Both the position numbers and the translations under genes were made by a program. From the IMG/VR virus record IMGVR_UViG_3300045996_002337, positions 186,001-250,000 of that record: a stretch of 64,000 nucleotides of DNA. The stretch is one strand, 5' to 3'. Below, one piece after another: positions 1 through 64,000 of the stretch. Each line of letters opens with the position of its first letter. Position 1 is the first letter of the stretch. Below the pieces are notes generated by a model. It saw only the letters and a program-made list of their open reading frames with translations. It did no database searches and was not told the DNA's origin.

Positions 1-95
1 TTTGAACCATGCCTTGATTCTTGCAAAGAACTTACGAATTGCTTCCATCATCTTCTCCTTTATGCCAGGACAACTGGCTTGCACTATTTATGCCT

Positions 96-782
96 TCACT
101 TTGGAAGGCGTCGATTTTCAGGTAGTACGTCACGGAAATAAATTTCAGTGCTGATGTTCAAAGTTTCACCTTTGATCGAATCTAACTCCTGCGGGGTTGG
201 AACACGGTTCAAGGAAACGGTAATGTACCCCGAGAACTGTCCGTAGTACGGTGGCAGACTTGTTCTACAGACATACGGAAACCTGTTTCCTAGCCCAGGA
301 AACAACGATGCATTACCACCCTCGTTATACGCCGAGCAGGCAAACTCGCCATTGATGACCCCGACAATGCTCTCGTTGTTCTTCTCGTCAGACGTAAAGA
401 GAGGAATGCCACCGTAGCGTCCATTGAACAGCGTCTCTAGCTGGCGCTGCACTGATGCATCATCAGAGTACCATTGAATCGGCAAGCGCCGGTTGTTTCG
501 AATGTCCGCGTTCAGAACCGTGATTGCAATCACCGCATCATCGACATCAACCAAATGTTTGATTCGCGCCTTAGATGTATCTGACATGGTGAATGTCGTT
601 ACTTGAGGCGTGTCACCTTCTGGCCCATTGACAATGTAATTGACAATCACCGTGCGGTTTTCAAAGATGGTGTAGCCGATCAGTGCCACTAGAGCGGCAA
701 AGGTCCAAATCGCCACGTTCTTCAACGAGATGACGCGAATTACCTTTGCCGCAAGTGAGAACAGCCGGTCTTGAATGGCCAT
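96..782 (-). CDS. T4/T5 holin-T-like membrane protein with GAF-like periplasmic domain (paralog 1)
   Basis: One N-terminal TM segment, then about 170 aa with INGEFAC...VCRTSLPPYYGQFSGYITVSL, alignable by eye to T4 T (HLNGRHY...SCPYFNLDNIYAGTITM). TAAATA motif at 813-818. Confidence 0.6.
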   Translation of the reverse strand: MAIQDRLFSLAAKVIRVISLKNVAIWTFAALVALIGYTIFENRTVIVNYIVNGPEGDTPQVTTFTMSDTSKARIKHLVDVDDAVIAITVLNADIRNNRRLPIQWYSDDASVQRQLETLFNGRYGGIPLFTSDEKNNESIVGVINGEFACSAYNEGGNASLFPGLGNRFPYVCRTSLPPYYGQFSGYITVSLNRVPTPQELDSIKGETLNISTEIYFRDVLPENRRLPK

Positions 783-812
783 TGCGTTTTCCCTAGATTT
801 TTTCTGTCAACC

Positions 813-818
813 TATTTA
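813..818 (-). promoter_or_regulatory. T4-late-like promoter motif TAAATA (representative; about 20 intergenic copies)
   Basis: Also at 2443, 5124, 5620, 6937, 7994, 8453, 9744, 15045, 15075(+), 20038(+), 26679, 37923, 39539(+), 44250, 45831, 51472, 53594, 54928, 59292, oriented with the downstream gene. Confidence 0.6.
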
Positions 819-854
819 GGACAATGACCTCCAACCGTGACACTTACATTGGTG

Positions 855-1643
855 TCATTGGGGCTTTTTTGTGACGTCGTTTAGATAAATTTCTACCGCC
901 AAACGTGAGACTTCTAGTCGAATCGTGTCCAATTCTTGCTTTGTTAGCTGCTGACTCATCCCCACCGAAACGAAGCCGACAAACTGCCCCACGAATGGAG
1001 GGATCGCTAAGCGACAAATCGTGGGCAGTTTGCCGGCCAAGTCAGGTGCAAAACGAAAATAGATGGTGTCCTTGTAGTTGTCACACTTGAATTCATTTCC
1101 CAGGATAGCAACCATTTGAGCCGTGTTTTTTGCGTCATAATCAAACACCGCACGAGGCAAAGAAAGGGCAGATGTTATCTCTGGCGTGATAGCGACTGAG
1201 GCGTCATCGATGTAGTAGTAACGTACGACCCTGCGATTTTTCTTAAGGTCAACCTCAGAGACGCTTACGAAGGAAACGTTTGTTGATTTTGCTAAATTTT
1301 GGAGTGCTGTTTTGCTCGCCTCAGATAATTCCCAGGATGTGACGACTGGCTCGGCGGCGATGGGTGGTTGCACGAGCTTCTCGACGATGGTGAGCCGATT
1401 CTCATATAGCGAGAATAAAATCAACCCAATAATGGTGAGAAGACCGATGAGCGCAACCCGCTTGAACGTAAGCGTATCAATCAGGTCCTCAATGAAGGTT
1501 AAAACCTTTTCCTTGTCTACTTTTGGCGCGGCTGGGGCAGGAGTGGCCTCTGGTTCTGGCGAAGGTTTTGGGGCGGGAAGTTGATCTCCTTCCATTTCGG
1601 GTGCCCGAACTTCTTGATCGCTGAGAGATTTTTTGCTAGGCAT
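855..1643 (-). CDS. holin-T-like membrane protein (paralog 2); true start possibly Met at ~1595
   Basis: TM segment, LGNEFKC...ICRLAIPPFVGQFVGFVSVGM. Clear paralog of 96..782. 5' end overlaps the TAXI gene. Confidence 0.6.
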   Translation of the reverse strand: MPSKKSLSDQEVRAPEMEGDQLPAPKPSPEPEATPAPAAPKVDKEKVLTFIEDLIDTLTFKRVALIGLLTIIGLILFSLYENRLTIVEKLVQPPIAAEPVVTSWELSEASKTALQNLAKSTNVSFVSVSEVDLKKNRRVVRYYYIDDASVAITPEITSALSLPRAVFDYDAKNTAQMVAILGNEFKCDNYKDTIYFRFAPDLAGKLPTICRLAIPPFVGQFVGFVSVGMSQQLTKQELDTIRLEVSRLAVEIYLNDVTKKPQ

Positions 1644-2410
1644 GAATTGAACTCCTTGATAGCATTATCAGGTACATCGGCAGCTGCGATGAGAATAGAT
1701 TGGGTTGCCTTTGTTTCTACGGGATAATCCTGCCAAAGATACGTAAGAGCGGGGATGCGTGCTGGTTGATATACTTTTTCAAATTCTGTCTCCGTTATGG
1801 GAATCATTAGGATGCGTTCGGCCATGCTTTGCCCTAGTTCTTGAAATAGCCGTACAGGGGAACCGCCGACAATTAACATCGCGTCAACTTCACCCGTTAG
1901 AACCAGAAGAATGCTTTCTTCTGGAAGGCGGTCAACTTGAAGCCACTTGATGTTTAGCGCATTTCTGATGGTGTTGGCGGTAAACCACATTCCAGACCCA
2001 GGCAGCCCGCTTGCGACGCGCTTGCCATTGAGGTCCTTTAACGTCTTGATGCCGGATTTTTTATTGGCGATGATGGTAATTTCTTCACTGTAGAACGGCA
2101 TGACCATTTTGTAAACGGTCTTCGCCTTTGGTTCTGATCCGAGGATTGCATCGAGCGCGTCCTTTTGAACGAGCGCCAACCGATGGCCATTTTTAATTAC
2201 GGGAGGAGCAATCAGTGCGTTAATGTTAGCCAGCGAGCCTTGCGTTGGCTCTACGTTGATCTGAAACTGTGGACAGGCCTTTTGAATGTCTTCTGCAATG
2301 AGCGCATACGTGCCCTTTTGAAACCCGGTGTAGACGGTGTACAGCGGTTTACCTTGCCCGAACGTGAATGCGGGCAAGAGCAGCGTGACAACAAGCAAAA
2401 GACGTCTCAT
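1517..2410 (-). CDS. TAXI-family TRAP transporter periplasmic solute-binding protein
   Basis: Signal peptide; TGFQKGTY, TQGSLANI, LKDLNGKRVASGLPGSG, GEVDAMLIVGG, GHPKWKEI motifs. Confidence 0.8.
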   Translation of the reverse strand: MRRLLLVVTLLLPAFTFGQGKPLYTVYTGFQKGTYALIAEDIQKACPQFQINVEPTQGSLANINALIAPPVIKNGHRLALVQKDALDAILGSEPKAKTVYKMVMPFYSEEITIIANKKSGIKTLKDLNGKRVASGLPGSGMWFTANTIRNALNIKWLQVDRLPEESILLVLTGEVDAMLIVGGSPVRLFQELGQSMAERILMIPITETEFEKVYQPARIPALTYLWQDYPVETKATQSILIAAADVPDNAIKEFNSCLAKNLSAIKKFGHPKWKEINFPPQNLRQNQRPLLPQPRQK

Positions 2411-2454
2411 ATGTTTATTCCTCCATGACCCTAGGTCAGACTTATTTATGGAGC

Positions 2455-2485
2455 AAACCCCACAAAGGGCCCGAAGGCCCTAGTG
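2455..2485. terminator. intrinsic terminator-like hairpin
   Basis: gggcc-cgaa-ggccc hairpin at the 3' end of 2501..2749. Confidence 0.5.
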
Positions 2486-2500
2486 CTGGGTGTCGATGAC

Positions 2501-2749
2501 TTAGAAGAGCCAACCCATCGGGAAGCCGGGGTGCTGGCTGCGTGCAGCGTACGTTTCGTTCAGACTTTTGGCAATGTCTTGCATCGCGGTGATGCCTTCA
2601 GCTTCCGTGCCAGAGTGAATTGCGCCGCCCGGGAGGGCCGCCTTGTAGTCATGGTACATCGAGACCAGCCCATCCTGGGTGGCTGCACGAATCTTGATCT
2701 TTTCGACTTCCGTGAGGCGGTTCAGGAGGGCTTGTGCTGCTGCGTTCAT
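2501..2749 (-). CDS. hypothetical protein
   Basis: 82-aa ORF with SD-like AAGGA upstream. Confidence 0.55.
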   Translation of the reverse strand: MNAAAQALLNRLTEVEKIKIRAATQDGLVSMYHDYKAALPGGAIHSGTEAEGITAMQDIAKSLNETYAARSQHPGFPMGWLF

Positions 2750-2812
2750 GAGAGTCCTTTTGTTGATGATGTGTTATTGTACACCATCAAGGCTCTCATG
2801 TACACCGCTAAA

Positions 2813-3934
2813 TCACCTTCTTACGACGGCGCTAATGGCATAGTGCACCTTTTCAGCTGCAGCATCCCATGTAGAGCGCTTCACGATTTCATTTGACAGC
2901 GCTAGTCGGTGCGCCTGCTCAACCTCAGACTCCTTCAGCAGGTGCTCAATGTGCTTGATGAATTCTTCATGGCTGTAGCCAATTTCAACAACACTGCCAT
3001 AAAGTTCAACAACGTCATGCACCGCGGTTGACACGATGGGCTTCTCTGCGGCCATGTACTCAAGGGTCTTCGTTGGTGAAATGAACTTCGTGCTGTCATT
3101 AAGGGCGAAAGGCAGCATGCAGACGTCCCACCCTTGAACGATCATTGGTAGAATGGCGTAATCTTTTTGGCCCAGCCAATGAATGTTTTCACGTTGCGGC
3201 AGAATTGCAGGATCGATCTTAACAACCGGACCAACCATTACAACATGCCAACGTGGATTGGCATCGGCAATTTTTGCCACAAGCTCAACATCAAGTCGTT
3301 CGTCGATAACGCCGAAGAAGCCAATCCGTGGGTGTGGAATTTTTGTTTCTTCTTCAAACAGTGTCTCAGCTTCAATTTCACGAGCTCGAGATGGTGAATA
3401 GTGCTTAGAATCAACGCATGATGGAAGACAAATGGTGTCTGGACGAATTTTTGATTTTGCTGCCCACAATGATGGACCGCCGGCGATGACCACATCCGCG
3501 GTTTGAAGTAGATCGGCCTCACGTTCCTTTAGCTCCTTGGGCGCGTTGTGGAACATCGTCAGTTCGTCCATTACGTCGAACACGACAAAATCTGGCGAGA
3601 ATAGATTATGAAGCGGGTAGGCCTGTGGGGTGTAGAACCAAATACCATAGGAGTCATCACCGCAGCCATTTGAAAAGAACCATTCGCGCAGCAATGGGCC
3701 AAATGAAATCATGTGCTGATTGGTGAAACCCCACCCTTCCTCATTTGTGTGTGGCACTACAACGGTGATGTTAGCTGCCACCTTTGCAGTGTAGAGGTGA
3801 GGTGCGCCAGTCGTAAACATCGGCTCCTCAACGAAGACGATGTTATAGTGCTCAGCCAGCCTCGATAGAAGGTGCTGTGGACGTTGAAAAACGAAGTTCC
3901 AGCGTAGGTGGGAGAATACTAGGAGGGTTTTCAT
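2813..3934 (-). CDS. GT-B glycosyltransferase (family 4-like)
   Basis: FSHLRWNFVFQRPQHLLSRLA N-terminus, IGFFGVIDERLD, PTKTLEYMAAEKPIVST. Confidence 0.9.
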   Translation of the reverse strand: MKTLLVFSHLRWNFVFQRPQHLLSRLAEHYNIVFVEEPMFTTGAPHLYTAKVAANITVVVPHTNEEGWGFTNQHMISFGPLLREWFFSNGCGDDSYGIWFYTPQAYPLHNLFSPDFVVFDVMDELTMFHNAPKELKEREADLLQTADVVIAGGPSLWAAKSKIRPDTICLPSCVDSKHYSPSRAREIEAETLFEEETKIPHPRIGFFGVIDERLDVELVAKIADANPRWHVVMVGPVVKIDPAILPQRENIHWLGQKDYAILPMIVQGWDVCMLPFALNDSTKFISPTKTLEYMAAEKPIVSTAVHDVVELYGSVVEIGYSHEEFIKHIEHLLKESEVEQAHRLALSNEIVKRSTWDAAAEKVHYAISAVVRR

Positions 3935-5096
3935 TACGAGTCTTTCTTTTGAAATGATGTTGCCAACGACGTAGGGTTTTTAGAGACCCAAAATGATGGG
4001 TGCGGGTGTCGTTAATAATCCCGCACCGAATAATAAAACTTGGATCATGCCAACATGGCCTATCCAAGATGGGATAAATGCAAAGACCCTGCAAATTTAC
4101 ACCGTGCTTAAGGGCAACGTTTACTTCGCGCAAAACATATTCTAGCCACTGAGCGCGGTCGTCACCAAAGTGCCCCGTTTCAGATACAATGATTGGCCGT
4201 TGATATCTATCTGATACTTCTGACAGCAACGCCGAGAATGGGAGGCGGCGGGCGTCTGGTGGGTTCCAACTCAAGTGCTTGTCGGTCTGCACCTCCATTT
4301 GTCCGTTGTAATAGTAGTTGACGCCGATGAGATCTAGGGCATCTGGGTGACCGCCTAGATGGGGTTCCATAGAGCCCTTCAACAGTTCCCAAGTCTGCCA
4401 TTGGTAGCCACGTACCTCCTGTGCTAGTTCAGCTAGATCTGGGCGATCCTCTGGCGCGACAACATGTAGAAGCGGCTCGACGTGCAGGAATCGAGCGTCA
4501 GGACTAACGTCCCTCACCGCGTCCATGGCCTTCAACACTGCACGTACGAGCCGACATTTTGTTCTGTAGCCTTCATGCGCGGCTTCACTTTTGGCTCCCT
4601 CAGGGCGCCCTCGATATGGCCACATGAAATCTGTTTGTGAAGTAGCCCAGGCCAAGAAGCTTATCTCATTGATGAGATTGAAGACGGGTGGCCGTGTGTG
4701 ATATGGCTTTAGTGCTTTGGCGGCTTCAACCGCGTACTTCACAAAATGATCAATGAAAGAATCATCGAGCAGGCTCACGCCCGCAGGAGTGCCATAGTGC
4801 ATGAACGTCCAAATAATTTGGATGCCTTGCTCTTTTGCTTCCTTGGCGAATGAAATGGCGCGGCTGAAATCAATTGGCGCGTCAATGCTCGGCTGCGAAA
4901 TGCGCCAACCGATGCTTTCACGAATTGTGTAGATACCGAGTTTGTTGAGCTTTTGATAATCTTGGCGATAGTGGTCCAGGTGGCCGCTACCTTGAACCAT
5001 GTCAAGCTTATTTTCTTGTGCATTGACGTGATCTGCACCTTCAAAGCCACCCATCCAGAATGACTTGTACAGACCCGCTGTGGGTGTTTCGTTCAT
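3852..5096 (-). CDS. glycoside hydrolase, GH1-like (beta-glucosidase-like)
   Basis: SFWMGGFEGADH, INEIS (acid/base Glu), IGVNYY, IVSETG (nucleophile Glu). Confidence 0.8.
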   Translation of the reverse strand: MNETPTAGLYKSFWMGGFEGADHVNAQENKLDMVQGSGHLDHYRQDYQKLNKLGIYTIRESIGWRISQPSIDAPIDFSRAISFAKEAKEQGIQIIWTFMHYGTPAGVSLLDDSFIDHFVKYAVEAAKALKPYHTRPPVFNLINEISFLAWATSQTDFMWPYRGRPEGAKSEAAHEGYRTKCRLVRAVLKAMDAVRDVSPDARFLHVEPLLHVVAPEDRPDLAELAQEVRGYQWQTWELLKGSMEPHLGGHPDALDLIGVNYYYNGQMEVQTDKHLSWNPPDARRLPFSALLSEVSDRYQRPIIVSETGHFGDDRAQWLEYVLREVNVALKHGVNLQGLCIYPILDRPCWHDPSFIIRCGIINDTRTHHFGSLKTLRRWQHHFKRKTRNENPPSILPPTLELRFSTSTAPSIEAG

Positions 5097-5141
5097 CGTT
5101 TGTCATCAGTAGTTCATCGGATATATTTACACCCTGAAAGC

Positions 5142-5170
5142 AAACAAGGGTGCCCTGGGCACCCTTGTAT
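5142..5170. terminator. intrinsic terminator-like hairpin
   Basis: caagggtgcc-ctg-ggcacccttg inverted repeat. Confidence 0.6.
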
Positions 5171-5188
5171 TGAGTAGATTTTACCTAC

Positions 5189-5596
5189 TTACTTACGTTC
5201 ACCGGGCAGGTCGCTCTTGAAGCGCGCAATGAAAAGCATCTTGCTACGTGAGTCATACTGCATGAACCCTGTGCGGATTCTAATTGGGCTACCATCCATT
5301 GGAACACCCAGAATATCAAGCATGAAGGCAACGATCGGGTCTTCATTGCGAATACCGAACACCTTGTCCTTTAGATTAAATGACTTGTCAGAAGGCGATA
5401 GCATCACAGTGTGAATGCGGGACATGCTCAGCTGCTTCGTCGGATCCTTGATTGACTTTCCGTCTTTTGAACCAAAGAGAGAAAATTTCTCATAGAGGTC
5501 TTCAATAGACTCAAGAAGTGATTCGTACTGTTCGTTCGTGACTTCTTCTGTAATTGGTGCTGGAACGTAAGTTGACAGTTCTTTAAGGATGGACAT
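5189..5596 (-). CDS. hypothetical protein
   Basis: 135-aa ORF; TATAAATA at 5620-5627 upstream. Confidence 0.6.
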   Translation of the reverse strand: MSILKELSTYVPAPITEEVTNEQYESLLESIEDLYEKFSLFGSKDGKSIKDPTKQLSMSRIHTVMLSPSDKSFNLKDKVFGIRNEDPIVAFMLDILGVPMDGSPIRIRTGFMQYDSRSKMLFIARFKSDLPGERK

Positions 5597-5674
5597 GGTG
5601 ACCTTTCAAATGTATCGCGTATTTATAAGTTCCGGATACAAAAATGCCCAGCTTAGCTGGGCATTAAGTTCAAC

Positions 5675-5932
5675 TTACTTTGTCTCGACTGTTGTCGAGG
5701 ACTCGGTCGTTGAAGAAGCTGGTGCGTCTGGCGATGAAGCTGCAGATGCTGGATCAGCTGGGACTGTTGGTTCAACGGGTGTTGGAGTCGTGATCACTGG
5801 AGCTGGGACCGTTGTAGGGTTCTCAGTAGTGGTCGTCGATTCCGTTTCCGTTGTCGTCGTAGTCTTCTTCTCGCAGGCTGCGAGACCGAGAGTGGCAGCC
5901 GTAATGGCTACAATAGCGATTGCTGTTTTCAT
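5675..5932 (-). CDS. small Thr/Pro-rich lipoprotein
   Basis: Signal peptide with LAAC lipobox. Confidence 0.75.
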   Translation of the reverse strand: MKTAIAIVAITAATLGLAACEKKTTTTTETESTTTTENPTTVPAPVITTPTPVEPTVPADPASAASSPDAPASSTTESSTTVETK

Positions 5933-6020
5933 GGGGGTTTCCTCCTATCAGCGTGTAAAGGGGGTGGAGGGCGCGGTTAAAACTGCGTCACGCCCACCTC
6001 TAGCATCGAACGAAGGGGTT

Positions 6021-6425
6021 TTACTCGCGAACCCACTTACCTTGCTTCTTGACAACGGTCGTTGTTTCAACCTTGTCACCAGCAGTTACGGTAACTTCCT
6101 TCTTGTCTGCGCCAACTTCCTTGACTTCAGACGTCATTTGAACGCCCTTAGCCGAGGTCCACGACTGAGTCGTGTTGGTTTCGACAGATTTGACAACCAT
6201 CGAGTGATCGTGCTTGTCCATGTGCTTACCAACTGCACCGCCGACAAGAGCACCACCGAGGGTACCAATTACGCCACCAGCGATTGCGCCAGTACCGGAA
6301 CCAATTGCGGCTCCAGCTACGCCGCCGACCATCGCGCCGACGAGCATACCAGTTTGCTGGTGCGTTGCGCAACCAGTTGCGAGTGCGGCTGCTGCGAGAA
6401 CAGCTCCAAGTTTCATTGTCATCAT
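6021..6425 (-). CDS. glycine-zipper outer-membrane lipoprotein (17 kDa surface-antigen-like)
   Basis: ATGC lipobox; GAMVGGVAGAAIG...GALVGGAVG glycine zipper. Confidence 0.8.
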   Translation of the reverse strand: MMTMKLGAVLAAAALATGCATHQQTGMLVGAMVGGVAGAAIGSGTGAIAGGVIGTLGGALVGGAVGKHMDKHDHSMVVKSVETNTTQSWTSAKGVQMTSEVKEVGADKKEVTVTAGDKVETTTVVKKQGKWVRE

Positions 6426-6572
6426 AATAATTCTCCTTCAAGAATATGTGTACACTTCCCCAAAGGGGACGAACAGCCTATTTAATAGGTCTTGATATCG
6501 CTATGAGGTGTTTCAGGCAAAGGCTTTGTAAAACTTACACTCCCGTGTAAGGGACGTACCAGCCTATGAGGA

Positions 6573-6905
6573 TCATTTTGAAATCCAGATTCCGTTTTCT
6601 TGCCGACAAGCGGTGCCTGTTAACGTTCTTCCACCATAGATGGCGCGGAAGTCACGACAATCAAGTTCGCCCTTTTTGAAAGTGCGAGTAGGTGAAACGG
6701 TAAATCGCTTACCGCTTCGTGGATTAACCCAAGACACGGGTTGATTTTCAGAGCCACCTTCAAGGACCTCATTGGCACGAGCATGGTCTGAAGCGTCCAT
6801 CAACGAACCAAAAGAGCCGGAGAGATAACTTGCGGGAATTGTCTGTGGTTGGGTGGCACAGCCCACAAGTGTAATTGCAAGTGCGAGTGCGAGAACCTTC
6901 ATCAA
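6573..6905 (-). CDS. RT0821/Lpp0805-like surface lipoprotein
   Basis: LVGC lipobox; W-x-NP-x-SG...CRDF...GTACRQ-x-x-G-x-W. Confidence 0.7.
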   Translation of the reverse strand: MMKVLALALAITLVGCATQPQTIPASYLSGSFGSLMDASDHARANEVLEGGSENQPVSWVNPRSGKRFTVSPTRTFKKGELDCRDFRAIYGGRTLTGTACRQENGIWISK

Positions 6906-6988
6906 AGACTTCCTCCTTCTAGGTGTCTGAAGTGTTTATTTATAGGAAAAATCTAGAAGCATGGGCGCTAACCCATGCTCTTTGAAGG

Positions 6989-7144
6989 TTACAATCGGAT
7001 TGCACCACTACCGAAAATGAGCCAGAGAACAAGAATCAGCACGATCACACCAACTGGGCCATAACCCCAGTTAGAAGAGTAGCCCCAAGTAGGGAGAGCG
7101 CCAACAAGAAGAAGTACCAGAAGTACGAGTAGAATTGTAGACAT
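6989..7144 (-). CDS. DUF3309-like small membrane protein (51 aa, not in ORF track)
   Basis: MSTILLVLLVLLLVGALPTWGYSSNWGYGPVGVIVLILVLWLIFGSGAIRL; SD AAGGA upstream. Confidence 0.8.
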   Translation of the reverse strand: MSTILLVLLVLLLVGALPTWGYSSNWGYGPVGVIVLILVLWLIFGSGAIRL

Positions 7145-7156
7145 TTCAATTTCCTT

Positions 7157-7969
7157 TCAACGTAATGCGTTAACCTGCTGGAGCAGGCTTTCGTGTTTCG
7201 ACCCTGGTGGTAGCACTCCAAGCAGGTGCATCAAGGTCTGTGCATTATGAGGGGCGTGAGCCCTTCCATCATTATTGAAGAAAATGTAGACTTCTTTGCC
7301 GGCTTCTGCAAGTCGACGAATCATGGCTGCATCGTTCTTCAAGTCTTGGTCTGTGTAGTTACCCCAGTATTTACCGGAGGTTTTTGGCCCGTGTCTGCGA
7401 ATGTAGACAAAATCCGCGGTGTCAGTTGGATCTGTTTCAGTGAAACGGTCTGATGCCACAAGCACTGCGTTGTGACGCTTGAGCTCGTCATACGTCTCCC
7501 GAACAAGCCAAGAGGTGTTGCGCACTTCCAGCGCAAGCTTCAAGCCGCTGGAGTTCAGAAATTCAGCAAGCGGGCCAACTCGATCAAGGAGCTTGCTGCT
7601 CGAGCGCTCTGCGAGCTGCACTAGAACTGGACCTCGTTTGTTGACATCAATCTTGTGAATGCCTTCGACGAAGTACTTCATCAGCTCAATGCCGTCTCTT
7701 GTGTCCCCGTCTGAATGCAGCTTGAGCTGACGCGAATGTGTGAATGACTTTGGCGACTTCAGGACAAGCTTGCTATTTGCATGCATCTTAGCACCCCAAC
7801 GCTCAACTGAATCGGGCTTTGGGATGTTGTAGAAGGACGCGTTAATTTCCAACGTGTTGAAGTGGTCAGCGTAGTACTGGAGCAGATCACCTGTTTTCGG
7901 TGGATAAAATGCTCCATTCTGCCAATGGTGGTACGAGTACCCACTACAACCAATATAAACGTTCTTCAT
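7157..7969 (-). CDS. DUF72 domain protein
   Basis: IGCSGYSYHHW, EINASFY, K-x-PK-x-x-TH, ALEVR-x-x-SW, YIRRHG, YIFFNND...AP-x-NA. Confidence 0.9.
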   Translation of the reverse strand: MKNVYIGCSGYSYHHWQNGAFYPPKTGDLLQYYADHFNTLEINASFYNIPKPDSVERWGAKMHANSKLVLKSPKSFTHSRQLKLHSDGDTRDGIELMKYFVEGIHKIDVNKRGPVLVQLAERSSSKLLDRVGPLAEFLNSSGLKLALEVRNTSWLVRETYDELKRHNAVLVASDRFTETDPTDTADFVYIRRHGPKTSGKYWGNYTDQDLKNDAAMIRRLAEAGKEVYIFFNNDGRAHAPHNAQTLMHLLGVLPPGSKHESLLQQVNALR

Positions 7970-8001
7970 CTGTGCTTCCGAGTCATCGTGGAGTATTTAG
8001 G

Positions 8002-8421
8002 TCACTCTTTATTAGTGAGCGCCTTTTCAACAGCCCTATCTTTTGGAATGACGGCGACACGCGGAAGACGGAGAATGAACGGCCAAATTGCAATTGCAGT
8101 TGCCACGGAGGCAATCGCGGTTGCGGCCTTCACCCAGCCCTGTAGCCAGTAAAGTGGGTACCAGATAACAGCGATATCGACGAGGTGAGTCGTGCCGCAC
8201 AAGAAAATGAAGGCGCAGAAGAGCATGAACACCCAACTTGCAATGATGTCCTTGCGCTTGTCGAGGAGAACAAGCAACGCAACGGGGATGGAATAGTAAG
8301 CAAGGGCGATCAACAGGTCCGAGAGGACCATCAGCAGAACTAGATCGCCGTTCCATTGGAAACAATAGCCATGCGGAAGAAGGCCGTTTCTAGCGACCCA
8401 GTTGACTAGGTTATCACCCAT
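8002..8421 (-). CDS. stand-alone ethylene-receptor-like (ETR1-type) 3-TM sensor domain
   Basis: PHGYC...SDLLIALAYYSIP...FCAFIFLCGTTHL...VKAATAIASVATA; retains the D, Y and C-x3-H residues of ETR1-type domains; no kinase domain. Confidence 0.75.
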   Translation of the reverse strand: MGDNLVNWVARNGLLPHGYCFQWNGDLVLLMVLSDLLIALAYYSIPVALLVLLDKRKDIIASWVFMLFCAFIFLCGTTHLVDIAVIWYPLYWLQGWVKAATAIASVATAIAIWPFILRLPRVAVIPKDRAVEKALTNKE

Positions 8422-8451
8422 GTTATTCTCTCATCGTGTGTGTTGAAAGGT

Positions 8452-9126
8452 TTATTTATGGGGCCAGAGAAGATCAAAGTTTCCCGCCATCACCCTATCA
8501 CAGGCCGCGGATCGCCCAGTTCGATGATCCTTTACAAGATTATCTTGAAAGCGGTACGTTCGAATTTTATCGCCACGTTCGCCACTTCCAACCTGTGCCT
8601 TGCGATCAGCTGCCAGCTCCAGGAGCTGACCATTTCGGGCAACGGAATTCAGGCGCACCATTATTTCTGTTTTGGCTTCGTTCAGAGAATTTTCACGTGA
8701 GCGGCACTGCGCTGTCACAATTTCACTTGATGGAATGTGCGTGATGCGACACGAATTTTGGTGCTTGTTTCTATGCTGGCCTCCAGCACCCGTGCCAGAG
8801 TACCATTCTATCTTGAAGTCACGCTCATTGAAGGTGACTCGTTTGATCTCTCCTGGATGGATGATTGCCACCGTGACGGTCGAGGAGTGTACCCGTCCCC
8901 GTCTCTCGGTTGGCGGTATGCGCTGAATCCGGTGTCCGCCTGGCTCGTTGTTGAGCTCTGACAGATCCTCGCCGGTTACCTCAATGCTGAGTTCGCGAGA
9001 ATCAATCAGGCGGGTAGTTCAGCCGACGCGTTGCGCGTGGGCGATGTAGGCTTTAGCCAGGTCCTTCACGAACAGCTTGCTGTCCTCTCCGCCTTCGGCG
9101 GCTCGAATCTCAATAATGCGTTTCAT
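8452..9126 (-). CDS. RF1-like class-I peptide chain release factor (224 aa) containing an in-frame TGA at codon 36 (9019-9021)
   Basis: SD GGAG and ATG at 9126: MKRIIEIRAAEGGEDSKLFVKDLAKAYIAHAQRVG-TGA-TTRL...GGHRIQRIPPTERRGRVHSSTVTV...GAGGQHRNK...RSRENS...IRTYRF. PxT and GGQ motifs are intact and in one frame. Confidence 0.85.
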
Positions 9127-9138
9127 AACTTCTCCAAA

Positions 9139-9213
9139 TGGCGCCCCTGGCAGGAATCGAACCCACATTCACGCTTTAGAAGAGCGGTGTATTTTCCATT
9201 ATACGACAGGGGC
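9139..9213 (-). tRNA. tRNA-Arg(TCT)
   Basis: Cloverleaf, loop CT-TCT-AA, encoded CCA. Confidence 0.9.
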
Positions 9214-9219
9214 AGAGGT

Positions 9220-9738
9220 TTATTTTAACTCGTTTTTCTTCTCTATCTCAACTATTTGTTCAAGAACTGCGGTTGGGTTTGTTTCATCTGAAAGTCCCTG
9301 TGCTTCCGTGCGGTGTTCTTGTCTAACATCTAACCGCTCAGCTATCTTGTCAAGCAGCCGGAGGATAGCTGTGCTCTCGCGTTCAGCCAGCAGGTTAATT
9401 TGCAGGTCGAGTTTGTGTCGCTTGTCTGCTTCTTCAGCTAGACGATTCTGACTCAACAAAAGGAAACCAGAAAGGAGAATGGCCTCGAGCGAGACGAGTG
9501 TCGTGAGCAGGGTAAATGGGAACGGATCAAACTGCCATACAGTCAAATTAAGGGTTGTCCAGCCAATGAAGATGGCTAGATGAACGGCGATGAAGCTGAC
9601 GGTGCCAGCCCATTGTGCCACAGTATGTGCCACTTTTTCCGGGATGGATTGTTTCTTGAGCTGATCTTGCTCGTGCACAAAGATCGCCTCGATGTTCTCG
9701 TGGGTGATCTGCACTGGGTCATTAGGTGCTTCATTCAT
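9220..9738 (-). CDS. DUF1003 family membrane protein
   Basis: FDPFPFTLLTTLVSLEAILLSGFLLLSQNR...DLQINLLAE-x-E motif. Confidence 0.9.
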   Translation of the reverse strand: MNEAPNDPVQITHENIEAIFVHEQDQLKKQSIPEKVAHTVAQWAGTVSFIAVHLAIFIGWTTLNLTVWQFDPFPFTLLTTLVSLEAILLSGFLLLSQNRLAEEADKRHKLDLQINLLAERESTAILRLLDKIAERLDVRQEHRTEAQGLSDETNPTAVLEQIVEIEKKNELK

Positions 9739-9752
9739 GCACCTATTTATGT

Positions 9753-9879
9753 TGGTGGTGGCGGAAGGAATCGAACCTCCCCTGGCCGTTTATGAGTCGG
9801 ATAACCAATTACGGACGGTTGAGCTAACAACGAAAGGTGCAATCGATGTTTACCGTGCTGTCCACTACACTACGCCACC
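9753..9879 (-). ncRNA. tRNA/Y-RNA hybrid: tRNA acceptor, D and T arms with CCA, and a ~50-nt Ro60-helix-like domain in place of the anticodon arm
   Basis: GGTGGCG/CGCCACC-A-CCA, D arm, T loop TTCGATT; insert contains TCG-TTG[TTAGCT]CAA-C-CG and GGTTATCC/GATTGC, shared with the Y-like family. Confidence 0.6.
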
Positions 9880-9884
9880 ATGTT

Positions 9885-9956
9885 TGGAACCGCGGATGGG
9901 ATTCGAACCCACACATCAATCCTTCGGAGGGATCGTGCCGTTCCACCGGCCGCGGT
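9885..9956 (-). tRNA. tRNA-Arg(CCG)
   Basis: Cloverleaf with weak D arm, CT-CCG-AA, CCA. Confidence 0.8.
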
Positions 9957-9957
9957 A

Positions 9958-10033
9958 TGGTGCTCTCGTCCAGGCTCGAACTGGATCCTCCGGATTACGA
10001 AACCGGCATACCACCATGTAATACTTCGAGAGC
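9958..10033 (-). tRNA. tRNA-Thr(CGT)
   Basis: TT-CGT-AA loop, CCA. Confidence 0.8.
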
Positions 10034-10099
10034 ATAGCCTAGATTCGATGTGAGCAGTTTCTACTCAAGTCATCAGTCTCTAGGCGGGACTTTAATTGA

Positions 10100-10181
10100 T
10101 CTGAACAAAGCCTTGCGGCGGCGCGGTCGAGGGCGAGTTCAAGTAAAAGTTGATAACCCTGCGGGTGCGATCCGGTTCAGA
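10100..10181 (-). ncRNA. Y-RNA-like small RNA (no tRNA module)
   Basis: TCTGAA-C-CG...GGTTATC...pyrimidine-rich loop...GCC-GCAA-GGC-TTTG-TTCAGA; homologous to 13170..13248. Confidence 0.6.
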
Positions 10182-10193
10182 AATTTTGTGTGT

Positions 10194-10418
10194 TCAAACA
10201 GCTTCGAGACCCTTTGCGTTGACCTCGAGCTGTTTTCGGATGTACCGCATGAAGAGCATGGCCTTGTCTTCCGCAAGGAAGACACCATCACCACAGTCTT
10301 CGACAGGCACGACGAAGTCAAAGCCGTCGTCAGTCCGGTAGTGAAGCTCGTTCTTGCGATACATCATGAAGCGGACCCGTTTTCCAGGTCCGACAAGTTC
10401 TTTCAGAGTGCTCATCAC
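10194..10418 (-). CDS. hypothetical protein
   Basis: 74-aa ORF coupled to 10415..10771. Confidence 0.65.
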   Translation of the reverse strand: MMSTLKELVGPGKRVRFMMYRKNELHYRTDDGFDFVVPVEDCGDGVFLAEDKAMLFMRYIRKQLEVNAKGLEAV

Positions 10419-10771
10419 ACCGTGTCTCCAATAAGATGGGGCGCGAGGTCTGGTCGATCAGGGTACTTCGCATCGATGGCATCGATCGCAAGGTGGGGCG
10501 ACGTGCCTCGATCCAGTTCGTGGATCTTGGAGAAGCCATTTTCCTTCGTGATTAGTGACTCGTGAGGCGAGATGCCGCCACGATACTTGCCATCACCCTT
10601 CTTGTGCATGAGGTTGCCAGTTGCTGGGTCGATCGAGCCCCACTTTGGCGTGTGCTCGGTCTCGATCGGCTCGACGTAGTACGTCTTGCCGGTGCGATAG
10701 GAGTAGACGATGAACCTGCCCGTGTCGTCGGTGCGACGCAGAAACGCGGAATGTACTTCACGGCTGATCAT
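10415..10771 (-). CDS. hypothetical protein
   Basis: 118-aa ORF with good SD. Confidence 0.7.
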   Translation of the reverse strand: MISREVHSAFLRRTDDTGRFIVYSYRTGKTYYVEPIETEHTPKWGSIDPATGNLMHKKGDGKYRGGISPHESLITKENGFSKIHELDRGTSPHLAIDAIDAKYPDRPDLAPHLIGDTV

Positions 10772-10810
10772 CTTCTTTCTCCTTAAGGGTTATGAGCACT
10801 ATTGCTCGGG

Positions 10811-11146
10811 TTAATTTTTCTCGAATTTGGCTTTGAGCCGCTGATACTGAGCAAGTTCGGCTTCTTTCTTTTCCTTGCGTTGTTGCTTCTTGCGCTCCTT
10901 TGCAAGGAGCTCGATGCGTTCCATCAGTTCAGTATGAGCAGCCTCGGACGCAATGCGATCAGCTTCTTGCGCATCGGTTTCAAGCCGTTGATAGACCAAA
11001 TAGATTTCGTTATCGTAGTAGCCGTGCCCCCTCTGGATGACAGCCGACTCAATTTCTTCTGGAGACAAGTTCGCGAGCAAGTCGCTCAAGCGATGCTGAT
11101 TAGTGATTTCAAAGAGTTGAAAGGTTTCGGTAATCTTTTGCTTCAT
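10811..11146 (-). CDS. hypothetical protein (coiled-coil C-terminus)
   Basis: 111-aa ORF, SD GAGG. Confidence 0.65.
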   Translation of the reverse strand: MKQKITETFQLFEITNQHRLSDLLANLSPEEIESAVIQRGHGYYDNEIYLVYQRLETDAQEADRIASEAAHTELMERIELLAKERKKQQRKEKKEAELAQYQRLKAKFEKN

Positions 11147-11164
11147 AAAAACCTCTGTTTATTG

Positions 11165-11238
11165 TGGTGCTCAATGAAGGAATTGAACCTTCTCTTCATC
11201 CTTACCAAAGATGCGTACTGCCATTATACGAAGAGAGC
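11165..11238 (-). tRNA. tRNA-Thr(GGT)
   Basis: TT-GGT-AA; two acceptor mismatches; CCA. Confidence 0.8.
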
Positions 11239-11244
11239 ATGGAT

Positions 11245-11319
11245 TGGTGGTGATGGTGGGAATCGGACCCACGACACAGAGCTTATGAGACTCCTGCTTA
11301 ACCATTCAGCTTCATCACC
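11245..11319 (-). tRNA. tRNA-Met/Ile2(CAT)
   Basis: CT-CAT-AA; CCA. Confidence 0.8.
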
Positions 11320-11324
11320 ATGTT

Positions 11325-11397
11325 TGGCAAGCCTCCATGGATTTTAACCACGACCTCCGTTCGCGACACGGCGCACTGACAATTGTGCTAAAGACTT
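11325..11397 (-). tRNA. degenerate tRNA, anticodon CGC (Ala?)
   Basis: Cloverleaf with GT-CGC-GA loop, atypical T loop TTAAAAT, lacks the usual Ala acceptor sequence; CCA. Confidence 0.5.
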
Positions 11398-11403
11398 ATT
11401 GTT

Positions 11404-11479
11404 TGGCAACCCCGGTCAGACTCGAACTGACGCCCTTCGCGCTCAGAACGCGACGCTCTACCAACTAAGCTACGAGGCA
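11404..11479 (-). tRNA. tRNA-Gln(CTG)
   Basis: TT-CTG-AG, weak 1:72 pair, G73, CCA. Confidence 0.85.
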
Positions 11480-11488
11480 ACTGATTTT

Positions 11489-11562
11489 TGGCGATCCGTA
11501 GGGGAATCGAACCCCTTTCTTACGCTAGACAGGCGTAGATAATACCAATATATGAACGGACC
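11489..11562 (-). tRNA. tRNA-Asp(GTC)
   Basis: CT-GTC-TA, G73, CCA. Confidence 0.85.
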
Positions 11563-11567
11563 ATGTT

Positions 11568-11642
11568 TGGTGCCTGAGAAAGGAATCGAACCTTAGGTCT
11601 ACCGCTTATCAAGCGGGTGCTCTACCATTGAGCTACTCAGGC
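11568..11642 (-). tRNA. tRNA-Ile(GAT)
   Basis: TT-GAT-AA, CCA. Confidence 0.9.
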
Positions 11643-12012
11643 GTTTTTTGTTTCCTTTGCCACCTTTGGATGAGGCGGCACGGTGCATTTCCTTCCATCG
11701 CTCTTCACCGTATTTCGCGACGTTTTTCGCATATTGCGACGACCATGTTCCCGCTGCTTTTTGATCAAACAGATTGTCACTGGGCGTTCCCCAATACAGA
11801 TGTTTAGGGTTTGAACACGCGTGAACATTACACGCGTGGCACAGAAGGATCTTCATGCCTGCAGGAATTGTCGTTTTAAGCGTGTGAGCTAAAAGACCTC
11901 GATAATGACGGCTGTCCGCTCCTCCAATGAGAATACAGGGCTCAGTCAAATCTAAATGCGCAATACGTTCTGCCCGAGAGCGCTGTATATAGGCTTCAAT
12001 GTCTTCAAACAT
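11599..12012 (-). mobile_element. free-standing HNH (His-Me finger) homing-endonuclease-like gene inside the tRNA array
   Basis: LLCHACNVHACSNPKHLYWGTPSDN motif; own TATAAT promoter near 12019; stop codon lies inside tRNA-Ile. Confidence 0.7.
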
Positions 12013-12032
12013 GATGCATTATAACACAAATT

Positions 12033-12107
12033 TGGTACTCCTGACGGGTTTCGATCCCGCTTCTCAACCTTGAAAGGGTCGTGTCCTAGCCACTAGACGA
12101 CAGGAGT
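12033..12107 (-). tRNA. tRNA-Glu(TTC)
   Basis: CT-TTC-AA, CCA. Confidence 0.85.
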
Positions 12108-12109
12108 AT

Positions 12110-12183
12110 TGGTACCTGCAGAAGGAATCGAACCTTCTTCTCAACGATGTCAACGTCGCGCTCTACCATTGAGCTATGCGGGT
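12110..12183 (-). tRNA. tRNA-Val(GAC)
   Basis: TT-GAC-AT, CCA. Confidence 0.9.
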
Positions 12184-12189
12184 GATGTT

Positions 12190-12264
12190 TGGCGCCGACG
12201 ACGGGACTCGAACCCGCCTAAACCTCATAGACAGTGAGGTGTTCTCCCTGAGAACTACGTCGGC
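12190..12264 (-). tRNA. tRNA-Asp(GTC)
   Basis: CT-GTC-TA, G73, CCA. Confidence 0.85.
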
Positions 12265-12270
12265 AATGTT

Positions 12271-12346
12271 TGGCAAGGGAGGTGGGACTCGAACCCACAA
12301 CAGGCGCATTCAAAGTGCGGTGCTCTACCAATTGAGCTACTCCCCA
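12271..12346 (-). tRNA. tRNA-Gln(TTG)
   Basis: CT-TTG-AA, CCA. Confidence 0.9.
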
Positions 12347-12366
12347 ACAGAAATTTATGTCTTAAG

Positions 12367-12448
12367 CTCCACGATCTGGGCTCGAACCAGACTTGATCTT
12401 TCGATCGCGGATTAACAGTCCGCTGCCACACCCGGCGGCTCTCGTGGA
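12367..12448 (-). tRNA. tRNA-Asn(GTT)-like with long variable arm, no encoded CCA, flanks extend the acceptor stem
   Basis: GCGGA-CTGTTAA-TCCGC; GATC-GAAA-GATC variable arm; CTTAAGCTCCACGA/TCGTGGAGCTTAAG 14-bp stem. Confidence 0.65.
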
Positions 12449-12476
12449 GCTTAAGACACTTACATAATGTTCTTTG

Positions 12477-12548
12477 CTCCAGAGGCAGGGATCGAACCTA
12501 CGACGGACGCATTAACAGTGCGCTGCTCTACCGCTGAGCTACACTGGA
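12477..12548 (-). tRNA. tRNA-Asn(GTT), no encoded CCA
   Basis: Canonical cloverleaf; leader TGTTCTTTGC pairs with trailer GCAAAGAACA. Confidence 0.85.
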
Positions 12549-12577
12549 GCAAAGAACACGTTTCAAAAATACTTAGG

Positions 12578-12651
12578 AGTGACCAGAGGGACTTGAACCC
12601 TCATTATCTGCATTCACAGTGCAGCGCGTCTACCAATTCCGCCATGGCCAC
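12578..12651 (-). tRNA. tRNA-His(GTG), no encoded CCA
   Basis: CT-GTG-AA; leader ACTTAGG pairs with trailer CCTAAGT; C at -1 and T73 are atypical. Confidence 0.75.
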
Positions 12652-12668
12652 GCCTAAGTATTCTTACT

Positions 12669-12744
12669 TGGTACGTCTGAGAGGATTCGAACCTCCAACC
12701 TGAGCCTTCGTAGGACCCTGCTCTTCCAGTTGAGCTACAGACGT
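12669..12744 (-). tRNA. tRNA-Arg(ACG)
   Basis: CT-ACG-AA, CCA. Confidence 0.9.
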
Positions 12745-12750
12745 ATTGTT

Positions 12751-12826
12751 TGGTAGGGGCACAGGGATTCGAACCCTGACTTGACGGATTAAAAGTCCGC
12801 TGTGATAACCATTTCACCATACCCCC
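12751..12826 (-). tRNA. tRNA-Lys(TTT)
   Basis: CT-TTT-AA, CCA. Confidence 0.85.
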
Positions 12827-12841
12827 GTTAGGAGGTACGTT

Positions 12842-12887
12842 TGGCAGACGCGCTAGGCGTCGAAGACATTTGTCGCATTGCGCGTCC
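12842..12887 (-). ncRNA. 46-nt mini-tRNA-like element
   Basis: GGACGCG...CGCGTCT-G-CCA acceptor stem enclosing a small GACA-AA-TGTC hairpin. Confidence 0.4.
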
Positions 12888-12900
12888 TTTCTTTGTTGAT

Positions 12901-12972
12901 TGGCATCCCGTCAGAGAGTCGAACTCTGTCCATGCGTTTTGGAGACGACAGGCCCTAGCCGTAGGCCGAGAT
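12901..12972 (-). tRNA. degenerate tRNA-Trp(CCA)
   Basis: CT-CCA-AA loop, intact T arm and CCA, irregular D arm and anticodon stem. Confidence 0.6.
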
Positions 12973-12984
12973 ATTAACTTGATT

Positions 12985-13078
12985 TGGCTCCCTCGGACGG
13001 ACTCGAACCGCCATATTACGCCTTACGGCCTTTACGTCTGATTAACAGTCAGGTCTCTTACCATTAGAGTACAAGGGA
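12985..13078 (-). tRNA. tRNA-Asn(GTT) with 24-nt variable region
   Basis: CT-GTT-AA; variable arm GCC-GTAA-GGC; G73; CCA. Confidence 0.8.
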
Positions 13079-13086
13079 ATAGAACT

Positions 13087-13161
13087 TGGTGCGCCTCCCC
13101 AGAATCGAACTGGGCTCTCTCCGGTTAAGAGCCGGGACTTCGCCAGCAAAGTTTGAGACGC
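13087..13161 (-). tRNA. tRNA-Lys(CTT)
   Basis: CT-CTT-AA, CCA. Confidence 0.8.
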
Positions 13162-13169
13162 GAAGAAAG

Positions 13170-13248
13170 TCTGAACAAAAGCCTTGCGGCGTGCGGTCTC
13201 AAGGAGGTTCAATAAAAGTGATAACCTTGAAGTTGCGAGCGGTTCAGA
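13170..13248 (-). ncRNA. Y-RNA-like small RNA (no tRNA module)
   Basis: TCTGAA-C-CG...GGTTATC-ACTTTTA...GCC-GCAA-GGC-TTTTG-TTCAGA; homolog of 10100..10181. Confidence 0.6.
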
Positions 13249-13253
13249 TTGTT

Positions 13254-13328
13254 TGGCGCTCCGTAGGGGTTACGATCCCCTCTAGCCAGGTTGAAAGCCT
13301 GGTGACCTCACCAGATGTCTAACGGAGC
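13254..13328 (-). tRNA. tRNA-Glu(TTC)
   Basis: CT-TTC-AA, CCA. Confidence 0.85.
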
Positions 13329-13334
13329 ATTGTT

Positions 13335-13410
13335 TGGTGGGCCCTCACGGAATCGAACCGTGTCCTTCGGAGCTTCAATCCGACGTACGCACCAGCTATA
13401 CCAAAGACCC
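13335..13410 (-). tRNA. tRNA-Phe(GAA)
   Basis: TT-GAA-GC, CCA. Confidence 0.85.
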
Positions 13411-13418
13411 ATAAATTT

Positions 13419-13494
13419 TGGCTGGCCACCGCGGTCTCGAACCGCGAACCCCTGGTTTTGGAGACCAGTGCTCTGCCAATTGAGCTAGTGACCA
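13419..13494 (-). tRNA. tRNA-Trp(CCA)
   Basis: CT-CCA-AA, G73, CCA. Confidence 0.9.
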
Positions 13495-13498
13495 ATAT

Positions 13499-13735
13499 CT
13501 ATTTCTTCAACGCTCTAGAAGTCGAGGTCGCCTTGAGAGCTTAGTCCAACCGCCGTACGAACGTTGAAGAAATAGTCCATTGCCACCGAGGTGGTACGAG
13601 AATCCTCTTCCGAGAATCCTCCAATGGACTAAAACATATCCATCCCTTTTCGCGCTCGGCAGTCTGAAGAGTACTCGACTGATTCATGGCGGTCCATCTT
13701 GTTTATATCCCGCGAGATGTAGCAACGCGGTAAAA
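13499..13735 (-). ncRNA. structured non-coding leader (several long hairpins)
   Basis: 13-bp IR tatttcttcaacg/cgttgaagaaata, 10-bp IR tagtccattg/caatggacta, direct repeat cgagaatcct x2. Confidence 0.4.
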
Positions 13736-13744
13736 ATTGTCTCT

Positions 13745-13790
13745 AAAAAACAACCCAGGGTCCAATCTTTCGAGAGGACCCTGGTTCTTG
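13745..13790 (-). terminator. intrinsic terminator (attenuator) upstream of tRNA array 1
   Basis: AACCAGGGTCC-loop-GGACCCTGGGTTG followed by TTTTTT on the minus strand. Confidence 0.85.
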
Positions 13791-13808
13791 TGAGTGTGGA
13801 AGAAGCGC

Positions 13809-13946
13809 TTAGCTTACTTTCCTCCCTAGAACCAGGGACGTATCGGTGATAATCTCATCATTTCGCTTATTCTCGAAACGCACAGAGACGTCTTGGCTTT
13901 GTTGCCAATGCATTTCTGTTTGTTTAAAGAAGGTTACGAAGTTCAC
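13809..13946 (-). CDS. putative 45-aa leader peptide (attenuator)
   Basis: SD AGGA then GTG; MNFVTFFKQTEMHWQQSQDVSVRFENKRNDEIITDTSLVLGRKVS*; its 3' part GTCCCTGGTTCT is complementary to the terminator 5' arm. Confidence 0.55.
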   Translation of the reverse strand: MNFVTFFKQTEMHWQQSQDVSVRFENKRNDEIITDTSLVLGRKVS

Positions 13947-14061
13947 GATAAGTTCCTAGTAAGGTTGTTCTGTTGCGACGCTTGCACGTCTTGTTAAATC
14001 TATATATGCGATTTCTCAGAAGTTCAGCGATTGCCTTCATCCTGTGAAGATCAGTTTGTTT

Positions 14062-14198
14062 AACCGATGAAGCAATTATAACATGTCTTCACCGTTTGTA
14101 CACTATCTTTTTCAACCTGTTGTTTGAAGCAGCTTCGTTATGTTGCTGCTTGTTCTCAACCGATGAAGCAATTTTAACACACATGGAGCCGATGTACA
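14062..14198 (-). promoter_or_regulatory. two tandem sigma70-like promoters with a duplicated downstream sequence
   Basis: TGTACA-N16-TATAAT (14102-14075) and TGTACA-N16-TAAAAT (14198-14171), each followed by TGCTTCATCGGTT. Confidence 0.7.
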
Positions 14199-14217
14199 CA
14201 CAAAGAGTGTAACTCTT

Positions 14218-15039
14218 TCAGGTCGGTTTTGGCAACTTGATCTTCTTCAGCCCAAGAATGAAATCGTTGGCGATGAGGTCATTGTCGTCTACGATCGGGT
14301 CAAGAATCACTATTTGACCGTCGCGCAGTGCAAGGTTGCGGTCTGCCACATCATAGCGGTCGTATTTACCCATCACCTTAGCCAGTTTCACAGAGATTGC
14401 CATCAATTCAAGCACATCGGGATTCAGCTTCTCAATGTACTTTGACAAATCTGCACCTTCAATGTCTGAGTCCTCAGCATGGTAGTGAAGCATTTCGATA
14501 AGCGCGGCGCGCGGGTTGTTACCCATGCCTCCCCATTCAAACACCGTTTCGATCGACGTGTAGTTCTCAATGTCGTTGAACTCCATGCCAATCTCTTCAA
14601 GCACCTTCCGGTCCTTGAAGAGCCACAGTACGCTGTCGCCTTTGAATGGTTGAAGAAGCTCCATCTTCACGTACTTCAGACCGCGGAGGATTTCGGCATC
14701 AGCTTCAAGATTATCCGGATCTTCTTTCGCGGACTTCAAATTTAGAAGACGCGGGAGATGCTTGATTTTTGATTTGAACTTTGGCAGCCATCGCGATGGG
14801 TTCTCCATGCAGAACTCAACGAACTTTTCGTAGGCACTGTCACGATGCCAGAACTTGTACACCTTTTCGCCATCAGTTAGGGCGAGGGCATTCGCACCCC
14901 TTCCCAATGGGCGCAGCTTGGTAACCCCAGCATCGATAGCTTGCTGAAGGCGCTGTAAGACAGCAGCAACATGGCTCTCTTCGTCATTTTGCGAAGGCGC
15001 CGTGATGGATTTAATGCCGGTGAGTTCAAGTAGATTCAT
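14218..15039 (-). CDS. Ser/Thr protein kinase-like protein (T7 gp0.7-like fold)
   Basis: LGRGANA G-loop, VYKF lysine, YDVADRN catalytic loop, ILDP. ORF track start 15093; likely start 15039. Confidence 0.7.
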   Translation of the reverse strand: MNLLELTGIKSITAPSQNDEESHVAAVLQRLQQAIDAGVTKLRPLGRGANALALTDGEKVYKFWHRDSAYEKFVEFCMENPSRWLPKFKSKIKHLPRLLNLKSAKEDPDNLEADAEILRGLKYVKMELLQPFKGDSVLWLFKDRKVLEEIGMEFNDIENYTSIETVFEWGGMGNNPRAALIEMLHYHAEDSDIEGADLSKYIEKLNPDVLELMAISVKLAKVMGKYDRYDVADRNLALRDGQIVILDPIVDDNDLIANDFILGLKKIKLPKPT

Positions 15040-15099
15040 GCAGCTATTTACGTGGGGTGGGGTTGCAAACTCACTAAATAGACAAGTTGCCAAGGAGCA

Positions 15100-15804
15100 G
15101 TGACGATGAGAGACTTTCTTGAACAGAACAACACGCTAGTTGTCGGTTTAGCCGTTGGCGGAACCGTGCTTGCGATCATCCTCGGCATTCTTCTGTATGG
15201 AGCTAGGGAACTTCAAGTCGAAACGCTGAAGAGAATTGATCAACCGGCTGTTGGCGCTGTGGAGCTACCAGGGCCTAAGAATCAAATCAGCGACCGTTCG
15301 AAGAAACAGGTGGATACATTGCTAGATGAAACACCCCACATCGTCGGCGGCTGGGTCACGAAGCTCCAGTATGGAAAGACGGAAAACCCCATCATTCACT
15401 TCTGGACAGAGAGTGACACCGTCAAGGACCTGATCATTGAGTTCGGAGAAATTCAGGAGAGTGGACGCGGATCGAGCTCCGCCGAGCTAAACGCGGCGAG
15501 CGAGCAGTCGCTAAGGAATTCTGAAGAAGCCAAAAGCGGTCTCATTAAGTGTGGGCCGTTGAGCGCCACAAACCTTCTTCAAATTGCACCGTCAATCGTC
15601 AACGTTGCAAAGGGAGTCTGCCGAGCAACTATCCCACCATTTGATGAAAACGTTAACCTAGGCGTGGTGGTGCTGATTGACGTTGATCCAAATGACAACA
15701 ATGCGGACATCCAAGCGATTCGCCGCACGCTGCTTCAACTTCAGATTGACGTGTTCAACCGCGATTACCAAGGTCGTGAGACCTGGGCGCGTGCGATAGA
15801 GTGA
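15100..15804 (+). CDS. holin-T-like membrane protein (paralog 3, divergent)
   Basis: TM segment, KSGLIKC...VCRATIPPFDENVNLGVVVLI...LQIDVF; TAAATA at 15075-15080. Confidence 0.55.
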   Translation: MTMRDFLEQNNTLVVGLAVGGTVLAIILGILLYGARELQVETLKRIDQPAVGAVELPGPKNQISDRSKKQVDTLLDETPHIVGGWVTKLQYGKTENPIIHFWTESDTVKDLIIEFGEIQESGRGSSSAELNAASEQSLRNSEEAKSGLIKCGPLSATNLLQIAPSIVNVAKGVCRATIPPFDENVNLGVVVLIDVDPNDNNADIQAIRRTLLQLQIDVFNRDYQGRETWARAIE

Positions 15805-16188
15805 TTACATTCCAGCGCTGATGGCTTCGCGCTGGGCGTTCTTCAGCTCATGATCTATTGCACGTTCTTCACATTCGCTTTTTAGTTTAACGATGTCACG
15901 ATTTGTGATCGGGCGGCGGAGTGAAGTCTTCCAGCCAGTCAGCGTGTTTTTGACGCACGTGTCTGCTTTCATTTCTGCCACGATCGTTTCTGCTGTTGCA
16001 ACTGTATCAAGATACCTTTGCCAAACAACTGCGCCAATAAGGGGACCTAGAAGGACCGTAGTCAGTGTGATACCGAAAATTGATTCTTTGAACCATGTAT
16101 AGAACTTTACAGGCGCTGCCAGGATAGGCGCGATCAACCATCCAGCACGTGCGGCGCGCCGCGCCCAAAGACGACGAGTTGCGGTCAT
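15805..16188 (-). CDS. hypothetical membrane protein (paralog of 16185..16586)
   Basis: ATRRLWARRA, TM segment, D-x-CVK...ITN-x-D...C. Confidence 0.65.
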   Translation of the reverse strand: MTATRRLWARRAARAGWLIAPILAAPVKFYTWFKESIFGITLTTVLLGPLIGAVVWQRYLDTVATAETIVAEMKADTCVKNTLTGWKTSLRRPITNRDIVKLKSECEERAIDHELKNAQREAISAGM

Positions 16189-16586
16189 TTCAAAATCTCC
16201 ATTTGTTTCTCACGCTCACGTAGACCATCACAAGCTTTGATGGCCCAGTCGACATCCCAGTTAGTAATGGCTTTAAGGGTGGCGCCTTGAACCAACAGCT
16301 TTTTCACACACGGGTCTTTTGCGGCTTTCGCAATACTTTCGTTGGTTGCGGCTCGGGTCTCATGGAAAATGACGAAGTAGAGAAGCGCTGTAATAAGCGG
16401 TGGAAGCCAGATTCCCATCCATGCAATCATGAATTTGCGGATGGCTTCGACAAGAGAGCCAAGACCCCATACGAGTCGATGCGCTCGTCGGGCCCACAGG
16501 CGACGGGTTGCTGTACTTTTCACCGTGAGAATCCTTCTTCTAGAGCCATGACCAGCTTTGGAATGTCGGCGGCATAGAAGCCGCAC
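16185..16586 (-). CDS. hypothetical membrane protein (paralog of 15805..16188)
   Basis: Same ATRRLWARRA and Cys motifs. Confidence 0.6.
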   Translation of the reverse strand: MRLLCRRHSKAGHGSRRRILTVKSTATRRLWARRAHRLVWGLGSLVEAIRKFMIAWMGIWLPPLITALLYFVIFHETRAATNESIAKAAKDPCVKKLLVQGATLKAITNWDVDWAIKACDGLREREKQMEILK

Positions 16587-17317
16587 GAGTTCAACGTATT
16601 GATTTCTACAACCTTCATTCCATCTGGCGTGTCACAGACGTCGATCACAAATGCGGCGTGAGGCTGCCATTCAGCAATTCTATCACGCGCGTAGTCGAAG
16701 AAACACTGGTCAACCTCCGAAGAGTAGATGACCTGGTCGCCGCGCTTGTAGAGCGAAGCCGTGATGATGTCACCGTGTACGACCCAGAAACGGTATTCGG
16801 AGTAGATCACCTTCGGTTTGGTGACTTGAACGAGGGTGTTCTTCGTCAAGGAGTTGCCGTAGTCCTCTTCAAGGACGCAGACCTTTCGCTTCCAGGTGTA
16901 GAATTCTTCCTTCTCGAAAACCTTACCGGCGAATACCTTGCTGTCCTCAATTGGTCGAATGAAGGCGAGATGCTCCTCACCACGTTCAAAGAACGGAAAC
17001 ACCGCGTCCTCGAAACGGCTGACCTTCGAGTCGAAGTTAAGCATATGCTCGCCCCACTTCTCGCGCTGCATTTCAAAGTTGCACGGCTCGAGGTCGAACA
17101 CGCCAGGTGTCCAAATCTTGCGCTTCGCATAGTGCCGGAGGGAGTACGACCCCATGCAGATCACGTTCTTGTGGTCAAGCTCGGGCTCTGGCATGAGGTC
17201 ACCAACGAATGGAACGACCTTGTGAATGGAGTAGGGCAAGCCAAGCCGCTCGAGGGTGTCGAGTAGGGTCTGGTAGGCGGCCTCATTGAAGAGGTTGTTC
17301 TGTAGAATCCAATGCAT
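16520..17317 (-). CDS. ATP-grasp protein, R2K/DUF4343-like
   Basis: FIRP...SKVFAG, SEYRFWVVHG, AFVIDV...VVEINTLNSCGFY. Confidence 0.8.
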   Translation of the reverse strand: MHWILQNNLFNEAAYQTLLDTLERLGLPYSIHKVVPFVGDLMPEPELDHKNVICMGSYSLRHYAKRKIWTPGVFDLEPCNFEMQREKWGEHMLNFDSKVSRFEDAVFPFFERGEEHLAFIRPIEDSKVFAGKVFEKEEFYTWKRKVCVLEEDYGNSLTKNTLVQVTKPKVIYSEYRFWVVHGDIITASLYKRGDQVIYSSEVDQCFFDYARDRIAEWQPHAAFVIDVCDTPDGMKVVEINTLNSCGFYAADIPKLVMALEEGFSR

Positions 17318-17318
17318 G

Positions 17319-17666
17319 TCAGTGCAGCGGCGGGCTGTCGTCGAGGTAGATGTTGTCGTCATCTTCAGCTGTCACTTCTATCAGGTGCAAGATGATCGTC
17401 TGAAGAACTTCAGCATCCAGTTCGTGGATGATTGGGGCCTCTTCTCCGTCACCACCTATTTCGTAGCGCATGAGGTCGCGTGACCCACCCTCAATCGGAT
17501 CCGCGATCACGATGTGCGAAAAGTTCATCAGCTGATAGGAGCTGTCAGGACCAACGGTGAACATGGGCGCGAGGTCCCCAAATTCACCGTCATCGTCGAC
17601 GGTAACTTGTGCGAAGCACTTTTCGCCTTCAACGTCAGGCACACGAAAAATGGCAAGCTTTGACAT
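17319..17666 (-). CDS. hypothetical acidic protein
   Basis: ORF; start MSKLAIF at 17666. Confidence 0.55.
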   Translation of the reverse strand: MSKLAIFRVPDVEGEKCFAQVTVDDDGEFGDLAPMFTVGPDSSYQLMNFSHIVIADPIEGGSRDLMRYEIGGDGEEAPIIHELDAEVLQTIILHLIEVTAEDDDNIYLDDSPPLH

Positions 17667-17950
17667 CACATCACCTCGAAAGCAAAGTTGAGCAGTTCTT
17701 GGGCACCCCATAGATCGAAGGGCACAGGGTCAGGGGTTTCACCGCAGCAGAACTCTTCGAGCTCGGCAGGTGAGAGCTTCGAGAGGGCAATGTCCACCGC
17801 CTTGATGTCAGCTTCAGCATAACGCTCCTCGACGAGATGCATCACGTGGTTAACAACCGATTCCTCGGTCACCCCACGGTAAATGACGCCACTGTCGTAG
17901 GCAATCTCAATGACGGCCTTGATGAGCGATGGGTACTTGTGTGGGATCAT
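17666..17950 (-). CDS. hypothetical protein
   Basis: 94-aa ORF coupled to both neighbours. Confidence 0.6.
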   Translation of the reverse strand: MIPHKYPSLIKAVIEIAYDSGVIYRGVTEESVVNHVMHLVEERYAEADIKAVDIALSKLSPAELEEFCCGETPDPVPFDLWGAQELLNFAFEVM

Positions 17951-19014
17951 TTTGCAAGCTCGTTTGGAATGAAGGCGCGGCCGGCCCGCCAGTGTTTTTG
18001 CGTTTGAACATGATTGGCGCGAACGAACTTTGCCACGCTCTTGCGAAAATCGCCGTAGCTAAACTCACCAGCAATCCGAACCACGTAACCTTCGTCCTTT
18101 TCAAAGTCTAGACTCTTCTCAATGTCACGAACAGTTTTCTCATCCCACATGCCATCATAAAGAACTGGGACAGGTGTTAGGCCGAGCAGCTCACACCAGA
18201 CGATGGTGTCATCCCACCTCAAGCAGCGGTTCTTTGCATCCCAAATGCTAAAGCACATGAAGTATGAAGGCAGGGCGGTGTAGTGAATCGAGTGCTCGGC
18301 CCAGAGGTTCTCGCCGCAAACACGCCAGCCTTCAGGAAGATTGAAGCAGACGTTCTCGATCAGGAACTTCTTGACCCAGGCCCGGTCTTCGCCACCACGG
18401 CTGTCAATCGAACGTGCGTGAATGTGACCATCGCTGTACGCGGTGGTGTTCTCACCGTCCATCTTCTTGGTGATGACTACACGGCGACCTTCAAACTGCG
18501 AGCAGTCCTTCAGGGCTTTGTCGTCGTCTTGTTTTCCAGGAGACCAGGGGAGGTGGAACGTCCGCTCGTACTTGACGTACGAGGTAAACAGATCCAACGC
18601 TCCACCCGCGGCCAGAACTTTCTGTACGGACTCGTCAAAGAAGAGCTCGCCCTTGGCGCGGCGACCGTCAGCAAGTACTGGGTTTCCCCATTTGTCGTAC
18701 TGATGGTCAGGGTAGAAGTGCGGAGGAACCACGATCTTCGTGATGCCTGCTGCTTGACGCACGTCCTCGACCGAGTAGAACGTTTTCTCGCAGAGAAGAT
18801 GATGCAGCTCGCACACGGTCGCGCCGTTCTCGAGATAGTAGCCACCATCTGGCCACAGCCGCCGCTCGAGAATGTGATGCGCGTCGAGCTTGCCCTCAGG
18901 GGTTTGCGCTGCAGTGATTCCGCAGAAAACGCACTTGTGACCATCTCGAAGGAACACACCTTCGCGGAAGTTGTCTCGAGTAAGTAGTTTGGGCTCTGCC
19001 ATGTTATTCTCCAT
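17947..19014 (-). CDS. HNH-domain / RNA ligase fusion protein
   Basis: N-terminal CVFC...DAHHI...NGATVC-x-x-HH; C-terminal ligase motifs KMDGEN, CGEN, EGYVVR, K-F-V-R. Confidence 0.85.
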   Translation of the reverse strand: MENNMAEPKLLTRDNFREGVFLRDGHKCVFCGITAAQTPEGKLDAHHILERRLWPDGGYYLENGATVCELHHLLCEKTFYSVEDVRQAAGITKIVVPPHFYPDHQYDKWGNPVLADGRRAKGELFFDESVQKVLAAGGALDLFTSYVKYERTFHLPWSPGKQDDDKALKDCSQFEGRRVVITKKMDGENTTAYSDGHIHARSIDSRGGEDRAWVKKFLIENVCFNLPEGWRVCGENLWAEHSIHYTALPSYFMCFSIWDAKNRCLRWDDTIVWCELLGLTPVPVLYDGMWDEKTVRDIEKSLDFEKDEGYVVRIAGEFSYGDFRKSVAKFVRANHVQTQKHWRAGRAFIPNELAK

Positions 19015-19032
19015 TTACAGAGGATTATAACG

Positions 19033-19260
19033 TCAATAGAGGCTCTTGTACATAGTTGCCAGCATCTGTTTGGCAACTTTGCGACCTTCTTCCGTAATGA
19101 ACGCATGGTTAAAGTGATGATTGGAACAATGGCGGGCGGCCAGTCCGTTTCGCTCAAGCTCAATGATGTGGCCAGCGTGGGCGTCGACAGACATCGGCGT
19201 TTGCCCTTCATCCAAGGCAAGCAGGACAATAGCTGCCCCATGACATGAGAGTGAAGACAT
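19033..19260 (-). CDS. hypothetical protein
   Basis: 75-aa ORF. Confidence 0.5.
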   Translation of the reverse strand: MSSLSCHGAAIVLLALDEGQTPMSVDAHAGHIIELERNGLAARHCSNHHFNHAFITEEGRKVAKQMLATMYKSLY

Positions 19261-19568
19261 CAGAGTGGCACCCCGATGAGATGACAGCTTTCAACGCCAA
19301 ACTTGACAGCCTTGTCAAGGCCGTCCTTATCATCAGCGGCTTTCATCCTCGTCATCATGTCAAGGTAGTGATGCGCGAGATCGACCGCGTTGTGGACGTT
19401 TTTCGCTTTCAGCAGCGCGCGTTCAACGGCTGGGGCATTTGCCGAGATTGCATGAATGGCGGAGCAGGCAGCGGACCGCAGATCAAGTGGATCTGGCTTG
19501 ATGGCCGGAGGCAATGAAGCAGCGGCGGCCGTGTTGGTCGCCACAATCAACGCAAAGAGCAAACTCAT
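19260..19568 (-). CDS. hypothetical exported protein
   Basis: Signal peptide; early promoter TATAAT near 19594. Confidence 0.6.
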   Translation of the reverse strand: MSLLFALIVATNTAAAASLPPAIKPDPLDLRSAACSAIHAISANAPAVERALLKAKNVHNAVDLAHHYLDMMTRMKAADDKDGLDKAVKFGVESCHLIGVPL

Positions 19569-19609
19569 GGAATCACCTCTGTTAAGATGATTCCATTATA
19601 ACACAGGAT

Positions 19610-19966
19610 TTAGTCTTCCATGCGCTCAAGCAGTGCATCTTCTTCGCCTTGTCCTGATTCAATGTAGGCGTTCGAACCGTATGCCGGTCGGGCCCATTCC
19701 CAGTTTGCGAAACCGACGGGGAGCTTGCCCTTCTTGAAACGTTCGGTGAGGCGGGCCGCGAACTCTTCGGCGAAGGGCAGAACTTCGTGCTCATAGCCAA
19801 TTGCGAGTCGAAGGCGCAGGCGATTGCCGTTCTCGTCTTCGGCGCAGACGTAAGCTGCAGATCGAATGATTTCACCGCGAGGATTGTCGTAGTCAGCCAT
19901 TTCGGAATTGTGACCTACGACAACCAGGTCCGTGCTACCGAAGAACGTGAGGTTGGATGTTTGCAT
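19610..19966 (-). CDS. hypothetical protein
   Basis: 118-aa ORF directly behind a TATAAT promoter. Confidence 0.65.
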   Translation of the reverse strand: MQTSNLTFFGSTDLVVVGHNSEMADYDNPRGEIIRSAAYVCAEDENGNRLRLRLAIGYEHEVLPFAEEFAARLTERFKKGKLPVGFANWEWARPAYGSNAYIESGQGEEDALLERMED

Positions 19967-20072
19967 GAATGCATTATAACATCCAACCTGATTTATGTAG
20001 AACTGTTACACAAAATGTTCAACCTTGGCCGTATCCATAAATAGAGGTTTGAGGATGATGAGGAGAACGAAC

Positions 20073-20831
20073 ATGGCAAAACTTTTCGCCGTGCTTTTGC
20101 TCACGCTGCTGACTGGTTGTTTTAATCACGTTGATGAGTCAAAGATTCCACTGACTGAGGATGAGCTGGCATACATTGCTGGGCACCCTACGGTCACCTT
20201 CGCGGCCGAGGATAATCGACCTCCATACATTTTTGTGGAGGGCGATCAAGTGAAGGGGCTTTCGACCGAGTACATTGAGCTGATCGCAAAGAAGACGGGT
20301 CTTAAATTCCAGCCTGTTAAAACGGGCAGCTACATCGAAAGCATGGACGCATTAGAAATGGAAAAGGTAGATGTGATGACCTCCATCAGGCCAACTCCGG
20401 AAAATACTCGGTTTATGGGCTTCACCCCGCCAATTGCATATCAGGGCGGTGTTTACGTTTTTCGGGTAAACACTCTTCCTCGTTCTCCGCTTACAACTGG
20501 ACTTCACAAAGGGTGTCCAGCCCGAGGCTACCTCGTGTCTAGATTTCCGGACATGCAGCTCGTTGACACAGTTGATGATGAAGAAGCGATTTCCCTTCTT
20601 CATAAAGGGCTGCTAGACGGAGTGGTCACTGATGCTGGAACAGCACGATACCTAACAAACAAAAGTGACGTTCAAGTGCGGTGGGCTTCCATTAACTTCG
20701 ACTTCCCGTTTTCATTTGCATACAACAGCAATGCTGTCACGCTTGGCAGCATTCTAACAAAAGCTATCTCCTCAATCACCCCCGAGGATAAGCACACCAT
20801 CAATTCACGTTGGTTAGTAGGAACAAAATAA
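20073..20831 (+). CDS. family-3 (amino-acid/PAAT-type) periplasmic substrate-binding lipoprotein
   Basis: LLTGC lipobox; LTEDELAYI...AEDNRPPYIF...G-x-x-x-EYIELIAKKTGLKF; stop overlaps the next ATG (TAATG); TAAATA at 20038-20043. Confidence 0.85.
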   Translation: MAKLFAVLLLTLLTGCFNHVDESKIPLTEDELAYIAGHPTVTFAAEDNRPPYIFVEGDQVKGLSTEYIELIAKKTGLKFQPVKTGSYIESMDALEMEKVDVMTSIRPTPENTRFMGFTPPIAYQGGVYVFRVNTLPRSPLTTGLHKGCPARGYLVSRFPDMQLVDTVDDEEAISLLHKGLLDGVVTDAGTARYLTNKSDVQVRWASINFDFPFSFAYNSNAVTLGSILTKAISSITPEDKHTINSRWLVGTK

Positions 20832-21493
20832 TGGTCATGAAGGTAACTCCCACCACTACCGCCCGTGAAGAGCGCACGTGGAAAACTCTAGCAATTGCCG
20901 CGTGTGGCGTTGCAGCCCTAACTGCGGGGCTCGTCGTGTACAAGGGGTGGGACGTGAAGGAACGAGTTGACAATCTGCCACCTGTTATCTCAAACACAAA
21001 ATTTCAAATTTCTGATCGTTCAAAAGACGCGCTGGTTGAATACATGCGTGAAGAGCCGCTCATTGTCGGCGTTGCAGCTGTTGAAGTTGATCTTGCAAAG
21101 AACACGCGCCGCACTGTTTTCTTTCAGGCAAGCTTGTCAGCTCTTCAGCGGGTGTGGGATGATTATCTAACACGCAGAGCCCCACCACCTGCAGTCTTTT
21201 CAGCTTCTTCACCTGCCCAGCAAAATGAGCGCATGGCGCACGTGATCAATGGCAACTTTGACTGTCGCCCATTTAGAGACACTGTCGGCTTCAAATACTA
21301 TCCAGAGGCAGAGAACTTTGCACCCTGGATCTGCTCAATTTCCGTTCCGCCTGGATTTACCGGCGGGGATTTTAGCGGCTTCATTACGTTTTACTTAACG
21401 CGAGAACCAGAAGACGCTGAAATGAAGAAGATGACAAAGAACGCAATTGAGCTGTCAGCTTTGATTCACCGTCGCGATATCCAGAAGAAATAA
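20831..21493 (+). CDS. holin-T-like membrane protein (paralog 4)
   Basis: TM segment, VINGNFDC...ICSISVPPGFTGGDFSGFITFYL. Confidence 0.6.
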   Translation: MVMKVTPTTTAREERTWKTLAIAACGVAALTAGLVVYKGWDVKERVDNLPPVISNTKFQISDRSKDALVEYMREEPLIVGVAAVEVDLAKNTRRTVFFQASLSALQRVWDDYLTRRAPPPAVFSASSPAQQNERMAHVINGNFDCRPFRDTVGFKYYPEAENFAPWICSISVPPGFTGGDFSGFITFYLTREPEDAEMKKMTKNAIELSALIHRRDIQKK

Positions 21494-21507
21494 GGATTGT
21501 TCACATA

Positions 21508-22149
21508 ATGCAAAACAGACCAGACCGCCTACAGTTTTGGAAACTGATCACCATCGTCTTTACGCTCATTAGCATTGTGGCCTTGGGCATCTTTGGATTT
21601 CAGCAACGTCAACCGATCGCTCTTCAAATTGTCGGGAAGCGAGTCAATTTAGATAGTGGACGAATGCCGGCACCAAGTGACGCGTCTATCAGCGAGCTGC
21701 AGGATTTTACCGAAGCCGGGGGAAACATCATGGGCATCAACGTCATTCGAGTGGATTTTAGAATGAACACCCGCAATACGACGTTCCGTCATTTTAAGGA
21801 ACCTGCAGTAACTGCTGCTTGGGAAAAATTTCTTGAGACGCAGCAGGTGGCACCGCTGTTTGGCTCTAACGAACAGACAAACCAACGTCTGATTAACCTG
21901 ATCAATGGTCAATTTCTGTGCGTTAATACCACGAACACCGTGGCGGCGCAATTGATTCCTGAAGTTGCATCACACAGTCAAACTACGTGTATGGCACCGA
22001 TCCCGCCTGGCTACGGCGACTTCGTCGGCTTCATCAATGTGTTCCTTCGCAAGGCACCCTCAGTGCAGGAGATCACTGAGCTTGAAGAATCAACTAGAAA
22101 ATTGGCGATTGACATCTACGAACGAGACGTCGTAAAAACTAAAAAATGA
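21508..22149 (+). CDS. holin-T-like membrane protein (paralog 5)
   Basis: TM segment, LINGQFLC...TCMAPIPPGYGDFVGFINVFL. Confidence 0.6.
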   Translation: MQNRPDRLQFWKLITIVFTLISIVALGIFGFQQRQPIALQIVGKRVNLDSGRMPAPSDASISELQDFTEAGGNIMGINVIRVDFRMNTRNTTFRHFKEPAVTAAWEKFLETQQVAPLFGSNEQTNQRLINLINGQFLCVNTTNTVAAQLIPEVASHSQTTCMAPIPPGYGDFVGFINVFLRKAPSVQEITELEESTRKLAIDIYERDVVKTKK

Positions 22150-22180
22150 AGAAAGGGTCCGTAAGGACCCTTTCTTTTTT
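22150..22180. terminator. bidirectional intrinsic terminator
   Basis: aagaaagggtcc-gtaa-ggaccctttctttttt between convergent genes. Confidence 0.85.
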
Positions 22181-23082
22181 CAGCGGTACTTGAACAGCTC
22201 GCGTCGGGATCGGGCTGCCGAGTCTTCCTTGAACTCTGCAGTACCAACGAGGCCAAAGCGCTTGAGCAGCTTGCGGCCAGCGATGCGCTTTTTGAAGTAG
22301 TAACGCCCGCTTGGGCATGGGCTTTGTCGGTAGCCGTAGCCAGGAACAGCAGGAGCCGGAACAGCAGCGTCTTGGTAGACGTATTCCTTGTCACCTTGCT
22401 TCTTCTTCTCGTCGGTGGTCAGAGCGTCCCAGGTGGCGCTGTTGATTCGCCGCCAGGGGCGAACGTAACGTACGGTTGGAGGGGTGCGATCTACGATCGC
22501 AAAAACCCACCAGACGCCATCTTGGAAGTAGAGGTGGTGATCCTTATCGACGACACGGAACACAGCATCCTGGCGCGTCTTAAGCTCCTCAGCCTCCTTC
22601 ACCTTGTAGGAAGGGTCGTTGTCCTTCTCAGTCGTGCAGAGAATTTTGGTGGTGGGGTGCACGTAGAAGTTGCGACGCCAGCTCTTTGCAACTGGGGTCC
22701 AGCCATCGTAGGCGTTGAAGGTGCACACGACACCATCGATCAGCTTGGTCTTGGTTTCGACGAAATCGAGCAGCAGGTGCTGGTGAACGTGGTCCTTGAT
22801 CTGACTGCGACGGTCGAAGAGCTCGGAAACTTCGCTGTAGACGACGTCCCAGTTCTTGCCGACTTGCTTTCGGACCCAGCGTTCGAGCGGGTTCAGCAGG
22901 TCGCCAAAGCGCTTGCGGTCCTGCTTCTTTTGGTTGCGGCGCTGAGCCATGATGGACTCTTTGCCGCCGCTGAACTCCTCGTCGAAGATCGAGTTGAGCT
23001 TGCAGCGACGAATTTGTCCGAACTTGTTGCGGCTGCCCCGACGCGGATCCTCGGTGAGGACGCGGTTGAAGTCTTTACGCAT
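22180..23082 (-). CDS. hypothetical basic protein
   Basis: 300-aa ORF with good SD. Confidence 0.75.
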   Translation of the reverse strand: MRKDFNRVLTEDPRRGSRNKFGQIRRCKLNSIFDEEFSGGKESIMAQRRNQKKQDRKRFGDLLNPLERWVRKQVGKNWDVVYSEVSELFDRRSQIKDHVHQHLLLDFVETKTKLIDGVVCTFNAYDGWTPVAKSWRRNFYVHPTTKILCTTEKDNDPSYKVKEAEELKTRQDAVFRVVDKDHHLYFQDGVWWVFAIVDRTPPTVRYVRPWRRINSATWDALTTDEKKKQGDKEYVYQDAAVPAPAVPGYGYRQSPCPSGRYYFKKRIAGRKLLKRFGLVGTAEFKEDSAARSRRELFKYR

Positions 23083-23186
23083 TTTTCTCCTTTCAGGTTA
23101 AAGTACACTAGTGCATACTAAAAACCTGAAAGGAAATGAGGTGGAAGAATTGGTGCATGTGAAGATTATACAATGTCGGAGGTCAA

Positions 23187-23576
23187 TTATTTACGGTATT
23201 TTGCGACCTCGGTTTCGCGGTAGCCGGGCGGATAAGTGGGGTACATGACGTCGACCTGTTGCCACTTGGGCACATCATTGAAGATGGACCAGTCGTTCGT
23301 AGCATTGAATCGGTCAAGGCGCTCTTGAATTTGCTGTCGTGAGAGGCTGGTCGAGAAGTCGTAGGTTTTCATGGTCACGTTTTTGCAGGCATGCTCAATT
23401 GCTGCGGTGACACGAAGATTTGCAGCATTCAGACCATCGCAGGTGGCTTGAGCTACCTCTTCCTCGGTGAGGTCGAACTGGAGGCCACCGACATGTTGGC
23501 CGTCGGGGCCCACGATGAAGATGCTCCATTCATTGCAGTATTTGCCGCAGTCAAAATCGCGTCGGAGAGTGTACAT
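23187..23576 (-). CDS. hypothetical protein
   Basis: 129-aa ORF. Confidence 0.6.
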   Translation of the reverse strand: MYTLRRDFDCGKYCNEWSIFIVGPDGQHVGGLQFDLTEEEVAQATCDGLNAANLRVTAAIEHACKNVTMKTYDFSTSLSRQQIQERLDRFNATNDWSIFNDVPKWQQVDVMYPTYPPGYRETEVAKYRK

Positions 23577-24151
23577 CAGTTGTGTCCAATCAATTCATCA
23601 AGAAAGCCAAGATCTTCACCAAAGAACTGAATCATTTTATCACGTTCTGCGAAGGATGTAAACCTCAACGCGTAATGCCAGTCATCGTTGCCGAGGAAGA
23701 AGGCGATCGCAGGTTTTTGCCAGTTCAGTTCTGCAACTGCTTTAACAGCTTCGTCTTGGTTGTCAACGTGAATGCCCGGGAGTTCGCTGTCAAAGAGCGC
23801 TTGCGTCATTTCATCGTTGAAGAACACCGGCAACACAAAAGCAGGGTGACCATCAACGTGCGCTTCATGCGCAATTGCGGTGAAGCAATTGTAGACAGGC
23901 TTGTCCCACGTTTGATAGATTGGTGGTGCTGTGTACGGCGTGACAACGATAAACCCTGCCAGTCGGAACTCCTTCCGCCAGCTCTTGTAATAGTCAGACG
24001 TTTGAACTCGAGCTGGGTTGATCAGCAGATTTTTCACGGCGAAGCCATCCAATTGAAAGAAGGTACATGGACTCGTTCGAGAAGATGAAGTCGACTGGAT
24101 CCATACGGTGTTTGTAGAGGTCGGGGCGAAAGAGAATGCCACGACCGCCAA
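23576..24151 (-). CDS. hypothetical protein (true start probably ~24037)
   Basis: ORF coupled to the downstream gene. Confidence 0.5.
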   Translation of the reverse strand: MAVVAFSFAPTSTNTVWIQSTSSSRTSPCTFFQLDGFAVKNLLINPARVQTSDYYKSWRKEFRLAGFIVVTPYTAPPIYQTWDKPVYNCFTAIAHEAHVDGHPAFVLPVFFNDEMTQALFDSELPGIHVDNQDEAVKAVAELNWQKPAIAFFLGNDDWHYALRFTSFAERDKMIQFFGEDLGFLDELIGHN

Positions 24152-24392
24152 GGAAGATCTTCGCTGGGCCCTTCACGTGCATCTTGCCTGTGCCGATGCA
24201 GGGGCTCTTCAGCGCGATGTTCAGACGGTGGTGCTCGTAACCTGGCGCGGCGGGGTCGGTGTGCTCAGGGATTCCACAACCAACGGGAATCTTGATGAGG
24301 TAGACGTCGAACTTCAGGAGCTTCGAAGCTGCGAGCAGCATCTTGCTGTAGCCGCTTAGCTGACGACCAGTGTCCCAACGAAGCCATTTCAT
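23994..24392 (-). CDS. cupin / 2OG-Fe(II) oxygenase-like protein
   Basis: H-x-D (HTDP)...HRLN...LFRPDLYKH-x-M double-stranded beta-helix pattern. Confidence 0.55.
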   Translation of the reverse strand: MKWLRWDTGRQLSGYSKMLLAASKLLKFDVYLIKIPVGCGIPEHTDPAAPGYEHHRLNIALKSPCIGTGKMHVKGPAKIFLGGRGILFRPDLYKHRMDPVDFIFSNESMYLLSIGWLRREKSADQPSSSSNV

Positions 24393-24504
24393 TACCATTT
24401 CCCGCAGCACTTGCACGCCGAAGTGTAATAGGGAGTGCCGAATTGATTTAACCGTCTAAATGGAACGTATTCATTGCGGCCAAGCAACTTACAAATGAAA
24501 TGTT

Positions 24505-24831
24505 TCATGCGGTGTTCAGGGTTGCACCCTGCTCCTTAGTGATTTCGCGTTCACGAGTGTGGGCTTCTGCCTTTCCGCGAACTGTCTCGACTACTTCTAC
24601 CTTGAAGGAGGTGGGACCGTGGCTGCGAATTGCTTCGCACAGCTTCCAGTCCTTTCCTTGAGTTAGGGCCCGGGTTACGTGGCGTTGCCACCGGCCTTCG
24701 ACAGCCTTCTTTGGCGTCATGCCGGAGCATACAGTCATTCCAACGTAGAACTCTCCGGTCTTCGTGTTGAGGATCCGATAGATGGCGTGCATCCGATCAG
24801 ATCGCTTTTTACGTTTCGGCTTGATGTCCAT
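24505..24831 (-). CDS. small GIY-YIG nuclease-domain protein
   Basis: AIYRI...FYVGMT...RWQRH...E-x-E. Confidence 0.75.
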   Translation of the reverse strand: MDIKPKRKKRSDRMHAIYRILNTKTGEFYVGMTVCSGMTPKKAVEGRWQRHVTRALTQGKDWKLCEAIRSHGPTSFKVEVVETVRGKAEAHTREREITKEQGATLNTA

Positions 24832-24893
24832 GAGTCATTATAACACGACTCATGGAGGTTGAACATACTTGATTTCGCTGTTTTACTTCACGC

Positions 24894-25400
24894 TTATCGT
24901 AATCTTCCAGGTTTAACTAATGTCCCAGTGACATGCACTATGAACATACCATCTTCCTTCGTGTGTGGACCGTTTTTGAGACCGCTCATTGCCATGCCAC
25001 TCTTCGGCCCGCTAACCGTAATCTCTAGGTCCGACAGTGCAAATCCCATTGCCCCACCTTTTGCTTTTATTTTAGCAATAGCCTTTTCAAGCGCTGATTT
25101 GGAATCTGGGTGACGGAGGCCGAGCGCTATAGTCAGATCAACCTTTGGGATATTTTTTTCCCAATTGTTTGCAAGGCGACCCGCATCTTTTGGGAACCAT
25201 TGATCTTCACGAATTTTTTCTGGTAAGGACTGCACAATTGAATTATTGAGAGCAAGCCATACTTCCTTAAAGTTTCGTTCCGAAATCTTGACGGGTCTTG
25301 TTGTTCTGCCGGGCGACGAATCAGTTTTATCTCTACTTCCAAGCAAATGATTACGATCATTTGCGTTTCGTTTATTCTCAAACAGGTCACTGACTTTCAT
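24894..25400 (-). CDS. hypothetical protein (possible virion-internal)
   Basis: N-terminus MKVSDLFEN. Confidence 0.6.
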   Translation of the reverse strand: MKVSDLFENKRNANDRNHLLGSRDKTDSSPGRTTRPVKISERNFKEVWLALNNSIVQSLPEKIREDQWFPKDAGRLANNWEKNIPKVDLTIALGLRHPDSKSALEKAIAKIKAKGGAMGFALSDLEITVSGPKSGMAMSGLKNGPHTKEDGMFIVHVTGTLVKPGRLR

Positions 25401-25402
25401 AT

Positions 25403-26305
25403 CTATTCCTTCGTCTGTTTTGCACTAATGTCAGCTGCATCTTGTGCGGCAGTTTTTGCAATTGCGGCGTCCCTAGCAGTTTTTCTGGCGGCTGCAGTTT
25501 CGTCATCCATTGCGCGGCCTGCAGCCGCGATTGTTTTTGCCTTACCGGCAAATTCATCTGATGCATATGCAAAGAGCATGTTAAGCGCTTGAGCCGCATC
25601 AGGGACTCGAGCTGGATCTGTCTGCTTAATCTTTAGTGACAGCATTGACTTGAAATCAAGATCGTCAATCTTGAAATCGTCATTGACCTTCATAAGTCGC
25701 TTGAAGAAAACCGATTCAGCGCGAACGAATTTTGTCAACGCAGAAGGTACCTCCCCCGTTCTACGAATCTTGTTCGCGGCACTTTCGTACTTGCCAATCT
25801 GTTCTTTTGTAACCTTGCCTGCAGCAACCAGTGACTTGTTAAACCCCTCACGAAGTTTTTCAAGACGTGTTGAAATATCACGGTACGCCTTGAAGGCGGC
25901 GAGCGCGGCTTCGCGCGTCTTGTACTTATCGAGCATGTCCTCTGCACCACCTCCACCACCTTGGTAAGGGAAGCGCTCAAAGAAATTGGCCACGAAGGTT
26001 TCAATGTCATCATGCAGTTCAGCGATAGCTTCAGCCGACTTTACCTTGTGGTCGGCAGCGGCAGCTTTGGCCGCTTTTTCAGCCTCGGTCTCAGCCTTCT
26101 TCTTAATGTCGTCCTCAGCCTTAACTGCAGCTTTAGCCTTACGTTCGGCCTCGTCTTGTGCTTGCTTTGCCTTCTGTTCGGCCTCTTTTCGCTTCGATTT
26201 TGCGTCTTTATAACCATCCGCGGCGTCTTTTGCGAGCTTGCGGACGCCAGACGTAATGCCTTCCTCGGCCTCGAGGATTAGCAGTTCAGCCAGGGTCTTG
26301 AACAT
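25403..26305 (-). CDS. hypothetical Ala/Lys-rich coiled-coil protein (possible virion-internal)
   Basis: N-terminus MFKTLAELLILEAEE. Confidence 0.65.
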   Translation of the reverse strand: MFKTLAELLILEAEEGITSGVRKLAKDAADGYKDAKSKRKEAEQKAKQAQDEAERKAKAAVKAEDDIKKKAETEAEKAAKAAAADHKVKSAEAIAELHDDIETFVANFFERFPYQGGGGGAEDMLDKYKTREAALAAFKAYRDISTRLEKLREGFNKSLVAAGKVTKEQIGKYESAANKIRRTGEVPSALTKFVRAESVFFKRLMKVNDDFKIDDLDFKSMLSLKIKQTDPARVPDAAQALNMLFAYASDEFAGKAKTIAAAGRAMDDETAAARKTARDAAIAKTAAQDAADISAKQTKE

Positions 26306-26655
26306 TATTCGTCGTCTTTCTCAATAGGCTGGCGTCGGTCAACCTGTGTTTCACCCATGTTCAACCTGTCAAACTCGCGGTCGATGTCCTTCAGGTTGTC
26401 CTCAAGATCAGTGATCGCCTTGATTGCGTCGCGAGCAGAACCTTCTGTCATGGTGTCCGAGTTACGATCTGTTGCGCGCATGTACTCAATCCACTTTGGG
26501 TGCTTCATGACCTTCTTCATTTTTGTAACCTGAGCGAAGAGGTCGTAGAACTCATCAGTGAATTCACCCGAATCGCTGTACTGCTTTGCCTCAGAGAAGA
26601 AGCCATTGCCTGCTTCATTTAGCGTTGTGAGATTTTTAAGGTGTTTGAGGTCCAT
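26305..26655 (-). CDS. hypothetical protein (possible virion-internal)
   Basis: MDLKHLKNLTTLNEA; TAAATA at 26679-26684. Confidence 0.65.
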   Translation of the reverse strand: MDLKHLKNLTTLNEAGNGFFSEAKQYSDSGEFTDEFYDLFAQVTKMKKVMKHPKWIEYMRATDRNSDTMTEGSARDAIKAITDLEDNLKDIDREFDRLNMGETQVDRRQPIEKDDE

Positions 26656-26787
26656 TTTGGCTCCAGTTCATGTGCCTGTATTTATTGTCCCGGGCAACAA
26701 AAAGGACTCTACAAGAGAGTCCTTATGCTATCTAGCACTAATAAAAGCGCGCGCTATTTGTCAACTAATGCTATAATTGTTGCGCGC

Positions 26788-27618
26788 TCAGTAGACAGGG
26801 TCTGGTGTTCTTACTTCCTCAAATCGGGCGAGAACTTCTTTGTAGGCCTCTTCGTTAGGAATGGGCCAGCGGAAGTTGTAGATCTGTGACAAAGATGGTC
26901 GCTCGAGTGGGATGTTCCAGTTAAGTCCACGGCTCGGCATGAAGTGGTATGCCTCCATCAGCAGTGCGTACGCATCGGCCCACCCAACTACAGCAAGTCC
27001 GAATTCCCAGTTTAGTGGGTGCTGAATGTCCCCAAGGCTCATGATGCCACGTGGTCCATACCCGAGATTGAACGCCTTGTAGATCAGGGCGTCCATCATG
27101 AGCTCGTATTTTTTGTAGATGTCGTAGATGCCCGGAAGCCGCTTGACCGGCGTTGGTAGGTCAACGAGGTAGGCTTCAGCAAAGTCGTGCATCAGCCCGT
27201 GGAATGCGTACATGCGTACATGGCCCATTCTAGATGCATCACGTTGCCTATCTTGAATGCTCGCCCACTTCCCGAATTCAGTCTCATCGGACAAATTGGC
27301 GGTTTTGTCCATCTTACCTTGAATGTACTTCTCGAACACCTCGTACAGATGGGTTCCTGGAGTGAGTGCCTCTTCGACATACTTCGAGACCAAAACGGTG
27401 TGCTGGGCAACTGTATATGGAATCTTGCACATTGTGTGGCCCGCGTACCGCGACTGGCGGCTGAGAGCCCACGCGATATCATGAATTTGAATGTCTTCAA
27501 CCTTTGGATCAAGCAGGTCAATAAAAATGCCGCTAACCGTTTCGGTCATGGTTGGTGTTGTGAGTCCTGTCATTTGAGCGCTCCGTTGTAGCGCTTGCGA
27601 CAGTTCGGTGAAGCGCAA
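26788..27618 (-). CDS. HD-domain phosphohydrolase (YfbR/YfdR-like deoxynucleotidase)
   Basis: HDIAWALS-x-x-x-RYAGH, YTVAQH, LMHDFAEAYLVDLPTPVK. Confidence 0.85.
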   Translation of the reverse strand: MRFTELSQALQRSAQMTGLTTPTMTETVSGIFIDLLDPKVEDIQIHDIAWALSRQSRYAGHTMCKIPYTVAQHTVLVSKYVEEALTPGTHLYEVFEKYIQGKMDKTANLSDETEFGKWASIQDRQRDASRMGHVRMYAFHGLMHDFAEAYLVDLPTPVKRLPGIYDIYKKYELMMDALIYKAFNLGYGPRGIMSLGDIQHPLNWEFGLAVVGWADAYALLMEAYHFMPSRGLNWNIPLERPSLSQIYNFRWPIPNEEAYKEVLARFEEVRTPDPVY

Positions 27619-28157
27619 TAGAAGTCAGTGATCGGGTAGCGAGTCACGGCCTTTGGAATGATTGGATCGGCGGGATCGTATTCAATCTCAACAACGTTGG
27701 CATCCTTGTAGCGACCATCAAGCACGTTCTTCGTGACTCTGTGGCCGATCAGCCTCGTGATGTGGCTACGAAGATCGCCGGCCCGGTTCCAAACCTTGCC
27801 AAATTTTGGGCGCGGTTGCCCGAAGGACACCAAAGTTTTGTCAGCTAGCTCGATCTTGTAGACCGCGTTTGGCTTGGATTTCGGTGAAGCGGGCTCGAAA
27901 TCTAGGAACTGGTAGTAGAACAGCACCTCAGCTTTGGAATCCTTTAGCCCTTTTTCAAGCTCGCGAATGATGATTACTTTCGTAAGATCACTGTGGGCCT
28001 TTGCAGAGTAGCCTGTGCCATAATTGGCGCGTTTCATGTGGCGCTTAACGTCTTTCGCGTTGCGGAAAAACTTAGGCATCATGTTCAGCGAGCCCTTAAG
28101 TCCAAGGTACCGCACACCACCGGGCAAATCAACTTGAACAACGTAGGCAGTGGTCAT
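27570..28157 (-). CDS. hypothetical protein
   Basis: ORF; start MTTAY. Confidence 0.6.
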   Translation of the reverse strand: MTTAYVVQVDLPGGVRYLGLKGSLNMMPKFFRNAKDVKRHMKRANYGTGYSAKAHSDLTKVIIIRELEKGLKDSKAEVLFYYQFLDFEPASPKSKPNAVYKIELADKTLVSFGQPRPKFGKVWNRAGDLRSHITRLIGHRVTKNVLDGRYKDANVVEIEYDPADPIIPKAVTRYPITDFYCASPNCRKRYNGALK

Positions 28158-28158
28158 C

Positions 28159-28710
28159 TTAATCCTCTTTCTTGATTGCAATAAGGCGAACGTCGCGGGT
28201 CAACCGCGGCTGCCATTCCTTTTCATAGATCTGTAGGGGGCTCCAGAGCTCTTTAGCATCCTCATCATAAATGACAGGACCGTAGCTGTTCAAGTCCTTG
28301 AAGTCATGGGCCCAAATGGTGAACTCATCAGAGACGACCATTCTCTTCCACAACTCACGGCCAGTCCTTGACTGTTGATAGCCAGATGCGAGGGTGATAT
28401 TTTCTTGATTGATGATCGTTCGATACAGTAGCTTGCCCCACCCCAGCCCACGAAACGCTTCAAACAAGAATGACTGTGCAACCTCGAGGGCCTCCCACCC
28501 CTTGCGCTGGCCGAGCAGCATCCAGCCCATTATCTCGTACACGCCATTCACTTCGTGAGCGAGCACGTACAGCAGCTTTGTGTTCCACGTCATCTTGTAG
28601 ATCGGAACACCTTCCAACTTCTCAAATCGTTGCTTCTTGAAACACCTAATCGAGTGTTTTAGAAAAGGCTCCCAGTACGGCTTTGAAAGCGGTGTATCTA
28701 CCATATACAT
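28159..28710 (-). CDS. GNAT-like acetyltransferase
   Basis: FRGLGWGKLLY acetyl-CoA-binding motif A. Confidence 0.55.
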   Translation of the reverse strand: MYMVDTPLSKPYWEPFLKHSIRCFKKQRFEKLEGVPIYKMTWNTKLLYVLAHEVNGVYEIMGWMLLGQRKGWEALEVAQSFLFEAFRGLGWGKLLYRTIINQENITLASGYQQSRTGRELWKRMVVSDEFTIWAHDFKDLNSYGPVIYDEDAKELWSPLQIYEKEWQPRLTRDVRLIAIKKED

Positions 28711-28716
28711 GTGATG

Positions 28717-28923
28717 TCACCACTTCCCTGCCGGGCACGAGGCCTGCAGTATCTTTGCCTTGAGGTCCATGAAGCACCCGCACAGGTCACATTGGCGAGC
28801 CAGCTTCTTGAATGACGGGCACTCCTCACAGACCTTGAGCCGTTCATTCTTCAGCTCATCCTCTGAAAGAAGGAGCTTACCTGCAAGTAGGTCCCTCGCA
28901 ATGTCCTTTAACGTGTATGTCAT
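28717..28923 (-). CDS. small Cys-rich (Zn/Fe-S binding) protein
   Basis: RLKVCEEC...CDLCGCFM...SCPAGKW. Confidence 0.7.
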   Translation of the reverse strand: MTYTLKDIARDLLAGKLLLSEDELKNERLKVCEECPSFKKLARQCDLCGCFMDLKAKILQASCPAGKW

Positions 28924-29177
28924 TTTCTAAGTAAGGTTGAGGACAACGAACCGGGTTGCGCGTAGGGGCAGTACGCCTCCCACAGCGCGGATGCCAGCTC
29001 AGGTCGTTGACTGTACAGCGCTCCGACAAGGGTGTGGGCCTGCTTCAGGGCGGCAGTTCCCTTCTCCAGGCGGACGTCATCTGTTGCGTCAATGTCAAAG
29101 TTCCAGTCCATCTTCTTCAGCGCTTCTTCAACACGAACCTCAAGGGACGGCTCGTGAATCAAGTCTTTCAGTTTCAT
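28920..29177 (-). CDS. hypothetical protein
   Basis: MKLKDLIHE N-terminus. Confidence 0.6.
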   Translation of the reverse strand: MKLKDLIHEPSLEVRVEEALKKMDWNFDIDATDDVRLEKGTAALKQAHTLVGALYSQRPELASALWEAYCPYAQPGSLSSTLLRK

Positions 29178-29189
29178 GTCATCCTTTGG

Positions 29190-29630
29190 TTACACACGTC
29201 GCTTGTTACCGCGCAATTGATTTGCGAGTTCTTCCTCTGTCACGAAAACGTCGCCGCCTTTGTTATAGGCCGGCGCGGTGTTGAACTTTCGCTCCCTTGC
29301 AATGCGTTCCCGCTCTGCCAACTCGGGGTCCTCCTTGTACAGAATTTCTGGGCGGATGACCTTCTTTCCTGCCACGCCACCAAATGAATTCAGGCTTTCA
29401 CCTAACTTCGTTTCAAGGCGTTGCTTCGTTGGCAGGGTCCCTTCCACCACTGGCGTAACCTTTTTACCAGGAACGACCTTGGCCCCCTGATATTTCTTTC
29501 CAGGAGAACTGAAGAGCTTCATGCTGTTGATGCTCTTCAGCCACTCTGCTTCTTGCGCTGCAGCATCGCGCCAACCCGGCTTCTTTTTCGGGTTCTTGCA
29601 CTTGCTTCCAGCGTAAATCATCTTTCCCAT
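29190..29630 (-). CDS. hypothetical basic protein
   Basis: ORF with C-terminal APAYNKGG; early promoter near 29663. Confidence 0.65.
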   Translation of the reverse strand: MGKMIYAGSKCKNPKKKPGWRDAAAQEAEWLKSINSMKLFSSPGKKYQGAKVVPGKKVTPVVEGTLPTKQRLETKLGESLNSFGGVAGKKVIRPEILYKEDPELAERERIARERKFNTAPAYNKGGDVFVTEEELANQLRGNKRRV

Positions 29631-29792
29631 ACTACAACGGCTCCAACTAACGTATGCTATCATTATAACACACGTCAATGGAGCCGTACAATTGAAGGGC
29701 TTACTGATCTTTGTTTCGAATGACCCAATCAATCAAAAGCAGGAGAACGAAAGCGACTAAAATTGCGATGATCCAGTCGGTAATGAAGTCAG

Positions 29793-30050
29793 TCATTTCA
29801 TGATCCTCTTGATTTCACTGGTGGCGATGTAGTCGGTGGCAATTTCGCGAACTTCATCGAGCGCCTCAATCAGGGAGGCCCTTGCATGTGCAAGCCGTTT
29901 AGGAATGACAGCCATCATGCCTCCCTCGGTTTTTGCGGCCTCAGCCTCAAGACTACGTTGATACGCAATTGCCTTTTCACGTTGGCCAGGCTCCAGGCTC
30001 CCGATGTAGTCCCACAGGGCCTTCGTCGCTTCCTCGACTGTCTGCGTCAT
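29793..30050 (-). CDS. hypothetical protein
   Basis: Start MTQTVEE with SD GGAG. Confidence 0.55.
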   Translation of the reverse strand: MTQTVEEATKALWDYIGSLEPGQREKAIAYQRSLEAEAAKTEGGMMAVIPKRLAHARASLIEALDEVREIATDYIATSEIKRIMK

Positions 30051-30246
30051 GATTACTCCTTCTGTTCCAAAGTTCAGCCGCCCGCTTCTTACCTTTCGCG
30101 AACGAGCCACCCACAGGTCCGCTAGCTCCACACCGGCAGCCAACGTACCACTTCTCAAAAGAAGGACCGATCTGGGGTTCAGACTGAGTCTCACGAAAGC
30201 CAGGACGGCCCCCGCAAAATGGACAGTCCACGAGATGTGCGCTCAT
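29977..30246 (-). CDS. Lar-like Zn-ribbon (restriction-alleviation family) protein
   Basis: CPFCGG...VGCRCGASGP...AAELWNRR. Confidence 0.65.
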   Translation of the reverse strand: MSAHLVDCPFCGGRPGFRETQSEPQIGPSFEKWYVGCRCGASGPVGGSFAKGKKRAAELWNRRSNHDADSRGSDEGPVGLHREPGAWPT

Positions 30247-30620
30247 CGCGTCGCTCCCACATCTCGCGTTTGAAGAAATCGTTCCACCTTAAGTTCTCTA
30301 AGAGTTATTCTTAACCTATTATACCCTCTTTCGTGGCAAACGGTCAAAAATAATTCCTCAATCTCTTTTGGCTTTTGATCGCGCCTCTCATAGACCTCCT
30401 GTAGGATGCCTTCAACTGGGAAGGTAATGTGCCTATCAGCAGCTCGCTGTTGTAGGGTCTCTGGAGGCACCCCAATGTCACGTACAGCAGCAATGGTGCC
30501 TGCATACGATGCAACTTTTTGACAGTCAGAAAGTGGAGGGGAAGGTGGGAGGCTAGAACAGCCTCCCAGGGCGAGGAGAAGAGTGGTTACTTGATAACCA
30601 GCGTAGCGGTTGAGCAGCAA
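30243..30620 (-). CDS. putative lipoprotein
   Basis: LGGC lipobox. Confidence 0.5.
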   Translation of the reverse strand: MLLNRYAGYQVTTLLLALGGCSSLPPSPPLSDCQKVASYAGTIAAVRDIGVPPETLQQRAADRHITFPVEGILQEVYERRDQKPKEIEELFLTVCHERGYNRLRITLRELKVERFLQTRDVGATR

Positions 30621-30940
30621 TCTACCAACTCCTGGTAAACCTTCGGGTCTACGTTGACGCAGCCCTTAGTAATTCGCCGTTGCTTTGGATCTTTAGCCTT
30701 GAGGCGTTGATCGCGCTTTTCCCATGGGCGTAGAAGCCAAACACGGTGAATGGCGTAAACTTCCTTCGAATCCTCTTTGAATTGAAGGATGTCTCCGCCA
30801 TAACCTGGGCTTTCAACAAGCCGTTGCTGAAGCTGAAACTCCCCTTTCGGGGTGTCTCCACCAATCAGCACTGGATGGCACTGCTCAACACCGTTGCTAA
30901 AGAAACAAATCGTAGCGAGGGCAATTGAGATAGTAACCAT
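30587..30940 (-). CDS. small L,D-transpeptidase-like (YkuD-fold) protein
   Basis: AIH...TKGCVNV catalytic His/Cys pattern; signal peptide. Confidence 0.65.
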   Translation of the reverse strand: MVTISIALATICFFSNGVEQCHPVLIGGDTPKGEFQLQQRLVESPGYGGDILQFKEDSKEVYAIHRVWLLRPWEKRDQRLKAKDPKQRRITKGCVNVDPKVYQELVDCCSTATLVIK

Positions 30941-31368
30941 TATTCGCGCGGCTTCTTGATCGGAACTTCCTTGAGGATGATCCGTTCAGGTCCTGGAACT
31001 GGCACTTCAACGATCGTTGGTGCCTGAGGCTCGATGATCTTCGGCGTGAAGAAGAGGTATTCGCCTCGACCCATCTTCGGGGTCCAGTGATAGCCTTCAC
31101 ACTTCACAACGCTACCATGACGATGGCATGGAACTTCAACGACACGCGGCCAAATGGTAGCTGCAGTTGGGTGGTGCGCCATGTACTGTGGTGCATGGAA
31201 GATGTCGTTCTCAAGAACAGGCAAAGCATGTTCAAAGCCTGACTTTCCAGGGGTACCAGAGCCAAGGGTTTCACGTTCGATGCCAACAACTGGCCCATTC
31301 ATTACTTGGGCTTGGGCAGTTGCCGCCGTAGCGGCAAGGGCCATGATTGCAATGAGTTGCTTGATCAT
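30940..31368 (-). CDS. hypothetical exported protein
   Basis: Signal peptide ending AQA. Confidence 0.7.
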   Translation of the reverse strand: MIKQLIAIMALAATAATAQAQVMNGPVVGIERETLGSGTPGKSGFEHALPVLENDIFHAPQYMAHHPTAATIWPRVVEVPCHRHGSVVKCEGYHWTPKMGRGEYLFFTPKIIEPQAPTIVEVPVPGPERIILKEVPIKKPRE

Positions 31369-31380
31369 GGTCGTGTCCCC

Positions 31381-32055
31381 TTATTCAGCGATCGATGGCA
31401 GACCCATGCGCTTACGAACGATCGGATCTGTTGGCTCTTGGCGAGCAACAGCTGCTGCCGAACCAGTGGTCGAAGCTGCACGTTCACGGCGAGCCGTGGT
31501 TTGCGGGCATTCGAAGCCGGTGATCTCGAGAGCTTCGCGGTTGCGGGAGTCAGTGCACATCAGGGCCATTGCGGCCGCCTTCATGCCCATGTTCCACAGT
31601 TCGCGCGAATTCTTCAGCATGACGCAGTTGTCGTCCGTGTAGGTCTTGCCGAGACCGATGCCGAAGCCAGGGCCGTTGACAGAACCGGAAGCAGAACCCA
31701 TGCAGGTGTCGTTCGAAGACACGAGCGGAGCACCGTTCACTGAAGGGGTGTTCTTGATCTTTTGCGAACCGAACGACTGATGAACAGTGCTGTTCGTACC
31801 GCCGCTGATGACTTGACGGTTGGTCGTGTCAGTCGGGACTTCCGAGGCTTCGATCGTGAAGTTGTTTGAGCCAGTAACGCCAGCGTTTGCATTCGAAGAT
31901 GCTTGCTGTTGTTGCTGGGACGAGCCGTTACCATTGCTACCAAGAGCCGGCATGGCGGCTCCGGTGTTATTGACGGTGGTATCACCAATGGTAGTTTGAG
32001 CGTTTGCTCCAACGGCCAAAATGGCGATAACGGCCATAATTGCGAATTTCTTCAT
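31381..32055 (-). CDS. hypothetical exported protein (Ser/Asn/Gln-rich, 4 Cys)
   Basis: Signal peptide; DTCMGSASG...DDNCVML...ALMC...FEC. Confidence 0.75.
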   Translation of the reverse strand: MKKFAIMAVIAILAVGANAQTTIGDTTVNNTGAAMPALGSNGNGSSQQQQQASSNANAGVTGSNNFTIEASEVPTDTTNRQVISGGTNSTVHQSFGSQKIKNTPSVNGAPLVSSNDTCMGSASGSVNGPGFGIGLGKTYTDDNCVMLKNSRELWNMGMKAAAMALMCTDSRNREALEITGFECPQTTARRERAASTTGSAAAVARQEPTDPIVRKRMGLPSIAE

Positions 32056-32119
32056 CTTTGTCCTTTGTGGTGGAAGGAGGAAGGGCCGAAGCCCTTCCGC
32101 TCATCTTTTCAGCAGTTGC

Positions 32120-32905
32120 TTAGTTGTGCGAAGTCGAGACGAACCCCGAGACGCTCGAGACAGCGTTACCGTTCGCAGAGCTATTCTGCAGAACGCCTCC
32201 AACGGCGGAACCGGTAGACGTCGAGGTGTTGAAGGTTGTGCCAGCTTGGACGTTCACGCTTGTTGCTGCGTTCTTGACGTCACCTTGCGAAACTTTCGTG
32301 CCGATGCCAAGGCCAGACAAGGCGCCCTTGATGGCAGTTGTAGTCGTCAGGTCAGCCGAAGCTTGGCTGTTGAAAGCGGACAGTTGGCCACCGATTTGCG
32401 TCGATGTACCATTACCGACCGAAACTGCGCCAGTGACAGTCAGGGCGTTCGAAGAACCGGCAACCGAACCTTGTGGGCCAGTACCAGTCGTGTGGAATTG
32501 GCCAGAGCCTTGCGCTTGGGCAAAGGCCTTACCACCAGCAGCGCCGAAAGCGGAAGCGCCACCAGTAGACGTCGTAGCAACATCAGTGCGGTTGTAAGTT
32601 TCGGTAACACCTGTCACGCCGACATTGCCAGAGCGCGTGTCAGTGAACGTGGTAACCTTGCTGCCACCAGAACCGGTGGAGCTGGAACCGAATTGGCTAC
32701 CAGCGGCACCGGTAGTGCCAACTTCGGTGCGAGCATATCCGACGTTGCCAACCGACGCGGTCGCAGAGCCGGCGCCGTTAGACGACACCGAAGCGGTAGA
32801 GCCTGAAACGACAATGTTCGACCCAGAGGCCGAAGCAGAAGAACCGTGGGCTTGTGCACCAGCGGAGAAAGCCATAATGGCCAGAGCGAGGAGGGAGAAC
32901 TTCAT
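32120..32905 (-). CDS. exported Gly/Ser/Thr/Ala-rich beta-repeat-like protein
   Basis: Signal peptide; low-complexity polar sequence. Confidence 0.7.
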   Translation of the reverse strand: MKFSLLALAIMAFSAGAQAHGSSASASGSNIVVSGSTASVSSNGAGSATASVGNVGYARTEVGTTGAAGSQFGSSSTGSGGSKVTTFTDTRSGNVGVTGVTETYNRTDVATTSTGGASAFGAAGGKAFAQAQGSGQFHTTGTGPQGSVAGSSNALTVTGAVSVGNGTSTQIGGQLSAFNSQASADLTTTTAIKGALSGLGIGTKVSQGDVKNAATSVNVQAGTTFNTSTSTGSAVGGVLQNSSANGNAVSSVSGFVSTSHN

Positions 32906-33103
32906 GAGGGATTTCCTTTGAGATTGCATGTCAAAGGTAACCACATCGGTTAGCTACGCCCAGGACGGGTTTGGCCTATCAACGTTGTTACCGCTTAGAT
33001 TCATCTTAACAATTTGTTTCAGATGAGAGGTTGATTATAACCACTTTTAATGATTACGGTCAAATCCTTTTATAGGTCAAATCATCTTTCTGACCCACGT
33101 TAT

Positions 33104-33319
33104 TTATTCGGAAGCGCCTGTTGCGAGCTGCCAGCCGAACCACATTGCAGAGATGGCTTCGTCGGCGTAATCGCCGTCTTCGCCCTTCGCAAGCAGCTCA
33201 GCTTTCGTCTTCATGTCGGGTGAAGGGCGAAGACCCATTGGGCCCTCTTCCACCACGATTGACTTAATGAAGTAAGCTTTGTAGACCTCTTCTTCAAAGG
33301 TCTCTTGGCTCAACGTCAC
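33104..33319 (-). CDS. hypothetical protein
   Basis: 71-aa ORF. Confidence 0.55.
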   Translation of the reverse strand: MTLSQETFEEEVYKAYFIKSIVVEEGPMGLRPSPDMKTKAELLAKGEDGDYADEAISAMWFGWQLATGASE

Positions 33320-33552
33320 TTCGAAGCTCCACCGGCTTCAGCGAGGATCTTCTTGGCCGCAGTCTTTTCAGACGACCCCGTGGCCTTCAGCTGTTCAGCA
33401 ATCCGCTTCTGAACTTCCGGGTTGTTCCGATACGTCCAACGCTTCCCGTGCTGGGGATTCGTCTTGCTAGGACCCTTCTCGCCGTTCTTGTGCATGGCGG
33501 AGATTTGGCGGGCCTTGGCCAGATTGCGGGCGTTCTTGCTTTGACGGGACAT
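33316..33552 (-). CDS. hypothetical basic protein
   Basis: 78-aa ORF with SD. Confidence 0.6.
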   Translation of the reverse strand: MSRQSKNARNLAKARQISAMHKNGEKGPSKTNPQHGKRWTYRNNPEVQKRIAEQLKATGSSEKTAAKKILAEAGGASK

Positions 33553-33617
33553 TTGTTTCCTTTTGTTAAACGATGAGTGATTATAGACTGAGTGTTACGT
33601 AATGAACACCAAATTAT

Positions 33618-34712
33618 TCAGGTCAGAGCACCAGCAATTGCTTCGCGGCGAGCCTGCTCAATTGCCTGACCGAGCTCCTTACCTGGAGGAATATCAGGAA
33701 AATCTGCAGCTTTAACTGGCTTTGTAACTGAGGCTGCCCTCCACAGATCAAAAGAGTTCACCTTAGGTGACTCACCAATCGATGGCATCAGTTCAACTGC
33801 TTGCACCAAATCATCGAAGGTAGAGCCTTCGCTCCATGCCTTCGCTGCTTTCAGTAAGTTGAAGACGTCATCAACGGTGCGTTCCATGGTTCGAACCCGA
33901 TTCACATTCTCAAACAGCGTTCGCGTGCGAGTGTCAGCGCTGACACGAACAGTGGTCGAAGACGGAACAGCTGCGAGCGCAGTGTGAAACATGACGCGTT
34001 CTGCTTCATCAACAAACACCGAGACTACTGACGCAGCGGCGATGACAGATTTCAGTCGAGCTGCATCAATGTGACCATACAGGCCTTCGAAGAACAAAAC
34101 GTTTTCATCGCAGTGCATGGCCTTCATGAGCCAGAAAAAGCGCCACGGTGTTTCTTCTTGGAAGACCTTGTGGAGCTCTGCCCAGAAGCGTTCAGCGGGC
34201 AGTTGATTCAGATCGCCGTTCTCGACCATGCGCTTCGCCAAATCCATCGTTTCGGTTGCAACACTGAAGTTGTCGTAGCGTGCAAAGAAGCGGGCTAGCC
34301 GCACCACCCGCAGTGGATCTTCACCGAAGGCAGCAGAGACGTGGCGCAGAACGCGCGCTTCCAGATCTTGCTGTCCACCCCAAGGATCGATGATTTTGCC
34401 GTCCTCATCCTCAGCCATCGCATTGATGGTCAGGTCTCGTCTCGACAGGTCGTCGGCCAGGGTCACACCGTCGGTTTCAACTGCGAAGCCGAGGTAGCCC
34501 TTGCCCGTCTTGCGCTCGGTTCTAGCAAGGGCGAACTCCTCACCACGTTCGTTCAGAAACACGGGGAAATCCGCACCCACCTGCTGAAAGCCCATGGCAA
34601 TCATTTGCTCGGGCGTGGAGCCGACAACGACGTAGTCAAAATCCTTCGGATCTCGCCCCATCAGCTTGTCACGAACTGCACCACCGACCGTGTAGACCTG
34701 ATATGTTTTCAT
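33618..34712 (-). CDS. cca: tRNA nucleotidyltransferase (class II CCA-adding enzyme)
   Basis: VGGAVRD...[45 protein letters not shown]. Confidence 0.92.
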
Positions 34713-34748
34713 AGATGCATTATACACTGCCCACTCTAGGTTGTAAAC

Positions 34749-35408
34749 TCATTTCTTCCAAATCATCTGAGTGGGGTAAGAGATTGAGGACTCCTCATCG
34801 CCTTCATCGTTCTTGACAATGGTTGTGAACGAGTGCCCCTTCGAATCGGCAACGACCTTAAATTCCTTGATTGCGCCGTGGCACAGCAAAAAGCCAGACC
34901 CGTATCGTGCGTTGATGTAGAGCACTTGGTCGCCGACAGACAACAACTTACCGTCGATGTCCCTCTGGTCTGGATCCTTGAGCAGTTCGTTTTTGGCCGC
35001 TTTCCTGTCGAACATTTCGTAGACTGTAGGCCCTGTGTAGTTCGGGAGAAAAATGACTGATGCATCCGGTAACGAAAGTTGGCAGCTGTTCTTACGTTTG
35101 TCCCATTTCGCGATGCCACCAAAAATGTACGGGTTTGTGATCATGTACTGCGTCTCGCCTTGCCAGCTGCGTGACTGCATTACGGCACGTCCGTACACAA
35201 CTTCTGGGTCCATTTGCACTTTTGCAATCGACCCCTTCCGATCACCAGCAATGAACTTCACATACAGCTTGCCGCCCAGAATCTTATCGAGGAGAGCATT
35301 TCTGGCCGCGCAGTACGATACTGCCAAAGGATCATCTTCAGTTTCGAAATACTGAGGTACTTGTGGGAGCTGAAACTCATCTGGAAATTCAAAATCGCTC
35401 ATAGTCAT
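34749..35408 (-). CDS. hypothetical protein
   Basis: 219-aa ORF. Confidence 0.65.
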   Translation of the reverse strand: MTMSDFEFPDEFQLPQVPQYFETEDDPLAVSYCAARNALLDKILGGKLYVKFIAGDRKGSIAKVQMDPEVVYGRAVMQSRSWQGETQYMITNPYIFGGIAKWDKRKNSCQLSLPDASVIFLPNYTGPTVYEMFDRKAAKNELLKDPDQRDIDGKLLSVGDQVLYINARYGSGFLLCHGAIKEFKVVADSKGHSFTTIVKNDEGDEESSISYPTQMIWKK

Positions 35409-35568
35409 ACATGCCCCTCAAAGGTTCGATGGCGACCGCACTTCGAGCATTCCATCTTCACAGACGTGTGTTCGTACCCACCGCGAAAGTTGTAATCGCG
35501 AAGAACGGCTGGATTGACCCAACGATGCTCGCAAAAGAAAAGCGCCTTGATTCTCTTGAAGATTGATT

Positions 35569-35835
35569 TCACGTTGTCTCTCCATTCATGATTCGCGCAA
35601 GAGAAACGAGCTCACGCGAGGTTACCAATTTTGCACCGGCCGCAAGCGCTAGCGTTTGTTGATCACTCGTGATGTCGAAGTGCGAAAGGGCTTCTTGCGA
35701 ATGCCAAAAATGCTTCTTCACACCGATTCGCTCTGCAAATTCGCGTACCTCTTCAATTGAATCTGCTACCATGTGGGCGTAGGACTTTCTCCCACCGGCA
35801 GATTTCTTGAAAACTGGCGAATCAACGTAGATCAT
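35569..35835 (-). CDS. DUF4031 family protein
   Basis: MIYVD...HMVADS-x-EE...FAERIG...HFDIT. Confidence 0.8.
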   Translation of the reverse strand: MIYVDSPVFKKSAGGRKSYAHMVADSIEEVREFAERIGVKKHFWHSQEALSHFDITSDQQTLALAAGAKLVTSRELVSLARIMNGETT

Positions 35836-36242
35836 TAAGACCACGCAAGTAGGCGGGGGATGTCGATATCCATCGTAACGCTGTGTGGGCCCTGCGCACT
35901 GATGGGCATGGGCCACACTAGGGTGTTCGGTTCGATGTGATGCGCGCTGAGATGTTTCTGAAGGCTGATTTCAAAGTTCTTGTCAGTTGCGATGTGGCCG
36001 AACGTATCAGCGTGGTACCCGTCCAGGGTAATTGCAACTGCAGCGAAAATGAGAATGGGGTCATCATTGTCATCACAAACAACGTCGACTTTTACCCGTG
36101 AAATTGTGAACCACTGGGCGATGTCATTTCGACCGTATTGGCCATTCCCATCCTCGCCAAAGGCGCAGACAGTCTTTCCAATCAGGGCGCGCTCAAGAAG
36201 GGTAGTGCAGTCCTCTTCCAGAAGTTGACGCATGTTTTTCAT
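35835..36242 (-). CDS. hypothetical protein
   Basis: 135-aa coupled ORF. Confidence 0.6.
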   Translation of the reverse strand: MKNMRQLLEEDCTTLLERALIGKTVCAFGEDGNGQYGRNDIAQWFTISRVKVDVVCDDNDDPILIFAAVAITLDGYHADTFGHIATDKNFEISLQKHLSAHHIEPNTLVWPMPISAQGPHSVTMDIDIPRLLAWS

Positions 36243-36442
36243 TCCAAATTTCCGTTATGCCAGACGGGGCGCTTGTTGTCCCCAGTCATGGCGTTCCATT
36301 GTTGATACCAGACATCGACCCACATCATTAAAATGCGGTCGTTTTCCAGCTGCGCTTTAGATTGGCATTCCTGGAGCATGGTCCAGAATGATGTGATTAC
36401 ATCACCTTGAATTTCGATTTCGATGCGATCTAGCTGCATCAT
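36239..36442 (-). CDS. hypothetical protein
   Basis: 67-aa coupled ORF. Confidence 0.55.
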   Translation of the reverse strand: MMQLDRIEIEIQGDVITSFWTMLQECQSKAQLENDRILMMWVDVWYQQWNAMTGDNKRPVWHNGNLE

Positions 36443-36636
36443 TCCCGAAAAATGACGATGTCAGATTTGCTCGCACCAAGGATTACAGAGCGCCGCTGAG
36501 TTCTGCCGACGCATTTCAGATCGACATACGGGTGGCGAACTGCAATGACCGCAAAGACCTTGTGCCCGATCTCGGAATAGACCGGATCACGCTTGATTGC
36601 CTCGGGATGAAGTTTGACGAGCGAGCCGGCGCGCAT
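36439..36636 (-). CDS. hypothetical protein
   Basis: 65-aa coupled ORF. Confidence 0.55.
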   Translation of the reverse strand: MRAGSLVKLHPEAIKRDPVYSEIGHKVFAVIAVRHPYVDLKCVGRTQRRSVILGASKSDIVIFRE

Positions 36637-36637
36637 C

Positions 36638-36820
36638 TTAATCCTCGAAAGAAAGACGACGAAGTTCCTGCTTTTCCTTTTGCCGAGAATGGTCCTTAGG
36701 ACTCTTCATGCGGCCACCAGGTCGACTCAGCAACACGTCGTTGAGATGCTTGTTACGAGGTTTGAGCGGTTCGATGATGATCGCGTCATCATCCTTGGTG
36801 TGTTGTTTGGTCTTGTACAT
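36638..36820 (-). CDS. hypothetical basic protein
   Basis: 60-aa ORF behind a TATAAT promoter. Confidence 0.55.
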   Translation of the reverse strand: MYKTKQHTKDDDAIIIEPLKPRNKHLNDVLLSRPGGRMKSPKDHSRQKEKQELRRLSFED

Positions 36821-36886
36821 TTTCCGTCATCAAGTAAGGTTGCCAAGAATCATTATACCATCAGCGAGCCCTTAAGTAAACCGTCG

Positions 36887-37489
36887 TTACTTCTTACGCT
36901 TTCTATCAACAATGCCAATGAACTTAGGGTGCGACATGATGAACTTAACGTTCTCATCGTCTTCCCCGAAGATCTCAATGGTGGCCTTTTCGATGTAGAC
37001 GCCCTTAAGAAAGCTGTTCAAGTTCTTCACCTCACCACCTGGGGCTTCGAAGCGCTTCATGTCTATCACTGGCCTGTCGAGCTTGTCACCATCTGAATCG
37101 TGCGTCTTCATGTACGTATCAGGTGTGGCCTGGACGACGAGAAATTCTTCACGTTCCCGCTTGTGATTGTTACCGCGCGGAAGACTGTAACCCCAGTTGA
37201 ATGGGATGAACTTGTACTTTTGGCGCAGCTTGTCTTGGTCGATCACGAAAACCACCCCACCCCAGCTGATTGCATATTCACGATCGCGGGTGAAGGAAAG
37301 CCCCTTCATCCAGTACGATCCTTGATACTCTGGATCGTCGTCCTTCCGCCGCTTGCCATCAGGCCACCAGCGCTGTGTTGTGGTCGCCAACATCTTGTTG
37401 TCACGCAGCGCCTGAGCTGCATATTCGAGCTTCATGCCATGGAATAGCGGGGCTCGTGCCTGCTCCTGAAGAAGGTCAATGATTTTCAT
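36887..37489 (-). CDS. hypothetical protein, possible ADP-ribosyltransferase fold
   Basis: LFHG...GLSFTRD...EREE order resembles the ART beta1/beta2/E-x-E pattern; MKIIDLLQEQ N-terminus. Confidence 0.45.
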   Translation of the reverse strand: MKIIDLLQEQARAPLFHGMKLEYAAQALRDNKMLATTTQRWWPDGKRRKDDDPEYQGSYWMKGLSFTRDREYAISWGGVVFVIDQDKLRQKYKFIPFNWGYSLPRGNNHKREREEFLVVQATPDTYMKTHDSDGDKLDRPVIDMKRFEAPGGEVKNLNSFLKGVYIEKATIEIFGEDDENVKFIMSHPKFIGIVDRKRKK

Positions 37490-37689
37490 GTTGCTAATGT
37501 CAGCAGCCACTGCGCTGATTCAATGACAAGTTCGGCCTTGACGATTTTGCATGTAGGGTGCTTTTTGCGGGCATGATTTAACATCCACGCCCTTTCATCT
37601 GGAAGCATCCCAAGCTCCTTGCCGCCAAACAAGTGATCCGCTATAACGTCCTCTTGTTCTGGAGAAACTGGAATGCTGAGCTGAATCAC
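37486..37689 (-). CDS. hypothetical protein
   Basis: 67-aa coupled ORF. Confidence 0.5.
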   Translation of the reverse strand: MIQLSIPVSPEQEDVIADHLFGGKELGMLPDERAWMLNHARKKHPTCKIVKAELVIESAQWLLTLAT

Positions 37690-37895
37690 TTCAGGCCCTT
37701 TGCTTTCCGCTTTTCTGTCATGCTATCAGCCATGCGCTTCAGGTCCTCTGCCGAATACTCGAGCGCGCGAATTTGGCTGTTGACAGGAAGGTCAATTTGC
37801 TGAACGAGCTTCTCAAGGCGCTCGACCGCGTCTTGGATCTTCATCATTTGCGCGTTGAACATGTCGTCGGCGTTTGCTTCTTGGATCAGTTTCAT
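37686..37895 (-). CDS. hypothetical coiled-coil protein
   Basis: 69-aa ORF; TAAATA at 37923-37928. Confidence 0.55.
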   Translation of the reverse strand: MKLIQEANADDMFNAQMMKIQDAVERLEKLVQQIDLPVNSQIRALEYSAEDLKRMADSMTEKRKAKGLK

Positions 37896-37905
37896 GGTGT
37901 GTCCG

Positions 37906-38841
37906 TTAGATAAGGTCAGCCTTATTTATTGTCAGCGGTTCCACAGTTCGGAATTCTTTTTCAGTCGCCTGATAGAAAGTCCAGCTGCCCAGTTCAATGC
38001 AGGTAAGGGCACACCAGCCCCGGACCTTTATGTTGCCGCTGTAGCTCTGCTCACCGAATGAACCGTACGCACATGTATCGATGTTCGTCTGTCCGACAAT
38101 CGTGACTGGCCGCTGCATGATGGTGTGACCACTGATGATGTGCGACAACTTGTCGTTGAAGACAGCAGTGCCGTTTCGCAGCTTCAATGTGCGAATGATC
38201 TTTTCGCGGTTGCTTAGGTCGGCACGATAAAAATCGTAGAACAGATGGCGGCCCCACAGAAAAGAATCACCATCCCCGTTCTGCTTGGTCGCCAAGGCGT
38301 GAACCTTCTGCCCATCCGACAGAATTTCATCGGTTATGACGTTGCCTGGCGGCAGTTCGGCGTGGATCACATGGAACTTCTTCCCATCCGGTCGATTGAT
38401 CGTGATCATGAAAGGAAGGTTCTCAACGAAGGTCAGCAGGTCAATCAGCTCCATGTCCTCGTCACTGATCAGTGGCATGTGCTCAACACGCCCAGCTTCC
38501 TTCGCTTCAAGAGCGCGAGAAACGTTCCACGCCTCAGCTCCCCACATGCCACCGTTCTGGAACCAAAATTGCCCCATGTAGCCACCGCGAAACGCTTCAA
38601 GCATCATCTGCTCGTGGTTAGAGAGGACTGCATGGAACCAGGGCTTGCGTAGCAGGGCAAGGCAGCCAAGTGAATCTGGTCCGCGATCGACGAGGTCACC
38701 AACTGAGAACATTCGGTCCTTTGTGGAATCAAATGCAAGGTTCTCAAGCAGGTTCTCGAAGCATGCAAGTGATCCATGCAGGTCACCGATTACGAAGTCC
38801 CTACCATCGTTGTTTGGTTCAAATGTTTTGAGAATTGGCAT
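37906..38841 (-). CDS. metallophosphoesterase (lambda-PP/PphA-like Ser/Thr phosphatase)
   Basis: GDLHG, VGDLVDRGPDS, LSNHE, IHAE, SGHT. Confidence 0.9.
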   Translation of the reverse strand: MPILKTFEPNNDGRDFVIGDLHGSLACFENLLENLAFDSTKDRMFSVGDLVDRGPDSLGCLALLRKPWFHAVLSNHEQMMLEAFRGGYMGQFWFQNGGMWGAEAWNVSRALEAKEAGRVEHMPLISDEDMELIDLLTFVENLPFMITINRPDGKKFHVIHAELPPGNVITDEILSDGQKVHALATKQNGDGDSFLWGRHLFYDFYRADLSNREKIIRTLKLRNGTAVFNDKLSHIISGHTIMQRPVTIVGQTNIDTCAYGSFGEQSYSGNIKVRGWCALTCIELGSWTFYQATEKEFRTVEPLTINKADLI

Positions 38842-38843
38842 GA

Positions 38844-39470
38844 TCAGATCTTAAAAACACCATGGAACGCGCGGCGCACAACACGGCTAGACATTTTTGT
38901 AATGGCATTCGCGATGCCGGTGAAAACATTGAGGAGCAGGTCGCCGATGATCAGACTGACGGCGTAAAATGGCCAGAAAAACGTCCAGCAAAACAGGTGG
39001 TCGCCCAGCGCATCACGGTTGACCTTAGGCACGATGTTGCCATGTTCTACCTCAACGTTGATGATTCGATCGACTCGGAAACCTCCTTCAAGTCTCATAA
39101 ACGCGACCGCCACTTCAGCTGGATGTTCACGCGTGCCCTGCCGGTTCTTATGGGTTTCCCATTTCACGGCCCAATGCTTCGCGGCCTTCCTGACCGCGAG
39201 ACCGAACTCAAGCAGCGAGTACACCAAGCCAATTGTGAGGTACGTGCCCGCCGCCGCCCAAAAGCTCTCTGATAGGAATAGAGACCATGAGAGACGGCCA
39301 CCATCTAAAACGTAAGAAATGCACAGCACCATCACGCCGATTACCAACGCCCACCACTTTGGTTCTGGTCGTCCACTGCGGTCAATCGCACATCCAACAA
39401 CCAGTGCGATAAAAAAGAGCCCAATGACGATTGCGAGCCACACATTCAGCACAAAGCCAAAAACTTCCAT
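38844..39470 (-). CDS. hypothetical multi-pass membrane protein
   Basis: 3-4 hydrophobic segments. Confidence 0.65.
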   Translation of the reverse strand: MEVFGFVLNVWLAIVIGLFFIALVVGCAIDRSGRPEPKWWALVIGVMVLCISYVLDGGRLSWSLFLSESFWAAAGTYLTIGLVYSLLEFGLAVRKAAKHWAVKWETHKNRQGTREHPAEVAVAFMRLEGGFRVDRIINVEVEHGNIVPKVNRDALGDHLFCWTFFWPFYAVSLIIGDLLLNVFTGIANAITKMSSRVVRRAFHGVFKI

Positions 39471-39555
39471 GCAATTCTCCTAAGATGAGTTAAGTCATTA
39501 TACCACGAAAAATGCACTGGGTTCCAGTTGTTTCAGAATAAATAGGCAGACCACC

Positions 39556-40626
39556 TTGGAGACCTACACGATGACTACCCGCTCACTCTTTATCCTAAAG
39601 CGCCGTGCCGATTATGGCACTGACCCATCCTATGAAAGCTCGTACCAAATTGCCACTGGCATGTACAACTCCGCAAAGTTCGTTGTTGACGAGCTTGAAG
39701 CGGCAGGCCGCGAAGCAAAGTTGGTGATCGTAATCGACGGCAATGACATCGACCGTGAGGTAACGGAGTACAAACCTACCCACGTGTTCATCGAAGGTTT
39801 GTGGGTAACACCGCTGAAGTTTCGACAGTTGAAGTCAATTGCTCGACACAAGGACGTTAAGTGGCACGTCCGCATTCACTCTGAAATTCCGTTTGTGGCA
39901 ACTGAAGGAACAGCGTTTGATTGGATTCCGCAGTACCTTGATGAGCGCGTCTATGTTGCCCCAAATGCTCCAAGGGCCCATGAGCAGGTCAAGTGGCTCG
40001 CCACAAACATGATTGGCGATGCTAACGCCACGACGTACGTGCCCTTGCTGCCAAACTGCTATCCTGTGGATGACTTCCAACCAATTGGGAACTTGAGCAC
40101 TCGTGACAAGGACACCCTTGACATCGCCTGCTTTGGCGCCCACCGTCCAATGAAGAACCACCTGCAGTCGGCATTTATCGCGCTACGCTACGCCGAATCG
40201 CAAGGAAAGAAGCTTCGATTCCACGTCAACAACCGTACTGACCAAGGTGGCGATAGCCCCGCGAAAAACGTGCGAAACCTTTTGTCTGTTGTCAACAACG
40301 CTGAGCTTGTTGAGCACAGCTGGGAAGATCGTGAGACGTTCCTTCAAAGCCTGTCTGAAATCGATCTGTTGCTGCAGGTATCAATGTCCGAGACGTTTAA
40401 CATCGTGGCTGCTGATGCAACTCTAGTGGGTCGCCCAATGTTGGTCTCTAAGGAAATCTCTTGGGCTTATCCTACCTACGGCGATCCTCAATCGGTCGAT
40501 GATTGCCTGAAGAAGCTTGAGCTGATCATGTCGAACAAGAAGTTCTTCATCAACAGCAATAGAGCCGGCCTCAACATTTACGCTGCGTCAGCGCGTCGTC
40601 GCTGGTTGAACTACTTGGGGGTATGA
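39556..40626 (+). CDS. GT-B glycosyltransferase-like protein
   Basis: FGAHRPMKN and SMSETFNIVAADATLVGRPMLVS resemble GT4 donor-binding motifs; TAAATA at 39539-39544. Confidence 0.65.
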   Translation: METYTMTTRSLFILKRRADYGTDPSYESSYQIATGMYNSAKFVVDELEAAGREAKLVIVIDGNDIDREVTEYKPTHVFIEGLWVTPLKFRQLKSIARHKDVKWHVRIHSEIPFVATEGTAFDWIPQYLDERVYVAPNAPRAHEQVKWLATNMIGDANATTYVPLLPNCYPVDDFQPIGNLSTRDKDTLDIACFGAHRPMKNHLQSAFIALRYAESQGKKLRFHVNNRTDQGGDSPAKNVRNLLSVVNNAELVEHSWEDRETFLQSLSEIDLLLQVSMSETFNIVAADATLVGRPMLVSKEISWAYPTYGDPQSVDDCLKKLELIMSNKKFFINSNRAGLNIYAASARRRWLNYLGV

Positions 40627-41222
40627 TGGGACTTATTGCTGATCGTGACGGAGTGGACGTTGTTATCACTCCAGCTGGAAATGAACACCCATTCAAGGAG
40701 ACATTGGATTTCAACTATGGGCGCCTTCAGCTTGCAAAGCTTGAGGACCGCTCGAAGGAATGGAAGATCAATGTCTATGATGGACGCACCCGCCTAGGTA
40801 AAGCCGAGTTCAAGGCCTACCAATTCATCGCTGATGGTGTCACAAGACGAACCATCAGTCTTTCATTTCTAGAACTTGATGAACGTCAACGTGGCATGAA
40901 GCGAAGCTATGAGCTCGTCAACTTCATTATCGACATGGTCACGAAGTCATGCGACCGTGATTGGGGTGAAGCCCACGGAAAGCCAGTTGTCTTCATCGAA
41001 CAAAAGTTCTTTGACAACGTGAAGAAAGAAGATCGCGGTCTCTTTTTCGGCATCTTCAAGAAGGTCATTGGCGCCATTGTTGGTGGCAAGGATGACAAGC
41101 CAAAAGTAACGCCAGACCACGATCTGGTGCTTTCACCAATAGGTGATGACGTGTCAATGCAGCTGATTGAAGGGCACGTCCTCAGGTCTGATGGGCTTAT
41201 TTCCCCGATTGGTCATCGCTGA
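40623..41222 (+). CDS. hypothetical protein
   Basis: 199-aa ORF coupled to the glycosyltransferase. Confidence 0.6.
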   Translation: MMGLIADRDGVDVVITPAGNEHPFKETLDFNYGRLQLAKLEDRSKEWKINVYDGRTRLGKAEFKAYQFIADGVTRRTISLSFLELDERQRGMKRSYELVNFIIDMVTKSCDRDWGEAHGKPVVFIEQKFFDNVKKEDRGLFFGIFKKVIGAIVGGKDDKPKVTPDHDLVLSPIGDDVSMQLIEGHVLRSDGLISPIGHR

Positions 41223-41385
41223 GATAGACAATAACTGACATCATGTAACCGGCTTTTGCGAGCTCGGTTACAATGTCACCGACTTCATCCTGACTGAAGT
41301 TGAAGGTTACACGATCAGCGCCATCAGCCCCCGCTTTTTCCAGAGCAGCATCCACAAGGTCCATTGTTGACTTGGTGTTTTTCAT
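41197..41385 (-). CDS. hypothetical protein
   Basis: 62-aa ORF. Confidence 0.5.
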   Translation of the reverse strand: MKNTKSTMDLVDAALEKAGADGADRVTFNFSQDEVGDIVTELAKAGYMMSVIVYLSDDQSGK

Positions 41386-41391
41386 GTTGAC

Positions 41392-41928
41392 TCACTTTCT
41401 ATGTTTCAGGATGACTTCATCGCTCAGCTTGTAGCAGAGCACCGCGAGCTGGTCGTAGTATTCCAACGTCATGTCGATGACCTGTTCGATCTGTTCGCGT
41501 GTTGCCATGATGCGAACAGGAATCATTCGCTCAATGAAGAGCTCACCACATGGTGACTTCCACTGCCCCTTTGCCGGCGACATGATCGTCAGCCCGCCAG
41601 AGATAGCACGAACCTTTTCGTCCCAGACTTTGTGATAGCGTGTGGAGTATGAGTTCCTCTTTTCCCAACGATGAATCTCGCCGGCGTAAGCTTCTTCGTC
41701 ATCCCACTCTTTGCGACGGGGCGTTTTCACACGCTTCTCAGTCGGAATCAAAATTTCCCACATGCACGCCTTCACTTCTTCCTCCATCGTTTCAAGCACC
41801 AGTGGTTGCCCATCATTATCTCGTTGAAGGTGCCGAAAAATGTAATCGCGGTGGCCAGTATCCATGAACTCACGGTTCACTGGAATCCGGCTAACCTCGC
41901 CCCATCTTTCAAAGAGATAGTACTTCAT
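41392..41928 (-). CDS. hypothetical protein
   Basis: 178-aa ORF. Confidence 0.65.
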   Translation of the reverse strand: MKYYLFERWGEVSRIPVNREFMDTGHRDYIFRHLQRDNDGQPLVLETMEEEVKACMWEILIPTEKRVKTPRRKEWDDEEAYAGEIHRWEKRNSYSTRYHKVWDEKVRAISGGLTIMSPAKGQWKSPCGELFIERMIPVRIMATREQIEQVIDMTLEYYDQLAVLCYKLSDEVILKHRK

Positions 41929-42389
41929 TTCTCATAATCGAAGTTGATCTTCACGCAGGTCTTTTCCTTAAACGACTGGTAAGCCATTTGGAAAAAGGTC
42001 GGTTCGCGATACTCAAACCTTCTGTTAAACTTACGTTCATTCCTTGCGTCTTCCCAGCGATAAAAAGCTTTTAGCAGCGTGTAAACAACAAACGTTATGA
42101 TCGCGGCGAGAGCAATTCCAAAAATCATGCCGAGCGCCATTCGAGCTTCTTCTTCGGGGGCCACAAACCCGTGCACTGAGATCGCGCCAATCCAACCGAT
42201 AAGATCAGCGACACCAACCATGACGAGCACGACTGAAACAGCCGCCACGCCGAAAATGATTTTCAGCAGCCCATACATGACGTACTTAAGATAGGAACAG
42301 AGATCCATGCAGCACCGCGCTCTAATAGATCCATAGCCCGTAGCAAGTCGGTAATGGAGGCTTCGCGTCTTGAGGGTGAATTCTTTCAT
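41925..42389 (-). CDS. hypothetical membrane protein
   Basis: Two TM segments. Confidence 0.6.
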   Translation of the reverse strand: MKEFTLKTRSLHYRLATGYGSIRARCCMDLCSYLKYVMYGLLKIIFGVAAVSVVLVMVGVADLIGWIGAISVHGFVAPEEEARMALGMIFGIALAAIITFVVYTLLKAFYRWEDARNERKFNRRFEYREPTFFQMAYQSFKEKTCVKINFDYEK

Positions 42390-42401
42390 GATTTTCCTAG
42401 G

Positions 42402-42617
42402 TTACGAAAGTGCGTAGTGAAGCATGTGGGCCGCCGTAAGAAGGCAGATCACGAGGCCGGTGACGAATGCGAACACGATAGAAAGTCCATTTCGAACTTT
42501 TTCGCTGAATCGGCGGAAGAGGTAGGTGTAAAGCAACCAGTCGATCGCGACCATGATTACGCCACCCGCAAGAACGCTTAGACCTAGAAGTGCAATCAGC
42601 CAATGTACGAATGTCAT
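42402..42617 (-). CDS. small membrane protein
   Basis: Likely start MTFVHW downstream of the tRNA; two TM segments. Confidence 0.5.
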   Translation of the reverse strand: MTFVHWLIALLGLSVLAGGVIMVAIDWLLYTYLFRRFSEKVRNGLSIVFAFVTGLVICLLTAAHMLHYALS

Positions 42618-42631
42618 CTCATTCCTTTTTG

Positions 42632-42706
42632 TGGTACCGCCGGCGGGAATCGAACCCACGTCTCAGGCTTAGGAGGCCCGCGCACTTTCCACTGTACTAC
42701 GGCGGT
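42632..42706 (-). tRNA. tRNA-Arg(CCT), isolated
   Basis: CT-CCT-AA, CCA. Confidence 0.9.
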
Positions 42707-42718
42707 GCAATACTTACG

Positions 42719-42961
42719 TCAAAGCCCTTCAGACGCGTTTCGGACCTTCAGCGCTTCGATTTCAAATTCAAGCACGAGCCGCTTGCAGGCGTGTGTATCG
42801 AAGCTCATCAACATGTAGGCTTCCACGAAAGCAAGGGATTTCTCATGCATTGGGATGTCCGACCGCATCTTGGTCTTTAGAGCGGCGAGCTTTGGCGCCC
42901 GCTCCGCGATCAGCACCATCGCCTGAGCATTGGCGAACTCATCATGATAGATGTTACACAT
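42719..42961 (-). CDS. hypothetical protein
   Basis: 80-aa ORF. Confidence 0.55.
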   Translation of the reverse strand: MCNIYHDEFANAQAMVLIAERAPKLAALKTKMRSDIPMHEKSLAFVEAYMLMSFDTHACKRLVLEFEIEALKVRNASEGL

Positions 42962-43214
42962 CCTTCTTTTCCTTCTTTGGCTTTCCGCCCTTTACAAAGA
43001 AGGACGTGAGCAGATCGTCGGTCATGCTCTTCATGTGGGCGTGCAACCCGTCGTGGGGACGGGTGCCAGCCATGTAGAACTCCTTCTTCTGACCGGTGGT
43101 CAGGAACGTGAGCGCAAGCACGACTCCGACGCGAGGAACGGCGTGTGCACCCCATTCGTAGGCGTCATCTACATCGCGGACCGTGTAGCTGAAAAGATCA
43201 GGAGAGAAGTTCAT
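42954..43214 (-). CDS. hypothetical protein
   Basis: 86-aa ORF directly behind an early promoter. Confidence 0.6.
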   Translation of the reverse strand: MNFSPDLFSYTVRDVDDAYEWGAHAVPRVGVVLALTFLTTGQKKEFYMAGTRPHDGLHAHMKSMTDDLLTSFFVKGGKPKKEKKDV

Positions 43215-43219
43215 GATGC

Positions 43220-43249
43220 ATTATAACCAACATCATGAACCTTGTACAC
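43220..43249 (-). promoter_or_regulatory. sigma70-like early promoter (representative copy)
   Basis: TGTACA(43248-43243)-N17-TATAAT(43225-43220); same spacing at 48246-48274 and 49924-49952. Confidence 0.75.
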
Positions 43250-43426
43250 TCACTCGCTACGTTTATGCGCTTCTAACTGCTCATCCGAAATACCAGCCAA
43301 ATCAACAATAGCTTCATTGGTGTCCGACTTTTTCTTACCGAAGATCCGATCCCACCCATCGCGGTACGACTCGGTTGAGGTCTTCGTGGCGATTGAATCA
43401 CCCGTGATGTCGTTGCGAGCGGTCAT
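43250..43426 (-). CDS. hypothetical 58-aa protein (not in ORF track)
   Basis: MTARNDITGDSIATKTSTESYRDGWDRIFGKKK... Confidence 0.55.
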   Translation of the reverse strand: MTARNDITGDSIATKTSTESYRDGWDRIFGKKKSDTNEAIVDLAGISDEQLEAHKRSE

Positions 43427-43641
43427 GGAAGATTCCTAAACAGCTCATAGGCGTCATCGCTGTTCTTCTTGATTTCTTTCTCAGTCCGCACCTTACTGCC
43501 GGTGCCGACGTTTGCCATGACCCACTTATCAGCAAGTTCAAGGAGGGCATCCACCTTCTTCTCGTTCATGCTGACGGTGCGGTGAAAATTGAGGCGATAG
43601 AGGAACTGTTCTACGAGTTCGAATTTTTCTTTCTGTGTCAT
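43423..43641 (-). CDS. hypothetical protein
   Basis: 72-aa coupled ORF. Confidence 0.55.
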   Translation of the reverse strand: MTQKEKFELVEQFLYRLNFHRTVSMNEKKVDALLELADKWVMANVGTGSKVRTEKEIKKNSDDAYELFRNLP

Positions 43642-43877
43642 GATAGGCTAGATTTGGTTACAGAAGTTGAACGAAGATGTGCTGCGTCATCGGGTACCTG
43701 CGGACGTGTCGTTGCAGGGCGCAAACATTCCTGTGCAAAGGTAGCCCGCTCGAACAGTCCAGTCACCTCATTGAAATAAACCACATGAACACCTGGGATA
43801 CCATCACTAACCACTGTTAGTATCGGGCTTGACGAGCGAAGCTGCACCAGTTCGCCCGGTTGAAATTGAACTTTCAT
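43638..43877 (-). CDS. YodC/DUF2158-like protein
   Basis: FQPGELVQLRSSSPILTV. Confidence 0.65.
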   Translation of the reverse strand: MKVQFQPGELVQLRSSSPILTVVSDGIPGVHVVYFNEVTGLFERATFAQECLRPATTRPQVPDDAAHLRSTSVTKSSLS

Positions 43878-44140
43878 AGGTCCTTAAGGATTGAGTTAAG
43901 CCATTCATGAGGAAAATTTGGGTCCTCATAGAGTTCATGTTTGAAAAGGATGCCGGCCCGGATATCCTCTTTCCACATGGTGACATGAACATTGAGGTAC
44001 TGCTTGCCCACCGCAAAGCCATTCTTCGGCGTCAGAGACGTGCCGTAGCTTTCATGGTTGTACAGGGAAAGCAGGGCCTCGTCAGAGAAGTCAAGCACGT
44101 GAACCCAGTCATTCGCAAAGACGCGATAGAGCTGGGACAT
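43874..44140 (-). CDS. hypothetical protein
   Basis: 88-aa coupled ORF. Confidence 0.55.
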   Translation of the reverse strand: MSQLYRVFANDWVHVLDFSDEALLSLYNHESYGTSLTPKNGFAVGKQYLNVHVTMWKEDIRAGILFKHELYEDPNFPHEWLNSILKDL

Positions 44141-44276
44141 TTTCTTGAACTTCTTAGAAACTCCGTTTACAGAGTGACGTGGAATACCATTCGTTTTGCG
44201 TTTAGCTGGGACATGCGAACCTCCTCATAAGTTGAATCATTCTAACTTCTATTTACGAAGTGGGCGGCAACATTTT

Positions 44277-44897
44277 TCAGGACGATGCGAGCCTTATCAC
44301 GCGCTCGTTAGTCGATGTTCTGAGTGTCTCAGGTAAGGCCTCAAGGTACTTTAGCGACTCATGAATGTTTCGAAGGCGGTGGGTCCTAAGCACTGAGTCG
44401 TCAAATTCCCACCAATTGAGCTTCTTTAGGCGCTCAATTGTTAAAGCATCAAATCTGAACCTTAGAAATCTTGCCGGCACGCCAGCGACTACAGCGTAAT
44501 CTGGAACGTCCTTCGTTACAATTGCACCAGCCCCAATCACCGCCCCATTGCCCACTGTAACACCAGTAAGAATGATAGCTTTATCACCGATCCACACGTC
44601 GTTCTTAATTCGAACGAGGACGCCTGGCTCAGCGGGTCGGTATGATGGAGGTGCATCAAGCTCAAACCAAGAACTCGTTGACAGCTGGGACATGTCATGA
44701 TGTCCCGTGCCCAAAGTTACGTCATAGCCAATTGAGCAGTAACGACCAATGTAAACCCCGCTGTGAATGCGCCCACCATTCATGTAGGTGTGGGAAAGAA
44801 TTCTTACTCCTGGGTCCACGTGCACGTCTCCCAGCCGAACCGGCGGTTCGTAGAAAAATGGTGCTCTTGGAAGCTTAAGTGCGGTTAGGCCTTGCAT
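44277..44897 (-). CDS. CatB/Vat-like hexapeptide-repeat O-acetyltransferase
   Basis: [10 protein letters not shown]-x-x-x-x-LST, IKNDVWIG...[32 protein letters not shown]. Confidence 0.85.
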
Positions 44898-45813
44898 TTG
44901 TCTTTAGCAGCTGCGCAATTTGAACAATGCGCTCTTGAAGCGCGGTGATTTTCAAGATGGCTTGGGTCAACTTCATCTGGGTGGCGATGATGTCGCCTTG
45001 AATTTTATGGGCAAAGTAGAGAAGGTCCGCCTGCTCAGTCGAAATGCTCATGCTACGTTCGTATGGATCGGGAATTTTTGGAAGTTGTGGGCGAGGTGGC
45101 TTCTGAACTTCATCGTAAATGATGTAGCCATTTTCATCATATGAAATGGTATACGCGCTGTCACCGTACCCCCACTTCGCGTCGTACTCCATCTGCGCTT
45201 CCCAAATCTTTTGCTCGAGCTGTTGGTCTGACGCAGCGAGCTGGGCTTCATCAATGGCTTTCTCTTCGCCGTATTGGTACCAGCGCCGAAGCATTTTTTG
45301 ACGCGAGGCAGAAACGTCAGTAAGATGGCGACGAAGAACTTGAAGACGTGCGAGCTGTGTCTCGGTCGCCGGCCCGTCCAGAATTTCTCCCGCTCTTGCG
45401 TGTTCAAACATTACCTCTAGTCTGAATGTTGACTCATACGCGTCAAACGCGGGGGTCACATCATGCCGGTCAAGGTTTGAGGCAGGACCCAATTTCGCAA
45501 AAAGGTGTGGATGCAAACGATGGCGGGTGTCAACTTCAACAAGGGCGTTGAAGAGCCTGCCATAAAGCTGATCCTGCAGACGGACGTAGTGGCTTAAACC
45601 CGTCTCAAACTTTTGAATTTGCAGCTCAAGCTGTTCGAGCTGAGTCGACAAGGCGGCCCGTTCATCAGCGCGCAGCTCAATGAATTTTGGTTGTGGCGCA
45701 TCTGGCTTTGGGCGCAGATTCTGATAGAAAAGAACGCCAACAAACACGCACGCCACCAATGAAATTGATGTGACGAGGGTATGAACATCGTTGTTAACTG
45801 TCAGCTTTGGCAT
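44875..45813 (-). CDS. hypothetical membrane-anchored coiled-coil protein
   Basis: N-terminal TM segment; TAAATA at 45831-45836. Confidence 0.65.
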
Positions 45814-45895
45814 AGAACCGTCCTCTCAAGTATTTAGGGCCGGTGCATGTCAAAAAGGGACCTAATCATAGGTCCCTTTCCAAGGATGGTAAGAT

Positions 45896-47413
45896 TTACT
45901 TCTTCATGATTTCAATCAGCACCAGCTCGTGCATTGCACGGGTAGAAGCGACGTAGCAGAGGTTGTTTTCCTGCACAACTTCCCATTCCTGCTTCGCAAA
46001 ACCAGACGGGCCGGTCTGAAGCCAGACCACCTTCTTCCACTCACGGCCCTTGCTCTTGTGAATCGAGGAGAGCAGAACCACCGGCTTGAGGTTGTCCTTG
46101 TCGTTGGTGCCGAAGATCGCATCGATCTCGGCGATCACCGCGGTCTGTGGGGGCTGGGTGATGGTGCCCTTTGCGATCACCCGATCGATGATGACTCGCA
46201 GACATTCAACCTTGTCGGCCACATCTTGAGCGCGCTTCGGTTGCTCCTTCTCGGTGAACTTCTTCACTTCACGCTCGAGGAAATCGTCGAGCTTGGTGAT
46301 CAGTGCGTCGATGGACTTGACCTTCCAGCGATTTGCAAGCTGCTTGAGACCGGCCCCGATTTCGCGGCCTTCAACACGGGCCGGAATACCTGCGGCGATC
46401 AGTTGGTAGACGTACTTGATGAGCGGTGCGTTGAAGCGGCAGAGGATGGCATCGCCGACCTTGACCTCGTTCTGCAGCTCGGCGATTTCAACCGTGCGAA
46501 CCACGCCTTCAGGTGCGGTCTCAGCTGCTTGAATGTGGTTTACCCATTGTTGTGAGTAGAGAACAACCGCCTTCGGGCAACGGAAGGTCGTGGTCAGCGG
46601 CATGCGGGTTGCATTGACTGCATCACCGATCTTGTCGAGAGCATCTGCATCAGCGCCAGTGAAACCGTAGATCGCTTGATGACGATCACCAACAGCAACG
46701 AGGCGAGAGGTGTCTTTCATCATCCGCAGGGCCATTTCGCGGCGGCTAGCATTCGTGTCTTGAGCCTCGTCGATCAGCACCCAATCGTACTTGTCGAAGG
46801 TGACATTGAAGAACAACGGGGCAAAAATCATGTCATCAAAGTCGATGACCTTGCGGCATGCATTGGCGGATTCCATGAAGAGGTCCTTCGCCAGCATGAT
46901 GATAGTGTCGGTGTTGTCAATGCCGCGGTATTCGTCGAAGCACTCCACGTTGAAGTGGGTGATCAGCTGCATCCAGACGCTGCGGTCGTTTTGGTCAGAG
47001 ATGACGCCGACAGCGGCTTGCTTGGCGTAGGATACCAGCTGAATAACCGGGCTTTCGAGAACACCGTAGTCCATCTGTCGGAACGTCATGTCGCGAAAAA
47101 TGGAGCGGCACTTGTCACCATCGACCTTACAGAACTTGTCTGCAACCCGACGCCATGCTCGCATCCCTGCGGCATGCATCGTGGAAACTTCCAGCCCGTT
47201 GCGCATTCCAGCGCGACCTGCAATTTCTTCCGCGATCTTCTTGTTGTATGCACCGAAGAAGATCTTCCCCGTCATGAGCTTGAGCGCCTCAATCAGGGTG
47301 GTGGTCTTGCCCGCACCAGCGACCGCCTCCAGAATGCAGGAACCCTTCCCGTTAATCACCCAGTCATAAAAACCGGCTTGTTGGAGGGATGGCTTGAGTT
47401 TCGGAGTCTTCAT
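45896..47413 (-). CDS. SF1 (UvrD/Rep-like) helicase
   Basis: AVAGAGKTT, LIDEAQD, VGD-x-x-QAIYGF, TFRCP, SIHKSKGREW, YVASTRA. Confidence 0.92.
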   Translation of the reverse strand: MKTPKLKPSLQQAGFYDWVINGKGSCILEAVAGAGKTTTLIEALKLMTGKIFFGAYNKKIAEEIAGRAGMRNGLEVSTMHAAGMRAWRRVADKFCKVDGDKCRSIFRDMTFRQMDYGVLESPVIQLVSYAKQAAVGVISDQNDRSVWMQLITHFNVECFDEYRGIDNTDTIIMLAKDLFMESANACRKVIDFDDMIFAPLFFNVTFDKYDWVLIDEAQDTNASRREMALRMMKDTSRLVAVGDRHQAIYGFTGADADALDKIGDAVNATRMPLTTTFRCPKAVVLYSQQWVNHIQAAETAPEGVVRTVEIAELQNEVKVGDAILCRFNAPLIKYVYQLIAAGIPARVEGREIGAGLKQLANRWKVKSIDALITKLDDFLEREVKKFTEKEQPKRAQDVADKVECLRVIIDRVIAKGTITQPPQTAVIAEIDAIFGTNDKDNLKPVVLLSSIHKSKGREWKKVVWLQTGPSGFAKQEWEVVQENNLCYVASTRAMHELVLIEIMKK

Positions 47414-47476
47414 TTGGTACCTGCGGCGGTTGGTCTAAGGTCATTATAACCAACCTGCCCGCAAAGTACACAACTT

Positions 47477-47839
47477 TTACTCAGTAAAGTACTGCGTCAC
47501 CATTACTTGACGCGGCACGACGATGTCGAAGGTTCGGTCCCACTCCGTCCCATCATAGGAGGTGTAGTGACCCGTCACTCGGAAGTACACGTCCGCTGTG
47601 GGCCCGTGATGATCGCTAATCAAGAACACCCGCACAACGCGTTCGCCTTCACCCTCGTCGCCACCCACACTATGGACAAGAGCGAGTGAGAAGCCATCCG
47701 CGTCCAGCTCGAGTCGTCTGTACGACGCGTTCTCGTAGTGATCACCGACCGCCCAAGGGGCAGTGCCGATGGACTCGAGAAATGCTTCAACGAAGGCCCG
47801 CGGATCTTCACTTCGCAGTTGGATTAGTTCGTCGCGCAT
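47477..47839 (-). CDS. hypothetical acidic protein (paralog of 47843..48220)
   Basis: GGDEGEGE...YFRVTGHYTSYDGTEWD...VPRQVMVTQY. Confidence 0.7.
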   Translation of the reverse strand: MRDELIQLRSEDPRAFVEAFLESIGTAPWAVGDHYENASYRRLELDADGFSLALVHSVGGDEGEGERVVRVFLISDHHGPTADVYFRVTGHYTSYDGTEWDRTFDIVVPRQVMVTQYFTE

Positions 47840-47842
47840 GGC

Positions 47843-48220
47843 TTACTTCGCGAAGTATTGAACAACCGTGACGTCGCGGGGCTCAACGACATAGAAGCCG
47901 TTGTCCCATTCGGTGCCGTAGTCAGACGAGTAGTAGCCGGTCGTTTCGACGTAGGCGAGGGCACCTTCAACACGACCGTCCTTGGCAACACGACCCTTTG
48001 CGGCAATCGCGAAGGTAACTTCTGCGTGCTCACCACCGCCCTCGCAGCCACCTTCAGAAGACACCTCGATGAGCTGAAGACCATCGAGCTCGAGGCCATC
48101 CATTTCGCCAACGTCACTCTGTTCCAAATCGTGGGCCGCGAGGACCGCGTCGAGCCACTTGAGCGGCTGCTCGACGGCGAGGGTTGCGAGTTCGGCGGTG
48201 GTAAAATCGGTTTGCGACAT
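47843..48220 (-). CDS. hypothetical acidic protein (paralog of 47477..47839)
   Basis: GGCEGGGE...YVETTGYYSSDYGTEWD...EPRDVTVVQY. Confidence 0.7.
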   Translation of the reverse strand: MSQTDFTTAELATLAVEQPLKWLDAVLAAHDLEQSDVGEMDGLELDGLQLIEVSSEGGCEGGGEHAEVTFAIAAKGRVAKDGRVEGALAYVETTGYYSSDYGTEWDNGFYVVEPRDVTVVQYFAK

Positions 48221-48285
48221 TTTGTTTCCTTCGTTGAAAAATTCAATTATACAACCTATGGTTAGGGCTGTACACAGTGTAAAAA

Positions 48286-48684
48286 TTACCAGTCGATCAC
48301 GATCTGGTATTCACCGGCCGGCAAGAGCCCCTTGTTGTGCAGATCATCGGCGACCATGTTGAGGCTCGGATAGAAATTGCGCTCCCAAAACCGTTCTAGA
48401 TCATAGTCATCACGCGGCCCATTTGGCGCGTTGCTCGGCTGCTTTGGATCACGAGCCAACCATGCCGCGAAGGAGACACCCATCTCTTCACCATTGACTT
48501 CCTCTGTGATTGTTTCATCTTCGTAATCGTCGACATAGGGATATGGAACGATGAGGTATTCGAGCCCACGGTCCTTGCAGCCGTCTTGCTGTTGGAGCGA
48601 ATATGGGCGACCGTACGTCTCAACAACCAAGTTATCCCAGTCTTGGAGGTCAATGCTTTGAATAGTTTGAATCTTCAGTTTCAT
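48286..48684 (-). CDS. hypothetical protein
   Basis: Start MKLKIQ. Confidence 0.65.
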   Translation of the reverse strand: MKLKIQTIQSIDLQDWDNLVVETYGRPYSLQQQDGCKDRGLEYLIVPYPYVDDYEDETITEEVNGEEMGVSFAAWLARDPKQPSNAPNGPRDDYDLERFWERNFYPSLNMVADDLHNKGLLPAGEYQIVIDW

Positions 48685-49463
48685 TTTGCTTCCAGTGCTT
48701 GAAGGGCGGCATCCATCTTTGTCATCCATTTGTCTTTTCGTTCGTGTAGCAGCTCGTTGCGGTTCAAGATGAGAAATTCGGCGAACCAGCCTTTAGTCAT
48801 CGACGTGCAAAGCTGAAAGTGGGCCCTGCTCATTGCAATTCGCTTCTCGCTCACCTTGTTGGCTTCCTTTAGGCGACTACGTTCGATCGCAACCGCCATC
48901 ATCTCCTCGAGAGCCGTCTCAAACTGCTGCTCAACCGGCAACTGTTCAAAGAGCTCTCGGCTGCACCATGCGGTGTTGTGATCAGCACGAAGCTCCTCAT
49001 GCATGGGGCGATCGTTGAAGGCGACGAGCAGGTGAAGGTACTCATGGTCGTATTCTCGCTTGACCGCGTCCTTGAAGAAGGTGTCCATGGTTTTCGCCAT
49101 GTTTACGCGCTTCTTCCCATGCACCTCCTCCCAAACTTCCTTCAGGATTCGGAGCAGGCGGTAGTTGATCTTGCAGCCCTTCCGCTTCAGGAAGGAGATG
49201 TCTGCCATCGTCTTTTCCCACTTCACGTTCCATTCGGCGTGCGAAAGCTTCAGTGTGAAGAGAAGATCGGGATCCAAAAACACGGGATCCTTGTTCGCAT
49301 CGATCAGTTCCTGTGCAGCACGGTGCCAGCTCACGTCAACCACGCAGACCTTGGAATCGTTTCCACTGATCTGCGCTGGTGTCAGGAGGTCGATATCACT
49401 CGGAACCCGGGCGTCCGGGAACCAGTGATACATCGCGACAGAACCGATGATGCGGTAGTTCAC
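48681..49463 (-). CDS. nucleotidyltransferase-fold protein
   Basis: IIGS...SDIDL (GS, DxD) motif. Confidence 0.6.
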   Translation of the reverse strand: MNYRIIGSVAMYHWFPDARVPSDIDLLTPAQISGNDSKVCVVDVSWHRAAQELIDANKDPVFLDPDLLFTLKLSHAEWNVKWEKTMADISFLKRKGCKINYRLLRILKEVWEEVHGKKRVNMAKTMDTFFKDAVKREYDHEYLHLLVAFNDRPMHEELRADHNTAWCSRELFEQLPVEQQFETALEEMMAVAIERSRLKEANKVSEKRIAMSRAHFQLCTSMTKGWFAEFLILNRNELLHERKDKWMTKMDAALQALEAK

Positions 49464-49681
49464 TTAGCGTTCCTCAATTTCAGCTCTTCATCTAGGATGG
49501 CTGCGATCTCGGCTTCGACGTCAATAATTCCGCTACATTCGAGATCATCAACGCAAGTCGCAGCAAGATGAAAGGTTGTTCCTTTGTAGGAGATCGGAAT
49601 CTGAACCGGCTTAAAAAAGTTAGGGTTTCTAAGCTCCGCTTCTCGTCCGCGCCGCCGCAGATCCTCCACATCAATCATCAT
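49460..49681 (-). CDS. hypothetical protein
   Basis: 73-aa coupled ORF. Confidence 0.5.
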   Translation of the reverse strand: MMIDVEDLRRRGREAELRNPNFFKPVQIPISYKGTTFHLAATCVDDLECSGIIDVEAEIAAILDEELKLRNAK

Positions 49682-49899
49682 GTTGCCTGACGTTCGCGAA
49701 TTTGCTTTTGCAGATCGGCCAGATCGAGGTACTCGGTTTCGTAACCGCTGTCGATGAAGTAACGCGTGTCGTAACCAGCTTCCTTCGCTTCCTCATTCAG
49801 CTGTCGAACGTACTTCTCTGCGAGATCACGGTTCGAAAGATTGGTGATGAAGATGGTCTTCATCTCGTCTTGAATCTGCTGAATGATGGCAACTGACAT
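49678..49899 (-). CDS. hypothetical protein
   Basis: 73-aa ORF behind an early promoter. Confidence 0.6.
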   Translation of the reverse strand: MSVAIIQQIQDEMKTIFITNLSNRDLAEKYVRQLNEEAKEAGYDTRYFIDSGYETEYLDLADLQKQIRERQAT

Positions 49900-49955
49900 G
49901 CTGGCTCCAATGTTGATAGGTTCATTATATCAAGCGGCTACCAACCTGTACAACG

Positions 49956-50363
49956 TTACTTGAGCACGATTACGCGGTTCGTGTAGATCAGCGCGCGAGG
50001 TGAGTTGTCGAGATACACATTCATGCCCTCGACCCGCGTCACCTCGCAGATCGAAAGGTAGGGCGAGCTACCAAAGGTCATCGCGCGAGCTACCTTCTGA
50101 CCAACCTGTAGCTCGGTACCTTGAAAGTCCTTGGGCACGGGAGCTGCCTTCTTTGGGACGGGTGGCATGGGAAGGACGGGTGGCTTAAGCCCCTTGGCCG
50201 CTTGCGCGGCGGAAAATTCTGCAGCTCGACGAGCTTGCTCTGCTTTGTTGAATCCATTCATTCGTTTCTCCTGTTGTTTGTACTCATAGATCGTCAAGCT
50301 AACACCATCACCGGTTGCTAGTTGACGATCTGCGACTTCTGTTGGGTCGTACGTGCGCCGCAT
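49956..50363 (-). CDS. hypothetical protein
   Basis: 135-aa ORF; start uncertain. Confidence 0.55.
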   Translation of the reverse strand: MRRTYDPTEVADRQLATGDGVSLTIYEYKQQEKRMNGFNKAEQARRAAEFSAAQAAKGLKPPVLPMPPVPKKAAPVPKDFQGTELQVGQKVARAMTFGSSPYLSICEVTRVEGMNVYLDNSPRALIYTNRVIVLK

Positions 50364-50366
50364 GAA

Positions 50367-51407
50367 TTAGCGCGCTGACGGACCTTCAAGAAACGCCTTG
50401 CCCACGTCCTTCCAGTACATGAGCTGAGTGCCCTTGTCAAGCTTGCGGTTGACTGAGGTAGATTGAATGAACACTTCAAAATTGCCCAATTCATCGGGGG
50501 CCAGTCGCACCGTGCCGATAGTTGGCAGCGCAAGCATCTGACGTGCAGCGTCACCTGCGTAGACTGCTCCGGTCTTCTTGTCACGGATCGCGATGCGTTT
50601 GTTGGCCTGCACCTTCGGTTCGGTCTTGACGAGCTGGTAGAAAGCACCACCACGGACCATCGCTTCACCGAGCTTGGACTCAACGAATGGACGGATAAGA
50701 GCTTGATCGTCGGCCGGCGTGACAGGGATGAATTGCACTGCAGCCGAGATGTCGGTGAGGGTCTTCTGCACGTCAGCAATCGAAACATCAGCGAGGTTCG
50801 CATAGAACTTCGTGGTCGACTTCATACCAGCAGAGCGATTCGTCATGAAGTCGGAGAATGCCTGCGTGTTGGCCTGAGCGGCAACTTGCATGCCTCGTTC
50901 GGTTTGATCCCACTCAAGAATGTTGCCAGGCTGAATGCCGTAACGGGTGAGCTCGCTCGAGTAGCCGCGCGGCACCCGGAAGACAAAGGTCCAACGATCA
51001 GTGCCTTGAAGTTCTCGAATGGCTTGAGTGAGACGAGGCGCCAAACCTGGATCGGTTGCTTGACCGTCAGTAGTTGCCATGACGAGGAATGAAACATCCG
51101 GGTCGTTGTAATCCGGAACGGCCTTGAGGATGCTGATCAGGTCGAGAATGGATTCGAACAGAGGGGTGCCGCCGCCGGTGCGGTAACCGTTTTCCGGGAT
51201 CGGTTGGAGAACAGAGATGTTGGAGTTGACGACTTCTCGTGTGACTGAACCGCCACAGCGGACGACAGAAACGATGGTGTCTTGGTTGTTTGCAACCGCA
51301 GCTTCTTTAACTGCTTGAATCGTGGAGTTGTAATCGCGAGCTGCTGCTCGAGCGATTGTTGACATGGAACCTGAGTGGTCGCGGGACATGCCGATGTAGT
51401 TTTTCAT
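50367..51407 (-). CDS. vWA-domain protein
   Basis: DHSGSM (DxSxS MIDAS), GGTPL, TDG. Confidence 0.8.
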   Translation of the reverse strand: MKNYIGMSRDHSGSMSTIARAAARDYNSTIQAVKEAAVANNQDTIVSVVRCGGSVTREVVNSNISVLQPIPENGYRTGGGTPLFESILDLISILKAVPDYNDPDVSFLVMATTDGQATDPGLAPRLTQAIRELQGTDRWTFVFRVPRGYSSELTRYGIQPGNILEWDQTERGMQVAAQANTQAFSDFMTNRSAGMKSTTKFYANLADVSIADVQKTLTDISAAVQFIPVTPADDQALIRPFVESKLGEAMVRGGAFYQLVKTEPKVQANKRIAIRDKKTGAVYAGDAARQMLALPTIGTVRLAPDELGNFEVFIQSTSVNRKLDKGTQLMYWKDVGKAFLEGPSAR

Positions 51408-51514
51408 TTCTTAAACCTTTCAAAGATGTAAACGCACAAAATTAAACTTCACTGCTCATTTGCAGTGAAGTTATTTATAGGACGAAAGGCCTCAGGTTGA
51501 TTTTAGCCTGTGCT

Positions 51515-51697
51515 TCATGCGCCATTGAGAAAGTTCTCGGGATGGTGGTACGTGTGAAGGTGGTTGCCATCTGCGTACAGCACAAGATAGCCACTGTCTT
51601 CGCCGATGCAATCACGCCAGTAGGCGATCGTACCGTCCTCAAGGGTAACAGCATTCCAGCAGCTGTCAAGAACAAACTGATCAAGGGCGTAGGCCAT
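51515..51697 (-). CDS. hypothetical protein
   Basis: 60-aa ORF behind an early promoter. Confidence 0.55.
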   Translation of the reverse strand: MAYALDQFVLDSCWNAVTLEDGTIAYWRDCIGEDSGYLVLYADGNHLHTYHHPENFLNGA

Positions 51698-51784
51698 GTG
51701 TTTCTCCGTTGTGATGTTGCATTATAGAACAACCTACAAAAGAAGTACACAGCAAAAAGGGCCCGAAGGCCCTTTTCTTAAACG

Positions 51785-51961
51785 TTACAACCGTGGTCCT
51801 CTTCGATTGATACCGCCCATAATGAGCGACACAATGAAGAGCACGATAAAGATCCAGAAGAGAATCTTTGCAATGCCTGCCGCCGCAGAGGCAACAAGGC
51901 CAAAGCCAAAGAGACCTGCGATCAGCGCAATGACAAAAAATACGGCGGCGTAGTAAAGCAT
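51785..51961 (-). CDS. DUF1328 (UPF0391/YtjA-like) small membrane protein (58 aa, not in ORF track)
   Basis: [47 protein letters not shown]; SD GGAG. Confidence 0.9.
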
Positions 51962-51974
51962 TTTGGCTCCTTAA

Positions 51975-52550
51975 TTACTGGTTGTCTTCAAGAACTTCAC
52001 GGAAGCTTTGGAAGAGAAGGCGTTCCCAACCGTCTGTGCGACCATCACCGTTCAGATCAAGGCTGTTCGAACGTGGTTGGCGGCGAACTACTTCGCGCTC
52101 GACTTGTTGATCCCAATCGAAGCAAAGAGCTTCAGTGCGTGATGGGTTCCAACGGGCATCAGAGCATGTGTAAGTTGTCGTTACGATCACACGGCGACCG
52201 TATTGATCACGCTCGACTGAACGATAGACGACTGGGTCAATTGATGGTCGGTTGGGACCACCGGCAACTGGGCCGGATTCAATGTAGCGACGGACAGTTA
52301 CGTCTTCGTCAAGGCAGCGAAGGTGGTTGTTGCGTGGGTTAACGCGTGTTTGACCGCACGAAGTTGTCGTTTCAACGCGAATGGTTCGACCATAACGATC
52401 ACGCTCGTACGTTGTCTCGGTTTTAGATTCAAAGCCGCGAGAGAACGTTACCGTGCCATCATCATTGTGATAGTGAATTCGGTTTGATTGGTGCGCTGAA
52501 GCGCCAAGTGCAGTAACTGCAAGAGCTGCAGCAAGTAGAAATTTCTTCAT
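51975..52550 (-). CDS. hypothetical exported protein with internal duplication
   Basis: Signal peptide; ERD-x-YGR-x-I-x-V-x-TT-x-x-C...C unit repeated twice. Confidence 0.7.
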   Translation of the reverse strand: MKKFLLAAALAVTALGASAHQSNRIHYHNDDGTVTFSRGFESKTETTYERDRYGRTIRVETTTSCGQTRVNPRNNHLRCLDEDVTVRRYIESGPVAGGPNRPSIDPVVYRSVERDQYGRRVIVTTTYTCSDARWNPSRTEALCFDWDQQVEREVVRRQPRSNSLDLNGDGRTDGWERLLFQSFREVLEDNQ

Positions 52551-52585
52551 CGAGTAATACCTTTCATCGTGAATCAACAGGAATG

Positions 52586-52843
52586 TTAGTCTTCTTTTCG
52601 AGCGCGGAGAAGTTCCTTTGCCTTTTCAACTTTTTCTTTTTGATCGGAGGGTAGGTTATCACCGCCACGATTTACGTAAAAGTTTAAAGAGGCCATCGCC
52701 TTTCGAAGATTACCACCATGTGATGACCATGCCCAATCAGCTATCTTTTTGGCAGAGCCATCGGCAAAGAGCCCCTCTGGAGGGTGCTTCTTCGTCTTGA
52801 CATCGCTCAATTGCTTCTCGCAAAGAAGTTCATTGACGAGCAT
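52586..52843 (-). CDS. DUF3175 family protein
   Basis: PPEGLF...SAKKIA...AMASLNFYVNRGG-x-NL. Confidence 0.8.
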   Translation of the reverse strand: MLVNELLCEKQLSDVKTKKHPPEGLFADGSAKKIADWAWSSHGGNLRKAMASLNFYVNRGGDNLPSDQKEKVEKAKELLRARKED

Positions 52844-52901
52844 TTCATCTCCTTATTCATTTGCCCCAGAGGGCAGGGAGGACCGAAGCCCTCCCTTGGT
52901 C

Positions 52902-53510
52902 TTACTTCGTACCCTTGAAAGCAGGCGACTGCTCTTCAAGTTTCTCTGCGCCGATGTCCTTGATCTTTTGTGCGTCTTCAACGGCGCCTGGCAGAACAGT
53001 GTTCATGTCCATTGCGCGTTGCTTAGCAACTGGATCGCGGGTTGGATCACCTGCAGCGAGGAGAGCTTCGCGCTCACGTTCGATACGGGCGGCACGGCGG
53101 AAGCTGTCTTCACCTTCGCGCTCTTCAAAAGCTTCTCCGAAAACACGCTGCTGTTCGAAGTAGTCCTTACCTTCGACTTCGGCAGTGATGCTCTTCAGAG
53201 TTTCTTGCTCTTGGTTAACTTCAGCCTTGCGATCAACTTGCTTGTCGCCTTCTTGGGCCTTCTTATCACCTTCAACCGACTTAGCGGCTTCACGTGAATC
53301 AGCTGGCTGCGTTTGCGCGGTACGAGCAGTTGGTGCTGGTGCTGGTGCTGGTGCTGCAGTTGGTGTAACTGGAACTGCAGTAGCATTTGCGGTTGTTTGG
53401 TTGCCGGTAGGCAGCTGAGCTGGTTGCTGAGCCGTTACCTTTGCGTTCGGTGCTGAAGTTTCGGCAGTTGCCTTTTGATCAGCTGGAACGTTTGGGTTGG
53501 TTGTTGCCAT
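52902..53510 (-). CDS. hypothetical low-complexity hydrophilic protein
   Basis: 202 aa, Ala/Thr/Glu-rich; SD AGGAG. Confidence 0.7.
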   Translation of the reverse strand: MATTNPNVPADQKATAETSAPNAKVTAQQPAQLPTGNQTTANATAVPVTPTAAPAPAPAPTARTAQTQPADSREAAKSVEGDKKAQEGDKQVDRKAEVNQEQETLKSITAEVEGKDYFEQQRVFGEAFEEREGEDSFRRAARIEREREALLAAGDPTRDPVAKQRAMDMNTVLPGAVEDAQKIKDIGAEKLEEQSPAFKGTK

Positions 53511-53648
53511 TTGTCATCTCCTAAAAAGGTTGGAATGTTCCTGGCTCGTTTGAGGGAACCAGCATTCAGGAAGAATCAACTTCATCCTGACTTTATTTAC
53601 AGCGCTGGTCCCAAATAGAGCCGGGATCGGTGTCACATTTTGAAAAAT

Positions 53649-54080
53649 TTACATTAGCTGCTGTTTGCGGGCCAGCATCTGTTGCCCAAGTTTTGCCGTT
53701 TCGAGCCCACGTTCTTGAAGCTGAGGAAACATTTCTGTTTCTTCTTCCTTGACGTGATGCTCAATTGCCAACTTTAATGCCTTGATTTCCATGTCAAGGC
53801 GCATGCCAGTCTTGAGCTTCTCAATGTCAGCGATAAGCTTCTTCGCCATTGAGTGCTCCTTGACAGCTTCCTCAATGAGGTCGTCATCGCCAAGAACATC
53901 ACGAGCAGCCGGGTAGAAGAGTTCTTCTTCAATGGTTGTGTGTGCCTTTAGCGACTTGCAGATGTTGAACGCGATCGCTGCTTTTTCGGCGGCGTCGTTG
54001 TCGTTGTCAAGCTTTTCGAACTGCGCGAAGAGGGCTTCTACTTCACGGTGATCTTTTTCAAGAAGTTGAATTGCGTCCAT
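53649..54080 (-). CDS. hemerythrin/HHE cation-binding domain protein
   Basis: DH...H-x-x-IEEELFYPA...EH...HHVKEEETEMFP. Confidence 0.9.
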   Translation of the reverse strand: MDAIQLLEKDHREVEALFAQFEKLDNDNDAAEKAAIAFNICKSLKAHTTIEEELFYPAARDVLGDDDLIEEAVKEHSMAKKLIADIEKLKTGMRLDMEIKALKLAIEHHVKEEETEMFPQLQERGLETAKLGQQMLARKQQLM

Positions 54081-54090
54081 AATTGCCTCC

Positions 54091-54444
54091 TTAGATGTCA
54101 GTTTTCTTGGCCCCGCTTTGGGCGCGGGTGCGTTGAGCAGTCTGCCGTTCAGCTTCAAGTGGATCATAGATCGTCGATTGATCAATCTTCTTATCCTCTT
54201 TGATGCCGACAGCAACAGCTGGAAGAGATTGTCCCTGATTTACGGACTGGAGCGTCGTATCACCAACACCTTTTTGACCATCGTCTGGAGTTGGCTGTGG
54301 CGGTAGACGATTGATATCACCTTCGCGCTCGAGGCGCTTTAGGCGTTCATCTTCTGTTTCAACTTCTAGCGGCTCAACTGCTTCAAGATCTGGATCTTTA
54401 GGGAGCGAGTCGAAGTCCTTGCCTTTTTGAATTGGCGTGTTCAT
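54091..54444 (-). CDS. hypothetical hydrophilic protein
   Basis: 117-aa ORF. Confidence 0.6.
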   Translation of the reverse strand: MNTPIQKGKDFDSLPKDPDLEAVEPLEVETEDERLKRLEREGDINRLPPQPTPDDGQKGVGDTTLQSVNQGQSLPAVAVGIKEDKKIDQSTIYDPLEAERQTAQRTRAQSGAKKTDI

Positions 54445-54502
54445 GTCATCATCCTTTCATTCTACATGAAAGGTGCGGTGCCTCGGCACCGCACTCTGCA
54501 TC

Positions 54503-54886
54503 TTATTCGCGAACTGGTTTTGGCTGTTCTTGTGGTGGCATTGGAGCCGGAACAGGTTTTGGAGTTTGATCAACCTTAGGCGGCACTACTGGCGCGGGAG
54601 CTGCAGTGACAGGTGGAACTACAACTTGAACTGGGCGTTCAATTTCGCAGTCGTAAAACTCCGTGATTTCGCCGCGGTCAATGCGCTTTGGATTTTGACC
54701 AAGCGTATGATTGCCAGCGTAAAACCAAGGAAGGATGCAACCGTTGTCAACGGTGCCCTTACCAGCGTGGTGGTTGCTATAGTATTCAAAGCCACCGTTT
54801 GGTGTGCGCTTTCCCACAGGCTCGTGAGCGAAAGCGGATCCAGCGGCCGCCGAAACGGCGATAGCCGTAAGAAGTACCTTCATCAT
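54503..54886 (-). CDS. hypothetical exported protein
   Basis: Signal peptide; Pro-rich tail ending KPVRE. Confidence 0.65.
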   Translation of the reverse strand: MMKVLLTAIAVSAAAGSAFAHEPVGKRTPNGGFEYYSNHHAGKGTVDNGCILPWFYAGNHTLGQNPKRIDRGEITEFYDCEIERPVQVVVPPVTAAPAPVVPPKVDQTPKPVPAPMPPQEQPKPVRE

Positions 54887-54940
54887 GTAATCCCCTTAGG
54901 AATCGCTACAACATCGTAGCGTAATCCTATTTATTGAGGA

Positions 54941-55129
54941 TCACCCGTTGACGATCTTTGTTACGACATCTTGATCATCAACAAAGACCTTTAGTCTGGA
55001 AGGTTTTACACTGGCGTCAGTGTAATAGCCAGGGCGGAGCACCACAACAGACCCATGAAAGTTGGCTCTGATCAGAGGCAGAACCACAATAAGGGGGCGG
55101 CCGATGTATTGAGTGAAGGCTGGAGTCAT
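54941..55129 (-). CDS. peptidase-inhibitor I78-like small protein
   Basis: LRPGYYT-D...RL-x-VFVD...VV-x-KI-x-x-G. Confidence 0.55.
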   Translation of the reverse strand: MTPAFTQYIGRPLIVVLPLIRANFHGSVVVLRPGYYTDASVKPSRLKVFVDDQDVVTKIVNG

Positions 55130-55166
55130 AAATCTCTCCTAAATTTGAAATGCCATTAAACATGTC

Positions 55167-55243
55167 TGGTGCCCAAGGTCGGACTCGAACCGACAGATTG
55201 CAGGTTTTGAATCTGCTGCCTATACCAATTCGGCTACTTGGGC
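55167..55243 (-). tRNA. tRNA-Leu(CAA) with short variable arm
   Basis: TT-CAA-AA, A73, CCA. Confidence 0.75.
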
Positions 55244-55390
55244 AGTATTTAATTGACACCTTTCGTTTCGTAGCCAAATTACGAGAACCTTCTCCAGTCA
55301 AGGGAGCGTTTGTCGTAAAATCAAACCACGGTCTCGAAGAAGCAAGGTGCGTTCCGAGGCGACTAACTCTCAGTAGCACGTGTCAAAACT

Positions 55391-55484
55391 TGGCGGTGAC
55401 GATGGGATTCGAACCCATGGAGCCCGATGAAGGACCCTCTTCCTTAGCAGGGAAGTGCAATAAACCTGGCTCTGCCACGTCACC
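55391..55484 (-). tRNA. tRNA-Ser(GCT)
   Basis: CT-GCT-AA, long variable arm, G73, CCA. Confidence 0.9.
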
Positions 55485-55696
55485 ATAAATTCTTGCGCGC
55501 TGGTATTCGTTGCAGAACGACTTGTAGCTTTCACCTACCAGCAAGATCCAGTTGCACACCGTCAGCCACTGGCAATCTCCACCTCCGCACTCTTAAGGGC
55601 CGCTGAGGTCTCCCTAGCCTTCTTAACGAATCAGACCAAAACGTTCCTTTAGAGTCAAGGACAACTACCACATAGACGCTGTGGCCTCGCGAATTC

Positions 55697-55783
55697 TGGA
55701 GGAGAATAACGGAATCGAACCGTCACCTGTAAACAAATGGGCTGGCTTTCGAAACCAGTTACGCGCCATGCGTCCTATTCTCC
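55697..55783 (-). tRNA. tRNA-Ser(CGA)
   Basis: TT-CGA-AA, long variable arm, CCA; 5' part overlaps the NADAR stop. Confidence 0.8.
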
Positions 55784-56211
55784 ATGACTAACTTCCAGAG
55801 ATCAGCTCGAATTTCCATCAGCATGATCCCCAGCCTGTTCTTTCCAACACCTCGGCAAACTCCCCAGTACGTGTCGTTCCAGTGGTTAGTTTCCTCGATG
55901 TAAGCATCTCCTGTTGCCAAGAGCTGCGTCATAAACGGTTCCTGTGAGAACTTCTGGATCAAGAGGTCTCTCATGACGTCCTCTTTGATCTGTTCCCAAT
56001 CTTCTCGAATCTGAATCACGCGACCAAACTTCTTTGCCTCTGCGCCAGAAGCCGCCCTTGCGATCTTCTTTCTAAGCTCAATGTCAAGCGTCTTTGCCGC
56101 CTGGTATGCGTGTTCAGTGGATGGAAACGCGACGCCTTCAAACTGGACCCATACGGACCAAAAGTTTGACAGGAACCTATGGTCTCCGCTAAATCCCTTG
56201 ATCTCGTCCAT
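55759..56211 (-). CDS. NADAR (YbiA/DUF1768) family protein
   Basis: FLSNF...STEHAYQAAK...KFSQ...LLATG...E-x-x-x-W-x-D-x-YWG...GKNRLG-x-x-LME-x-R. Confidence 0.92.
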   Translation of the reverse strand: MDEIKGFSGDHRFLSNFWSVWVQFEGVAFPSTEHAYQAAKTLDIELRKKIARAASGAEAKKFGRVIQIREDWEQIKEDVMRDLLIQKFSQEPFMTQLLATGDAYIEETNHWNDTYWGVCRGVGKNRLGIMLMEIRADLWKLVMENRTHGA

Positions 56212-56224
56212 CTTAGTTTCCTAT

Positions 56225-56332
56225 TGGCTCCCCAACCTGGGCTCGAACCAGGGACCTGCGGATTAACTAGAACACCCGATAAACCAGATGTTCGGTGTCA
56301 GTCCGACGCTCTACCAACTGAGCTATTGGGGA
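56225..56332 (-). tRNA. tRNA-Asn(GTT) interrupted by a 32-nt insertion in the anticodon loop
   Basis: Canonical Asn body; loop reads CTG[ACACCGAACATCTGGTTTATCGGGTGTTCTAG]TTAA; removing 32 nt restores CT-GTT-AA. Confidence 0.8.
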
Positions 56333-56338
56333 ATTGAT

Positions 56339-56665
56339 TTACCAGCTAACGGTAACGTTTGCGATAAAACCGTTGCGGCTGTTCACCGTTACTGTAAAGC
56401 CATCATTCTGCATGAGAACAACCGCGGCTTGCAGCTGATCGTCAATTTCTTGTTCGGTTAGGTGAAAGATCCCCAGCGCCCCGATTGAAACGTTGACGTT
56501 TAACGTCTTCGTAAACAGCCCAGCTTCAGCAGCATTTGAAACGGCGTTCTCGACGCTTCCATAGAAGCTGTTCATGACTTCAGCCTTCGTTGCGTCCTTA
56601 GCTTCAGGCGTGGTCAGAAGTGCAAGCTGTTCAACAGCGCGGGCATTAGCATCACTTGCTAGCAT
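56339..56665 (-). CDS. hypothetical protein
   Basis: 108-aa ORF, SD AAGGA. Confidence 0.65.
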   Translation of the reverse strand: MLASDANARAVEQLALLTTPEAKDATKAEVMNSFYGSVENAVSNAAEAGLFTKTLNVNVSIGALGIFHLTEQEIDDQLQAAVVLMQNDGFTVTVNSRNGFIANVTVSW

Positions 56666-56679
56666 AACATTTCCTTAAT

Positions 56680-56763
56680 TGGTGCGTACGGGGAGACTCG
56701 AACTCCCAATCCTTTCGGCGCTGGCTTCTAAGACCAGAGTGTATACCATTCCACCACGTACGC
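56680..56763 (-). tRNA. tRNA-Leu(TAG)
   Basis: CT-TAG-AA, variable arm, CCA. Confidence 0.9.
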
Positions 56764-56865
56764 ATTGTTTGGGTGACTAAAAGCCGGTGGGGTATCCGAG
56801 GTCAGGCTTCAACTCCATCCTCTTCCCATCCTCCGTTTACTTTCCTTACTTTCAGTCAGTTGTTT

Positions 56866-56939
56866 TGGTTCCTCTAGGTGGAATTGAACCACCGTCAGCC
56901 CCTTATAAGGAGGCCGCTCTACCATTGAGCTATAGAGGC
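56866..56939 (-). tRNA. tRNA-Ile(TAT)
   Basis: CT-TAT-AA; G1.A72 mismatch; CCA. Confidence 0.8.
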
Positions 56940-56940
56940 A

Positions 56941-57273
56941 TCAGATGGCAAAGCACTCAGCATGAGCTTTCACGTGAGTGAGAACATCACCACGGGCTGC
57001 AAAAACCTTTGTGCTATCATCAAACATCTTGGCATGAACGACCACTTTGCGGGTATTTCCAATGGTCACACCGCGAAACGTCTTGCCTGTAACCGTGATC
57101 TCGCACTCAATGCTGTCGTTGAAATTGTTCTTGATAACGCAGCGACCAGCCGACTTATTCCACAGACACCCTGGAGTAAGCTCAACGAGATCACGTTGTC
57201 GCTCTTGCCCATGTGAGGCAAGTGACATGAAAAGTGCAAATGCACCGATAAAATAAGCAGCAAGTTTCTTCAT
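56941..57273 (-). CDS. hypothetical exported protein
   Basis: Signal peptide, 4 Cys. Confidence 0.65.
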   Translation of the reverse strand: MKKLAAYFIGAFALFMSLASHGQERQRDLVELTPGCLWNKSAGRCVIKNNFNDSIECEITVTGKTFRGVTIGNTRKVVVHAKMFDDSTKVFAARGDVLTHVKAHAECFAI

Positions 57274-57481
57274 GTCAACATCTCCAACGTGGGGTTATTT
57301 GATTTCGTATTTGTCCGTTTTTCGGTATTAGGGTTCAGCGGTAACCCAGGGAATTCTTGATGGGCCAGGGTAAGCATCCATCATGTCCTACTTCGCCCGT
57401 TGCAGCTCCGGCTTTCGCGAGATACTGACGTGTCTAAGGACTTTGCGTCTGTCGGTGCACCGACAGGGTCGCCAAATTAAC

Positions 57482-57618
57482 AAAGCATAGAAACAACAAA
57501 AGGCGCTATCGGGAATTCCTGCCCCTGGACCACCTGCAGGATGCCACGAATCGAACGGGCTTGGGTTTATTTCCAATAATAGTAGATAACCGACAACAAA
57601 CGGTTGATTCTATGCTTT
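57482..57618 (-). ncRNA. Y-RNA-like RNA with degenerate T-loop module
   Basis: AAAGCATAGAA terminal stem; CAA-C-CG / TTG-TTG helix; GTTATC/GATAGC; TTCGATT hairpin. Confidence 0.55.
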
Positions 57619-57864
57619 GCCAACATTGGTGCGGGTGGAGGGACTTGAACCCTCAAAGCCGAAGCTGTCGGATTTTAAGTCCGATGTGGTTACCGATTTC
57701 ACCACACCCGCGCGTGTGATCCCCTCTGTTATCTCTAAAAGAGCGTCGAAACATTTTCCACAATTCATTGCACAGTTCGTTTTCATCATGATCTCTTCCG
57801 TCGTAAGAGGGAGAAGATCACGAATTGTCTGTTCAGAAACTCCAGCACAGATACAAACGATCAT
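57610..57864 (-). CDS. bfd: Bfd-like [2Fe-2S] ferredoxin whose frame runs through tRNA-Leu(TAA)
   Basis: MIVCIC...CGKC motif; own TATAAT promoter at ~57870. Confidence 0.75.
   Translation of the reverse strand: MIVCICAGVSEQTIRDLLPLTTEEIMMKTNCAMNCGKCFDALLEITEGITRAGVVKSVTTSDLKSDSFGFEGSSPSTRTNVGKA
57627..57711 (-). tRNA. tRNA-Leu(TAA)
   Basis: CT-TAA-AA, variable arm, CCA. Confidence 0.9.
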
Positions 57865-57903
57865 GAATCATTATAACACTAGTGGGAGCTAAGTGGAACC
57901 TAT

Positions 57904-58077
57904 TTACCGAAGAGCGATCATGCGCGAACGAAGACGTTCTTCATTGTCATACTCCGAGATCCAAAATTCAATCTCCTGTGGAGATTGCGGGTTCTTCGAA
58001 GCGACGAAACGTTCGAGCGCCGTCATTTGACGGGTGGAGAAAGCCTGCTTAAGCCAAGCGAAAATACGTGAGATCAT
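57904..58077 (-). CDS. small protein, DUF3563-like (57 aa, not in ORF track)
   Basis: MISRIFAWLKQAF...LERFVASKNPQSPQEIEFWISEYD. Confidence 0.5.
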   Translation of the reverse strand: MISRIFAWLKQAFSTRQMTALERFVASKNPQSPQEIEFWISEYDNEERLRSRMIALR

Positions 58078-58318
58078 GGTTCATGATCCTTTCTTTAAAA
58101 AGTTCCTTGTGGGAACGGTTTAGTGAAAGGCAGAACCGACATCCATCGACTACTCTGTTGAGTGATCCGCCATAGCCAACATTATTTACAGGTCTTGCTT
58201 CTTGTTAGGCTCTGTCCGCGCCTTTGCCACCGCGTAAGCGACAAAACGAACAGTAGCAACAAGCGCGATAAGACCCTTCAAAAACTTACTCATACGATCT
58301 TTCTTACAGTGGTGAAAA

Positions 58319-59266
58319 TTATCTCTCTACAATCACCAGCGTTCCCTTCTCAACGAGGTCAGCAACTTCAAGCGCGTCCCAGTTAGTGAGACGAATGCAG
58401 CCGTTAGAAGCGGTCTTTGAAATCTTTGAAGGTTCTGGTGTACCGTGAATTCCGTAATGCTTACGCGACAGCGCGATCCAGACTTCGCCAACTGGGTTGT
58501 TGGGGCCTGGACGAAGTGTTACCTTGGTGTTTGTCCCTGGGCTGACAAAGCGTTCAGGGTCGTAGTTGTAATACGGGTCCTTTGCGACTGCGACGACCTT
58601 CAGCTGACCAAACGGTGGAGGGCTCTTAGGAGAACCAAGCGTCGTTGGGTAGAAGCCGATAAGCTTCTCGCTGGCGTCATAAATGCGTACCGAACTTTCG
58701 GACTGGCTTACGACGATCTTCGCTACCTTCGTCGACAGGGTTTGCCCAACGCCCGGCACCTTGAGGACCGTGCCCTCAACAAGCTCAACGTCAGGATTCA
58801 ATTTCTTCAGCAGCTTCGGGCTGATCTGGAACTTCTCACCAAGCGCTTCTTCAAGCGACGTGTAGTGGAGATTGCCAGCCTTGCTCATACCCAGCATCGT
58901 ACGGGGGATTGAACGTTTGAGTGGCTGGTTCACATCTTCAGCCGTCAGTGTGTAGCTTACCATCAGGTCCGAACCGTTGTCACCCAGAGCGGTGAGGGTT
59001 GGCTGATCAATTTCTCCAGATGGCTCGAGACCTTTCTCTTGTTGGAAAGCTTTCAGCGAGCGCCGAACATTCGAACCCATCACGCCGTCAATTTCACCAA
59101 CTGAAAAGTGCCAACGATCGAGAAGGACTTGAACGCGTAGTGTCTGCGTGAACTCCTGTTCCTCGGTCATTTGTGGTGCTGAAGCAGGCTTAGCTGCTGG
59201 AGCAGGGGTCTGGGCCATCGCAGCAGAAACGCTGAGGGCCAAAAAGGTCATCAAGATCTTCTTCAT
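58319..59266 (-). CDS. L,D-transpeptidase (YkuD) with peptidoglycan-binding domain
   Basis: Signal peptide; QVLLD...GEIDG...ALKAFQ PG-binding domain; YGIHGT...ASNGCIRL. Confidence 0.92.
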   Translation of the reverse strand: MKKILMTFLALSVSAAMAQTPAPAAKPASAPQMTEEQEFTQTLRVQVLLDRWHFSVGEIDGVMGSNVRRSLKAFQQEKGLEPSGEIDQPTLTALGDNGSDLMVSYTLTAEDVNQPLKRSIPRTMLGMSKAGNLHYTSLEEALGEKFQISPKLLKKLNPDVELVEGTVLKVPGVGQTLSTKVAKIVVSQSESSVRIYDASEKLIGFYPTTLGSPKSPPPFGQLKVVAVAKDPYYNYDPERFVSPGTNTKVTLRPGPNNPVGEVWIALSRKHYGIHGTPEPSKISKTASNGCIRLTNWDALEVADLVEKGTLVIVER

Positions 59267-59311
59267 GTCATCTCCTTACGATCATCAGATCTATTTAGAA
59301 GATAACGAATT

Positions 59312-59433
59312 TGGAGCGCCGCCGAGGAATCGAACCTCTGATGCCAAGGTTGATCAGACCCAGCCTTATTTCCAACGTGAGTCACATCGATTGCTCGACA
59401 CTCACATGGTGCTACCATTACACCAAACAACGC
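59312..59433 (-). ncRNA. tRNA-like RNA without anticodon (GNRA-capped long arm)
   Basis: Acceptor plus T-CCA, D and T arms; GTGAGT-GTCGA-GCAA-TCGAT-GTG-ACTCAC replaces the anticodon arm; ~36-nt variable region. Confidence 0.6.
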
Positions 59434-59437
59434 ATAA

Positions 59438-59568
59438 AGCAACAAAGGAGCGATAACGAGTCTGCCTTTCGGCGAGGCGGCTGTCCTACCATTAGACTAC
59501 AGCTCATTGAGCCGGCGGGAATCGAACCCACGTTAACTGCTTGGGATAAACGTCATCTATCGGTTGCT
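59438..59568 (-). ncRNA. YrlA-like Y RNA (permuted tRNA module)
   Basis: GCAA-C-CGA...T arm (GTGGG TTCGATT CCCGC), acceptor closed by a loop (CGGCTC AAT GAGCTG), D arm (GTCT AATGGTA GGAC)...GCC-GAAA-GGC...TTG-TTGC. Confidence 0.75.
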
Positions 59569-59760
59569 AATCTTTTCACTCGGCCGGTGCGGTGGCTGAG
59601 GGCTTGGGCCACTTGTTAGGCTCCATTCCCCATGCTGCCCAGCGCTGCGCCCAAGTTGCCCAGTTCGTGGTGTTGTTGCCCGCGCACCGAATCGCACGTA
59701 GGGCCTCTTCCATCGAAGAAGGTTCTGTATTCAGGTCTTCGTTCATGCTGCGTTCCTTAT

Positions 59761-59847
59761 TGGTACGGGTGAGAGGATTCGAACCTCCATGGTCGCGATG
59801 ACCAACGCCTTCTGAAGACGCCGCGGCTCCCTTTTCGCCACACCCGC
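59761..59847 (-). tRNA. tRNA-Leu(CAG)
   Basis: TT-CAG-AA, variable arm, CCA. Confidence 0.8.
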
Positions 59848-60181
59848 AAATTTATGCGCCCACCTTCCGAGTACACGACTTCAAAGCATTCACCTTAGCA
59901 GCATAGTAGGATTGAGCTGACGTTCTCGAGTCCAACGAAATTAAGGCTTACTGTTCTCATGGGAAGTTGCCTCACGGACAGTTCATTCTACACGTTGACT
60001 AATTTGTAGTCAACTTGGAACACTGACAAACCAACCTGTTGACGGCGGGTGCCGGCTTTCAATTTATCGACACAGAAAAAGCGGGAACGGCTCTGTACTC
60101 CACAGCTCGAGGGAATTAGAGGGAACAGTGCGAAACTACTTCCCGAGGTCCTGCTTCCGCGGCCTCATATATCTAACTAAG

Positions 60182-60255
60182 TGGTTGCGGAGCCACGGAA
60201 TCGAACCGGCCCTTAGGGTTATGAGCCCCACGTGCTACCATCACACTCGCCCGCA
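60182..60255 (-). tRNA. initiator-like tRNA-fMet(CAT), irregular
   Basis: GGG/CCC anticodon stem, 1:72 mismatch, CT-CAT-AA, CCA. Confidence 0.7.
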
Positions 60256-60370
60256 ATTGATCGTGTCGTGGCAGGTTCTCGTAGGACACCTGCGTTTTGG
60301 TTGTCGACGTGTTTCCTCGACTTGGATTAGTCCAAGGAGTTCACTCACGTCTTTTGTCTACGACTTTGTT

Positions 60371-60460
60371 TGGAGGAGAAGGTGGGATTCGAACCCACGG
60401 GCCCCTTACGGAACCTCAACCTTTCCAAGGTTGTGCAATCGGCCGCTCTGCCACATCTCC
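60371..60460 (-). tRNA. tRNA-Ser(GGA)
   Basis: TT-GGA-AA, long variable arm, CCA. Confidence 0.9.
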
Positions 60461-60466
60461 ATTGTT

Positions 60467-60552
60467 TGGTGGGTCATCTAGGATTCGAACCTAGTGTGGC
60501 CGAAGCCGACGGGGTTACAGCCCGCTGCAGTCGCCAATGCTGCTCACAACCC
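60467..60552 (-). tRNA. tRNA-Tyr(GTA)
   Basis: CT-GTA-AC, variable arm, CCA. Confidence 0.9.
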
Positions 60553-60631
60553 AATGTTCTTGAACGACCTCAGACTTTTTATGTCGTTCGTTGCTGACAT
60601 TATCACCGCCACGTTCGCGGTAGTCAAATCT

Positions 60632-60749
60632 TGGTGGGGACTCGTGGGCTCGAACCACGGACCTACTAGATGTCTACTTTCTGCATGGACAATGGGCGCC
60701 GTTCCATGCAGTTTCGCTCTAATCGCTCTACCAACTGAGCTAAGTCCCC
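60632..60749 (-). ncRNA. tRNA-like RNA with a hairpin inserted in the anticodon loop
   Basis: Near-consensus acceptor, D and T arms plus CCA; loop holds a CTGCATGGA/TCCATGCAG hairpin; no clean 7-nt anticodon loop. Confidence 0.65.
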
Positions 60750-60842
60750 ATTTCACAGAACACACATCGAATCAACTTGTTCCCTTGGGCAGGAACACGC
60801 TGCAGGCGCTTGATTCTTTCCACTAATGTATGTGCTGTGAAA

Positions 60843-60919
60843 TGGAGCGGACAGTCGGATTCGAACCGACACTTCAAGTTTGGAAGACTCACGTGCTAAC
60901 CGTTGAACACTATGCCCGC
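60843..60919 (-). tRNA. tRNA-Gly(TCC)
   Basis: CT-TCC-AA, T73, CCA. Confidence 0.9.
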
Positions 60920-60954
60920 GCATAAACCAAGTGTTAAGGCACTTGGACACTATT

Positions 60955-61030
60955 TGGTGCCCCCACTACGATTCGAACGCAGGACCCCCGCATTACAAGT
61001 GCGGTGCTCTACCAACTGAGCTATAAGGGC
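60955..61030 (-). tRNA. tRNA-Thr(TGT)
   Basis: CT-TGT-AA, CCA. Confidence 0.92.
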
Positions 61031-61162
61031 AAAATTACAATGATTGAGTCCACCCTCAAACTCTCTTACTCTTGGATGGAAATGTCTTGTCTTCGCAAAG
61101 GCGACCCCGAAGAGTTATCCGAATCGCCACGGACTTCAGCCGCTAAGCCGCATCAATCAAAC

Positions 61163-61249
61163 TGGTGGGTACTGTAGGATTCGAACCTACTCACGCAATA
61201 GCGAACGGGGTTACAGCCCGCTTCAGCTCTCCAACTCTGACGAGTACCC
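61163..61249 (-). tRNA. tRNA-Tyr(GTA)
   Basis: CT-GTA-AC, variable arm, CCA. Confidence 0.88.
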
Positions 61250-61260
61250 ATAAAACTAAA

Positions 61261-61321
61261 GTCAACAAAAGATACGGCGAGGGGTTGCCTAATGAATGAT
61301 AACCCTCAACCTACGGTTGAC
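61261..61321 (-). ncRNA. minimal Y-RNA-like RNA (61 nt)
   Basis: GTCAA-C-CG...GAGGGTTATC...CCCCTC...TTTTG-TTGAC. Confidence 0.55.
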
Positions 61322-61326
61322 AAATT

Positions 61327-61401
61327 TGAGATTCGAAGAAGGAATCGAACCTTCGTTGCCCGACTTTAATGTGGGGTGCGTTACCACTACGCCATTCGAA
61401 T
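61327..61401 (-). pseudogene. pseudo-tRNA, anticodon unresolved (loop contains ATTAAA)
   Basis: Good acceptor, D and T arms; distorted anticodon arm; 3' end C-TCA. Confidence 0.5.
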
Positions 61402-61406
61402 GTTTG

Positions 61407-61479
61407 TGGAGGTAGGGAGGATCGAACTCCCGACATCTAGCTTGCAAAGCTAGCGCTCTCCCAGCTGAGCTATACCCCC
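61407..61479 (-). tRNA. tRNA-Ala(TGC), no encoded CCA
   Basis: G3.U70, TT-TGC-AA. Confidence 0.88.
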
Positions 61480-61613
61480 GAGATTTGGCGGGCAAGTAGC
61501 CTTCAATAGGGGCCCAATCCTATGAAGCGGTATCGGATCTACAAGACAGAAGACCTTCCATTCCGGTTTTTGATGTCTGACGCTTAGCGTAACCGGCGAA
61601 ACATTCAGCTGAT

Positions 61614-61688
61614 GTAAGACGGCAGGAGTCGAACCTGCAAAGTATCCCGTGGTCGGTGTGCCAATTCCCGTTTAACTACCACGTCTTA
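61614..61688 (-). ncRNA. tRNA-like RNA lacking an anticodon arm
   Basis: TAAGACG/CGTCTTA acceptor, GCAGG-TTCGACT-CCTGC T arm, GGAATTGGCA D-loop-like segment. Confidence 0.5.
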
Positions 61689-61694
61689 ACATTT

Positions 61695-61770
<76 letters not shown>

Positions 61771-61999
61771 ATAAATTCTTGGGAAGCTGTTAACTTACGC
61801 TAGACCGCTCCCCACGTCGTCGCAGCCGAATCAAAGCTTCGGAAGGCTTTAGGACCGGCATAGTTTCCACAGCCGGGCTCCACCACTCGGTGTCTAATGT
61901 CACCGAGACCATAGGGCAATTATCGGCCAGGGCCCCTCAACAGTGTTCCGACACCGTAAGATGTGGTACCGTCCATCGCTTTCACGACGCTGTTGTTCT

Positions 62000-62076
<77 letters not shown>

Positions 62077-62112
62077 AATGTTCTATTTAGCAATTATATT
62101 ACATGTGCTTTG

Positions 62113-62188
62113 TCTGGGCGACAGGATTCGAACCTGCGACCTCTCACTTCCAAGGCGAGCCGTCTGACCTGACTGACAATACGCCCAG
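62113..62188 (-). tRNA. tRNA-Pro(TGG), no encoded CCA
   Basis: CT-TGG-AA; leader TGTGTTTTGT pairs with trailer ACAAAGCACA. Confidence 0.8.
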
Positions 62189-62360
62189 ACAAAACACACA
62201 TAAACAAAAGATTGTTGAAGCTTCCTCTTGAGGCTCTGGGCCGGTTTTATCGGGATCCCAGCTGGGCCTTGTACCCAGTCAACAAAACTTTATTGAAATC
62301 GGCGGATCTAAACAGCCTCCTGGCGTCCTAAACCCCGGATAGGGGAACCGAAATATAACT

Positions 62361-62444
62361 TGGTGCGCTCGGGGAGACTCGAACTCCCACGCCTTTCGGC
62401 ATCAGTCCCTCAAACTGACGTGTCTACCGTTCCACCACGAGCGC
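62361..62444 (-). tRNA. tRNA-Leu(GAG)
   Basis: TT-GAG-GG, variable arm, CCA. Confidence 0.9.
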
Positions 62445-62520
62445 TTTTACCTCTGAATTTTCCTTTTGAGAAGGTGTGCGTTGACAGTTTGGACAGAGCA
62501 ACGCCCAGAAACACATGAGA

Positions 62521-62613
62521 TGTTGAACGACGGGATTCGAACCCGCACATTGCGCCGGTGATTAGCCGGTGCTAAGTATACCAATTCCTCACGTTATGCA
62601 AACACGTTCAACA
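62521..62613 (-). ncRNA. tRNA-like RNA, anticodon AAT, 9-bp acceptor, 12-nt insert before the D arm
   Basis: TGTTGAACG/CGTTCAACA; CT-AAT-CA loop; T arm intact; no CCA. Confidence 0.55.
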
Positions 62614-62663
62614 AAATCAACCATGCGCGGCTACCAATTACGCCACGAGTGCATTAAAACAAG

Positions 62664-62794
62664 AGCAACAAAGGGCGATAACGAAAAGCCTTTCGGCGAG
62701 CCGGCTGCCTTACCACTTGGCGACTATCAATTGCTCGATAGGTAGGATTCGAACCTACGTTTAGCTGGATAGATAATCATCATCAACGGTTGCT
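62664..62794 (-). ncRNA. YrlA-like Y RNA (permuted tRNA module)
   Basis: GCAA-C-CG...T arm (GTAGG TTCGAAT CCTAC), 7-bp acceptor capped by GCAA tetraloop, D arm (GCC AAGTGGTAA GGC)...GCC-GAAA-GGC...TTG-TTGC. Confidence 0.8.
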
Positions 62795-62801
62795 AATTCT
62801 G

Positions 62802-62875
62802 TGGTGCCCCGTGGGTGAATCGAACACCCGACACCGGGTTACAAAGCCAGTGTTATACCACTTAACTAACGGGGC
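62802..62875 (-). tRNA. tRNA-Thr(TGT)
   Basis: TT-TGT-AA, CCA. Confidence 0.88.
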
Positions 62876-62901
62876 AAAATTTGATATGCAAAAGTGTAAC
62901 C

Positions 62902-62978
62902 TGGAGTGCGAGGCCGGAATTGAACCGATGCGTCTCTTGTTTTGCAGACAAGCGGAAGGACCACTCTCCCACTCGCAC
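62902..62978 (-). tRNA. tRNA-Cys(GCA)
   Basis: CT-GCA-AA, T73, CCA. Confidence 0.88.
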
Positions 62979-63123
62979 ATAAAAATTGATGATCGTGAAG
63001 AGCTTTCCGAGGTGCGTCCCATGTCTATTAGGTCTAAGCATTCCCCTCGGCAATTCGTGGATTCCCCTTGCAACTTTTCGAGGGTTGCAAGCTCTTCTTG
63101 GCGCCGTCACTTACGATCAAACT

Positions 63124-63216
63124 TGGCGGAGACGGTGAGACTCGAACTCACACACCCATTTCTGAGCCTTCTGCTTTCAAGGCAGCTGCCGCTATGCCGA
63201 TTCGGCTAACGTCTCC
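63124..63216 (-). tRNA. tRNA-Ser(TGA)
   Basis: CT-TGA-AA, long variable arm, G73, CCA. Confidence 0.9.
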
Positions 63217-63221
63217 ATATT

Positions 63222-63297
63222 TGGTGGAGGCGACAGGGATCGAACCTGCGACCTGATGCTTGCAAAGCACCTGCTCTCCCAGCTGAGCTACACCCCC
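63222..63297 (-). tRNA. tRNA-Ala(TGC)
   Basis: G3.U70, TT-TGC-AA, CCA. Confidence 0.93.
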
Positions 63298-63307
63298 GTT
63301 ATTCATT

Positions 63308-63407
63308 GAACTCATTTGGATAGGACTCGAACCTACACGAGGACCTCGCGGTTTGCTCTGCTCCTACTACGGAGCCGCGTCTACCAATTCCGCCAGCTTC
63401 AGAGTTC
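63308..63407 (-). ncRNA. tRNA-like RNA with open acceptor and 6-nt anticodon loop
   Basis: Leu/Tyr-type D arm, GCTCC-GTAGTA-GGAGC, T arm; acceptor replaced by an internal loop closed by GAACTC/GAGTTC. Confidence 0.5.
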
Positions 63408-63460
63408 GCCGGGGTAATTAAGCCCGACAGCTGCTAGAAGGAGCGACCCTCTTCGCGACA

Positions 63461-63674
63461 TTTGTTTTGCTCTGAACTCCGGGTTTTCTCCGGCAAAGGT
63501 TCCAGCTTCGGCAGTAAAGATACTCTTTCCAACGTCAGGCCAGACAGCATTCAAGCTGAGGGGAATCGAACCCCCAATCGGATTTTTCTCACATAACGTG
63601 TCAGTTAGGTCCTAGTCCTGGACGACTGCTATTTCCCCTTCACGCTGATGTCTGCTAGTTCAGAGCAAAACAAA
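63461..63674 (-). ncRNA. ~210-nt structured RNA with a T-arm, closed by an 18-bp stem
   Basis: tttgttttgctctgaact/agttcagagcaaaacaaa perfect IR; GGGG-TTCGATT-CCCC T arm inside. Confidence 0.55.
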
Positions 63675-63781
63675 CATGTTGAACAGTTTCATCCGTAGGA
63701 TAACTGAAAACCTACCACCGCGGGTTGCATCCCGTTTCTCTTCGTGTATGGTGACACTAGCTGATGCTAATCAGCACGTAT

Positions 63782-63871
63782 TGGTGGATGCTGTCCGAAT
63801 CGAACGGACCTTAATGCTCAAAGCATTCATAAGCAAGTAACTTATGCCCACTCGTACCAACTACCACATCC
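63782..63871 (-). tRNA. degenerate Ser-like tRNA (anticodon ACT)
   Basis: CATAAG-TTACTTG-CTTATG arm, long variable hairpin, T arm, CCA; bulged acceptor. Confidence 0.45.
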
Positions 63872-63876
63872 AATAC

Positions 63877-63952
63877 TGGTGGACCTAGAGGGAATCGAAC
63901 CCTACCCACAGATCACTTGCAAGGCGATCCGGCAACCCCAATGCTTAAGCCC
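63877..63952 (-). tRNA. tRNA-Ala(TGC)
   Basis: G3.U70, CT-TGC-AA, 7-bp anticodon stem, CCA. Confidence 0.8.
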
Positions 63953-64000
63953 ATGTTGAATCAGGAATTCTTGTCAGCGTCCCGACTGAATAGGCAAGAA

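What the first reader, a model, noticed from the sequence alone, without database searches (positions are those of the whole stretch)
59312..59433. CCA-ending tRNA mimic whose anticodon arm is a GNRA-capped long hairpin
Seen: acceptor, D and T arms and T-CCA are retained, but no decoding loop is possible, and there is an extra long variable arm. It lies immediately downstream of a YrlA-like RNA. Inference: a non-decoding tRNA mimic, such as a decoy for tRNases, EF-Tu, RelA or T-box-like sensors.
Basis: partly seen in the sequence, partly recalled or inferred. Interest (0 to 1): 0.6.

Follow-up and report, generated by a model that had tools for sequence, protein, structure and literature searches.

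The report
Odd tRNA look-alike beside phage Y RNA
A giant phage that carries its own Ro60 protein and Y RNAs has, four bases after one Y RNA, a tRNA-derived gene that keeps the end of a tRNA but has a wrecked decoding arm; it most likely marks where the transcript is cut, and it has been seen in this one genome only.

Summary
The object is real. Window 59312-59433 (- strand) encodes a 122-nt RNA with a 7-bp acceptor stem, canonical D and T arms, U73 and an encoded CCA. No tRNA finder calls it.

The 13-bp GCAA-capped hairpin is better read as an insertion between the D arm and the anticodon-arm position. The supposed long variable arm is not stably folded. It contains a weak anticodon-like hairpin (loop CUGAUCA, C at position 37).

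The upstream neighbour is a genuine 131-nt YrlA-type Y RNA that ends 4 nt before the element. The phage also encodes Ro60/Rsr.

A paralogous Y RNA elsewhere in the window is followed by a second pseudo-tRNA with loop CUAAUCA, so "Y RNA + Ile-like pseudo-tRNA" looks like a duplicated module. In related phages, Y RNAs are usually followed within 3-13 nt by an ordinary tRNA; in one relative it is tRNA-Gly, whose acceptor identity the element retains.

Best reading: a tRNA-derived, probably non-decoding element kept as an RNase P/CCA processing signal. A trans-acting mimic or decoy role is untested. No homologue was found and no expression data exist.

The parts
59312..59433 (-). The element X: a 122-nt tRNA-like RNA gene ending in U73-CCA
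   Evidence: Sequence and fold. Not called by ARAGORN at default settings. No full-length Rfam tRNA match.
59427..59433 (-). Acceptor 5' strand GCGUUGU. It pairs 7/7 with 59316-59322 (GCGGCGC); three pairs are G-U.
   Evidence: G1-C72, C2-G71, G3-C70 and U73 occur together only in the phage's two tRNA-Gly genes.
59408..59424 (-). D arm GGUGU-AAUGGUA-GCACC, with G18 G19
59375..59407 (-). Long hairpin: 8 bp, 3-nt GUG bulge, 5 bp, GCAA tetraloop. Read here as an arm inserted at the D-arm/anticodon-arm junction.
   Evidence: -13.4 kcal/mol, z = -2.6. Its 3' strand weakly resembles the 5' end of the neighbouring Y RNA (p about 0.02).
59363..59374 (-). 12-nt linker UGGAAAUAAGGC
59346..59362 (-). Degenerate anticodon-like hairpin UGGGU-CUGAUCA-ACCUU ('GAU', C37)
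   Evidence: Such a hairpin (loop CU[A/G]AUCA) next to a T arm occurs only here and at 62554-62570, across 9 phage genomes and all loci held. ARAGORN calls tRNA-Ile(GAU) once nt 27-71 are removed in silico.
59323..59339 (-). T arm (A)GAGG-UUCGAUU-CCUC(G)
59312..59322 (-). Acceptor 3' strand GCGGCGC, discriminator U73, encoded CCA
59438..59568 (-). Y RNA Y1: YrlA-type, 131 nt. Its ends pair AGCAAC/GUUGCU. It has a permuted T arm, acceptor-like hairpin and D arm, and the motif GCCGAAAG.
   Evidence: Rfam YrlA 39.1 bits, E 4e-7, below the gathering score of 69. Paralogue and orthologue alignment with compensatory changes. Model R2 scores 140.9 bits.
59434..59437 (-). 4-nt spacer UUAU between the 3' end of Y1 and G1 of X. 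This is the inferred RNase P site.
62664..62794 (-). Y RNA Y2, paralogue of Y1 (81% identity including flanks)
   Evidence: 127.3 bits
62521..62613 (-). Element E: a pseudo-tRNA after Y2. It has a 9-bp acceptor, an extra 15 nt after the acceptor, a D arm, the hairpin ACCGG-CUAAUCA-CCGGC, a T arm and no CCA. It is the likely paralogue of X.
   Evidence: ARAGORN calls tRNA-Ile(AAU) after removal of 10-15 nt.
58319..59266 (-). L,D-transpeptidase gene (YkuD + PG_binding_1, signal peptide). It starts 45 nt downstream of X, with no terminator-like site between.
59576..59746 (-). 56-aa ORF of unknown function between tRNA-Leu(CAG) and Y1
59761..59847 (-). tRNA-Leu(CAG), the first gene of the presumed transcription unit
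59985..60013 (-). Sigma-70-like promoter match (TTGACT-17-TAGAAT). Terminator-like hairpins lie at 58116-57969, after the transpeptidase gene.
   Evidence: These are consensus matches only.

Best explanation
X is a tRNA-derived gene that has kept the upper half of a tRNA: acceptor stem, D arm, T arm, and a U73-CCA end of tRNA-Gly type. It has lost a usable decoding arm. A 33-nt GCAA-capped hairpin plus a 12-nt linker sits where the D arm meets the anticodon arm. The anticodon arm itself survives only as a weak Ile-like hairpin (CUGAUCA, C37).

X belongs to a duplicated two-gene module, 'YrlA-type Y RNA + pseudo-tRNA', in the tRNA array of a roughly 350-kb phage that encodes Ro60/Rsr.

Most likely mechanism (inferred): tRNA-Leu(CAG), a small ORF, Y1, X and the L,D-transpeptidase gene are transcribed together. 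RNase P cuts at G1 of X and thereby makes the 3' end of the Y RNA, leaving a 4-nt tail. 3' trimming to the encoded CCA separates X from the transpeptidase mRNA. X is thus kept mainly as tRNA-type punctuation. The released CCA-ended RNA would be stable, and whether it has any function in trans is open.
For: Shown:
- The tRNA upper half is intact and the body is non-canonical.
- Y1 ends 4 nt before X.
- The phage encodes a TROVE/Ro60 ORF and a CCA-adding-enzyme-like gene.
- Y1 has a paralogue Y2 and orthologues in related phages, with compensatory changes.
- Of 11 Y-RNA loci, 6 are followed by an ordinary tRNA 3-13 nt downstream and 6 are preceded by one 5-18 nt upstream. The three best-scoring loci are followed by non-canonical tRNA-likes instead.
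- In G006 the Y RNA shares its last 22 nt with Y1, followed by UAU and then a canonical tRNA-Gly(GCC) starting GCG. X has the Gly-type acceptor (G1-C72, C2-G71, G3-C70, U73), otherwise found only in the phage's two tRNA-Gly genes.
- The hairpin with loop CU(A/G)AUCA beside a T arm occurs only in X and in E, each the first element after Y1 or Y2.
- No terminator-like or promoter-like site lies between Y1, X and the transpeptidase gene.

Precedent: M. smegmatis YrlA and YrlB are cut from one precursor, and YrlA is an RNase P and CCA-addition substrate (PMC4201824).
Against: - There are no expression data. Only two DNA runs hold parts of the region and none is RNA.
- X is a singleton. No homologue was found in 22 related records or in viral, metagenome and genome scans.
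- The transpeptidase neighbour is absent from relatives.
- In a near-identical strain, a contig matches only about 30 nt at X's 5' end at 80% or more, next to the tRNA-Leu gene. This suggests the body is not conserved.
- A punctuation role does not explain why the 13-bp hairpin is perfect.
- RNase P cleavage and co-transcription are inferred, not shown.
Confidence: 0.45

Rival explanations
1. X is evolutionary debris: a decaying or chimeric tRNA pseudogene produced by duplication, insertion and recombination in a fast-turning-over tRNA/Y-RNA array, with no function of its own.
For: - X is a singleton with no detectable homologue.
- The array holds many other broken or expanded tRNA-like pieces, at T-loop positions 62533, 63323, 61625 and 64221, plus a tRNA 5'-half-like fragment after Y2.
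- The 36-nt region has no stable fold.
- There are three G-U pairs in the acceptor and a mismatch in the T stem.
- X and E have diverged far more than Y1 and Y2.
- Short Y-RNA-like words occur in the hairpin and in the 3' trailer (UCGUUAUC), as expected of recombination scars.
Against: - All seven acceptor pairs, the D and T loops (G18 G19, UUCGAUU), U73 and CCA are intact.
- All three acceptor deviations from Watson-Crick pairing are G-U, so pairing is kept.
- The 13-bp hairpin is flawless.
- The loop CU(A/G)AUCA is kept in both paralogues while their stems differ by double changes.
Confidence: 0.25
2. X is a trans-acting tRNA mimic. After processing, the CCA-ended RNA would bind a tRNA-recognising partner. 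One version is a decoy for toxins or enzymes that act on the acceptor end or elbow. Another is a second Y-like RNA (a YrlB analogue) that works with the phage Rsr.
For: - The part of a tRNA read by RNase P, the CCA enzyme, EF-Tu and acceptor-end toxins is intact.
- X is adjacent to, and probably co-transcribed with, a Y RNA in an Rsr-encoding phage.
- Bacteria have a second Rsr-bound RNA with a T arm next to YrlA (PMC4201824).
- A related viral contig carries a Y1-type Y RNA in unpermuted tRNA topology that also ends U-CCA (L335:4200-4335). CCA-ended tRNA-shaped Y RNAs therefore exist in this group.
- The hairpin's 3' strand resembles the 5' Rsr-motif region of Y1 (p about 0.02).
Against: - X lacks the GNCGAAN0-1G motif, and also the AACCG...GGUUAUC signature shared by all Y RNAs and tRNA-Y chimeras of these phages.
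- It is not conserved.
- There is no normal anticodon loop for anticodon nucleases.
- No phage Fem-type aminoacyl-tRNA transferase was found.
Confidence: 0.15
3. X is a working decoder: a tRNA-Ile(GAU) carrying an extra arm at the 26/27 junction, like the tRNA-Y chimeras of related phages.
For: - ARAGORN at default settings calls a 77-nt tRNA-Ile(GAU) once nt 27-71 are removed in silico. Among deletion variants this is the commonest call, 53 against 52 for Ser(CGA).
- Relatives have tRNAs with a roughly 45-nt arm at the same junction followed by good anticodon loops: CUCUUAA, CUACGAA, CUCAUAA.
- The paralogue E has the matching loop CUAAUCA.
Against: - Position 37 is C. It is a purine in virtually all tRNAs, and t6A37 is expected for Ile (established knowledge).
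- The stem has a U.U and a G.U pair and adds only about -3 kcal/mol.
- The discriminator is U73 with a Gly-type acceptor, not the A73 of tRNA-Ile.
- Other in-silico deletions give Ser, Asp or Pro calls, so the reading is not unique.
- The phage already has tRNA-Ile(GAU) and tRNA-Ile(UAU).
Confidence: 0.08
4. The hairpin is a short intron that is spliced out to give a normal tRNA.
For: - Other tRNA genes in this genome carry 32-40-nt hairpin inserts in the anticodon loop, at 56225-56332 and 60632-60749.
- The phage encodes an RNA ligase and a phosphoesterase.
- Removing the inner 14 nt would leave a loop GU-GUG-AC.
Against: - The phage has no tRNA splicing endonuclease and no RtcB.
- The insert is far too short for a group I intron.
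- After any such removal, a 36-nt extra region or a non-canonical loop remains.
Confidence: 0.02

Closest known systems
YrlB, the second Y RNA encoded next to YrlA (S. Typhimurium, M. smegmatis; Chen et al. 2014, PMC4201824)
   Same: A second small RNA with a T arm lies directly beside a YrlA-type Y RNA in a genome that encodes Ro60/Rsr. In M. smegmatis both are cut from one precursor, and YrlA is an RNase P and CCA-addition substrate.
   Different: X has a complete acceptor stem, a D arm and an encoded CCA, which YrlB is not described as having. It lacks the GNCGAAN0-1G motif present in YrlB. Rsr binding is untested. There is no sequence similarity.
tRNA-type processing signals (tRNA punctuation; tRNA-like 3'-end signals cut by RNase P, such as MALAT1 mascRNA). 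Recalled from established literature.
   Same: A tRNA-shaped element with no decoding role whose recognition by RNase P defines the 3' end of the upstream non-coding RNA.
   Different: Those examples are eukaryotic or mitochondrial. Here the upstream RNA is a phage Y RNA, and cleavage has not been shown.
Phage T4 RNAC and RNAD, small stable RNAs of unknown function transcribed from the tRNA region (PMC3014915, PMC9697503)
   Same: Non-tRNA small RNA genes embedded in a phage tRNA cluster, with function unknown.
   Different: No sequence relation was tested or expected. T4 has no Ro60 or Y RNA.
tRNA-Y RNA chimeras of the related phages ('J-type', described here: window 9753-9879 and six others, alignment A4)
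   Same: Same topology: an extra arm of about 45 nt between the D arm and the anticodon arm of an otherwise tRNA-shaped, CCA-ending RNA.
   Different: Their arm is conserved (AAACAUCG..CCUUUGUUG-loop-CAACCG..GGUUAUC, that is, a closed-up Y-RNA terminal stem) and their anticodon loops are canonical. X has neither.
Non-proteinogenic tRNA-Gly of staphylococci, used for cell-wall bridges (recalled)
   Same: A Gly-type acceptor end on a tRNA not meant for the ribosome. X sits next to a peptidoglycan cross-linking enzyme gene.
   Different: Those tRNAs keep a normal anticodon arm. No Fem-type transferase is encoded by this phage. This is a lead only.

Membership tests
tRNA (Rfam RF00005; canonical decoding tRNA) | Cloverleaf that scores at or above the Rfam gathering score (29 bits), or is called by ARAGORN at default settings | tested here: not met
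   No full-length tRNA match at gathering score, at E<=0.1 over 9 kb, or at E<=10 over 561 nt. The only match inside X was a 15-nt T-arm hit to a tmRNA model (9.9 bits), with one lower-scoring same-clan match left out. ARAGORN at default settings gives no call.
tRNA (Rfam RF00005; canonical decoding tRNA) | 5-bp anticodon stem with a 7-nt loop, U33 and a purine at position 37 | tested here: not met
   The canonical position holds a 13-bp hairpin with a 4-nt loop. The alternative hairpin has U33 but C37 and a U.U pair.
tRNA (Rfam RF00005; canonical decoding tRNA) | Acceptor stem of 7 bp, D arm with G18 G19, T arm with UUCRANY loop, 3' CCA | tested here: met
YrlA / bacterial Y RNA (Rfam RF02553) | Permuted tRNA-like domain (T arm, acceptor-like hairpin, D arm) closed by a long 5'/3' terminal stem | tested here: not met
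   X has normal tRNA order. The neighbour at 59438-59568 meets this feature.
YrlA / bacterial Y RNA (Rfam RF02553) | GNCGAAN0-1G motif (putative Rsr contact) | tested here: not met
   No match in X; the nearest is GUCGAG. Y1 and Y2 carry GCCGAAAG (motif from PMC4201824).
YrlA / bacterial Y RNA (Rfam RF02553) | Bound by Ro60/Rsr | not testable with these tools
   The phage encodes Rsr, but binding needs a pull-down.
Phage tRNA-Y chimeras ('J-type', this report) | Conserved inserted arm with AAACAUCG, CCUUUGUUG, CAACCG and GGUUAUC boxes | tested here: not met
   Alignment A4 and motif scan. Only weak similarity of X's hairpin 3' strand to the 5' end of Y1 (p about 0.02).
Phage tRNA-Y chimeras ('J-type', this report) | Extra arm inserted between the D arm and the anticodon arm of a CCA-ending tRNA-shaped RNA | tested here: inconclusive
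   The topology fits if the CUGAUCA hairpin is the anticodon arm. The alternative reading, hairpin = anticodon arm, is not excluded.
Intron-containing tRNA | Removing one insert yields a canonical tRNA, and a splicing system is present | tested here: not met
   No unique solution among 176 ARAGORN-positive in-silico deletions. No splicing endonuclease or RtcB.
tmRNA tRNA-like domain | Acceptor/T-arm domain joined to a tag reading frame and pseudoknots | tested here: not met
   Only 15-18-nt T-arm matches to tmRNA models. ARAGORN in tmRNA mode finds nothing. The phage's tmRNA lies elsewhere.

The most novel reading that the evidence does not exclude
X and its paralogue E are functional partners of the phage Y RNAs. 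In this reading they are a new class of CCA-ended, non-decoding tRNA mimics with a Gly-type acceptor, a conserved CU(A/G)AUCA loop bearing C37, and an added GNRA hairpin. They would be made from the same precursor as the Y RNA and would act in trans, for example with Rsr and the phage's RNA-repair enzymes, or as bait for host factors that attack the acceptor end or elbow of tRNAs.
Probability: 0.15. Interest if true: 0.7.

Novelty: new variant of a known kind. Interest (0 to 1): 0.45.

Why it matters
Taken alone, X is one unconserved pseudo-tRNA. Its context is more informative. A clade of roughly 350-kb freshwater and soil phages encodes Ro60/Rsr and many Y RNAs inside their tRNA arrays. These phages appear to use tRNAs, or tRNA remnants such as X, as the cutting marks that release the Y RNAs.

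The same phages also carry tRNAs with a Y-RNA stem grafted between the D and anticodon arms, and Y RNAs in unpermuted, CCA-ending tRNA topology. This gives a natural series of intermediates between tRNA and Y RNA. [quoted passage not shown]

If X proved to be stable and bound by a partner, it would extend the repertoire of phage tRNA mimics.

Tried and rejected
- blastn of the region against 50,697 phage records: no match.
- megablast of 20 kb: only tRNA hits.
- Exact 25-mer of the T arm/acceptor in viral contigs and in 185,579 prokaryote genomes: none. An attP-type copy of a host tRNA 3' end is therefore unsupported.
- Exact 26-mer of the 5' part in JGI metagenomes: none.
- Covariance model R1 (X alone) over 23 phage records and over 34 loci found with a D-arm/T-arm gapped pattern: only ordinary or otherwise expanded tRNAs.
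- Synteny through the L,D-transpeptidase: absent from relatives. Metagenome hits are bacterial genes of 47% identity or less over the full length.
- Exact-protein look-ups of both neighbouring ORFs: only the source contig.
- Specific 31-mer of the upstream tRNA-Leu in viral contigs: none.
- Rfam YrlA search in relatives: mostly false hits spanning two adjacent tRNAs. It was replaced by model R2.
- Sequencing runs: two freshwater DNA runs with small shares and no RNA. Laid contigs cover only about 30 nt of X.
- Ribozyme idea (CUGAUCA against the hammerhead CUGANGA core): no Rfam support, and the essential G is missing.
- Cell-wall tRNA idea: no FemAB or Acetyltransf_6 in the phage.
- Protein-coding reading of overlapping ORFs: no Pfam or PHROG hits.
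- Homology of X to the G005 tRNA-like element: weak (middle p about 0.05).
- MAFFT alignment of X with the region after Y2: uninformative. The paralogy claim rests on position and the shared loop, not on overall identity.

Full report
SETTING. The window is bases 186001-250000 of a 349,660-bp IMG/VR virus record (GC 51%, estimated 97% complete). ARAGORN finds 51 tRNA genes and a permuted tmRNA in the genome, nearly all in two arrays on the - strand, with 47 tRNA genes in the window. The window also encodes a CCA-adding-enzyme-like protein, an RNA ligase and a metallophosphoesterase. A TROVE/Ro60 (Rsr) ORF of 566 aa lies about 3 kb upstream of the window. No RtcB and no tRNA-splicing endonuclease were found.

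THE OBSERVATION. On the - strand, 59433->59312 gives a 122-nt RNA:
- acceptor GCGUUGU/GCGGCGC, 7 pairs of which three are G-U;
- UU;
- D arm GGUGU-AAUGGUA-GCACC;
- a 33-nt hairpin (8 bp, GUG bulge, 5 bp, GCAA loop);
- 36 further nt;
- T arm GAGG-UUCGAUU-CCUC;
- U73 and an encoded CCA.

The tRNA upper half is beyond chance. The element is nevertheless not a canonical tRNA. ARAGORN at default settings misses it. Rfam reports no full-length tRNA match in any of three searches; the only match inside it is a 15-nt T-arm hit to a tmRNA model. The long hairpin is more stable than shuffles (z = -2.6). The 36-nt 'variable arm' is not (z = 0.05). ORFs overlapping the element hit no protein family.

THE NEIGHBOUR. 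Rfam's YrlA model matches 59447-59563 at 39 bits (E 4e-7), below its gathering score. Comparison with a paralogue at 62664-62794 (81% identity including flanks) and an orthologue in a related phage (G005:55287-55416) shows a 131-nt RNA at 59438-59568:
- its ends pair (AGCAAC/GUUGCU);
- it has the permuted T arm, acceptor-like hairpin and D arm of YrlA;
- it carries GCCGAAAG, a match to the GNCGAAN0-1G motif linked to Rsr binding (PMC4201824);
- 8 of 31 predicted pairs show compensatory changes.

Only four bases (UUAU) separate its 3' end from G1 of X.

IS X CONSERVED? I found 37 viral contigs that encode a relative of the phage Rsr at 55-78% identity. I then searched 22 of those records. No search found X elsewhere:
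- blastn over the 22 records;
- a covariance model of X over the same records;
- exact and gapped patterns in IMG/VR;
- a 26-mer in JGI metagenomes;
- a 25-mer in GTDB genomes.

The closest relative's contig ends before the syntenic array. The downstream L,D-transpeptidase gene is absent from relatives. Two freshwater DNA runs hold a near-identical strain. Their contigs match only about 30 nt at X's 5' end, joined to the tRNA-Leu gene. No RNA run exists. X is therefore a singleton at present.

WHAT THE RELATIVES DO SHOW. A model built from three Y RNAs (R2) finds Y RNAs in most Rsr-encoding relatives.
- Of 11 loci, 6 are followed by an ordinary tRNA 3-13 nt downstream, and 6 are preceded by one 5-18 nt upstream.
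- The three best-scoring loci (Y1, Y2, G005) are followed by non-canonical tRNA-like elements.
- In G006 the Y RNA has the same last 22 nt as Y1, then UAU, then a canonical tRNA-Gly(GCC) starting GCG.
- X starts GCG and has G1-C72, C2-G71, G3-C70 and U73. In this phage that combination otherwise occurs only in its two tRNA-Gly genes. These are the acceptor identity elements of E. coli tRNA-Gly (established knowledge).

X is thus the positional counterpart of a tRNA that follows the Y RNA.

RE-READING THE ANATOMY. Related phages and this one carry tRNA-shaped, CCA-ending RNAs with a conserved arm of about 45 nt inserted between the D arm and a normal anticodon arm. The arm is the terminal stem of the Y RNA closed by a loop (AAACAUCG..CCUUUGUUG-loop-CAACCG..GGUUAUC; seven examples). 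X lacks these boxes. If its long hairpin is read as an arm at the same junction, the next 17 nt form UGGGU-CUGAUCA-ACCUU, 6-7 nt before the T arm. A hairpin with loop CU(A/G)AUCA next to a T arm occurs only twice in nine phage genomes plus all loci held. One is X. The other is element E (62521-62613; ACCGG-CUAAUCA-CCGGC), the first tRNA-like element after Y2. The two stems differ by double changes while the loop is kept.

ARAGORN at default settings calls X without nt 27-71 as tRNA-Ile(GAU). It calls E without 10-15 nt after its acceptor as tRNA-Ile(AAU). This supports a duplicated module 'Y RNA + Ile-like pseudo-tRNA'. Both loops have C at position 37, and X has U73 rather than the A73 of tRNA-Ile. 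Other in-silico deletions of X give Ser, Asp or Pro calls. Decoding therefore seems unlikely, and the assignment is not unique.

MECHANISM. A promoter-like site lies upstream of tRNA-Leu(CAG), at 60013-59985. Terminator-like hairpins follow the transpeptidase gene. Nothing of either kind lies between Y1, X and that gene (consensus matches only). Y RNAs in these phages are regularly flanked by tRNAs. M. smegmatis YrlA and YrlB are cut from one precursor, and YrlA is an RNase P and CCA-enzyme substrate.

The most economical reading is that X is retained as an RNase P/3'-trimming signal. It would set the Y RNA's 3' end and free the downstream mRNA. This explains why exactly the RNase P-relevant half of the tRNA is intact while the decoding half is not. 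It is an inference, and it does not explain the flawless 13-bp hairpin.

The rivals are pure debris, a trans-acting mimic or second Y-like RNA, a decoding tRNA with an extra arm, and a spliced intron. They are weighed in the structured fields. Weak hints of kinship between X's hairpin and the 5' end of Y1 (p about 0.02), and a Y1-type Y RNA in unpermuted U-CCA-ending tRNA topology on another viral contig (L335:4200-4335), keep the mimic reading alive.

COMPARISON AND VERDICT. X is not a member of tRNA, YrlA, tmRNA or the tRNA-Y chimera group by their defining features. It works most like a tRNA-type processing signal. It sits where YrlB-like second RNAs sit. Phage T4's RNAC and RNAD are a loose precedent for non-tRNA RNAs in phage tRNA clusters.

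It is a new variant of a known kind and moderately interesting, mainly for the system around it. 

Noticed in passing
window 9753-9879 (-); also G001:217768-217895, G015:18239-18363, G008:309616-309744 and 309382-309512, G003:55344-55473, G004:14321-14450: These are tRNA-shaped, CCA-ending RNAs with a conserved arm of about 45 nt inserted between the D arm and a normal anticodon arm (loops such as CUCAUAA, CUCUUAA, CUACGAA). The arm is a closed-up Y-RNA terminal stem (AAACAUCG..CCUUUGUUG-loop-CAACCG..GGUUAUC). They look like tRNA-Y RNA chimeras. I found no description of them in the papers searched.
   Followed up: partly
L335:4200-4335 (+) (IMGVR_UViG_3300025597_000014): A Y1-type Y RNA in unpermuted tRNA topology: a real acceptor stem, D arm, Y stem with GCCGAAAG closed by a loop, GGUUAUCCCAAGCAG box and T arm, ending U-CCA, with no anticodon arm.
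   Followed up: partly
window 62664-62794 (-) and 57492-57608 (-): Further Y RNAs in the same phage: Y2 (127 bits with model R2) and a weaker, divergent Y3 (28.5 bits). Many more carriers of the AACCG...GGUUAUC motif occur in relatives, several per genome.
   Followed up: partly
G005:55162-55275 (-): A 114-nt non-canonical tRNA-like element (acceptor, T arm, CCA, odd D and body) lies 11 nt after the orthologue of Y1. Its similarity to X is weak (p about 0.05).
   Followed up: partly
window 56225-56332 (-) and 60632-60749 (-); G015:73304-73408 (-): tRNA genes with 31-40-nt hairpin inserts inside the anticodon loop: tRNA-Asn(GUU) with 32 nt placed next to G34 (between U33 and G34 by eye, one base later by ARAGORN), a tRNA with a 40-nt insert, and a tRNA-Gly(GCC) in a relative. 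The phage has no splicing endonuclease or RtcB.
   Followed up: partly
window 12366-12448, 12476-12548, 12985-13078, 56225-56332 (-): Four tRNA-Asn(GUU) genes. Only one is of normal length; two have expanded variable regions (83 and 94 nt).
   Followed up: no
G018:120643-120749 (+) and G005:60382-60498 (-): tRNA-like RNAs (GCGCGUG... acceptor, A-CCA end) with a second T-arm-like hairpin in the variable region. The G005 copy also carries GUCGAAAG, a match to the Rsr-linked motif.
   Followed up: no
G000:258611-258769 and 259276-259675 (outside the window): Two tRNAs with anticodon CUA (amber suppressors by anticodon) and a permuted tmRNA. Possible TAG recoding was not examined.
   Followed up: no
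window 63782-63871 (-): A tRNA with anticodon ACU (A34, 'Ser'). Tool-called tRNA-like elements in relatives also have A34 anticodons such as AUG and ACU.
   Followed up: no
window 17947-19014, 33618-34727, 37906-38841 (-); G000:181253-182953 (-): An RNA-repair and tRNA-maintenance set in the phage: RNA ligase, CCA-adding-enzyme-like nucleotidyltransferase, metallophosphoesterase, and Ro60/Rsr.
   Followed up: partly
window 58319-59266 (-): A phage-borne secreted L,D-transpeptidase (YkuD + PG-binding domain). It is absent from 22 related phage records. The nearest full-length relatives are bacterial, at 47% identity or less.
   Followed up: partly
L139:7407-7514 (-) (IMGVR_UViG_3300032136_000009): A solitary 108-nt tRNA-like element with the same D arm as X, a 13-bp interrupted hairpin in the anticodon position and a U-CCA end. 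It lies in a 13-kb stretch with no tRNA gene and no Y RNA.
   Followed up: partly
L120, L121, L109, L141, L122, L123, L108, L113, L116: tRNA-like genes of 112-127 nt in unrelated large viral contigs share an insert after the D arm (..AAAAAUCGGUUAUCU-loop-AGAUACGGACAGCAAUU..). In some, a normal anticodon arm follows (for example Asp GUC). This is another family of expanded phage tRNAs.
   Followed up: no
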